This document shows, piece after piece, positions 1-50,733 of a stretch of 50,733 nucleotides of DNA. The position numbers were made by a program, and so were the translations under genes. Source of the stretch: Asterionella formosa (Eukaryota); contig NKIB01013826.1 of assembly GCA_002256025.1 (NCBI GenBank), forward strand, positions 1-50,733, read 5' to 3'. A model generated the notes under the pieces. That model saw only the letters and a program-made list of their open reading frames with translations, was not told the origin of the DNA and did no database searches. The number at the start of each line of letters is the position of its first letter. Within the stretch, counting starts at the first letter, position 1.

Positions 1-15
1 GGTGGTTCAGGTGCT

Positions 16-219
16 TTGGTGAAATGCCTCTATACAAACCATGGAGGAGTTGGCAAATGGTATGGAGGGTGGGAAACAAAGGGTTTTGCAAGGTTCAATA
101 CAATTTACGATCAAGTCGAGCACCTACGTGAGTCTGCAAACAGCATTGCTTTGGAGTCTATGTTCATGAATATGCAAAAGAAGGATACAAATGTGACCAA
201 AATGGGAGGTAAGAAATGA
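16..219 (+). pseudogene. 3' fragment of a probable transposon-associated accessory ORF (open at the window edge)
   Basis: The peptide LYTN..GG..YGGWETKGFARFNTIYDQV..LRES resembles a motif I recall from repeated diatom hypothetical proteins near DNA transposons. AT-rich, TE-rich context. Recognition from memory only. Confidence 0.3.
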
Positions 220-309
220 ATTGTTATTATTAATATTAGTATTATTCTCATTTACTAGCAAACACTAATGTATTCACAATTCTAATGTGGGTAAGTTCTT
301 GCTTATACT

Positions 310-1015
310 ATGCCACCAGTGATTAGGGTACGAAACGACCTGGGGAAGGCAAAAACTCCAAGTACTGCTAGTATCCCTCCCACAGCCTCTTCAATTAGCG
401 ATCCTTCGGGCACTTCACCAGCAACTGAAAGAAACAGCACCAATGGAAGGAAATGTGACGCCATCAGAAAATGAACTTAATGGGATGTCAGGAAGTTCTA
501 TTAAAAGCTTATCGAATCGCTCACAAAGTTCGACTAAAACACCCACTACTTTAAACCAGGTGCAAGTTAACTGGAAATCATCGTTGGACAAGGATTTCAT
601 GAATTGTAAGCGCCAAGGAATGGCTATTCTGGTTATGGAAGCCATGACAAAACGTATGGAACGTCATTACCTGACAATTCCCAAAGAACACCAAGAGATG
701 TTAAAGGCAAACAACAACTATAAAGCATTCTACCAGATGACTACGGAGGATCTCCATGACAGTGACATTCCTGAGTATAGGCGACTTGATAAAAAAAGAT
801 TCAAGAAATATTTCATTGAGGGCTATGCTGAGACATCGGGCAATTTCTCTGCTTTCAATATAAGGGAACGAGCTTGCCATACTGAGGAGCTGATCAGAAG
901 ATATGCTGCTGCAAGAGAAGAAAATGTTCATCTACCTTATGAACATTACCTTACTACGGGTAGTAGTGTTCGGAAAAATATGATGCAGTTTGAAGGAGAA
1001 ATGGAAGACTTCTAA
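310..1015 (+). pseudogene. Hypothetical ORF, apparently frameshifted (probably TE-derived)
   Basis: ATG at 310 opens MPPVIRVRND...RNSTNGRK, which overlaps out of frame with the 190-aa ORF 443..1015. No recognisable domain. Confidence 0.3.
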
Positions 1016-2899
1016 CCGTGACACATAAACCTAGCTGTTAGTAAATGATAACTAATTTCGTATCTATGAAACAATGCATTTGCAGAGGATGTTATTTCTA
1101 TATATCTCCAACGTCTGCGCGTCCTGCCAATATCTACTCATTACCTCAATCGTTTCGACTGGTGGCATCGAGTAAAACATTTGCGAGAATGAATGGATCG
1201 ATGGGATATTGATCACAAACAGGAATAAACATAATTTTTCGTGAGCGGTACTAGCTAGTACTATACTAGTACATCTAGTAGTTGCTCGTTGGCTGTATTA
1301 TTCTAGGCAAAAACTGATGAGCTTTCACCTATTATCACTTAATTGCATCATTGAATGAAAATCAAGGAGTGTCTACTACTGTACTGATGTGGTACATATA
1401 TATAAAATACCTATCATAAAAAGGCACAATGGCTGATAGTCAGCTAGTAGTAGGAGTAACAATATGCTATTCTAACAATTCACGCTTGTAGATACAGAAT
1501 TTGGACCGGACGAAACAATTAGCAAGACCGCGCCGGTGTTTTTCTGGTAGAAAGTACGTTGTTGTGGTACAAGGAAAGAATCCAGGCCGCGCCAGGAGTT
1601 TTGCCACACAGCAGGAGGGTCCACAAACACAAAAATTAGCATGGTGAAAAAGTAAGCAATCAATGCAGCCAACAGCCAATCACGCCCTACTGGCTCTTCA
1701 GCAGCTAGATTAACATGTTTTTATTGTGTATCTAAATGCTAGTATGGCTTGTCAGCTCACGCATTGTTGTTGATAACCGGCAGGGACAATGAGGTCCGGA
1801 ATGAAAGTTGTTCTGGTAAGATTACTGCGCTATTTTGACGGCTATATGAGCAACGCTACTGATAACTCACAATGATCTTCCTCTACATGCAATTGACATT
1901 GCAGCAAACCCTTTCAATTCAGGAGCATTTGGATGAAATCCAGGATTGAGTATTGTTGCTTTCTGATTCTGTGTTCTTAATGTCATATGATAACAAGGCT
2001 CCGTAAATCATGAGTTGTTATTGTGCCTTGGCGTGCTGTTTGAATGTAACCTGTTGCAAGTAAAATTTTTTCAGAAAAAGTGACATGAATTATTTTGACC
2101 ACTGCAATATGAAATTTCAAAAAATAGCATAGTAGGGGATGAGATGTCAGTCAAAGCAGCAAGCAGGGAGCGCCAAGTGACCTGTAATGTGTACATAATT
2201 TTACCTTGAAGGTGCAATACCGGGTATTTGAATCATCATTAAACAGATTATCATTTTATAACATAAATTGTTGTACTCATATCCCCAAAATTCGTGTTTG
2301 TGTTGACCAAATTTGGTAACTCTGCCTGGTTCGCACATCGAACACAAATTTTTACAGATATATATATAACAGTGTAAAATATAAAAATGTTTCTATTAAT
2401 GTATGACTACATATAATTTCCCGGAATATTTCAACACTTCCTTGCTCATGCCCGAAATGGCTTGTTACTCTTGATCCAAAATAGGTATGCATATACATAT
2501 TCACATCAATCAGCTTTATGTACTACATCGATTGTCATCTGTTTTAGATTGTTGCAAGGATGTCATCGTCATCTTCTGGGCAAAGGAGCAGACCAGCCAG
2601 ATAGGGTGTCTCTTCCTCCCCAAGGCTGCTAGAACGTCGTCGTCTCCAGCAGGAACAACAGTTATAATACCAAGACGAGTAATATGAGGAGGAGGAGACA
2701 GAGACAGAAGATGACGCCAACGAAGATACCAGTAATGATGACAGCAGCAGTGCTGGTGCCTCTGCTAGCTAGCTAGCTCTCTGATTGGTGTCTCTCAGTC
2801 TTCATCAAGGAACAATGAATATAAATTGTCGTATCACATTGCAAGTGCAACCGTAGAAACAGTTGCAAAAAGGACAACTGTGCTGGGTATTAATAACAG

Positions 2900-3842
2900 A
2901 CGAGATCAACCACCGACATTTCCAAGGGCCCACCGCAACCTGCAGAGTTGGGGCAGCAGTTTAGGTTCAACCATGTCATTTTTGGACAACGTTCTGACCC
3001 ATCTACCAATTGGATCACATGAGTGGTAATATGTAGAATTCGAACACAATGAAAATTTTCGAGACAAGGAACAAACTGGAACTTCAAATCTGCGAAAGTT
3101 TGCACAACTACATAAAGTAAAAAACCATCTGGCGATCCAACATTTCCTGCTACTAAAGTCCGATATGCTAAGCAAGAAGTATTCCGAAAAATAGAGGAAA
3201 GAGCAGATGCTAGTTGTGAAGTTGATTCTACAGACCTTGGGATAGAAGATGATAACAATGTCAATGATGAATTCATGGTACTTGAAAACACAGTCAAGAC
3301 AATGCTGAAGCGGTTCAAACATCAGAAACTTATGCTGCAAATTCTTCTGATTCCATGTGAGCAACTCTTGCTGTTTCCGCTGGAGCAACTGTTGCAAGAT
3401 CTGCTAGTACAACATTTCCTCGCCCTATCATGGTATCCCCTTGGCTCAGGGATAAACTGACTCGAACAATCTCGACAAAATATTGGCTCTAGTTTCAACA
3501 CAATTGCTTCAAAAAGTGAACAAGAATGATGATAAAAATCAGATGCAGAGGATGCAAATGCAGCAACAGCAACAGAACATGATGATGATGTCAATCATGT
3601 CATCCATATTGAACCATGGGGCATCCCAAACAACCACCTCAACTGTCAGTGTCGAAATCATTCAGGCAATGATGAATTCAATGATAGCTTCGAATATGCT
3701 ATCAGTGCAGCAATCGTTGCAATCTCCAACCACAACAACAACGACAAGTACAAAGGCACAACAATCTTCATCTGCATCCATAGAATTTCAAACCCGAAAT
3801 GATAATGATGGTGACAATGAAATCAGTAGTGATGATAAATAA
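2900..3842 (+). pseudogene. Decayed Myb/SANT-like (DUF6818-like) ORF, the DNA-binding partner gene of a PIF/Harbinger element
   Basis: Reading across a stop and a frameshift gives FLDNVLTHLPIGSHEW*YVEFEHNE...LRKFAQLHKVKKPSGDPTFP..VRYAKQ..RKIEERAD, followed by a Gln/Met/Thr low-complexity tail. Convergent with the transposase relic. Confidence 0.6.
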
Positions 3843-3899
3843 GTTGAATGAATAAAGTTAATCTAAGACTTTGAAATATTAGTATTCTGTGCCTTAAAA

Positions 3900-5036
3900 T
3901 GCATACCTGTTAGCACTTCTATGCAAATAGGGCATGTAAAACGAAACAATTTGATTGTGACCGACTTAACTGGCACGAAAATTGTATAGTAAAACAATCA
4001 TTTGGAGTATTAGTTTCCTTCCACTATTTGTCTCTTCATAACGAAATTTATCTTTTGTCCTGGGAAACAACCCCTGAAGACACTTAATCCCCCATTCAGA
4101 CAACTGCCTGACTGAAGTTGCTTGACGATTTAAGCCAAATTTTTGATGAGGGTTACCATTCATGTCAACATTGTTTTGGTGTGATTTGATCATTGCATTA
4201 GACTTCTTTGATGCAAATGCAGAGGCTACATCAACTTTTTTACCCGTTGCACTGTAAACAGTTTCAATTGAGTCATATAAAGAGGTCCAAATGGCCATTA
4301 TTGCTTGAGTCATGGAGAACACCAGGCGCATAATCAGGAGAAAAAAAAAGTTTGTCACTTAGTGGTCATGAGTCCTCCCATTGTAGAAATCGCTCTGCTG
4401 TGTTTCATTTCCAGCTCATTGCAAAGTGAGTTTCAGATCATCCATTCAAAGGGTACTTCTGATGAATCATGGATGCAAATAAAGTGCTTTCGGTTGCAGT
4501 AGGAGGTAGATCATGAGCAATGATGGCATCTTCATAAGTCAGAAGCACTTTGACAATCATCTTCTGCCTTGACAACCAAATGCTCAAGGAACCGCGAGTT
4601 AAGCCGAAAATAATTTGAAGAATCATATAGGATCCACGAGTTCTATTCCATGCCAGCCCAAGCAAGTTCCAGACAACTGATGGAACACAAGAGCCTGAGT
4701 CGACCGGATTTTTCTGCTGAATTCCTGACAATGAATTCCTTTTTTTCGTACAAGGAGTAAAGGAATCAAAACAAGGCTTGAATAGCTGGTGTAGGAGCTC
4801 GAAGGAAGCATGATCATGGTGCTTGATATTGAACAAAGCCGAGAATGGACTTGAAAATTGATGCTGAAGTACACGGCACCGGATTTTGCCACTTCTTCTT
4901 CTTTGACCTCATCAACAGTCAAACTTAATGAAATGATGGCGTCTTGTTTGTTTATTGCTAGATCACATGCTGCTGGCAGAAGCAATATGATGATCATTTC
5001 ATCATCATGAGATGAGAGGAAAGCCAACATGGTCAA
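3900..5036 (-). mobile_element. Decayed PIF/Harbinger (DDE_Tnp_4) transposase
   Basis: Fragments NGRTHDH*VTN, APGVLHDS and VDVASAF (degenerate VVDSAF), plus the C-terminal NRQATSVRQLSEWGIKCLQGLFPRTKDKFRYEE...LLYNFRAS*VGHNQI typical of stramenopile Harbinger transposases. Multiple stops and frameshifts. Confidence 0.75.
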
Positions 5037-5908
5037 TGGCCAACAAAATTATTATGAAACTCATATATAATGAACAAGAGGAGGCATAACACACAAAAGG
5101 ATGCATCACTGTGAAAACTTAACTGTTATAAATTATAGTTAAATATATATTGAAGCAATGTCAGATAAGTAATCTAAAATAATTCGAATATCAGGTTGCA
5201 ACAACAGTATTAATTATCAAATAACGAAAGAATATTTGTGATAGAATAATTTTGGCACAAATTAATTTGGTATTTTGAAGCGCGCTCATTGAGGGACCGG
5301 ACCTCCTTCCATTTTTTTCACAAATTTGTCATGACCATATGTTACCACATACTGGTACAGCACCACCAGTTTATTTTTGTATGCATGTCTCATACCGGTA
5401 CACATATGTAGACTAGTGTACAGGTACTGTAGGTACGGTGTGCCACCCTTTCTCACTCTCTTCATAACAGACTACGGTACTGGAATATCATCAATCCCCG
5501 CCTTTTTGAATTTATGCAAGATCTTCCGCGCGGTATAAATTATATCTTCAGATACCGGTAGAATAAAGAACGAAGACAAGTGTCTGTCATATTTATAAAC
5601 ATTTCTGATTATGTATACCTGTATATAGTCTTGAATCTCGTTTATCGGTTATGTAATCATACCAGGTGCTGGTAGACTCCCAACATCTTTTCTACCGGTA
5701 TTCGATATGAGATAGCTGATGGTGCAAACTGTAAACATACCAGTACATACCAACACATTGCCATTATATACCAGATACCCCTAAATGTATTATGACGACA
5801 TAAAAAGGACAGACCATCATTTTTGTTGTAGCCTAGTTTTTCAAAAATCCCTTGGCCAATCCTCACTGTGGTGTTGTCGAAGCGAACCTTCCGTGACAAC
5901 GAATCGCC

Positions 5909-8900
5909 ATGTCAACTCCTTTCCGCACACCTCGGCGAGGAGATAACATAAAAACTGTAGCTGCCTCCACTGGCAAAGTCAAAGCAGTCGATTTGGTACG
6001 TCCCCCATGTAGAAGCCCTTCGCTTTATCAAACTCAGGTTCAGACACTCTTTGTACTTCTCGTCCCATTTGACTAGTCTGCTACATAATGAAGATTCCAA
6101 TGAATTCTACTCACAATTATCCCCTTACTATTGTATCCATCAGGTGACAGGAAAAGCAAAAATTGAGTATTTTTTCGATCCATCTCTCCTCATCAGCAAC
6201 AGAGAGGAAGCTACACCCGAAACACCCTTCACGAAAGGTAAAGATACGAATGCGACTACCGGTACTCAGTCTACACCCTTTCGGCAGAATGCATCGACAC
6301 CCTACCGTAAGGACCTTTCAAGCGCAATGAACGACGAAGCATACATCGACCCCCTGCTAAGTGCGTCCAAGCACTTATTCTTGCCTTGTACAATCGTCAA
6401 GGCACTTGACGAGAACTCAGAGGCCAAAGGAAACGGAGAACCAGTTGCTGGTCCCACCCTGGTAAAAACATCGGACGGAACGCTGCACAAGATTTCAGAT
6501 AGTACAAAACTTGTGCCTCTAACCTCTCCTCACGATTATGTGGGCATTGATGATGTGTTGCATTTACCGAATGTAAACGAAGCTAGCTTACTTCACACCC
6601 TTCGTATCCGTTACAAACGAGACGATATTTACACCAATGCTGGGCCCATTTTGATATCGGTCAATCCCTACAAGACAATGTTTTTTGGAAACGGCGAGTC
6701 GCTCTACTCTGACAACAGAATGATGCTTTACCGCAAGAGAACTGAATTCATGGAAGCGCTTCCTCCACATTTATTCCAAGTTGCCGATCGCGCATACTCT
6801 GCTCTGTTGGCTTCTGTCGATTCCGTTCCTCATTTAGAGGAGGAAGATGCGGCCCTTGTCTCTGAAAATCACTTTGCCATTGGAGCAGTCAGGAACCAGA
6901 GCATTGTCATTAGTGGAGAAAGTGGTGCGGGCAAAACCGAAGCAACCAAAAGTATCATGCAGTACTTAGCCCGCATTACCAAACGACCGAACGCATCCAG
7001 TGAAATTAGAAGCCCTGACGGAAAACTTGTCGCTGCCTTAGAGGACAGGGTGCTTTCGTCAAATCCCCTTTTGGAAACTTTTGGCAATGCCAGAACTCTG
7101 AAGAACGACAACTCGTCAAGATTTGGAAAGTTCATTCATATCTTTTTCAACATTGACCGTGGATCAATTACTGGCGCATCGATATCGAACTATCTACTTG
7201 AGAAGACTCGTATCACACATCAAATTGACGGCGAAAGGAATTACCATATTTTCTATCAGCTCCTGGCTGGTGCCAACGATCATATTTTGGCAGAGTTGGG
7301 TCTTTCAGAAGGAATAAGCTCTTTTCAATACCTAGGCAAACGGGAGGGAACCACCAAGTATAAGAAGGACGCAATTGGATTTTCAGAAACTAAAGAATGT
7401 CTTGCACGCGTCGGACTTGGAACAGAGGAACAGAATGTCGTTTTTGGAATCGTTGCCGCTGTGCTGCATATTGGCAACATTGAATTCGACGAAAAGGGTT
7501 CTACAGGTGATGAACACGATGGACAAAGTGATAACGCCACTATAACAAGTGGAAGCAGGCCCAGCCTCAAGAAGGCATGTGAGCTCCTCGGTCTGACTGA
7601 AAGTAAAGTTGAAGAGGCTATGTTGACCAAAATGCTGTCCGTTGGCGGAAAGACTATAAAGAAACCCCAAAATGTTACACAAGCCATCGATAAACGCGAC
7701 GCTTTTGCGAAATTGACTTATTCTTGTCTTTTCCTCTGGTTGGTTGAAAGGGTAAACGAAACTTTGGAGCATACTTCTCCGAATATACAGAAGGATACCG
7801 CACTAGACAGGGACGGTGACGAATTAACACCTCGAAAACGACGATTTTTGAGTAATAGCAGTGGCTTTATTGGAGTACTTGATATATATGGATTTGAGGT
7901 TTTTGACATTAATGGATTCGAGCAGTTCCTTATTAACTACTGCAACGAAAAGCTCCAACGTCACTTCAATCGGCACTTGTTCGAAGTTGAACAGCAGCTG
8001 TACGCTGCCGAAGGTGTTGATTGGACCTACATCACTTTCAATGACAACAAGCCGTGTTTAGAGCTAATCGAAGGAGGGGGAGGCACAGTTGGCATCTTGA
8101 ACACGCTTGATGACTCTTGGGGTGGAATGGGAAGTGCTACTGAAAATGAGGTCAAATTCGTTGCACAGCTTCATAAACAGTTTGGGGGCGCTGCTGGAGC
8201 CTCGCTTAAGTCAAAAGAGAATACCGGTCACGACTACTTTGTTACACCCAAGTTTGGTAATGACCGTCAATTCATTATTGTCCACTACGCTGGAGAGGTA
8301 TGTACAGTGATGTTTCCAGCGTCGCAACATAAACCACACGTATCTGTACTCACTTTAGCACCACCGTTTCAACTATACAGGTTCGATACACTGCAACTGG
8401 ATTCGTCGAGAAGAATATGGAAACAATAAGCAACGAGTTGAGGGACCTCGGAATAGACTCTAATATTGAGATCTCTAAGATGTGTTATTCCGGTGTTTTA
8501 TCAGACCAAGATCCAATATCCTCGAATTCGGGGCGTCGTTCAGCAATTCGGGGCATAAGTGTCGGGTCTCAATTTCGTTCGTCGTTGCAGTCACTCGTTG
8601 CTGACTTGGAACGTACACAGCCACACTACATCAGATGCATCAAGCCAAACCTCAACAAATCTCCCAACACACTCGATGCTGCGGAGGTTGTTCGCCAGCT
8701 CCGATATTCAGGCATGATGGAAGCAATACGAATCCGCAGGGAAGGCTATGCGCTACGTGAAGACCATCAAAGCTTTTACAATCGCTTTAGCATACTTGTG
8801 GGCTTTGGCGAATTCGAAGGTGAAGCAGGCATTGAACAACTTGTAAAGGTCCTATCTCGCCGTCTGAATATTACAGGCATCGACTGGCAGATTGGTCATT

Positions 8901-11900
8901 CCAAGATTTTCCTTCGGAAAGAGCTCGCCGACAAGCTAGAACGATTGTCAAAGCTTCGAGTACAAGCTGCTGCACGCACAGTTGGGAAATTCGGCAGATT
9001 TGTGGCTATAGGGCGAGTGGCGAATTTATTAACAACATGGATTAGGTTCCGTTTGCACATGCTGAACAAGTATAGACGAAACCGAGCAACAAACAAAATC
9101 ACAGCCACGTACCGATGCTTTAAACAATACAATGCTTTCATTTCGATGAAAAGAGCTGTGACGAAATTGCAAGCGCTTCAGAGGAGGAGGCTAGCTGTGG
9201 AATTGACTCGGAGAATGCGTGACCCCTACGGAGACTTTTCCTTCATGGATTTACAGAAACTTGTAAAATCTGAAAAGTCACGTCTCGAGCAGGCAGTAGA
9301 ATCGCAAAATTTCAAAGAAGCTGCAGAGATTGAATCGAAAATGTGAGTCGATTACATCCATATGTGGCCTAAACAACTTTGGAACTCAGAGCGCACTAAC
9401 AGTTCCCCCTGCTTCTTTCCTCTTTGTTAATGCTGCGTTCCCCCTCAGTGCACAGCTTAAAGAAGTCGCTGAAATGAAACGCCCCTTGACACGTGCTCTC
9501 CTTGAAGAGAAAATTACGAGAGCGCAGCTATCGTTAGACTCAGCACTCGAAAGAAAGGCATATGCAGAATGTGGCCCGTTACAAGCTGAAATCGAATGTT
9601 TAAAAGGGAAACGGTCGCAACTCCCAACCATTGACGAGCTAAGACAAGTTCTTTCAAACATAGAGACCGAAATCGCTGTTTTTATTGAATCCCGAAATTT
9701 TGTCGCGGCAGCAGAAGGTCAAACTAGAATTGACGAAGCAAAGAGAAAGCTGGAGGATGCCATTGTGGCTGAGAAAATAGAACCAGAAATTGGAGACGAT
9801 GACGCAAACTATAGACAAGTGAATTTGTTCAATTCAAGAACTGAGTTAGAGATGGAGTTATCTGACTTGAGCATGAAAATCAAGTCAGCGATTGATTCGA
9901 AAGATTTTAAACTCGCATCGGAGCTACAAGTATCGTTTGAGCAAACAGAGGTGTTAAGGAAAGAGTACCCTACCCTTACAGAACTCCAATCTAAACTTCT
10001 TGAGGCTAGGACGAATCTCCAGACAGCTGTCTTAGAAAAGAATTTCGTACTCGCGGATGGTTTAAGCGAGGAAATTATGATATTGGAAGCAAAAGTATCA
10101 AATGAGGAAGCCTGTGCATCGACAAGAACCGATCTTGCAATCGAATCTACAGCTGTTGCGTTGGCGGATGGCTCCGAAAAGGTATTTGAGTCGCGTGTCG
10201 ACCTTGAACGAGAAATCCATGAAGCCGTCATCGAGGTTGCAAACGCTGTTTCAGCAAAATCGTTCAAAATAGCACAATCTCTTCAATTGTATGTTGACTC
10301 CCTAGAAGCACTCAGACACAAACTTCCGTCAATCGAAGATATTCAGGGTTCTTTACGAGAAAAGCGGAAATTACTAGACAGTAAGATAGCGCAAAAGGAC
10401 TTCGTGGGTGCTGAGCTGCTCAATGATGATATCACGATCTTGGAGTGTAAGCTTGCCGGGGAAGTGGCCAAGCGAGCACAAAGCGCCCCTAAACCGATTG
10501 AAGGACACGCTCCCAGTATCCATTCTGAACCTCTCGTTGGGTATGGACGGCAAGGACCAGTTATACCGCAGAATACCGTAAGCGAAGGGATCCTACCTCG
10601 ACGTGTTGGTGCGATCCCGCCTACTCTTGTAAAAGCAAGAGGAGGATATCGTCAAGTCTCAAAGCTGCGTCCGTTAAAGCCTGTGCTTGTTCAGAGTGAC
10701 AGTACCATTGTTGATGTTTGCAAGCTCCTTTCGAGCAAACGAGCCCGTGCAGCAATTCTTACCGGAAAATCTAGTGGAGTAGCTGGGATCATTACTGACA
10801 GCGACATTACCAGGCGAGTTGTTGCCAAGAACCTTGATCCTGCTTCGACCGCTGTGACTACAGTTATGACTCCCAATCCAGTCTGTGTCTCCATGGCAGA
10901 CTCGGCTATCGATGCTCTAGCTATGATGATTGAAAACCGGTACAGGCACCTTCCAGTGGTGGACAAGAATAACCAAGTTTGTGGTCTTCTTGACATCGGA
11001 AAGTGCCTTAATGATGCAATCAGCAAGCTGGAGCATGCCGAGAGTAAGAGCGGGAACGCAGCTCAAGATGCACTTAACCAGGTTGTGCGCCTTCAAGGAG
11101 GTAATGGGGCAAACGCAGCTATATTGCAGGCGCTTTTGGGGCCTTTGATGGCTCAAGCCCTAGGTGATAAGTCATCGCCATCACTTCGAAGTGTTTTGGC
11201 GGGTAAGCCATCAACGGTTGTCAGACCCAGTTGCACCGTTTTAGAAGCTGCCGAAAGAATGGCCGAAAACAGGAAAGCAGCACTGATCGTGGAGGGTGGG
11301 AAACTCGTGGGCATCTTGTCGTTCAAGGATGTGATGAGTCGGGTTATAGCCAAGGAGCTATCACTAAGCGAAACGCCAGTGTCCGACGTCATGACGCCAA
11401 ATCCCGAATCTATGTTGCCTGACGCGACAGTACTGGAAGCATTGCAAGTGATGCACGACAATGACTTCTTGACGCTACCAGTGTGTGAAAGTGATGGCCG
11501 TGTGGTAGGCTTGGTTGACGTGATGGATGTCATTTACGGTTGCGGAGGTGCCGAAGGGTGGCGATCAATCTTCAACAGCGCAGTTGAAATTGATGATGCT
11601 GGTTCTGCTGCATCAGAGGAGCATGACTTGCCATCGGATTTAAGGGGGGCTTCCCTTGCTGCTTTCGCCAGAAATTCTCCAGTGAAGACGGCCCAAGAAC
11701 CAATCTTTGCCTCGGTTCTTGGAAGTATCCCAAGAACAGTGGAGATAGATGTAACTGAAAATTCGTTTGACTTCTCAGAACGGGCGTCGGTGTTCAAAGT
11801 GCTCGACCAGAATGGTAACAATCACCGTATTCGAGCTGATGTGAAACTTGACTCCATTTTTGATTCCTTGCTGCCAAAACTAGGCAAAGGTATTGGACCT

Positions 11901-12146
11901 GACGATGTCACAATTCACTTTTTAGATAATGAAGGTGATGCAGTTTTGATCACCACCGACGACGACCTTGCGGAAGCTGCCAACATTGCAAGGGGGTCTG
12001 GCAATCAAGTTGTAAAGCTGACAGTTTGTTTAAAAAAAAGAGGAACCAATCTGGCTGAAATCCCTGTTGCTCTAGCTGCAGTTGGTGCAGTTATGTTTGG
12101 ACTGATTGCTGCCATTACTGTGATTGCTATGAGGCCAAGGAAGTAG
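5909..12146 (+). CDS. MYO29: Class-29-type myosin: motor domain, IQ-like region, about 7 UVR-like helical repeats, 4 CBS domains, PB1 domain, C-terminal transmembrane helix (about 1966 aa)
   Basis: Exons 5909-5995, 6144-8297, 8381-9342 and 9449-12146 join in frame through GT..AG introns. Motor motifs: P-loop GESGAGKT, switch I NDNSSRFGK, switch II LDIYGFE, PHYIRCIKPN. CBS motifs: GIITDSDITRRVVA, VMTPNP, HLPVVD, LPVCE..GLVDVMD. PB1 motif: FLDNEGDAVLITTDDDL. Hydrophobic tail ending RPRK. Confidence 0.92.
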
Positions 12147-12457
12147 TAACTTTCTGTATTGTTTTTCATTTCAAAATCAGAATGTCTGTAGGTAAGGGAT
12201 GCGTTGTAGGAGTTTGACAATCGAATATACAGGAATGCAAGAGGTCATCATATCTGAGTAATATCATAAGTCTACATGTCTACACTATTATGTCAGATTG
12301 CAGCGGTTGCGTTAGATTATTTCTGAACGTACTTGATCTCGTAGATTTCGAAAAGCAGTACTGACCAATGCATCAATTAGTCAAAGTCTGCATTGAGGGA
12401 GCTGAAATGCTTCATAATAAACCAACATAGTGTCAGCGCTTCTTGTTAGACGTCCTT

Positions 12458-14368
12458 TTATTTCACTAAAAATTCAAGTTCTTGCTTGATTTCTTCCATG
12501 GTTTCTTTTGAATCGACCATGAGCTGAAATGGCATGGCCGGTGGGATGCAATGGAGAAAGCGGCGACAAGAATCGGCACAGTTGGATGGCGACGCATGTA
12601 AATCTGAATGAATATGAATTGTTGCATGGGCAAGACGGTCTAAGTCATCTAGTTCCTTCATGAGATTGAGTTTTCCTTCCAGGTTCTTTCGAAGTTTAAG
12701 AATCCTTCTCGCCTGATGCATCAAGAACCGCCCTGTGGATGTTAATGGATACACAGATGTTTCACCACTGAGCGCCTGATCCAATAATGCTGATGTGTCG
12801 TTGCACACTCCTGTTAGTCCGTATCCTCCAAATGGTAGTTCCAGTTCAGTTCCAACTGCATTTACGACCACAGCACCAAGGCCGGCCATTCTTACAGCTT
12901 GACGAGCTTTATCCCCAGTCATCTCTTTTCCGCAATTGATAGGTTGAATCCAAGGAACATCTACATTGTGGTTAGAGTGCCACCCACACATACCTTCAAT
13001 TGCCATATAGTGCTGAATATTACATCTATTGGGTGCACCCATGGCATCAACCCCGACAAGGGGACCTTCAATATCAAGATCTATTCCACCATGAGGAAGG
13101 TAACAATATGCAGGCTGTTTCTTATTATCCTCGTACCCTGTCTGTAAGAAGCAACCTAGCGGAACGTTAGTCCAACTGTCGTCGTTTTCTTTGATACACA
13201 TTGCCATACCAAATGTAGTCACAGTTGCACGTGGACATACAGCGACTTTATGTCCGCAACTGATGAGCCCTTGTATAAGCTCGCATGGGTGTACAATCAG
13301 CTTCCCATTTAAGCTAACCTTAAAAGTGGTATCTAGGCTACGTTGTTCCACCAGGAAATAATTATAACCAAGTCGGTTTAACAGAACAGCCAGGAGTCGA
13401 TTCCTTAATATCTCACGTTTGGTATGTGTGGATACAGCATCTCCCCAGCCCATATGAAGGCCTGGCAAGATCCGATCATTTATAGGTTTCGGCTGCGGCA
13501 TTGACCTATCCAAAGGATCATATTTTTCAGACGGTTCGCAAGATTTTTCTTCATTAGGGGTAGACTTTGATTGGATGTTTTGTTCTGACTGGAGCATCTG
13601 TTCCATTCCTTGAATTGCCCTGTCCCAGTGTTGTTCAACGATGAAAGGGTTAGGTACCAAATTAGGCTGGTCAAAAGTGGGGACGTAACCGACTTCGCCA
13701 CGCCGCATCAAATCAAGTGGTGAAACAGCCGGTTTTGATAACTGCGATTGCTCGTTGATGTTCGCAAATGCTGTCAAAGTGAACAGAGATACGTTAATAC
13801 CTCCGCTGTCCACGGCGACTTTATTTCCTGCAACGGTTTTAAGCGAAGGAGCCTGGTAGCTAGACGCCCAATAACCAGCAGCTGTGGCCGCAAACTTTCG
13901 AAGTCGCTTCTCAATAAAAGAATTTCCAATTGTTGGCAGCAGCAACGCCCCAAACCGAGGTCCGAGCGTTGACAATAGCGCAGCGGTGAGAGTGGCTTCC
14001 ATTTCCCGTTGGATCCAATGCGGGACGTCGACATCTTTGGGGACAATAGCAGGCTTTAAGGAAGACAAGTAATCCCCAAGGCTCATGAATTTCCAACGTT
14101 CTGAATGAGCTGTGACAAAATCTGGGTTGAGTTGCAGCAAGTGAAAGAGCCGTTTGCCATCATTCGGAATTTCCCCTCGAATCATCCAAGCGCTGCCAAG
14201 AAAGGATTCGTCACGAAGTCGCTGTAGTCGCAAAAGGATGGCCTTTCGGTACCGTTGCACGTATATTGAGATCCCTAGTATCACAGCGCCCGCGAGACCA
14301 CATTTCAATAAAGAGCTGGGATCGTTGAGAAACAATCGAGCTGATTCCAAGGTTGTATTCGGCAACAT
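12458..14368 (-). CDS. Hypothetical protein, 636 aa, with an N-terminal hydrophobic segment
   Basis: Long uninterrupted ATG-started ORF with protein-like composition. CGLAGAVILGISIYV followed by basic residues. Motif-like C-terminal half (LPHGGID, HYMAIEGMCGWH, GGYGLTGVCND). No family recognised. Confidence 0.8.
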   Translation of the reverse strand: MLPNTTLESARLFLNDPSSLLKCGLAGAVILGISIYVQRYRKAILLRLQRLRDESFLGSAWMIRGEIPNDGKRLFHLLQLNPDFVTAHSERWKFMSLGDYLSSLKPAIVPKDVDVPHWIQREMEATLTAALLSTLGPRFGALLLPTIGNSFIEKRLRKFAATAAGYWASSYQAPSLKTVAGNKVAVDSGGINVSLFTLTAFANINEQSQLSKPAVSPLDLMRRGEVGYVPTFDQPNLVPNPFIVEQHWDRAIQGMEQMLQSEQNIQSKSTPNEEKSCEPSEKYDPLDRSMPQPKPINDRILPGLHMGWGDAVSTHTKREILRNRLLAVLLNRLGYNYFLVEQRSLDTTFKVSLNGKLIVHPCELIQGLISCGHKVAVCPRATVTTFGMAMCIKENDDSWTNVPLGCFLQTGYEDNKKQPAYCYLPHGGIDLDIEGPLVGVDAMGAPNRCNIQHYMAIEGMCGWHSNHNVDVPWIQPINCGKEMTGDKARQAVRMAGLGAVVVNAVGTELELPFGGYGLTGVCNDTSALLDQALSGETSVYPLTSTGRFLMHQARRILKLRKNLEGKLNLMKELDDLDRLAHATIHIHSDLHASPSNCADSCRRFLHCIPPAMPFQLMVDSKETMEEIKQELEFLVK

Positions 14369-15079
14369 TTCCGATGAAGAAATAATATGAATCTATAAAT
14401 TTACCGTTATATAATATGCAAAATGAATCGTACCGGCATCCGGGTGTGTAACCGGAATACACAAGTCTATCTGTACATAACGGGAGTACCTGGTACTGGT
14501 ACTGCAGTTTAGCTAAGTGATGCTCCGTCTTCATCCTGGGTACCTGGTATACTGTGTACATACATGGTCTAGACTTGTATACTATCAGGTACTAGCAAGT
14601 TGCGCTCATTTTGCTGACAGGATCTGACAAATTATAATTTTGTGTTCAAGTACCGGTATTTAGGGACTATGTTAGTTGTTAGTTTAAGCAAATCAACTCT
14701 ACCGGTACTTTAAGGTTGCGGCCCCGGCTTAACCCTAGTTCGTAGAAAATATCGCTAGGGTTGTAAAAACGGCGTGGAACAGGGAGTTTCCTACTATGAA
14801 TTCCCACGATTCGAGTGTCCATTTGAATATTTGAATTAAATAGGAATCGGCGCCAGATTGATAGAATTCCATTAAAAAATGATATTCCAACATTTATACT
14901 ATTTCTACGCTGCAATATGTAGACATAATTTTACTCAACGCCAAAACACATATATAAATTAGGAGTATGCCAACATGTATGCTCATGGCTCGTGTTTATA
15001 CGTTTATATTGAATCTACGTTGCTGTATGTAATTTCAATATCACTCCACGCACAAAGGTATATACCGGTGTGTGAATCC

Positions 15080-15384
15080 CCACGGGCCAACGCCCCGACG
15101 GGTAGGGCAGACCGCGTACTGGTCAAGACTGGGGCTGCACACAGGTTTTTAGTGAGTGAAAGTCTCACACTACCTCGCCCAGGTGAGAGGGGCGGGGTGC
15201 CTCACCGGACACTGGGACATGATTGGATGACGGGGTGCCTCAAACACATTCCTGAACACGTGAACTGGTGGGAGGAGTTAGAATCCTCCCATGATGCCCC
15301 CCAAGCACCCCACATCGATGGGGCAGGCGGGCAAAGCGGCCGGATAGGTTTTCTCCTGGCGCCTTGGAACAGCCCAAAAAAAAA
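15080..15384 (+). mobile_element. SINE-like or 5'-truncated non-LTR retroposed insert (305 nt, structured, A-tailed)
   Basis: Exact 16-bp direct repeat ACCGGTGTGTGAATCC at 15064-15079 and 15385-15400. A-run at 15376-15385. Sharply higher GC than the flanks. Several stem-loops. Confidence 0.85.
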
Positions 15385-15874
15385 ACCGGTGTGTGAATCC
15401 GTACCAGTACTGGAGTCCCAGAGTAATGGTATTTCGGTACTCGGAGTACCAGGTAGTACACAATATTGGTTCATCATGATGGAGGACAGTATGTACTACT
15501 GGTGGTAGTACCGGTACTGTTTTTACCAACCAGGATTCAAAACATCTAATACATGTGGTTCAAGTGTGGCTGGCGAGATTTTACAAGGCCGGGATACTTC
15601 AGCGAATCTGAAGCAGGTGAAGAAAATCAATTCAACCAATCAGAATATGTGCAGTGACGTGGGAACTTACCCTGGAGTCTTTTCGGACTGAGAATTATTC
15701 AGCGAAACATACCTACGCAAGACTCCAAGTATACGAGAACGTTTTTGCACGTACAAATTCTGATTCCAATATTTTGGTGACTGTTGAAAAAGCCGATCGG
15801 GTCGACTTTTTGGAGGAGGATTGTTCTTCATCTACGGGGTTTCATCAAGAATGAAATAGATAGCCGTGTACCCT

Positions 15875-16030
15875 ATATCGTCAGGATTTAACTTCTGCAG
15901 AGAAGTGACAGTTATCCCTCGTGGATTTTTTTAAAAGCTTGATGGCCCCCTTTTTGACTATTTTTTGGATAGTTACGATTCCAAGAGGGATAACTGCCAC
16001 TTCTCTCCAGAAATTAGGTCCTTGCCATAT
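15875..16030. repeat. Imperfect inverted repeat (arms about 50 bp) inside the TTAA element
   Basis: CAGGATTTAACTTCTGCAGAGAAGTGACAGTTATCCCTCGTGGA versus the reverse complement of TCCAAGAGGGATAACTGCCACTTCTCTCCAGAAATTAGGTCCTTG. Confidence 0.8.
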
Positions 16031-17454
16031 CTGAATATAGATCATACCCCTAAGTCGAGGAATGACTGTATCTAAGCATATGCAAAGTGGTAGTATTGGT
16101 GAAAGCTAATTTCACCTTAAACTTTTTTATTTCGTTGCAAGAACTGTGTAGTTTAAAGTACACAATAAAATTATTTTGGAAAAAACAGACCTCGCGATGT
16201 GTAACTGCGGGGCCGCAACCTTAAGCAAAACTGTTTGTAAATCTCCTTTAAGCAAATCTACTTTAAGCAAAATTTTGCTTAAACTAAACAAAGCTGACTA
16301 CGTCATTATGGAAGGAAATTGAGTCACCAGTTATCCCACACTCCTGTTGGCAAATGCATGGCTTGCCTAGCAGTATCAACCCGGTGTCATATGAAGCGGG
16401 ACATAGGAATGGACTGCTGCACATTTGTACTACTGTGGCTACAGGGTCTTACCGCAAGTTTGGAGGACATCATTTACCAGAGTGAATGCTTCACATTTGC
16501 CGGCTTCTACAAGGACTATAGTATAAAAATTGCCCATTCACAATCAATCAATTCTCAGTAGATAATAGCCTTATTTTACATCTTTTGCTTCGATTATTCA
16601 TGTTAATACTGTATTCGTAGTCTCATTTGTTGTGTAGCTACTGTAAAAAGGTCGTATCTGCTGATGATAGCATCGTTGTTTAAAGATTGCGCATCTCTAA
16701 ATTAGATGAATAAACGTGCCAGTGGCGACTTCAATTTTCTTTGTCAATATTAGTGCTATTAGGATCATTCTTTTACGATTGTACTATCTATGTTGTGTTT
16801 GATATATGTATCAAAAAGGAAAGCATCGTTCTCATTTTTCGTCGAGATATTCGCTATTTTCGTCATGGTAAACATTGCGACAACATCATGATGAAGGATT
16901 CTCCAGCCGCTTGCAGCTACACAACTACCATTGCGTATTCAGTATCATTGTTATAGCAACAGTTTGATTAGGTACATAGGTCGTACGTAGATAGGTGACT
17001 GTGATGGCAACAGTGTTGAAATGATGACGTCACAATTAGCAAACGCACTTTAGCAAAACGAACGACAGGCAAATGGCAGAATAAGTGAAACAGATTGGTC
17101 TCAATATTTTAGGCTAAATCAGATTAAAGCTAAATACATGTAGGAACAACAAGCCGGTCGGGTTGGTTTATTAAACGGATGTCAAGAAGAGAGACATGTA
17201 TTAATATTTGGAATTGGAATCAATATTGTCCGTACGAAATACGTGGAACTAGATATAGCAAAATTACAACAACTTACTGGTACATGCAATATTGCTGACG
17301 TCCACGCGCATCATGTGATCATGTTATCACGTTGTTTTACTCTTTCCTTCGTGCTTTTAACATGATTATACTTTACTATTAACTTTTTTCTTTTCTGTTG
17401 CGTCGAAATTTGTTCTTCATCAGTTAGTCGAGGGATTAATAACTGTGCCAGCAA

Positions 17455-18258
17455 ATGTCCTCCAAAAATACCATTAATACTGCAATTCTCTTTGTTACCT
17501 GCATGGCCGTCTTCGTGGGTAATGACGTCGCCTTTGCGTTTTCAACGTTCGCCGTCAAATCAAGACATTACCATGGCTTCCATCATTCGTCAAAAACGGA
17601 GGCGAAAATGGGGCGAAACAACAACTTGAACGATGATATCGAGCGAGTCGGGCGACAAAAAGCTCAAGGTGGAATGGGAGAAACCGTTGCTGGTGCTGTT
17701 CTTGGAGGACTACTACTTGGTCCCTTCGGGGCTTTGTTTGGCGCACAACTTGGGTCGAAGGTCGGTGCGGTCAATGCTGTGGATAAAGCCAAGAACGAAG
17801 AAATGGCAAGACTTGGAGTATCGGATGAAATGTTGAAAATGGCAGAAGAGATTGGGACCGCTTTGGAACGAAGCCTTGAAGGTTTTAAAGCGTCACAAGA
17901 TAGCATCGAAACACAGCAATCCTTGGCGAGGCGACTAGATGTCAACGCGAACGAACTTTATGAGAAGGCCAAGATTGCCATGGTTTCCACCAACGAGGAG
18001 CAAGCAAAAAAGCTACTCTTGGACAGGCAAATGGTACAGGAGAAGTTGAAGAAAGTCTTGTTAACTTGTGCGGACGAGCAAAAGCGCCTTTCAAAGATGC
18101 GGAGCAATGTGGACGCCTTAGAACAACGAGCCATGGAGATCGAATCTTTGCTTGCAAGAACTATTGGTGCCAAAGCCCTGAAAGATTCGTCGTCACAGTT
18201 TTCGCTTTCCCAAGAAGACCCACTGTTGCAAAAGTTCCGAGACATGGGAATCGAGTAG
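17455..18258 (+). CDS. PspA/IM30(Vipp1)-like coiled-coil protein with a glycine zipper, probably plastid-targeted (267 aa)
   Basis: Signal peptide ending VAFA-F, then a Ser/His/Lys-rich transit-like stretch. Glycine zipper GAVLGGLLLGPFGALFGAQLG. ANELYEKAKIAM..NEEQAKKLLLDRQ resembles the PspA/IM30 hairpin. C-terminal DPLLQKFRDM. Confidence 0.65.
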   Translation: MSSKNTINTAILFVTCMAVFVGNDVAFAFSTFAVKSRHYHGFHHSSKTEAKMGRNNNLNDDIERVGRQKAQGGMGETVAGAVLGGLLLGPFGALFGAQLGSKVGAVNAVDKAKNEEMARLGVSDEMLKMAEEIGTALERSLEGFKASQDSIETQQSLARRLDVNANELYEKAKIAMVSTNEEQAKKLLLDRQMVQEKLKKVLLTCADEQKRLSKMRSNVDALEQRAMEIESLLARTIGAKALKDSSSQFSLSQEDPLLQKFRDMGIE

Positions 18259-18312
18259 TAGAGACCAAGAATGTAATTCAAAAATCCTACCCATTATTTA
18301 GCTATATAAAAC

Positions 18313-20893
18313 TCATTTCCAAGACTCGACATTTTTTGTGAGGGTACTGAACATGAAATCATAAGCTAAGGCAGTCATGAATGCGCTCTGTTTTGCATCT
18401 GCGGCTCCTCCATGACCACCTTCAATGTTCTCGTAATAATAGACAGGCCAGTCTTTACCTTTGCTCCGTCCCATGTCCCACAACTTCTTAACCATCTTTC
18501 TTGCATGTGCTGGGTGCACTCGATCATCTCTGGTGCTAGTCGTCACAAGCATTGGAGGGTATTTTTGAACCTTGTCGTCCACATTGTGGTAGGGAGAGTA
18601 TTGCTCAAGGAACTTCCAGTCATCTGTTGCTGGGTCACCATATTCTGCCACCCAACTTGCTCCAGCCAACAACAGATGATATCGTTTCATGTCCAACAAA
18701 GGGACAGCACAATGTATGGCTCCAAAAAGATCAGGTCTCATTGTATACATGTTTCCCATCAGCAATCCCCCATTACTACCCCCTCTGATAGCTAGAGTTC
18801 CTGGTTTGCAAATTCCAGAAGAAATTAGCTCTTCGCCAACAGCGATAAAATCTTCATATGCTTTGTTACGATTGGCTTTAAGAGCGGCTTGATGCCAGCT
18901 TGGCCCAAACTCGCCTCCACCCCTGATGTTCGCTTCCACATACGCCCCGCCGCGCTCCAGCCAAGCGAGACCGACAGTTGCGATGTAATTCGGGCCTAGG
19001 GAGATTTCAAAGCCACCTTCGAAAGATTGAAAATGAAAGTGAGAATAATGAACTCAATTATCACGAAAACTTCACGAAGGCAGTAAAAAAAACTCACCGT
19101 AACCATACAAGAGAGTAGGGGTTTTACCATTCATTTCCACGCCTTTCTTCTTAACTAAGAAAAAAGGAATTTGAGTTCCATCCTTGCTCACTGCCATGCG
19201 CTGAGTCACTTCCAAGCCTGTGGCATCATACTGTGACGGGAGAGCTTTAACCTGACTTAGAACACAAGCCTCTGAGCCATTGCCTGACTCAGTCTCAATT
19301 CTAGCTGCGTCTGCGATACTGAGCGTGCTAGGTTGAGTGTAACCACTGGTAGTAAACCAATACTCATCAGTTTCAAAAGGATCCACAGGACTGACGGACG
19401 TACTATGAATTTGTGCTTTCTCATCCCCACCAACGAGCTTCAAGTTAGTGCCCCCCTCGTCAATCATGAAGAAATCAATCTTCGACTTGACATTGTCCAT
19501 GGTGGTGAGGATTAAGTAGTTTTTCGTGATACTGTAGTTCTCGTACGCGGTCCTTGCAGCGGGCTCGAAAAGAATTTTGAATTCGCAAGCCTCCATTCCC
19601 TTGTACAAGAATCTGTCAGCATCGACATACAAAAGGGAACCTTGCTTAAATTTGACTCCAACCTGTGGTTCCCAGTCCGATCTAAGGGAGATGATCATCA
19701 TATTGGCAAGGAAGCCTACCTCGGCATCATCCTGAATGTCAACTTCGACGAAGTCATCAGAAGCAGCAGCAATACCTTCGCGAAGAGGATCATTTAGAGC
19801 CAGCAGCTCTTCGTACTGGACCTTGCGAGCCCAATACTTAGAAGTATAGAAAGTCAGAGACCGAGATCGAATTTCATAGATTGGCCCGCCATGAAGGCGT
19901 TGGTCATTGATATATGCGGACACTGATACATCCTTCTTGTCGCCTTCAAATATCACAGGGGCATCCTTAAACTCAGTTCCTCTCACCCATTCTCTTATCT
20001 GTCTCGGATACCCTGAGTCAGTCAAAGAACCAGGCCCCGTGTCAGTACCGACTAGCAATACATCGCGGCTCTTGTAGCTGGCAGAGGTCTTTGCTTCTGG
20101 TAGATTGAATGGATCCTCGGTCACAAAGTCATTCGTCAAAAGGTCAAACTCCTTAATGTGAGTAGCATCGGATCCACCGCGCGAAAGACTCAGCAAAGCA
20201 CGAGTGGTCGTTTGTCCATTGTTAGACATGGGGTCTCTGGCGCGGGACAATGGTCTTGGTCCCTAGAACAAGGAAGCGATAAAGCAAACAAAGCTCGAGA
20301 GTAAGTAGGGGGCTACGAGTTCCCAGCGTTTTGCAAAGAAACTCCTGAAATGACAAGAGCTGACTTACTTTCCACACCCATGAAATGCCGTCGGTTTTCG
20401 CCAACTCGTCTACATCTAAAACAGTCTCCCATTGCGGTTCTTCGGTGCGATAACTTTCCATCGTCGTTCTGCGCCAAAGTCCCTTTGGGTTGATGGAATC
20501 TTTCCAGAAGTTCATGAGAATGTCGTTGCCATCGTCGTCTTTTCCGTACTTTGATGCATATGGGATGCGGTCGCTGCTCTCAAGGACTGACAATACTTTG
20601 TCGTACGTTCCTGTGCCTGAAACCGTGGGATCGCCAAGCGCTGTCAAGCAAGCCTCGTTGGCATCTCTTGCGAACTGCAGGCTTTCCTCGCTCTCAACCT
20701 CCTCAAGCCAGAGATATGGGTCGTCACAGGCCACCGTCATTTTGAATTGTTTTGATGTCGAGGTCGATGGAAGATTGGTTGCTGCTGTCAATAATCGAAG
20801 CCTTCCGAAGGATCCAGATCGACTGCCGAGGGAAAAAGATTGAGCAAAACGAAACGAGACTGCGCAACAAAGGGAGACTGTCACAAAGCGCAT
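18313..20893 (-). CDS. Prolyl oligopeptidase (peptidase S9A) with an N-terminal presequence (about 797 aa)
   Basis: Exons 20893-20369, 20262-19098 and 19016-18313 join in frame. Motifs DPYLWLEEVE, SKDGTQIPFF, PTLLYGYGGF, ANIRGGGEFG, and the catalytic GGSNGG, DDRVHP and GGHG. Confidence 0.93.
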
Positions 20894-21127
20894 AGAAAAT
20901 GAGACTCCTGCTTGTAGCTATTGTGGGGGAAGCAGGAATGGACGAGGCGAGGTTTGTATGCCAATGTTATCTGGACAGCAGAAATGTGGAAGGCAATAAA
21001 GCCAATCAGAGAGGATACATCACATATTTTCTTAACTTTTTTGTTTGCCTGGATGTCTTTACATACCGGTATATACCGGTAAATACAGCCCGGTCTATAT
21101 ATGTAAAGGGAGAAAAGATATCCACGT

Positions 21128-21244
21128 ATTCGACGAGAGCTATTTTAATCTAATCTTTGACTCTATAATTAGGAAAAAGACATTTCGTCCCATTCGACGA
21201 GAGTTATCTTTGTCTCTATAATTAGGAAAATGACATTTCGTCCC
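21128..21244 (+). repeat. Tandem direct duplication (about 55-63 bp) overlapping the left end of the foldback element
   Basis: ATTCGACGAGAG..TCTTTG.CTCTATAATTAGGAAAA.GACATTTCGTCCC occurs at 21128 and again at 21192. Confidence 0.85.
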
Positions 21245-21399
21245 TCTACAATATTTCGATATTTCGTCCCCCTAACTCTAACCCTAAAACCCTAAGCCTT
21301 ATGATAAAATGGTACGCACCCTGAAAAAGTCTAGGGTTAGGGTTAGGGTTAGGGTTAGGGGACGAAATATCGAAATAGAGGGACGAAATATCATTTTCC
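21225..21399. mobile_element. 175-bp foldback/MITE-like element with internal telomeric (CCCTAA)n/(TTAGGG)n arms
   Basis: Left arm GGAAAATGACATTTCGTCCCTCTA..TTTCGATATTTCGTCCCCCTAACTCTAACCCTAA matches the reverse complement of the right arm TAGGG(TTAGGG)4-GACGAAATATCGAAATAGAGGGACGAAATATCATTTTCC. Confidence 0.8.
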
Positions 21400-21942
21400 A
21401 ATAATAATTCTTATGCATGCATAAATAAACAATGATGTTTAATTACCCCGTTATATACCGGTATAAATCACATTGCCGCGTTTCGATTTGTATTTTGTGT
21501 ACCAGGTACCCCTGTCCTGGTAACAAGGTTTTTTGTCTTTGTTTCTCATACGGTAGTTATAATACAGTTATATTATTTCGTGCATCTTCACTCATGATCC
21601 TCTAGTGAGTATAATAAGTACCAGGGTACTAATAAGAAAGTAGTAAAAGAGAAGCAAATGAGTTTCCCGGTAGGAAGATTACGGGTGTGAGCTGCTGGTA
21701 TGTAAATTTCATAAATACATACCTGTACGTATACTCTAATTATAATTCGTGCCTAGCTATACTATCACGACAAGAAAGGCAATTGATTCTATTAACGGCA
21801 GATCCTCATCGAGCAGGAGAAGAAATGGAGATCTCCAGCATCATCAGAATTATCAGCCGAGAAAGGTACCTGGTACCCCGTGCTATGAGATGCATTGTTG
21901 GGAGAATAAACAGCATCAGCTATTGAGAAATATCTGAGCAAC

Positions 21943-24900
21943 ATGCTTTCCCCTTTACAATTGGAAGAGAGTCCTGTCCCAGTCACAATCACAATGGCAA
22001 GCACAAGCGCAAGCGCAACCAAAAGACGGTTTCAATTGCTCCCCGGTGAAGTGATGAAAGCTAGCCGTCGTGGTACTGCTGATTGGTCCTCCATTCTACG
22101 TCCATTTGTGTCTAGCTTGGTCTTTCGTTGCGTCCATAAACGACGGGCTCAATCAGATCCTTCCTTCTTTCCATGGAGTGGCCATTGCGCTTTACTCTTT
22201 GTTGATTTATCGGAATATTCCAAAGTTACTTCCGCTCTTGCTGACAAGGGAGCTTTTGTTCTTTCTAGTGTCGTTAACGCATATCTCGAGCGGCTACTCA
22301 TGATTGTCAGGGAGTATGGAGGGGACGTTGTCAAGTTCGCGGGGGATGCTATATTGATAGTGTGGGAAGGCGAGAAGGAAGAATTAGACTTGAGTGTACT
22401 TTGCGCAGCACAGTGTGCGATACAGATGCAGGAACGGGCGGGTACCCATGAAATTGAAGGCTATGATTTGACATTTAGAATTCACATCGGATTATGCTGC
22501 GGAAGATTAGAGACTGAGATATTCGAAGCCCCTACGCATGTCAATATGCAGCGACTATATCATGCTATTGGGGGGAAACCGCTGGAAGAAATCGGAGGAC
22601 TTGTGGATTTGGCTAAATCTGGAGAAGTTTGCGTTTCGGAAGAGTGCCATCGAATTCTGAAATTGTTTGGATCCTTCAGGCGGTGTGGGCCATATATTTC
22701 TGCGCACATCCTCATCTCCCTGAACATAGATGATATCAATGAAGAGAGAATCGAAAATCATGTGGACGACCTCTTGCGAGATCGAGAACTCGCGAGAAAG
22801 TTCGACATCCTAGAAGCTTTCGTGCCTCCTTGTGTTATCAATCTCCTCGTACATAGCGGAAACTCGCCGACTCAAATCGCTCAGATGAGAAATCTTTGCG
22901 TCTTATTCATCGGCATGACTTCGACCGGATCGCCTGTCAATTGGCTACTAGAGGTGCATGGGATTCTAGACAAGCACCGATGTCCAATTGTGCAAATAAT
23001 TCACGATGATAAGGGTGTTCATGTTGTGGCAGCTGTCAATTTATACGAATCTGTTCCAGAAGCAACCACACTGGCTCTTGATGCAGCACGGGTTTTGGTG
23101 CAACAACAAGTAGGTTGCTCGATGGGTATGGCCATGGGTTCCACCTTTTGCGGGGTTACTGGGTGTGCGCAGGTGGCTTGTAGATGGGATATCACTGGGT
23201 TTCCTGTCGTACGTGCAGCTCGACTTATGCAATGGGCAACCTTGAAAGGGATAGCTGTGGCAATTGATGAAACGATTTATAACAACACAGTTGCCTCCAA
23301 TCGCATGGTCCGTGTTTCTGCTGGCATCAACCTCAAAGGCACAGCAAACCAAATTCCTGTTTTTACTCTTTCGGAGTCATCCAATTTTGCCGCATCCATG
23401 ATCATGGAGCACACAACACTAGCACCAATTCACAATGACATTGTTGACCAAATCTATGGTATTCTTTCGGGCTCCAAATGTCGAGGAGTTGTCGTTATCA
23501 CAGGTCCACCACTGGCAGGCAAGAAAAGTATATGCCAACGTGCTGCCGGACGTGCAGGGCTTGTCCCTATTCTGCACATCTGTTCTTCTGGTGGAGGTCA
23601 TTTCCAACTAGCTAGAACGATTGTGACATGGTATCGACATTGCAGGGACCCTGAGATTAGGGAGGTAGCAGCAGTTGTCGAAAATCATTTAAATAACCAG
23701 CATTGGAGTCGGGCACACGAAGAATGTGTGCGCTTGTTCAATGTCGTGATGGTAGCTGGATATCACGGTTGCTTCATTGTTGATCGGTGCCAATTTCTTG
23801 ACGATTTCTCGATATCCTTGATACGGGACTGTGTAGGCGGCAGCATTCAAACTAAAGCTTCTCAAGTCAGGAATTTTGAATCACTACGATCTTCAATAGC
23901 TGAAGGCTCTGTTGAAGGAAAAATTTTCTTCCTTTGTGTTCATTTTCCATTGTATAAATGGCCGACGGATCATTGTTTCGTGTATGGGCTGCAACGCACG
24001 AAGGACATCGATGTTTCACTTTTTCGAGTTACCGAAGTCCCTATATGTGAACTTCGAATCGCTGTCACACACTGCTTCGACTTGGAAGCCACTCAAAATT
24101 ATATTTCTGTTATTGCAGAACAGGCCGGATTTAGTGTAGGTTGCTTCTTGAAGAGAATTGAGGCCATCAGAACACTCTCGGTGCAGCAATCGAGAATGGG
24201 GAAGTCATCATATTCGATGATCAACTCAAACTTAAATCTTTTTATTCCGTCAGACATGGTACGCCACCATCGCAAGCTCAACATTATGCAGGTCAGTCCA
24301 GAGATTGGGATGCGTTTCACGCAAGGATTCGATGAATTACCGCCAAGATATCAAACCTTTATGAAGCTTCTGGGTATTTTGCCAACAAAAGGTTTCGTTT
24401 ACCTCTGTCCGTTTCATATCATAAGTGAAGTGATGGACGATATTTTTGACGAAGGAGTAGAAACTGACTGGCTCGAGACTGTTCTCATTGAGTTGCGTGA
24501 CCTTTACATGATTAAGGTGCATGGCGAGGGAATTGAGAGAAGGCTTTCTTTGTATAATCCTGCCCTAGCCGATGTCGTTTTCGATGTCTCTACCCCCGCA
24601 CAAGTGCAATATATGAGCACTGCCATCCTTGGTAGACTCGAGCCACACCTCACTGAATGCTACGAAGTACCAATGGTTTGCGCAACTCTTTGGGGGCATC
24701 TGAAGGACTACGAGCAACAAAAGGGAATGTGGATCCAAGGCTACACGCAGCTACTAAAGGAGAGCTCAGAATGGACCGAAGAACGACTGAATGCGCTCAA
24801 ATTCCTTCTTCAGCAGGAAATGTTAAATAGTTTGTGTTGCCCAGAACTGCTGCTTGGAGGGGATTTCTCTTTTACCGTCATCGACGATCACACGCCCATC

Positions 24901-25644
24901 AGCCATAAGATATTGATGTTGAAGAATTATTCGGCTCCGATCAGTTATGGACCATTAGGGCATACTTTCAATGTCATAACAAGATGTACTTTTCGCGAGA
25001 TACGAGTGATAAATGGTGGTGCGACAGAGGATGAGAACGAGAAGATCAGATACGAATCAGCAAGCGCCTTCAGTCGCTTTAAACAGGAGGTCGGTATTGT
25101 TGAAAACTTTCTTCGTGAAAAGGGCTACGGAGAATCCAATGAATATCTCCAAAAGGAATTAGAACTGGTGGAGAAATGCACAACGCCAGGGAAAAGTCGT
25201 GTTTGCGTAGAAATGAAGGCTCATATCATATTGGACGAGCTTTTGCCGCATTTTGTATCACCGAGACTGAAACGATTGCACTTGGTGTGCGCAAGGCTAA
25301 GGGGAGTCTCCGAAGAACTAGATATCATGAAGTTTGCACCACATCCAATCCGAATGGCATATTCCTCTCTGCGCCTCCACGACGACCGAAACGACTCAGT
25401 TCAGCACGCCCTAATTACATTGGCAACTCAAAACTGGGTCCCGAGGAAACTACCTGAGGATTTGCCTCCGTTCCACTATCAAACTACTGCAAGAATTCGT
25501 GATGCGGTGCTGAGGACACTTAGCCAGGGTGAATTGGAACTGTTTCAATATCAACATTCATGGGAAGATCTAGAAGCCTTCCTCGTAACCACTGCCATAT
25601 TGACCCTTTTTTGTGAGAGAGTTCATAAAGGAGAATGGTATTGA
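21943..25644 (+). CDS. Soluble adenylyl cyclase (ADCY10/sAC)-like protein: tandem class III cyclase domains plus a P-loop region (1233 aa)
   Basis: First domain: LLFVDLSEYSK, GGDVVKFAGDA, RIHIGLCCG. Second domain: LCVLFIG, HDDKG, GSTFCGVTG, WDITGFPVVRAARLM. P-loop-like ITGPPLAGKKS and Walker-B-like FIVDRCQFLD. Confidence 0.85.
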   Translation: MLSPLQLEESPVPVTITMASTSASATKRRFQLLPGEVMKASRRGTADWSSILRPFVSSLVFRCVHKRRAQSDPSFFPWSGHCALLFVDLSEYSKVTSALADKGAFVLSSVVNAYLERLLMIVREYGGDVVKFAGDAILIVWEGEKEELDLSVLCAAQCAIQMQERAGTHEIEGYDLTFRIHIGLCCGRLETEIFEAPTHVNMQRLYHAIGGKPLEEIGGLVDLAKSGEVCVSEECHRILKLFGSFRRCGPYISAHILISLNIDDINEERIENHVDDLLRDRELARKFDILEAFVPPCVINLLVHSGNSPTQIAQMRNLCVLFIGMTSTGSPVNWLLEVHGILDKHRCPIVQIIHDDKGVHVVAAVNLYESVPEATTLALDAARVLVQQQVGCSMGMAMGSTFCGVTGCAQVACRWDITGFPVVRAARLMQWATLKGIAVAIDETIYNNTVASNRMVRVSAGINLKGTANQIPVFTLSESSNFAASMIMEHTTLAPIHNDIVDQIYGILSGSKCRGVVVITGPPLAGKKSICQRAAGRAGLVPILHICSSGGGHFQLARTIVTWYRHCRDPEIREVAAVVENHLNNQHWSRAHEECVRLFNVVMVAGYHGCFIVDRCQFLDDFSISLIRDCVGGSIQTKASQVRNFESLRSSIAEGSVEGKIFFLCVHFPLYKWPTDHCFVYGLQRTKDIDVSLFRVTEVPICELRIAVTHCFDLEATQNYISVIAEQAGFSVGCFLKRIEAIRTLSVQQSRMGKSSYSMINSNLNLFIPSDMVRHHRKLNIMQVSPEIGMRFTQGFDELPPRYQTFMKLLGILPTKGFVYLCPFHIISEVMDDIFDEGVETDWLETVLIELRDLYMIKVHGEGIERRLSLYNPALADVVFDVSTPAQVQYMSTAILGRLEPHLTECYEVPMVCATLWGHLKDYEQQKGMWIQGYTQLLKESSEWTEERLNALKFLLQQEMLNSLCCPELLLGGDFSFTVIDDHTPISHKILMLKNYSAPISYGPLGHTFNVITRCTFREIRVINGGATEDENEKIRYESASAFSRFKQEVGIVENFLREKGYGESNEYLQKELELVEKCTTPGKSRVCVEMKAHIILDELLPHFVSPRLKRLHLVCARLRGVSEELDIMKFAPHPIRMAYSSLRLHDDRNDSVQHALITLATQNWVPRKLPEDLPPFHYQTTARIRDAVLRTLSQGELELFQYQHSWEDLEAFLVTTAILTLFCERVHKGEWY

Positions 25645-26223
25645 CATTACAATTTATGTCGAATTCCACGCTGGCATAAATATTTAAACGATGCTCAACT
25701 AGAAAGCACTGCAGGGGTTGTTGGAGTTAAGCTTAGAATGAAACAGCTTGGTTGTCACATCCAATCCGGAATTTCGTGTTTTGTCTATATGATGTCGGCC
25801 GTCACTTTTACCTGGATGCAGAACATGGAGCTCATTTGAACTAGACCTCATCCCTAATTATGAGAACGAAGTTCTCAATCACGTCGCTTTTACAGAATAG
25901 GTTTGTGAAAGTTCACCAATCTCCAAAACTTCGTGAATGAATAAATGTAAGTGCCTGTACTATTGATCTCAAACTGTCAGGGACGCGATGATGAATTTGA
26001 TTTTAGATGCGACGAGGAGTGATGTAGTTCGCAGGTTGCTTGCTCGCCGCGATGCGACACTGCTTCTGTAGAAAAGGTTAATGCAAAGTTTAACGGTGGA
26101 ATAAAACTAGGAACACAATGAGCAGTATAAATTGGCTGGACATGAATCTATGCAAACTGTAATTTAAATTTCAATGTGTTAAATGCTATATCATTGCACT
26201 CCATCCACATGGTTACGTCTAAG

Positions 26224-26871
26224 TTACCATTCCAAGTCTTCGGGTCGTATCGGATGATCTAGAGGTATCATACTCGTTTTCAATTTATCTCTTGGCAAGG
26301 CCTTTCTCATATCTAGTGCATCTTCCCCGTCATCGCCGCTGTAATAGTCCAAGACACGTCGATACTTGACATACCCTAATTTCTGGTACATTCCAATCGC
26401 AAGCTCGTTTGACGCTCGAACAAAGAGATCTACAAAGAAAGCATTGTATACATGAATGCATTTAGTTTCCAAATCGTCCATTAGAGTCTTGGCCAAACCC
26501 AGTCGGCGATATCCTGGTGCAACGGTAACGGCAGATACATGGCCATGCCAAAGAGTCCCTTGTCCTTCGGCTTTCCCTAACATGTAGCCCATAAGTGACC
26601 CATCTGGAGATTCCGCAACTTCGTATTGTAGTATTAAATAAGAATATGGATACGAATGAGTGTGTGAGCAGTTATGCTACATAGCCCTACCGGTACGTTG
26701 GTACTCCTAGTGGGCAACTTCTCCTCTGAGCAACTTACCTGTAAAAGCTTCAGGCCATTTCGCCATGTAACTCAGGTAGAAGGGCATATTGTATGTTTCT
26801 GTCAAGACATCAAGGTTAATGTTGTTGAATTTGAACAGATCCTCCATCATGAATGGTCGCAATGTTGTCAT
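26224..26871 (-). CDS. NAA20: N-alpha-acetyltransferase 20, NatB catalytic subunit (175 aa)
   Basis: Exon 26871-26739 (MTTLRPF..DLFKFNNINLDVLTETYNMPFYLSYMAKWPE) spliced to exon 26618-26224 (MGYMLGKAEG..WHGHVSAVTVAPGYRRLGLA..FVDLFVRASN..EDALDMRKAL). Confidence 0.95.
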
Positions 26872-27697
26872 CTTAGAGAGCCGTAAGTATCGCTATTCGT
26901 TGGCCCACACTTAAACCGGTAGGTGTTTCTGATCCTTGTTTGGCAGACAGATGAATTCTGATGGGGTTCTGAACTTCTAATATAACGGCTGGTGGATAAT
27001 ATGCGCGATGCCTGTTCTTGTAATTCCGAAGAATGCAATGGGAATGATACTGGTATCAGGGGTACCAGGAAATAGCAATGTATCAGCAATGGTGATTGAT
27101 GGCCGTCCTCGTCCCTACTTTGCTGCCTGCCTCCTCGTCGCAACACAGGTCATTATTATCCATGGGTGGGGGGGGGGGTATTTAGAAGTGTAGTTCCAGT
27201 AGAGTCTACCCGTACATAGAGTCCAATAAATTGACATACCGGTACCGGTACCAGTATTTTGGTCTCTTTTTTGGCAAAGTTCTTCCCATCGTTCAAACCG
27301 TCCTTTACCGGAACTTCAGTACACTAATAACATATGGTACAGTACAGTATGTAATTCTACAGCGTTCCAACATCACATGATGGCCTCCCTCCCAGGTAGG
27401 TGGTACCTGGTAGTTAGTAGTCTACAGGTACTGTGCTGTGCTAATTTTATGATACAGCGTGTTTACTGTATCCACAGTAATGGGGACCTCGTCCCGACAT
27501 CCTTCTTACGTAAGGTTCACCCACATCTAAGATCGAGCTGAGGAAGGACCATATCTGCATGATGATGGCACATGCATGATTTGGCTATTTTCACCTATCC
27601 TGTGTGATGAACAAATGCATAGGCACAAAAGAGTACCTGGTACCTCTATAAGGATACATATGTTAGCAACCTGACATTTCGACTATCCCAGGGGCTT

Positions 27698-29524
27698 TTA
27701 ATTCTCCGGTAGTATTGAATAGGTGGGTAGCACAATGTACCGTTGATGGCATGTCACCAGGTCTGTTAAGTCTTCAAGGACTTGATCAAATTGGCAGACT
27801 AATTCATCATCACAAATCTTACCATTCATGCGCTTGGCTACTCTAGACACCAAAGTTTCGTTGTTGTCACACTGTGTTGAATCCCCCTTTCGATGTGTTC
27901 CTTCACGACTCATGCTAGACGAACCTGTTTTCGTTGTGTTATTAATTGAATCTAGCGCTCGTAGGGACTTTTGATTGCTATTATTCTCAACTGCATATGG
28001 AAAATTGTGAACTCTTCTGATGAGACCATGTACAACACCAAATGTGGCAACACGTCGGTGATCAAGTTGGTTGAAAGCCCCCTTCCAGTCAATAAGTCCC
28101 TTCTGATTCCCATTCTTTTTTGCGTCAATTGGCTCGGTGGATTCATTGGATTCAGTGTGGCGATATACCTTTTGCCTATCCTCAGAGACAACGTCAACTC
28201 CTGAATTTCTGTCGCCAAAGATTTTCGATAATAGAATGTCACCAATACATTTGTTTCGGTTGAAAGATACAAACCACTCTGCAAGGGCCGCCTTGAGTTT
28301 CCTTTGTTCCTTCTTGCTCCCCATAGGTGGATGCATCTCATGTGAAGGGAGAAAGGAGCCAAGGCGATATGTTTTGCTGCCTCCTGATATGGATGGGGGA
28401 GGGAATGATGATGGCAGTGACGGCTGAAGAGCACCTCCATGCAAAGGAGAATGTTGAGTCAAACTCGATGAAAGATTGGCCACGGCAGGTCGCTCGGAAA
28501 CTTCCCCTATTGAGGTCTCTGTCTCATTTTTACGTCTTCTGCAAAACTCAAAGGCTTCTTGCAATAGCTTTGGTTCATTTCCAGCCAGTACGGCAGAAGC
28601 TCGTTCTGTGGCTTCATATCGGTTAGAGTAAAAGAACATGTCTACAATAGCAATCACTCCATGGTGCTTCAAGACACGCAGACATGCCCGGACCATCTCT
28701 AGATCAACCTCTGACTTGACCGATATAGTCTTTGCATTATCTACCCCATCAATGTGCAGTACCACCCAGTTGATAGCCAAATCCCAATCGTACATTTGAA
28801 CTTGCCAGTCTCTGCGCAACAAAATGGGCACAGCGTGATCAGGAACAGGATGCGCAGGAGGTTTTGGAGGTTGAAATAGTTTAAGATGAAGAGTATTAGC
28901 ATAATCGAGTATCATATTCGCCTCTCCATTATTGAGCGATATCAATAGATTGTCCAGAGTTGCTTGCAAATGCGGTCTCTTGGTGGGATGCGTCAAACAT
29001 TGCGACTCCATCTCTGTGCTGCGAAGTGCCATAGAGCACTTGGAAAGAATAGGTCTAAAGGGTCTTGGATCTTCTGCGCGTCTGAGAACGAATCCTACGC
29101 AAAATAGCAGATTATTTCGCTCATATCGGTCGTCCACGATGATTTCTGGTAGCGTCAAAATGTGCATGTTGTGTGTGGATAGATTGATCATCTTTCCTGC
29201 AAGCTCGTTTCCTGTGATGATGTATTCGCTTGTGGAGTCGAATATAGATAGAAATTCCGCATCATCTTGTTGTTCTTTTCCCCTCGAGGAAGTTTTCCTA
29301 TGCGATCTGGGTGTTTCTTCGTCGTGAGGCAGTAACTGGCTGAACGTTCGAGCCAGGCAATCTTCAATTTCCGGTGTAGATATTTCAATGTCTTGATCCA
29401 TGAAAGCGCAGGGACTTTGAAAGCAAACCTTGGGTCCCACTACGATATCGAATTCGGCATAGAACACACAAAAGAGAGGACATCTTCGCGCAGGGAACGA
29501 CTTGGGCAGCGGCCGTTCTGCCAT
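27698..29524 (-). CDS. NPRL2: Nitrogen permease regulator 2 / GATOR1 subunit NPRL2-like (608 aa)
   Basis: Motifs VFYAEFDIVVGPKVCFQ, YERNNLLFCVGFV, LHLKLF, WDLAI..IDGV, MFFYSNRY, FGVVHGLIRRVH and DDEL. Confidence 0.9.
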   Translation of the reverse strand: MAERPLPKSFPARRCPLFCVFYAEFDIVVGPKVCFQSPCAFMDQDIEISTPEIEDCLARTFSQLLPHDEETPRSHRKTSSRGKEQQDDAEFLSIFDSTSEYIITGNELAGKMINLSTHNMHILTLPEIIVDDRYERNNLLFCVGFVLRRAEDPRPFRPILSKCSMALRSTEMESQCLTHPTKRPHLQATLDNLLISLNNGEANMILDYANTLHLKLFQPPKPPAHPVPDHAVPILLRRDWQVQMYDWDLAINWVVLHIDGVDNAKTISVKSEVDLEMVRACLRVLKHHGVIAIVDMFFYSNRYEATERASAVLAGNEPKLLQEAFEFCRRRKNETETSIGEVSERPAVANLSSSLTQHSPLHGGALQPSLPSSFPPPSISGGSKTYRLGSFLPSHEMHPPMGSKKEQRKLKAALAEWFVSFNRNKCIGDILLSKIFGDRNSGVDVVSEDRQKVYRHTESNESTEPIDAKKNGNQKGLIDWKGAFNQLDHRRVATFGVVHGLIRRVHNFPYAVENNSNQKSLRALDSINNTTKTGSSSMSREGTHRKGDSTQCDNNETLVSRVAKRMNGKICDDELVCQFDQVLEDLTDLVTCHQRYIVLPTYSILPEN

Positions 29525-30176
29525 GGTTAATTTACGTACCGGTATTGTTAATCTGCTTTGGCTGATGTCTGTGATTGAGATTTACCGGTATTATACTGGT
29601 AGAATAGAATTGTTCTGAAATCATACCTGTCAACTCACATGTGACTAACAGGTACCAGATACCAGGTATACCAGGTACGGCACCTGGTAGCAGCAGTAGT
29701 CGTCCGTCCTCGTCGGTCATGATGCATATGTGTGCATGCTACTCCATACATTTTATTTTGTGTATTTAAAAATTTTGAACATCGGAACCAGTACATAGTG
29801 CATCAAGCACGTCGAATCGTCATCATCCAAGAAAATATACTCCTATGTACCACGCACACAGTACCAGGTACTCTTCATACCGCTATGTATATAAGCAAAA
29901 GTACCGGTAGAATAGATAATGAAGTAGAAAATAGATTATACATGACCGGTAGTAAGTACATACCGGTAGGTATTGTCATGACAAAATTGACACATCAATA
30001 TGTAAAAACTGATGGATCGAGCGATGGAACACACAGATCCAATCCAATTGCTTACTAAATATTTTATTGCTATTTCATTGTGTTGTACTGGATGTACCAG
30101 CTGATGATCGCCACACCCATCCTCGTTTCTCATTGCTCGCCGTTGAACAAATAAGCTACTGTTATAGCGCATCAGA

Positions 30177-31268
30177 ATGGACCTCAGGAGGAAACGAAGC
30201 CTGCAGGCCGCAGTAATGGCAGCGGCTGCCTCGTTTTCAGCTGTGATCAATGCGTACACTGTACGACCAAGCTTTGTCACCAGACATATGAGTCAACATC
30301 GGTCGTTTCTCATGATTTATGCTCCTCCAGGTTCGGGTTATGCGACTCCGGAAGACGAGCAGAACCTGCTTCCTGAATCGTACGAACCCATGATGGAGTA
30401 TCCCGGAACGATGCGCCCCGGTCGAACGCCTGAAAACCAGCCCTTTCATGATTTGCCCATCGGAGACGACGACCCAGACCCCGTGCCATGGCCTCACTTT
30501 CAACAAATTGAATGGCACCATCGATGGGAGCCGCCTCATCCTCACCCTATTCCTATGGAGGAATTCATCGAAATGCACGGCCGATGGGCTACTCCAGAGG
30601 TAGAGGCGGAAATGAGAGCTGGTGCTCGCCGGGATGTTCAGCAGCGAAAAGAGCAAGCCGAAAACGAGCGGAAATCGACGCTCATTGTGGATGACGAAGA
30701 TGATGATATTTCGGACGAGGACGTTAATATGGAACTTGGTGACGGGATGTTTGGACAACTAGGATCTCCGGCGGAAGACGCCATCACTGCTGAAACTGTC
30801 TCATCAGAAAACAAGAATTTGGACTTGACGGGAGAAGAAGACGATTTTGATGAATTTCTTCTCGATCTTGGATTGGATGCTCCTGATATTGGTGATATTG
30901 TGCCTGTCGTGAAGCCTACAGCCAGATACGAGGATGATGACGATGTTGATCTTGACCTTGACTTGGGGTTCTTGGATGATACCTCCCCAGTTTCTGCTGC
31001 CAAGGCTACTTCCGCTCCTCAGATGGATCTGTCTCTCGAAGATGAAGAATTTGAAGATAATGCCGCTGCGGCGATTGAGGACGACGACGGACTAGACATG
31101 GGCCTTGAGGATGACGACGACGAGCTTGCTGGAGACGAAATTTCTATGGTCCCACTGGAAGACTTTGGCGACGATCAATTGGATGATGACGACTCATTCG
31201 ATGACGGCGGCTTCGACTATGACGAGGGCGATTTCGGAGATTTTGATGGTGGAGGAGACGCTTGGTAA
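30177..31268 (+). CDS. Hypothetical protein with a plastid-type presequence, Pro/Trp-rich core and long Asp/Glu-rich tail (363 aa)
   Basis: AAVMAAAASFSAVINA-Y followed by a basic/hydroxylated stretch. Core IYAPPGSGY..YPGTMRPGRTPENQPFHDLP..WPHFQQIEWHHRW. Very acidic C-terminal half. Confidence 0.8.
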   Translation: MDLRRKRSLQAAVMAAAASFSAVINAYTVRPSFVTRHMSQHRSFLMIYAPPGSGYATPEDEQNLLPESYEPMMEYPGTMRPGRTPENQPFHDLPIGDDDPDPVPWPHFQQIEWHHRWEPPHPHPIPMEEFIEMHGRWATPEVEAEMRAGARRDVQQRKEQAENERKSTLIVDDEDDDISDEDVNMELGDGMFGQLGSPAEDAITAETVSSENKNLDLTGEEDDFDEFLLDLGLDAPDIGDIVPVVKPTARYEDDDDVDLDLDLGFLDDTSPVSAAKATSAPQMDLSLEDEEFEDNAAAAIEDDDGLDMGLEDDDDELAGDEISMVPLEDFGDDQLDDDDSFDDGGFDYDEGDFGDFDGGGDAW

Positions 31269-31495
31269 ATATTCAAGTGATTGAGAAACAGTAAGAAACG
31301 TAATGGTAATGATAAAAGTTTCCTAAACATTTTATGTGGATACTTTTGACTATGCAGGCGAGACAATAACGAAAGGAAATATTACTCCACAAAACAATGC
31401 GGTGCACTTTTTTTTTTATTACCCCATACCTACACGCCTTGCTGACCAATGACCAGGCGTTCTCGCTCTTCACGTCAGGGATAGCAAAGAAAGTA

Positions 31496-34400
31496 TCACG
31501 CAAATAATGATTTCATGTCATCAAGTGACAACGTTTGAAGCGATCCAGCATCGCGACCAATCGTCCCGTCAAATACCAGACGTTTTTTATCTTGCAATTG
31601 CACAATACGCTCTTCAACTGTGTCTTCGGCAATGAATCGGACAGCTCGGATTGGTCTGTACTGGCCAAGCCGATGGGTTCTATCAATTGCCTGCATCTCC
31701 GCAGCTGGGTTCCACCAAGGATCCATTAGGTAAATATGATTGGCAACTAACAGAATTGGAAAAGAAAAGAATGAATAAAAAGTTGATAACGTTCATTAAG
31801 AGCACGGGCGAAGAAAAAAGACATACCTGTCAAATTGAGCGCCACCCCTCCAGCTTTAAGTGACATGAGCAAGATTCGCACGTCACTATCCTCACGAAAT
31901 TCCTTGAGACATGAGTCTCGGGCCTTCACATTCATACCACCATGAAGCCCTCGGTAGCCGAGACCCATCTTCGCCAAATGGGGGTCGGAATGAAGTCGCC
32001 AACGAATAAGATCCAGCATGTTAACAAACTGCGAAAAGACGATAGCTTTACTTCCAGGCGATGTATTTCTCATTCGAACAAGCTCTTCTACGAGAGCTTC
32101 GATCTTTGTAGATGTGGCAAACTCACGTAAATTGATTCTAAAGAAGTCCGCAAATGGCATCAGTGAAAGCGGAACATGCAGATTTACAAAGCAAGAATAT
32201 CACTCACCTGCGGAGAATGGACCCAGTAGCAACATTCAACATTTCCTTTAGAGATGGCATTGGGTCTGAAGATCCTCCCCGAGAAATTTCAGATGCTTCT
32301 TCAGTCACTTGGTTGAGGTCGACCGATAGCGGTTCACGACAGCTTGGACACGGAATCGCACCGTCGCCTGCATTTATTGCCATGTAATCTCGAACACAAC
32401 TCTGACAAAACGCTGCTTGACAACACGAACTAAGAACCCTGTCAGTTGGGGGTTCGTGACAAATATCACAATCGATGGAGCCATTCGCTATTGCAATTCC
32501 ATTGCCAATACTCTGTTGCTCAGAAAATCCTTTCTTTGAATGAACGACAAGGTAAGGATGACATACTGCTTGTCGCATCCTCATCAATAGGTCGAACACT
32601 AACAGAGTGGTGGAGAAATAGAAAAAGTGAGGACTTCAACAAAATCAACAAACAGAGTCGCAACAAAGTCTAACTTACAGTGAGCATAGTTGTTTAGAGC
32701 AACGCCATCAGATACGTAATCATTGAACGAGCTTTGAGTTTGGGTGTACAACGCATTATAGAAGTCTTCTTCAACAGGGTGAAGGCGAACTGTACGAATA
32801 GAAACCAACCGTGGCGGCAAGTTCATATCTTCTGCTCTGGTTTCTTTCGTTCGTCGAAGAAGACTCTTATCAAGAACTTCGTTCTTAAGTGTGAACATTG
32901 CACGCCGCCCATCGCCACTGTATCCAGAACGCTGGATTGGGTTGAGCACGTGCTTGTTAAATTGAGAGTAGTGCTGAACAGAACCATGACCACAATCTTG
33001 ACATTTTCCGTCCAACATGCGATAGTGCAAACTCTTACAGCTGCAGCCCTAAACAAGAGAAAGAAGTTAAGTTCCATGACTCCAAAAAAGATTGCCGTAA
33101 TGATGAATATTGAATGCACATACCGTCTTCTTACAAAAGTAATGGGCCATTGGGTCAATGCGAAGGAAACGAATCAGCGAATAGAACTCCCCAACTCGAT
33201 TCTGCAAACAAAAATTAACGAGTTAATGAAGTAAAGGACAAGTATACTCTGAAAATTAATATCTTCACGTACCTGGAGGGGTGTTCCACTTAAGCACCAA
33301 CGGTGAATCCCACTTAGTGCAAAACTTGCATTGGCAGTTTGACTGCTTCGAGATTTGATTATATGCGCTTCATCTAAAACAATTCGCCACCAGCAAACAC
33401 TGTGTAATATGCTCATCTGAGACCCTTCCATTGCCTCCCTCAATAACTTGTTCATATCAATAGCATCCATGGGGTCATCCTCATTTCCCTCAAAATCGAC
33501 GTTGGCATCACCAAATTTCTTTCCTTTCCCTTTCTTTGTCACGGCTTTCTGCCCTTTTCCTCCTTTTATGCCTTGCTTTGATTTTCCGATGTATTTTTTT
33601 GCAGCGTTGCTCAGCGCCTCAAGCTGGGCTGATCTAGCTTGTTTGATCGCTTCGTCCTCAGAGCCATCTATTTCGTCGTCGGTAACTGGAAACTCCTTCA
33701 CCTTCATTGAACGAGAAATCGGCTGTTTGGAACTCTTTTTCGGCTTCTCGTTGTGCGAAATTTCATCACTTTCAGATTTTTCGCTTTCGCTATATTCATA
33801 TCCAGATTCGTCTTCGCTCTCAGCAATACCCAAATCTGAATGGGATGGCAACATTTTCTTCCTCGCAACTACTGCGGCCGAGCGCGAAGCACGTCGTTCT
33901 CCACTTGTGCGCGTGGTGACGTATGCTAATGAAAGATCACTTTCCGAGTCATAAAAGGCGCTACGCTTAATTCGAACTTGAGGAGATGACTTCATCTTCT
34001 TCTTCACTGCCTTTTTCTCGGGTGTTTTTTTGTCACCAGAAGTTTGATTCTTCCTGAAACCAGATCGATCCCCTGGCAGAGGCTCTGCTCCTCTCCTGCG
34101 CTGTCGAGCCTGTGCTTCAGTTCGTTGGGCTCCATCCCCGCAAAAGTACTTTAAGTGAACTCGAAGCTTGTCAACCTTGAATTTCCCACCACAGTTTGGG
34201 CATTTCACTTTGTTGGGGCTTGTCATTTTACGAAAATCAGCCTCAAGAATTTGATAGGTCGTTAACACCACGTCATATTTGCAGAGCAATTCCCACGGCA
34301 TATCTACTGCTCGGTTTGGCCCATGATATGTGCCCACAGTCAGTGCACCAGCTTCCGTAAACTTTTCGATTTCAGCTTTCCACTGCGAGAGAGCAATGAC

Positions 34401-35953
34401 TGGGCAAATTACCAACGTTCCAGCTCGAGCACCCCCTCCAGCTTTGGGCTTCGGCAGCATTGAGTTAGGAATATTATTCATTTCCATCTCGTGCTTCCAT
34501 TCCAACAAGTTCGCACTCCACAATCTATCTTCCAATTTTCTTTCTTGTAAATCGGCACTGGACGGAGGATGTTTGGCTCCAGGCAGACTGTGCTGCAACC
34601 GTGGTCGATTGTCTAGGATGGTGACAATGGTCTGAATTGTCTTACCCATCCCCTGAATGCAGAGAGGAGAAATCAGTCAGATAAAAGTGGAAAGCCGTAA
34701 CTTGGCATATTCTTGGGGCACCTACCATTTCATCAGCCAAAATCCCACCACGAATATTCTCGCTGACTTCCTGGTGGTGCATCCAGGAGACTCCTTCCGT
34801 TTGAAAGGGAAGCAAACTACCAACCAGTCCCAAAGGAGCCTTTCGCATCTCACCCTGAAAGGAAACAGGGACCAGCTCATCCGGTTGCAATTCTTCGTTC
34901 TCATTTTCAAGCTCAATTTTAGATTGTTCCACACGAGCTACGAGTTTCTCGTAGTCGTCAATTGTTAGGTTTTTCCATCCACCAATATCTTCCGCCGATT
35001 GAATCTCTTCAGAAAATACAGCACATTGTAAATGTCTATAGACCCTATATCCAGGCTGGACGCGAGAAATGTGTGAGCCATCGATTGGGAAGACGAGGCA
35101 CATATCTTAACAACCAAGAGAAAATCGAAATTCAACACACCTTTCCACGAAAAAGAGGCACATGAGAGACTCTGATGTCTCCTTTTAGAACTAAGTTATC
35201 ACAGCGACGACAGGTCGCGCGCCCGGTACCGCTGTATTCCACCTTGAACGGCCTATCTTCCTCGTCGTCGTTTGATTCCGTGTCGACAACGAGAATAACT
35301 TTCGGCTCTTTCATTGTCTTTGGCAGAGTTTTAGATTTTGCGGATTTATTTTCATCTGCATTCTCCTTGGGAGTAGCTTCCTTTCTCTTGGCTTGCTTCT
35401 TCTCTCCAGCCTCCTCGTCCTTCTTAGCTACTTTCGGCTCCACCTTCTTGGCATCAAGTTTCGAACCGTTCTTTCGTTCGACCTTATCAGTCTTGTTCGA
35501 CCTCACATTCACCCTATCCTTTGAGAATTGAGGCGAATATAACTCTACATCCTCTTTGGCTTCTTCCACAAACGAGAGTTCGCCATCAGAGGTCAGTCGA
35601 ATGCGTTTCCTGGAGCCAGGTTTTGACGGAACACGCCCTCGTCGCTTAATAGTTCCGGTTTGTAGATCAGAATTTGGAGATGGTGTGACAAATTGCCTCA
35701 AGGGAATCTTTTTTTCGAGTTCCGATGACAACCCTGACCGACAAGATCGTCGTCCGGTGTCTCCTTGTGGACGAACGTGCGTGGGGGGGAAGATTGCACT
35801 GCGAGACGAAACAGTGAAATACACGCGGATTCCCTCGTTTCCGTTTTGGTATTCGCAACCAAGCTCAATGACACTTCCAAGGTCTTCATGTATACCATTA
35901 CTTACCCAGACGGGGTCACCGATGCCGATGATCAGACCCTTTTTCTTCAGCAT
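31496..35953 (-). CDS. RAD16: RAD16/RAD5-family SNF2 helicase with a PARP-type zinc finger and a RING finger (about 1307 aa)
   Basis: Eight exons (35953-35141, 35055-34726, 34652-33273, 33201-33124, 33048-32679, 32598-32208, 32137-31827, 31746-31496) join in frame. Motifs [60 protein letters not shown] and [11 protein letters not shown]. Confidence 0.9.
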
Positions 35954-36062
35954 TGCGTTTGCAAACGAATATTTACGATGTTAGAAGGAAAGTTTATCCC
36001 ACATAATACACTGGTGTAAATGATATGGCGGGCCCTCATCAGCCAGGTATCCATCCTGACCA

Positions 36063-36152
36063 GCAAGTTGCGGTAATTGAGCTGAAACTAAAACTTTAGC
36101 TATCTTTATCACATATTAAATTGTTTGATTAAGCAAAATGACCGCAACTTGC
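36063..36152. mobile_element. 90-bp MITE, copy 1 (TIR GCAAGTTGCGGT...)
   Basis: GCAAGTTGCGGT at 36063-36074 and ACCGCAACTTGC at 36141-36152. Same length and internal TTTAGCTATCTTTATCA as the copy at 40545. Confidence 0.85.
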
Positions 36153-36623
36153 AGGTACTGGTACCAGGTACCAGGTACAGCACTCACATACAATGCATCG
36201 AAAGGCATCGTCCGTAAAAAAGTGCAAGTACTAGGTACCATAAATAGAACTGCACTTGAGTGGGATATCGAGTAAAATTACACCACTACCGGTATTGTGC
36301 TTCTCTGCCTAGATGACTCACATTGCACTCGTGCGTGAGTGGTGAACAATGCAGCAGGCCAAACAAGACGAAAAAACACATCAAATCGTGTTTACCAGGG
36401 TATGCCGGTAGATATTTCAGGAACAAGGAACCACACATGCCAGTGCACTACGGATATATACCAGGAGTACCCTGGTACCAGTACGACTGGTACCTTGTAC
36501 CCCGGTATGTCTTGATTTTCACAAACGCAACACAAGCAACAGGAGCGTAACCAGATTCATTCTGATGGGTTGAACCCCACCATAATCAATTTAAGTTGCG
36601 CAATAGCGAACCCCATCGGCAGG

Positions 36624-37124
36624 ATGAACTCTAAAACGAACATGCCACCTCCACCAGCAGATCCTGAACTTGTTCAAAAGATAGCTTTGCTAAGCCCAAT
36701 CGGCCAGTGCCTACAAGAGTCCCTTCAGGATATGATACAAGAATCGCTGGTAAGGGAACTCCAAGAGGCAGATCAGCATGATGAAAAAGCAGCACCGAGT
36801 ATTGATAGTGACATTGCAGATCGAATCTTGGATTCGTTTGGAAAGGCGGTATCCGACACCGACTGGCACCGAGAATTCAAGGGAATCGCACCCCCAGCTG
36901 CCCTGCTCAGAGGTCGGATTGACTACTACAATCGAGTAGAGGGGCGATGGGAAATTATGGTAGACAACGCAGAGCTTAGACCACGAGCATTGTTAGATCC
37001 GAACAGGAAGAAACGCACTCGTGAACGACCGTCACTATGGGATGTCAGTCTCCGTCAGGAGAAGCGACGACCTACAACCACATTGGAGGGCAAACTTCAA
37101 GTCCTCGTCTATGATGACCTGTAA
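36624..37124 (+). CDS. Divergent transcription factor IIA gamma subunit (TOA2/GTF2A2)-like protein (about 166 aa)
   Basis: SPIGQCLQESLQDMIQE, IADRILDSFGKAV, LRGRIDYYNRVEGRWEIMVDNAEL and KLQVLVYD align by eye with the TFIIA-gamma helical and beta-barrel segments, separated by insertions. Confidence 0.6.
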   Translation: MNSKTNMPPPPADPELVQKIALLSPIGQCLQESLQDMIQESLVRELQEADQHDEKAAPSIDSDIADRILDSFGKAVSDTDWHREFKGIAPPAALLRGRIDYYNRVEGRWEIMVDNAELRPRALLDPNRKKRTRERPSLWDVSLRQEKRRPTTTLEGKLQVLVYDDL

Positions 37125-37253
37125 GATAATCTGATACCAAAATGGGGCGAGTACAGCTGTGGATTGCTTCATATGAATATTTACGATCATGCCACAGAAA
37201 AAAATCCCAGATCCCTAGTTCTTATTAGTGAAGGAAGTATAAAATGCATTGTT

Positions 37254-39669
37254 TTAGTCCGCAAGGTCGGATGACGACGAATCACTTCCGCCAGAATCTT
37301 CTGCCATCATCGAATCAATACTATCGCCACTTTGGTATTCGTGATCTGCCGGGGGCCGAAACGATTCTCCTCCCTGCTGTTGCGTCGATAATCTGTTCAA
37401 CTGGAGCCTTTGTTGCTGTTGCATTCGGTTCAACGCCATAACACGAGCTGCAGTGAATGGCTCATACTGTTGCCCAGAACCGCTGTCGGAACCATCACTT
37501 CGATCAGATGCTGAATCGTCCAAAGAAACATCGTCACCCTCAGAATCCACATCTGAGTTGGAAGCTGAAGATCGGCCAGATTGGTTCTGATTTAAAATAT
37601 AGATGTTAGACATTTGCTTCAATGAGAATGATATATTACCAAATTTAAGCGAGTATTTCCTTACCTCCAATTCAACGACATCTGAAGCTGTCACTCCAGT
37701 GTTAGCTGCCGCTTGAGTCGGTGGTCTTGAAGAATATGGATCAAATACCATGTCTAAAGGGGTATTTCCTAGTGATGTTCCGGGAAAGGTCACCGCGTGA
37801 TGCATCTGCAACAAATGCATGTTGTGGCTTGGATGAAGAGCGACAGGATTAGCTACTCCGGAATCCGAACCGGTCGAAAACAATACAGGCGATAGAGGTC
37901 TGGCTAACAGGGCGTGGTGTGCATGAAGACCGTCTCCAATTACAGAACCTCCATCTCCTCCTGACACGGCATTGTTTTGGTGATCCGCAAAATGGCGAAC
38001 AAAACTAGCAACAGCTGCGTGGGTTGGCATGGTGAGATTCGGGGCATTCGATAAACTCGGAGGTGGCGGTGAAGTCGTCATACTTCGATTTCCACCAATA
38101 ACTCGTAGATCTTGAGGGTCTGTTGACCCTAGCGAAGCTCCCACACCATGATGATGCTCGCCGCCTATGTGATCAAACTTATGACGCAATTGGGCCTTTG
38201 CTGCAGCTTCCAGTAATTCTCGATTGTCTTCATTTTCTGATTTGATACTATTGAATCCAACCTTCTTTTCGTCTCCTCCATCCTTGGTTTGCGTATCCAT
38301 TCCAGGTATGTCTTCAACTGACGATGACGACATTCGACGACGCAGTCGTCGATTTCGCTGCTCATACTCTTGCCTTTCCTTTTCATCGGCCAAAGCGGCA
38401 AGCTCTTGTTCCTGAAGTAAATGCATTAGACCAATATCCCACCAGAACCTAATTAAGATGTATTTCTTCAGTTGAACGTACCTCTCGACGAGTTTGTAAT
38501 GTCTCGCCACCTGTGCTGCCTCCAAAAGCACTAAATGACGATGTCACAAGAAGAAGCTTCTCCAGACAATTGCAGAGCTTGTGCGTTTGAGTGTAATACT
38601 AAATCCAAATGTTAGTGAAACGTGGTGACATTTCTATTTCTCTCAAGAAATATATTATACTTACGCGCTCTGGAGAAAGCAGGACCTCTGCCAGTCTCTG
38701 AATTGTAAACGGCGGACCATCTCTGTGAGGGATTGCTACCGCAGGAATTGGTTTTGACTCTCCGTTTGTTTCCTTTCTATTCGCTTCAAATCCCGCTTCG
38801 TCGTCTTCCACGGTTCCCACCAAAGCTAATAAAAGCAATCTGCGATTCTGAAAGGCTTCTTCAGGCGACGGGTCCTCAATCTTTGATAGGTGTTCTACTC
38901 TTCCTTCTGAGGCCTCCCTTTCGGCTTTGTGTTTTCTCATCTCGTCAGTCGTCAGCTTATAACCGCCTCGACAACGGTAAGAATGCTCCAATACCAAGTC
39001 GATTCCAGTTCGTACCGCTTCACGTAATGTCTTGTATTTCGATGAAATTGACTGAGTCTTCGCTGGGTTGGCCAATGCTTGAATGATCGTGATTCGAGTC
39101 CGTCTCTCCTTTCGTTCGACACTACGCTCGCTATTTGTCGTAGCTGACGTCCCTTCCGAGTCACATTCATACTGGGTCGAGTCTTCAATTTCACTGCCGG
39201 AAGTCCTTCCGCTGCCAACCGACAACATACTACTCGTGAACGATGACGGTCGCGACAACGGTCGCTTCCTTGCCCCGCTGCCATATCTGTGAGGATTGAT
39301 ATGATTTCCATTCCGGTGTTTCTTTCGAGGAGGTTCCGATGATAATGTAGATGAAACGTTAGTGACTCGTCTTTGTACTTGCTGTTGAAAATGAAACGAG
39401 GTGGTGATGTTGTTGGTTGGCGATCCCGTATTCTTGATGTGCTGCGCGGGGGCATTCCAAGGAAGCCAAGGGCATTCCCCTTTCCTAGCAACTTCAGTCA
39501 ATATTCTCCGCAAATCTACTGGAAGATTGTCTCGATCATCCGTGGTAGGCACTGCCACTGCTTTGAGTTCCATCGTGAGTCTTCGGTGTTCCTTGTTGGC
39601 CACGGTCGTCGACGAAGTCGATGTCGACGACGACGGCGATGTCGCGGTCGCTACTGCTGCCGATAGCAT
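37254..39669 (-). CDS. Protein phosphatase 4 regulatory subunit 2 (PPP4R2/Psy4)-like protein (about 733 aa)
   Basis: Exons 39669-38665, 38598-38482, 38411-37665 and 37586-37254. ILTEVARKG..PW and PPFTIQRLAEVLLSPERYYTQTHKLCNCLEKLLLVTS match the PPP4R2 core. Long disordered Ser/Asp tail. Confidence 0.75.
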
Positions 39670-40544
39670 GATCGTTTTCTTTCTTGCAAATTTCGTCAAA
39701 GAGACCTTAAGCTCGTCGGTTCCATTTCAATTTGCTACAGTGTTATCTCTTTGTAGATATGCTCAGCTTCGAGTGACTGTTGATGTAGTAGTGCAAATGT
39801 GTCCTTTTCCTCGCACTCGCGTTCGCTTTGGCTTGTTTGTTCCACTTACTCCTCTTGGCCTCTGCTATATTCAGCTATGCAGTACACTTTCGTCCAAATG
39901 CCGCAATATCAGTTTACTCCTCCCTGGATTCTCTATTAGTCAATCCTTTTCGTCTTGACCAATGTTTATGTGTTATGGAATACTACCGGGCAGTACTAGT
40001 ACCAGTATCATCAGGTACAGGAATTACAGCGACGCACTGGCTGTCTATACATTTTTGTTTGTCGTAATCGAAAAGTATTGCTTGTTACTTACTATACATT
40101 AAAATGCTGGAAATGCCTGTGCTGGCAAGTTCTGTATGCACATACTGGTCGTATTTGAAGGTAACGAATAGTCGTACCAGGTACCAAGTAATAGAGACAA
40201 GTACCGGTACTCATTTACGTACGTTTGTATAGTGCCAGGTACCTGTGGTAGACACAGGTGATGCCTTTCCTGTCTCGCGCCCATTTATTTGGCCACCATT
40301 GCTTAGTTCCCGCGTTGAATGTACATCTGCTGGTCTATGTATGTAGGAGTGTCATCTTTGTTTGCTTCTTGCCTGCTCCGTCTATGTACACCACTTACTA
40401 AAATGAGGCATTTGAACTGGGACAAAACAAGTGACCACGTGGAAGCTTCGATTGCTTTGTATATAAAACAAACAAAATACCGGTACATACAGTAGGAACA
40501 ACAATGCTTTTTGCCTGTACCGGTAGGCATATAGATACACCTGA

Positions 40545-40634
40545 GCAAGTTGCGGTAATTTTGCTAAAACTAAAGATTTAGCTATCTTTATCAAAAATTA
40601 AATTTTTAGTTTAAGCAAAATGACCGCAACTTGC
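40545..40634. mobile_element. 90-bp MITE, copy 2
   Basis: 30-bp TIRs GCAAGTTGCGGTAATTTTGCTAAAACTAAA and TTTAGTTTAAGCAAAATGACCGCAACTTGC, with 2 mismatches. Confidence 0.88.
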
Positions 40635-40660
40635 AGGTACTTCTATACCGCATGGTTCCA

Positions 40661-40684
40661 GCAAGTTGCGGTCATTTTGCTAAA
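40661..40684 (+). repeat. Solitary TIR of the same MITE family (possible left end of a larger element)
   Basis: GCAAGTTGCGGTCATTTTGCTAAA lies 26 bp after copy 2. No matching right TIR found. Confidence 0.65.
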
Positions 40685-41539
40685 TAAACAATTTGCTATG
40701 ATAACCACACTTTGCTATCTGCGCAGACAGTAAGCATAATATATAAGAAAATACAATCATAAGAAAATAAAAAATTATTTCAATAACACCCACATTAGAC
40801 AATGAAAATTGAAGACGCCAATGGTGCATTTTTTCATGTAATTTATAGTAGATGTGCAAATTCAGAACAACAATGATACAAACAGATTTGACGCTTTCAC
40901 GGTAGCTGCACAAGAACAAATACAATGACGACTTAAAATAGCAAGATTAATTAAAATAAAAGATTTGAAAAAAGCAATTAATCAATTAAGAATTGATTGT
41001 TTGTATCAACGCATGAGTGAGGATGCATCTATTGTGACATGGGAAGAATGATGGAAGCAAAATGATTAGGTTTCAAAATAGTTTACCAGTATTATGATAT
41101 TGTTATCTTCATTAGTCAACAGTCAATTAATACATGGTATATATATAGTATCTTATAACAATCATTATCAGGTAGTTGGTATGATAAGGCTGGCAGTTAT
41201 GAATTTCCAATCCCAATGATTTTGAAACGACCGATAATTAAGATACTATTAGATTGTTTTCATCACTTCGGTCGGAGAAGGACGAGAATGATTTTGAGCT
41301 AGGAGAGAATGACGCAAAGTAAGCAAGACTTGCGTGCTATTGCTTACTTTTGGTTAGGGCTGCCCTTACCAGTCATTGTCATTTGCTTTTTTTGTCATTC
41401 ACCCAAGTTTTGACATTCCCGCATTCTTTGGAAGAATAAAATTAGCATAAAGCCTATGTCACTAAATCATGATACAGCAGATTTCAAAGAGTGAAGTTTA
41501 TTTCCTTAGTACTAAAACATGTTATGACTTGAGATGTTT

Positions 41540-42430
41540 TATTGCAATTGATTGTTGGTTCTTTTATGCAAAGAAAGAAATCATGATGGCGGACCGATTT
41601 GAATTTGATGAAGATGTTGGAGAACTCAGATAATACATTGGTTGCAAATTGAAATGTGACAAAGCAAGATAAAGGACGGGTGAAGTTCTCACAACCAGTT
41701 CTATTGCAAAGCTTACAAGATGACAACATAGTATACCTGAGAATGAAATGAAAAAGTATCCGACCGGTGGCTATATGTTCCCATGAACAGGCAATATATC
41801 GTGTTATCAAATATTTTGTGAATACACCGACAAACAGAGGCCTAAAACTAAATCCTAAAGGTAGCTGGGACGGAATTAAGGATTATCAGTCTATGATTTC
41901 AGGATAGTCTGACTCAGATTATGCAAAAGACATCGAGACTTCTAGAAAAAGTGTTAGTGGCTATGTCACAGTCCATATTGGCGCTCCAGTGTCAATTGAG
42001 GAGGCGCATGCAAGATTATGTGACATTATCACTCACGGAAACAGAGCTGGTTAGTGCAACAACACAGCGTGAGCAGGATATGCTATACATTATGAGAATT
42101 CTGGAATCTATGGGACTGCAAAAGCAAATCTATGATGCTGCATGTCGATAACAAAGGTGCTGTGGATCTAGCAAAAACTGGAGTGTTGGTGGAGGAAGAA
42201 CAAGGCAGGCATGTGGAAGTTAGATATTATTTTTTTAAGGTAGCTGAAAGAAAGAATGTGATTCATTTTAATTGGGTATCAACTGAGAGCAATTTTCGTA
42301 TCTGCTCACTAAGAATTTGTCGGGACCAACTTTTGAACGACATGTTCAGGTGTTTTGCTTGTGCTAGCTAGTACTAGTAACAGTGAAGATGAATCCAGAC
42401 TCTCTTACTCTATGGGGAGGGTGTTAGATT
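41540..42430 (+). mobile_element. Decayed Ty1/copia (CoDi-like) retrotransposon: RT tail, RNase H, polypurine tract and start of the 3' LTR
   Basis: Fragments EDVGEL..YIGCK, KFSQPVLLQSLQD, SDSDYAKD..SRKSVSGY, VTLSLTETELVSA, QDMLYIMRILESMGL, VDNKGAVDLA and RHVEVRYYF. GGGGAGGG at 42414-42421 is directly followed by TG. Confidence 0.85.
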
Positions 42431-42807
42431 TATTGAGATGAGTCACGGATCTTAGAAAATTGATGAACAAAAAATCGATTTGCAGCAGTTGAGGGAGCAC
42501 TTGAGAAAAAATATTTATGTCCCAACTGACCAAGGTAGGAACAATGGAAAGAATGGGTATATTGGCATTGAAGGAAAAGGCTGAGAATAAAATTTAAAAT
42601 GAGCAAGCTCACAATCTGGAAAACACTGAATCATTAGAGCCCTCAAACATATTTATACAATCACATATATGACGTTACTTATGATTATATGTAGTAGTAT
42701 TGGCAAGGCTATCAGGGGGTAGTGGTTGTGTTTGTTCATGTACTATATACTTCATAGGCATAATGGTCATTCAGAAAATCTATTCTTATTTGCATATTCT
42801 AGTGGCT

Positions 42808-42960
42808 GTCAGCAAGTTCTAGTTGTAGTCAGCAAATTTTAGTAATTTTCAGCAAATCCCAGTCATTGTCAGCAAGTTCTAAATGTAGAAAGGTAGGATT
42901 CCTATGTTGATTCTGAAGCTAGAAGGTGGTTTGCTGAACCCATTCATCAGTCAGCAAATC
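42808..42960 (+). repeat. Cluster of short TCAGCAA(A/G) repeats
   Basis: GTCAGCAAGTTCTA twice, TCAGCAAAT three times and one inverted TTTGCTGA. Resembles subterminal repeats of the AGCAAA-rich MITE family. Confidence 0.5.
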
Positions 42961-43332
42961 TGAGTCGTGTTCAGAGACTGATTCTGCAAATCGTCATTGG
43001 TCAACAAGAGGTTTTTTCCTAAATTACTTAAGGAAATTTATTTTCATCAAAAGCTGGCCTATCTTGTCCAGCAGGCATGAGATGATCCATTGGGAGTGTG
43101 TTGAAACTGAAGGAGTGCACAGAAGGTGTGCTACCAGGCCTTCCTGGTACCAGTACCTGGTATTGTGCAACAATACCTATGTACGGTCCCAGGTGCCGTC
43201 CGTCCATATGTACTTCCACGGACATGTGCAACGGTTAGCTATTCGCCTCCTCGTGTTTGCCTGCTGCTGGCCTGTGCTGTCCACATGGAGCTCTACTAAA
43301 TAAATAGAAAATCGTCGCCTTGTTGATTGACG

Positions 43333-43947
43333 ATGTTGCGCTTTGAAGTTGGCACAAAGGTCGTTCCTGGTGACCGCCTTGGCAATCTTCGAAACATAAA
43401 ACCAGGAATTGGTACCTACGCGCGAGGAGGGAATGTGTATGCCACGACTGTCGGAACACTGCAGCTGAATGAGCAGGAGCAGGTAGTCTCCATCCATCCA
43501 ACGAAACCGTTGGCAGCCTCACAAGTCTTGCGGGTGGGACAAATGATCCTTGGGAGAATTCAGCGGGTCGTATTGCAACAAGCTGTTGTAGAAATCATCG
43601 CTGCGGAAGGGATTGGCCTGGTGACACAACAAACCGCAGAAGGTCAAATTAGACGAGAAGACATTCGAGCAGGCGCAACAGAAGAAATTCAGATTCATGA
43701 GGCCTTTCGACCTGGCGACATTGTGGTTGCCAGGATTATTTCCATGGGAGACGCTCGAAGGTATACATTGACTACCGCAGAAACAGAGTTAGGAGTCATT
43801 CGAGCTTTGTCGAGGGCTACAGGCAAGCCCATGGTAGCTATCAGTTGGAAGGAAATGGAATGTGCAGACACCAACATCAAAGAGTCTCGAAAATGCGCGA
43901 AAACGCCCAAGAATTTGCAGCTCATCTTTTCAAGGCCGACAAGTTGA
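43333..43947 (+). CDS. CSL4: Exosome complex component CSL4 (EXOSC1), 204 aa
   Basis: VVPGDRLG, PGIGTY..G.VYAT..G, S1 domain GQIRREDIRA..FRPGDIVVARIISMGD, and LTTAETELGV..G.PM..ISWKEMEC..T..KESRKCAK. Confidence 0.93.
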   Translation: MLRFEVGTKVVPGDRLGNLRNIKPGIGTYARGGNVYATTVGTLQLNEQEQVVSIHPTKPLAASQVLRVGQMILGRIQRVVLQQAVVEIIAAEGIGLVTQQTAEGQIRREDIRAGATEEIQIHEAFRPGDIVVARIISMGDARRYTLTTAETELGVIRALSRATGKPMVAISWKEMECADTNIKESRKCAKTPKNLQLIFSRPTS

Positions 43948-44672
43948 ATGACCCCTTCCTGATAGGTGATGTTGCAAATTTTGATGCCGGTTGCATCGCC
44001 AACATCTCGAATGACGTGGCTACCAGAATAGGCGGGAAAGAGGTACATTTATGCATTCACGAGAATGGAAAACCTTTCGGACTAAGCTCTTGCATGGCGT
44101 GCATGTCTTTGCTATATCGTCATCATAACAGTCACTTGTCGGTTCCACCCATTTGTAACAAATGTTTACAATCCCTAATATTGTTCTTCTGATGGGACGT
44201 CAAGTGTAGTACATTGGCTCCAACATTCAATCATTTGCTCTAGAGTTTAATGGAGTCTACATTGCCTCTCTTTTAACTTGTTCTTTGAAGCACAATAGGC
44301 AAGCTCTTTCTAAGATGCCTGCGAAAACGGTGGAATAGTCCATGAGATTTTATGGACAGAATTTCATCGTCGTCTGGCTGTACAGAGTACCTGGTACGCT
44401 AGTATATGTTGCATGTAACTTTCAGGCAATAAACAGATCGAAGGCGAAAAACCGCTCAACGCACATCATTCTTTTCCATTCTGATTACCGGTAAATAGTA
44501 AATTGATGTTACTTGGTTTTCAGATGTGCGCACAGATTATACCTATTTATACAGAGTGTAGTGATGATTGCACCGCACATTGAAAGGAATTGAACATAGC
44601 TGCCTTACTGTTCTGACGACAACTCTAAACACTGGAAAAGAAATAAAAACCCGTGATGCAAAGATCGAAGGC

Positions 44673-46157
44673 ATGCGGCTATCATATATTTTATCTGCAA
44701 TCGTAACAGTCGTTTCGCCGTCACACTCTGTCGCGATGGTAATTACGTCGGCGTTGGGCAGAGAGATATTCTCTGTGGCACCAATGATGGCTCATACGAA
44801 TCGACATTACCATTACTTCTTTCGATTGTTGAGTCGACGCGCTCATTTATACACCGAGATGATTCCAGCAAATCAAATTATCGCTCAATTCAATAATGAG
44901 GTTGGAACACCAGGAAACATACTCACTGACGAGCAAATCATGGTTGTTGTTAACAGGCCACCAAGAGAAGCAGGTGTGAATACTCTTCATGAATTATTGC
45001 GGATATCTACGAGTCATCAAGCTCCTCTTGTATTGCAACTTGGAGGTCGCGATCCAGAGGTACTTGCTCAGGCTGCAGCCATCGGAGCCGCTTTTGGATA
45101 TAATGCCATCAATCTCAACTGTGGATGTCCATCGAATGCTGTCTCAGGCGGAGAACGGGGAGGTGGGGCTTCACATATGAACGATCCATCGCACGTTGCA
45201 TATTGTCTGGAGAGAATGTCAGAACGCATTTCGTCGATTTCTGAGATGATTGGCCGTAGGCCTGTCGACCTGTCTGTCAAACATAGGCTTGGCGTCGCTG
45301 AAGCTTCAGGATATGATGCAGACGCCGATCGAAGACTTGACGACATGGCTGCCTTCAATACCTGTCGAAACTTTATTAATACCATAACCACAAACAGTGC
45401 AGTTTCGAAATTGCATGTGCATGCCAGGCTTGGCCTTCTTGGAGCTTTTGATACACCTGACAGCAAAGATACGGCCCTTTGGGTGCCAGGCCACAAAGAT
45501 GAGAATACTGGGAAGGTTGACCACAAGCGAGAGCAATATCATGCTAAAAAAAGGGCAAGAACGCAGACAATCCAAAACAGGAGTGTGCCACCACTTCGGC
45601 CTGACGTAATTAACATGCTTGCGGCTGACATGCCGCACCTTGAATTTGTCACAAATGGAGGGATAAATTCGGTGGATTCCTTATTGACAAGACTGCATGG
45701 TTCACCCTCAAATGTTGTGGGAGCCATGGTTGGTCGAGCGGTTATAAATCACCCATGCTCGTTTTCCGGCGTTGACTGCCTTTGGGGAGAGGAATCCACC
45801 TCAATTACAAGGCAATCAGTCCTTGACGACTACATTGGTTATTGCGAACGAGAAGAGGATCGCGTACATGCTTTGCAGCCAGGGATTGGGAACATAGAGG
45901 CCCTGCGACGAAGATTAGTTGCTGTGCCATTTCAGCTCTTTGCTGGTGAGGAAGGTAGCCATCAGTATCAGCGAAGAATACGAAAGCTAGTATCCCGACC
46001 ATCTCGACATTCATCATATACGATTCTGGAAGCTGCCGTGTCAGAAGTACCACGAGAATCTCGAGAAATGCCAGTTGGAGAGCATACTCCTATTGGTGCC
46101 AAAAATTATTTCGAATTTGTTCAACGCTCGGGGCCTCTCCAACAAAACATTATGTAG
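44673..46157 (+). CDS. tRNA-dihydrouridine synthase, DusA-like, with an N-terminal presequence (about 494 aa)
   Basis: Motifs FSVAPMM, LYTEM, LQLGG.DP, INLNCGCPS, SVKHRLG, VHAR, NRSVPPL, NGGI and GAMVGRA. Hydrophobic N-terminus from the ATG at 44673. Confidence 0.9.
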   Translation: MRLSYILSAIVTVVSPSHSVAMVITSALGREIFSVAPMMAHTNRHYHYFFRLLSRRAHLYTEMIPANQIIAQFNNEVGTPGNILTDEQIMVVVNRPPREAGVNTLHELLRISTSHQAPLVLQLGGRDPEVLAQAAAIGAAFGYNAINLNCGCPSNAVSGGERGGGASHMNDPSHVAYCLERMSERISSISEMIGRRPVDLSVKHRLGVAEASGYDADADRRLDDMAAFNTCRNFINTITTNSAVSKLHVHARLGLLGAFDTPDSKDTALWVPGHKDENTGKVDHKREQYHAKKRARTQTIQNRSVPPLRPDVINMLAADMPHLEFVTNGGINSVDSLLTRLHGSPSNVVGAMVGRAVINHPCSFSGVDCLWGEESTSITRQSVLDDYIGYCEREEDRVHALQPGIGNIEALRRRLVAVPFQLFAGEEGSHQYQRRIRKLVSRPSRHSSYTILEAAVSEVPRESREMPVGEHTPIGAKNYFEFVQRSGPLQQNIM

Positions 46158-47049
46158 AAGTTTGAAGGTGTTTAGGAGCTTTCAATGTGTGAATGCCTCC
46201 ATATTTCAAAGCTAGTAGAAAGCAATCAACTTCCTATTTTACAAAACTGCTCAAAAAGTGTTGGTGGTGATAACCAAGTATTTCAGATTCCAAAGTACCT
46301 CCGTTTATTTTGCCCCATCCAAGTAGCATTTTTACAAAAAAATGTGGATTCGGGGCATCAAACAGCTTGAGTGAGTGGAATGCTGCTAGGGTATTAGGCA
46401 CTACCTACATTGTATTTATTGATGAAGGATGTATGTTGCAATAGATTTGAGTCAATGCATCATAAATGCTACTCACAAGATCTGCAATTGCAGACGATTC
46501 CATGCCCATGAAGTCAGACTAAACAATGAAAATATGAGGGCTACTTACTCCACAGTATGTTGACATGGGAGCATACCGGTACATGAATATACTGTGCCAG
46601 TATTGACAATTAAATCTACCCCAATACTACCATTTTTTGTCGTAGTGAAAGCTAGTGCACTAGTTAACTATCATTATGCACGTACAAAGCATGCACTGTG
46701 TGGGAGTGGGCGGTGCCACCGTTGCTTGGTACCAGATACAAGGTACCTCGTCTCACCAGGGGCGATGCGGTTACAATGCGTGAAGTACCCTGGTACCGGT
46801 ACCTGGTACTACGGTATGTTCCAGGTACCTGGTACCAGCACCTGGTGTTCCCGGATTTTGCTAGCTTCGTTGTGTGTAATGCTGATTCAACTGGTCTGGT
46901 GTTTATACCGGGTAAGAAGCAGGCAATGAAATGACAAGGTACAGTACATTGAAAATGAAATTTGAATTTAATGTAGTAAGTTTGTATGTTATTTTTTAGT
47001 AGTATACGCATTTATCTAGCTTAACACGGCCGGCTGTAGTTGTGGATGC

Positions 47050-48480
47050 CCACCACCACTGCAACCTTTCAACATTTGGTTGACAAGAATGTGAGTAACA
47101 ATCTTATCCTGACCATTTTTCTCATAGATTTAGTCCAGATACATGAGAAGTCTGCCTGTCGAAAAATCTCAAAAATATCTGTGCGGGATGACGCGAAAAC
47201 AAATTTTGACAATGGGCAAAGGTACTGTTGTTTCATGCCTTTCCAAGTACATTCACCCATCTTTGTGGGTCCGAAACCATCATGTGAGCATCTCAAAATA
47301 CTATCAACTTGAAAAATAGACATTTCGGCAGAGGGAGCTCAAGGAAATCAGAGGTAAGAATTCGATGGCCATTATGGTCACTGCTCCCAGGACTGTAGGT
47401 GAGCTGTATGCCCTTGAAAATCACTTCTAGATCATTTCCAATGGTGATCCAGACACCTTTTACTAGGCTGAAGGCGATTATTTACTTGAGGTGGCAGCAG
47501 AAGGTGAAGTGATGCATTCAGAGCTTCTCAAACTTGTAAAGTGTACTACTGGCGCAGTTCTTGACACTGACGATATTGCCATCCCAGGTAGATTTGTTGA
47601 TATTGGTGTTGACAATGCCCCAGCATCTGAAAAGGTTTTTTCATAATGAAGTTGCAAAAAATTTAGTGAAATATGTCAGGAATTTGCGACAGGAGCCAGT
47701 TGAATGGATCAAAGGCAGAGCATCCAATATATTCATCATTTCCAATTCATTTGAAGTCAACTGCCTTCCAGTTATTTCATTTAATCTTTCCTTCGGAGCT
47801 CTGGAATGATTCAATTATGTTTATCATTGATCAAAATGTTGATGGCAAACCTGTAACCACTCAGATGGATTGAAAAAATGGTGGAATGAGAATGGTGGAG
47901 GGTAAAGTGCGCGCAGATCATGAATAACAGAAAAAGATGACATTTACAGTGGTTTTCTACAACCTACTCTATAAGTTTTGGCATGCTGTTGACAATCATA
48001 ATGCAACGAGGCATTCCCCAATAAGTTTGGAAGTGGAATGAGCGACAAAATGGTGTTCAAATAGAGTGTCATAATTGCTGCTTTCAGTCATGGCAGAAGA
48101 TGCCATGCTTGCATATAAACAATTCTATAAGGAGGGAGGTTGATGGCATGCTCTGTTTTCGCAAGCTTGTTGCAGAGGCATTGGTATGTTGTCATTATTA
48201 CAACGAAGAAGACAAACAATCGCCTAAAAGGTCGTTAAGATTGACTAAAAAGGTTTAGCACATAGTTTTCCAGCTACCCAGAGGCAAGAAATTTTTCGGG
48301 ACAGAGGTTGTGGTTCTGACAGCTCCCGCCTCCAAAGTACATGTGTAGACTGGAAAATGATGACTTGGACATGTTGCGTATGGTCCATGGGTTTACTTCG
48401 ATGTGTTGATTGTTGTTTATATCATTCCATTCAAGCAGCATTGTTGATTTTTCATGTTGTGACTGACACACGACTAAATA
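47050..48480 (+). mobile_element. Heavily decayed piggyBac-like (DDE_Tnp_1_7) transposase
   Basis: Fragments HAVDNHNATRHSPISLEVE*ATKWCSNRV and MLCFRKLVAEAL, followed by a Cys-rich C-terminal segment (C..[C]...C..G..RCVDC..H), match the stramenopile piggyBac-like transposase pattern. Many stops and frameshifts. Termini not convincingly found. Confidence 0.6.
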
Positions 48481-49219
48481 TTAGTAGTTCAAATTCCGAT
48501 TCTTTGTCTTCAACATGTATAGCCCTTTTAATCAAGAGAAAATGTACTATCCAACGATGTATCAAAAGTTCGAGGAAAATAACCAGAAGGTTTTCAAATT
48601 GAGCCTCAAAGAGAGACTGAAATCAGCCTAATGAGCCGGAAAAAACCCGGGCACTTAGTAGATGCTGACGCAATTTGTATTCGAAACAGGCGAGGTGCTA
48701 TTCGGGAAATGGCAAACTATATTCGTACATACTAGGTCCTCTTGGGATAGAGTCTAACCACACTAGGTTTCACGATAATCGTACGACAAACAATTAACGA
48801 CACAATGGCCAGATGATTGTAACTCCTCCAGCCGTCGCTTTGAGACCGGAGAGAGCCGAATCAGACATTCTTCCTATTAAATACAAAGCAACATCCATTC
48901 GATTGAGTGATCTCGCCGGAATCTTGATACCTCCAAAGATTACTGACGACGGCAAACGACGACCACCGAAGAGCAATCCTCCTGGTAATTAACAACTACA
49001 GAGCAAGTAGGCAAAAGCCACTAACATAGCTATAAGTGCTTGATAGGATAAGTACTATAAAATGCATTGTATTAAATGCAGGTCTACATTCACAGCATGT
49101 CACTTGAATGTATGGAAACACCGCATTCGGACATGGCACGCTCATGTCGCCTTCGCGTGACGAAAAATTAACAGTGGATGATGCTCGCATAACGGTGGAA
49201 AACTATGTATGAATGTTTC

Positions 49220-50089
49220 TCACAAGATGTGGTGCTCCGACGCCGTGACGGCACTCGTAGTTGCCGCTTTCTTCGTGCCAAAGTCATACAGTGCAAAACT
49301 GGTGCTCAGAGCCATGAACAAGATGAAAATGCCTAGAGTGTGTGAAACCTTGCAGATGGAAGGAATCTTTCCGAAATTTGCAATCGGGAATCTATCTACC
49401 TTGTCCACCGCGTAGGAGCAACCAATGAATCCTTCCTTTTCTTGAATTCCCAGTAGCATTGTGAAAGCCATCATGTTGTACACAAATGGCCCCATATATT
49501 TGTGCAGAAGAAGGACTTTGGATTTGGATTCAGGTGACATGCCAGGCCAAGCGAATGCATAGGCTCCAAAGAGGAATTGGAGACTGTACAAGATAAAGAG
49601 TGAGATTCCAATCCAAGAATGCAAAGAGTACATGTTGGCGATAAAACCACTAACAGCGTCATTGTGACTCTTGAACACTGCCGCCAACGCAACAATCACG
49701 CAAATTAAGGCAACCGACCAACTCAAGCCGTGGACCAACTTTCGCAACGGTCGACTGCCACACCTAAGGCGAAAGGCTAGAGCTGCAACCGTCATGAAAC
49801 AAAATGCGGTGACCATCAGGAAGGGGTGCCAATTGAAGACCTGTCTTGCGGCTCCATCACTCCAGCTCAGACCTCCTAACTTTTTGATCCAGGAAATCAC
49901 CAAGCACATGGAAATGAAGGCAAAGAAGTGCGACATGACGATGGCCGTATTTTGAAGGCGAGCCAATCGATCTACGAATTTGACTGTAGAGTCAGTCGTA
50001 GTTGGGGACATTGTATTCATAGGAGTGCCACTGTAGCTAGTGGTAGTTGATGCAATGGCAGCAATTGTTTCTTCTTCCGTGTCGTTCAT
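49220..50089 (-). CDS. Cytochrome b561 family transmembrane ascorbate-dependent reductase (about 289 aa)
   Basis: Motifs FNWHPFLMV, KLVHG, AVFKSHN, NMYSLHSWIG, LHKYMG and GIQEK, with six hydrophobic helices and four heme-ligand His. The ORF is open to an upstream ATG at 50167, so the start is uncertain. Confidence 0.92.
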   Translation of the reverse strand: MNDTEEETIAAIASTTTSYSGTPMNTMSPTTTDSTVKFVDRLARLQNTAIVMSHFFAFISMCLVISWIKKLGGLSWSDGAARQVFNWHPFLMVTAFCFMTVAALAFRLRCGSRPLRKLVHGLSWSVALICVIVALAAVFKSHNDAVSGFIANMYSLHSWIGISLFILYSLQFLFGAYAFAWPGMSPESKSKVLLLHKYMGPFVYNMMAFTMLLGIQEKEGFIGCSYAVDKVDRFPIANFGKIPSICKVSHTLGIFILFMALSTSFALYDFGTKKAATTSAVTASEHHIL

Positions 50090-50414
50090 GTTAATACTCT
50101 TGTAATTGCTGCTATTTGATGTCCTTATTGCTCCACTGCGCATCTGCGTTCGTTTCCTCACTTGCATGCAGCCTACCTTTAGAAGGCAGTTTCTAAAGAA
50201 TCAAGCAATGACACAGTGTGCCCGATATGCACGGTACCACCTGGTATCTGGTATGCGAAATTCTTTCGAACATGTACCGGCATTACCGATATTCCGTAGA
50301 CACATGCATTATCGAGGGCCTTTCTTGAACAATCTAACACAACACACTATGTACCGGCGTTGTAGACATCAGATATACCGTATTGAAGAAGAATACCGGG
50401 TAAGTTAGAATATA

Positions 50415-50445
50415 GATAAGAACGACCCTAAGGGTCGTTCTTATC
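50415..50445. repeat. Perfect 31-bp palindrome (15-bp arms, 1-nt spacer)
   Basis: GATAAGAACGACCCT-A-AGGGTCGTTCTTATC. Confidence 0.9.
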
Positions 50446-50733
50446 ATTTTCGATTTGGTATCATTTTTTTTGAAAAAGTATCATGTAACGGCTACTGGAT
50501 TTAAACCGAAAAAATCCATTCTCCACAAAAATAAAAATGAAATTGTATCACCCAAAAAGTATCACGAAAATTCAACGGTTACGGGCTGGCTACAATCATG
50601 TGCATATCCCTCCAGGCTTCCCTCCAGACTATTTCGATAATTTTCCATTACTAAAACCATGTAGGAAAACTACGCGTATTATGTAGCAGTATGGAATATA
50701 TAGCTGACATACCTGCTTAATTCTTGATTTGCC

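What the first reader, a model, noticed from the sequence alone, without database searches (positions are those of the whole stretch)
15064..15400. Young 305-nt structured RNA retroposed with a perfect 16-bp TSD and A-tail, not obviously tRNA-, 5S- or 7SL-derived
Seen: an exact TSD (ACCGGTGTGTGAATCC), a 10-A tail and a GC-rich body in AT-rich flanks. Stem-loops include GTGAG-TGAAAGT-CTCAC, CCCAG/GGTGAG..CTCACC/CTGGG, GGGAGGA-GTTAGAA-TCCTCCC and CCCCA-CATCGA-TGGGG. Established: a long TSD plus an A-tail is the signature of target-primed reverse transcription by a non-LTR element. Inference: this is an uncharacterised diatom SINE, a LINE 3' end, or a retrocopy of an unknown structured ncRNA. From memory and unverified, GGTTTTTAGTGAGTGAAAGTCTCACACT..CTCGCCC..ATTGGATGA recalls a stem-loop at the 3' ends of some insect R1-clade LINEs and SINEs, which would be unexpected in a diatom. 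A-box-like TGGTCAAGACTGG and B-box-like GAGTTAGAATCC are present but about 150 nt apart.
Basis: partly seen in the sequence, partly recalled or inferred. Interest (0 to 1): 0.72.

Follow-up and report, generated by a model that had tools for sequence, protein, structure and literature searches.

The report
LINE tail with fixed start point
This insert is the folded tail end of an active jumping gene (a LINE) in a diatom-like alga, and the surprise is that most scattered tail-only copies begin at almost the same base, as if the tail were released as its own small RNA and copied back into the genome.

Summary
The TSD, A-tail and GC-rich body are real. Other copies of the host repeat are empty. 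The body is not an unknown ncRNA or a Pol III SINE. It is the last 26 nt of the ORF plus the whole 3' UTR of a single-ORF APE-RT LINE.

The truncation is not random. Of 54 independent dispersed copies with a visible 5' junction, 32 start within 5 nt (-3..+1) of this copy's start. They are 73-100% identical to the LINE and carry variants of several LINE subfamilies, which argues against one master SINE.

The start lies 6 nt before a covarying RNA arm, resembling a tetraloop receptor, that overlaps the stop codon. A covarying hairpin with a twister-sister-SL4-type loop follows. Both persist in distant LINEs.

Most likely a discrete ~300-nt 3' RNA is processed from LINE transcripts and retroposed (inferred, about 45%); RT release or an internal promoter are the rivals. 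No RNA ends were seen. The scan earlier called a probable sister copy in this genome an ordinary truncated LINE tail (e1-7576762).

The parts
14710..16224 (.). Host repeat: TTAA-flanked element with terminal inverted repeats (MITE-like), into which the unit inserted
   Evidence: 17-nt perfect inverted arms 14710-14726 and 16208-16224; other copies align across the site without the insert
15064..15079 (+). Left target-site duplication, 16 bp
   Evidence: single copy in the empty host repeats
15080..15375 (+). LINE 3' unit (ORF end plus 3' UTR), 99% identical to ORF-attached copies; 15080 is the recurrent start site
15080..15105 (+). Last 26 nt of the LINE ORF including the TAG stop at 15103-15105 (peptide end STGQRPDG)
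   Evidence: a P-x-G C-terminus in 32 of 120 homologous proteins
15086..15108 (+). Conserved stem / internal loop / stem arm overlapping the stop codon; internal loop resembles the 11-nt GNRA-tetraloop receptor
   Evidence: receptor sequence from PMC1464144; unselected compensatory variant in L264/L265
15111..15123 (+). Small hairpin after the arm (3-4 bp, 7-nt loop), with paired changes in relatives seen by eye
   Evidence: alignments; pairs not counted
15144..15173 (+). Most conserved module: U-run followed by a bulged hairpin with loop G-UGAAAGU-C (T-loop-like; 8 of 9 letters as in twister-sister SL4). The T5 run 15146-15150 would stop Pol III.
   Evidence: SL4 residues from PMC5660989; T-run
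15175..15195 (+). Variable hairpin after the conserved module
   Evidence: predicted fold; paired changes by eye
15270..15290 (+). 7-bp hairpin with B-box-like loop (GTTCGAA in ORF-attached copies, GTTAGAA here)
15308..15323 (+). 5-bp hairpin, conservation beyond this family not shown
15376..15385 (+). A-tail (last A shared with the TSD)
15385..15400 (+). Right target-site duplication, 16 bp

Best explanation
The insert is the 3' unit of an active single-ORF APE-RT LINE, inserted by the LINE's own protein through target-primed reverse transcription (identity shown, about 95%). The unit is regenerated again and again with the same 5' end (shown). The most likely cause (inferred) is a discrete ~300-nt RNA cut or trimmed from LINE transcripts, by an endonucleolytic cut or by a 5'-to-3' exonuclease that stops just ahead of the folded arm. 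This RNA keeps the protein-binding fold and the A-tail, so it is a complete template. The arm and the T-loop-like hairpin probably dock on each other or on the LINE protein (inferred from motif type only).
For: Continuity with an RT ORF; full protein 1475 aa with APE and RT domains. 32 of 54 independent junctions at -3..+1, 35 at -3..+6, 14 further downstream, 5 further upstream; 32 of 44 within -64..+64, naive p about 1e-35. Young solos carry both haplotypes found in ORF-attached copies and share no private variant. Older solos share diagnostic blocks with older ORF-attached copies L251/L255 and L245/L259. The start sits 6 nt before an arm found near the stop in 15 of 26 related loci and 0 times in 111 kb of their upstream sequence. 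The arm is kept where it does not encode the GQxPxG end (L151, L153, L156, L160, L164) and in a non-coding family. Starts are pyrimidines (C or U), which fits processing better than a polymerase start (general knowledge). Full-length 5' ends of this LINE and of relatives also begin at the first base of a helix.
Against: No RNA 5' end was observed: only contigs were available, and the one RNA contig laid runs 163 nt upstream into the ORF. No Rfam ribozyme or other family matches the unit. A helix closing the unit at its 5' end, expected for an exonuclease block, is not supported (combined p = 0.67). The whole unit is not unusually stable. The clade and the protein-RNA contact are untested. One older solo subfamily (L238, L239, L243, L244) had no ORF-attached counterpart in my sample.
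Confidence: 0.45

Rival explanations
1. RT-level hot spot: the protein is anchored to the folded 3' domain, and once it has copied through the arm it loses the anchor and often releases or jumps a few bases later. No short RNA exists.
For: The start is just upstream of the last conserved module. Template jumps look frequent: arrays are mosaics of LINE fragments, and all 51 loci with two or more pieces (redundant loci included) have them in one orientation. R2 template jumps in vivo are described in PMC3414825 (passages).
Against: A 2-3-nt-wide peak held across subfamilies is sharp for stochastic release. Structures usually block RT at their 3' side, not beyond their 5' side (general knowledge).
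Confidence: 0.25
2. The unit is transcribed on its own from an internal Pol II-type start, in LINEs and in solo copies: a headless SINE, or a HeT-A-like 3' promoter serving tandem arrays.
For: The solo start and both full-length 5' variants begin with a similar Y-C-A-C-S-G word. 3' units lie directly upstream of LINE 5' ends in arrays (L005, L040, L044).
Against: Starts are at pyrimidines. Young solos have no private variants and track the LINE haplotypes. Sequence after the shared word is unrelated between the starts.
Confidence: 0.22
3. A Pol III SINE with a type-2 internal promoter, which the LINE carries as its 3' UTR.
For: A-box-like word at 15120; ORF-attached copies have a B-box-like GTTCGAATCC; three loci start at +22/+23.
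Against: T5 run between the boxes, conserved as a U-run in relatives; start 40 nt before the A-like word; no tRNA call and no Rfam match; the B-like word is not kept as a B box in relatives.
Confidence: 0.04
4. Ordinary random 5' truncation, with the peak produced by ascertainment or by duplication of a few insertions.
For: One of three pattern searches needed bases +4..+30 intact; loci were grouped and starts adjusted by hand; array contigs without a visible junction were left out.
Against: Hot-spot loci have different flanks and 15 of 35 have their own TSD of 9 nt or more. The search bias cannot explain the lack of starts just upstream of -3 or between +7 and +64.
Confidence: 0.04

Closest known systems
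5'-truncated copies of APE-type LINEs (TPRT products; human L1 ORF2p is the best solved-structure match, E = 1e-25)
   Same: A-tail, 7-17-bp TSDs of no fixed sequence, body colinear with the LINE 3' end
   Different: Truncation is concentrated at one site instead of being spread; single ORF; L1 matches over the RT region only
Stringent-type LINE 3' tails recognised by the LINE protein (PMC5786205, first fifth read plus passages; PMC3414825, passages)
   Same: Conserved secondary structure in the 3' UTR, kept in non-autonomous derivatives
   Different: The conserved modules lie 200-290 nt from the tail, one overlaps the stop codon, and they resemble tertiary-contact motifs; binding not tested
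Bipartite non-autonomous LINEs: R2 SIDEs, RIME, NARTc, Vingi derivatives, Bov-A (same two papers)
   Same: Short, non-coding, LINE-derived, not Pol III-headed, mobilised by the parent LINE
   Different: These keep the LINE 5' end or ribozyme joined to the 3' end; this unit has only the 3' end and seems to be remade from each LINE subfamily. A second family here (L264, L265, L148:1-704) does look bipartite
tRNA-derived SINEs (SINE2)
   Same: About 300 nt, dispersed, common 5' end, A-tail, TSDs
   Different: No tRNA head, internal T5, wholly LINE-derived
Twister-sister ribozyme SL4 (PMC5660989, passages) and the 11-nt tetraloop receptor (PMC1464144, passages)
   Same: Loop G-U-G-C-A-A-G-U-C matches 9 of 9 in L161, L264 and L265 and 8 of 9 here; the arm has the CC-xAx-G / U-A-x-GG layout of CCUAAG-UAUGG
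   Different: No twister-sister Rfam match; its catalytic loop is not conserved in relatives; the receptor's U is mostly A

Membership tests
APE-type non-LTR retrotransposon (parent element) | ORF with APE endonuclease and RT | tested here: met
   P0001, 98% identical to the local ORF: PF03372 at 227-433 and PF00078 at 786-1034, both above cut-off
APE-type non-LTR retrotransposon (parent element) | Insertions end in an A-tail with TSDs, empty sites exist | tested here: met
RTE, L1 or R1 clade | Placement in an RT phylogeny with classified references | not testable with these tools
   No Repbase or RTclass references held. Single ORF and a 5' pseudoknot-like motif recall RTE (from memory); a C-terminal CCHC is present
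Insect R1-clade 3' motif | Same U-run hairpin in R1 3' UTRs | tested here: inconclusive
   0 hits in the 7 supplements of PMC3414825 and 0 papers for a 10-nt motif search; other R1-clade elements not available
Pol III SINE (tRNA, 5S or 7SL head) | Head derived from a small RNA | tested here: not met
   ARAGORN 0 genes, Rfam 0 matches at E <= 10; the 5' part is LINE coding sequence
Pol III SINE (tRNA, 5S or 7SL head) | A and B boxes with no internal terminator | tested here: not met
   T5 between the box-like words and T4 at 15349
SINE in the wide sense | Many copies with a common 5' end | tested here: met
   32 of 54 independent loci
SINE in the wide sense | Own lineage with diagnostic variants, separate from the LINE | tested here: not met
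   No private shared variant in young solos; old solos match old ORF-attached copies; one old subfamily unresolved
SIDE / bipartite non-autonomous LINE | LINE 5' end joined to LINE 3' end | tested here: not met
   The body is colinear with the last 296 nt of the LINE only
Known self-cleaving ribozymes (HDV-like, hammerhead, twister, twister-sister) | Catalytic core and topology at the start site | tested here: not met
   No Rfam match; the HDV-like descriptor does not fit the 3' unit
Known self-cleaving ribozymes (HDV-like, hammerhead, twister, twister-sister) | Self-cleavage in vitro | not testable with these tools
   needs an assay
Exoribonuclease-resistant RNA | Blocks a 5'-to-3' exonuclease; fold closed at the 5' end | tested here: inconclusive
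   Closing helix not better than controls; resistance needs an assay

The most novel reading that the evidence does not exclude
A widespread, unclassified LINE lineage carries in its 3' UTR a compact tertiary-folded RNA (receptor-like arm plus T-loop hairpin) that sets its own 5' end, by a new kind of self-cleavage or by blocking exonucleases. It thereby yields a subgenomic RNA that retroposes as a promoter-less SINE equivalent, remade from every LINE generation.
Probability: 0.2. Interest if true: 0.8.

Novelty: new variant of a known kind. Interest (0 to 1): 0.52.

Why it matters
How LINE 5' truncation is decided, and how SINE tails first arise from LINEs, are open questions. Here one site gives about 60% of the dispersed junctions over a long period, next to a covarying RNA module. 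That makes a direct test possible: short RNA, RT stop or promoter. A ready-made 3' unit would be a natural precursor for SINEs, needing only a head. The two modules are also a new conserved RNA family absent from Rfam, present in LINEs that are only 30-45% alike in protein. If the cause is only an RT pause, the finding is a modest variant of ordinary LINE biology.

Tried and rejected
Rfam: 0 matches on the element and nothing relevant in the 3' UTRs of 5 and 12 related loci. ARAGORN found no tRNA gene.

Whole-element folding energy is not above chance, and 90-nt windows gave no clear signal. A helix closing the unit at its 5' end was proposed by eye and rejected.

Twister-sister mapping by eye: parts of the catalytic loop can be placed in this copy, but they are not conserved in relatives, and the cut would fall about 124 nt into the unit, where only one copy starts.

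Co-translational decay at the stop codon: the recalled offset of about 17 nt does not fit the 23-25 nt seen.

Telomeric retrotransposon: one three-unit telomere-repeat patch lies in one array variant, but no LINE protein match was found in the 23 telomere-repeat loci fetched from 7 contigs. Not supported.

The hairpin motif gave 0 matches in viral contigs and 2 in prokaryote assemblies, probably stray eukaryotic DNA. The protein atlas gave nothing useful for the N-terminal domain and only generic APE-RT clusters for the whole protein. No search of the 50%-clustered protein library was obtained. The bacterial promoter scan is irrelevant here and gave 0 sites.

Paper searches with no relevant hit. 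Repbase, Dfam and SINEBase could not be searched, so the family may already be catalogued. Ruminski et al. 2011 was not available and is known here only through its citation in PMC5786205.

Full report
Observation. The 16-bp duplication (15064-15079, 15385-15400), the A run (15376-15385) and the GC-rich body (0.61 against 0.37 and 0.43) are as described. The insert sits in a multicopy TTAA-flanked inverted-repeat element, 14710-16224. A search with the right flank scored 40 of 55 candidates and I fetched 25 loci; the 24 that are not this site all lack the element, and most run straight through one copy of the target. A joint that skips the element is present in the 3 DNA runs of the 4 laid; one of these may be the window's own source. 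The body as a whole folds no better than shuffles (z = -0.17). Rfam and ARAGORN find nothing. The surrounding genes and the freshwater habitats of the runs fit a diatom-like alga.

What it is. The first genome search returned 40 scored matches of 132 candidates at 98-100% identity. In 26 of the 30 fetched loci the body is preceded by one shared sequence. It is the end of an ORF with the RT motif, a CCHC knuckle and the terminus STGQRPDG-stop; the stop lies at window 15103-15105. The full protein is 1475 aa with APE and RT domains (P0001, 98% identical), and a complete copy is L148. Exact-pattern counts were 62 for the 3' end and 61 for the 5' UTR; many are near-identical short contigs, so these are not copy numbers. 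The insert is therefore the last 26 coding bases plus the 3' UTR of an active LINE. The clade could not be fixed. Homologues occur in brown algae, microsporidia and a fungus by the few source names given.

The fixed start. I fetched the copies not yet held from three pattern searches (fetched) and mapped their 5' junctions. Duplicated flanks were grouped by hand, and some BLAST starts were adjusted by hand for CpG decay or chance extension (L049, L071, L233, L240, L243, L256, and L258, which has an internal deletion). I left out L044 (contig start), L048 (N gap), L251 and L255 (junction outside the fetched stretch), L264 (second family), three junctions inside LINE arrays (L024, L030, L068) and the ORF-attached contigs that end before any junction. 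Of 54 independent loci, 32 start at -3..+1 relative to 15080, 35 at -3..+6, 14 further downstream and 5 further upstream. One of those 5 (L265) and the pair L043/L047 probably belong to the second family. Within -64..+64 the count is 32 of 44 (p about 1e-35 under a uniform, independent null, which is naive). favours copies with +4..+30 intact, but that cannot create a peak at one edge. Hot-spot copies are 73-100% identical to L148, and 15 of the 35 show their own TSD of 9-17 nt.

Not one master SINE. Among young solos, L001 and L002 carry the 166C haplotype and L038, L060, L062 and L071 the 181A haplotype; both occur in ORF-attached copies (6 and 21 of the 30 given). Older solos share a diagnostic block with older ORF-attached copies. 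The unit thus seems to be remade from each LINE generation. One old subfamily lacks an attached counterpart in my sample.

RNA structure. An arm overlapping the stop codon (15086-15108) was found by a pairing descriptor near the stop in 15 of 26 loci (L148 included) and 0 times in 111 kb of their upstream sequence; the 50.7-kb window gave 5 hits, so the descriptor is not absolutely specific. On 14 aligned arms 97.9% of cells pair, 4 of 7 pairs change on both sides, and 0 of 500 shuffles reach the covariation score. These rows were selected for pairing, so the percentage is circular; the position, the invariant loop letters and the unselected CAC/GTG variant in L264/L265 are not. The arm persists off-frame and outside the ORF, so the conserved peptide end (32 of 120 proteins) is probably a by-product of the RNA. 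Its internal loop follows the layout of the 11-nt receptor CCUAAG-UAUGG (PMC1464144, passages). The hairpin at 15144-15173 pairs in 95.2% of cells over 12 sequences, with 3 of 7 pairs changed on both sides and 0 of 500 shuffles as high. A model built on it found 18 matches at E <= 1 in 53 sources: 10 of its own training rows, L148 (same family), and 7 others. Its loop equals SL4 of the twister-sister ribozyme (G29-C37 in PMC5660989, passages) at 8 or 9 of 9 letters; calling it a T-loop rests on my recall of that motif. PMC11620745 (passages) gave the catalytic-loop comparison, which is not conserved here. A helix closing the unit at its 5' end was not supported.

How it most likely works. Shown: insertion by TPRT, LINE origin, recurrent start, two covarying modules. 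Inferred: the LINE protein grips the folded 3' domain, as for stringent LINEs (PMC5786205, first fifth and passages; PMC3414825, passages and a supplement search). The fixed start is best explained by a discrete RNA produced by processing (about 45%). RT release after the anchor (25%) and an internal Pol II start (22%) remain open. Pol III is unlikely because of the T5 run between the box-like words and the 40-nt distance to the A-like word. The only RNA contig laid extends 163 nt into the ORF and cannot show a start.

Comparison and novelty. It works like a stringent LINE tail and is distributed like a SINE, but it fails the tests for Pol III SINEs, for SIDE-type bipartite elements and for known ribozymes. 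Full-text searches found no paper on such a motif or hot spot; the library lacks most subscription journals and the repeat databases. Notes e1-7632980 and e1-7631746 report structured LINE tails in other genomes; I did not check whether they concern the same motif.

Verdict. A real, young insertion of a LINE 3' unit: a new variant of a known kind, interest 0.52. The boldest open reading, a self-delimiting subgenomic LINE RNA, has about 20% probability and would deserve 0.8.

Noticed in passing
window 14710-16224: The host is a ~1.2-kb TTAA-flanked element with 17-nt inverted ends and many copies; another solo LINE tail (L060) sits in a copy of the same repeat at a different position.
   Followed up: partly
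L162:89-103 and 6160-6180; L164:40-55; L151:105-125: Related LINEs are inserted in 28S rDNA. L162 and L164 share one 5' junction; L162 has a 15-bp TSD whose 3' junction is about 46-48 bp after the R2 site by my count, against 60 bp for R1 in PMC3414825. L151 uses another 28S site.
   Followed up: partly
L148:11-60, L151, L153, L162, L165, L171 5' ends: The 5' ends carry a P1-P3-L3-P3'-P1' layout like HDV-type ribozymes, starting at the element's first base but with C; the rest of the HDV core was not established.
   Followed up: partly
L264, L265, L148:1-704: A second, non-coding family that seems to join the LINE 5' module, about 550 nt of unrelated sequence and a variant 3' unit with a compensatory change in the arm: a SIDE-like bipartite element.
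   Followed up: partly
L005, L033, L034, L040, L067, L136-L146: Full-length LINE ends lie in head-to-tail mosaic arrays on short contigs, with two alternative 5' UTR starts and short LINE fragments between copies; 0 of 51 multi-piece loci have mixed orientation.
   Followed up: partly
L034 (minus strand 2104-2122): A three-unit telomere-repeat patch inside one array variant, in the orientation expected for end-healing; no further support.
   Followed up: partly
P0001 residues 105-190: A conserved N-terminal domain ahead of the endonuclease with no Pfam match; the full ORF has no in-frame ATG at its called start in the local copies.
   Followed up: partly
L258: A solo copy that begins at the hot spot and then jumps to +64: an internal deletion of the arm.
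   Followed up: no
window 5961-12146: A myosin-motor-like gene continuing into coiled-coil and CBS-like repeats (read from the ORF translations; not searched).
   Followed up: no
window 21910-25644: A 1244-aa ORF resembling soluble adenylate/guanylate cyclases with a P-loop (read from the translation; not searched).
   Followed up: no
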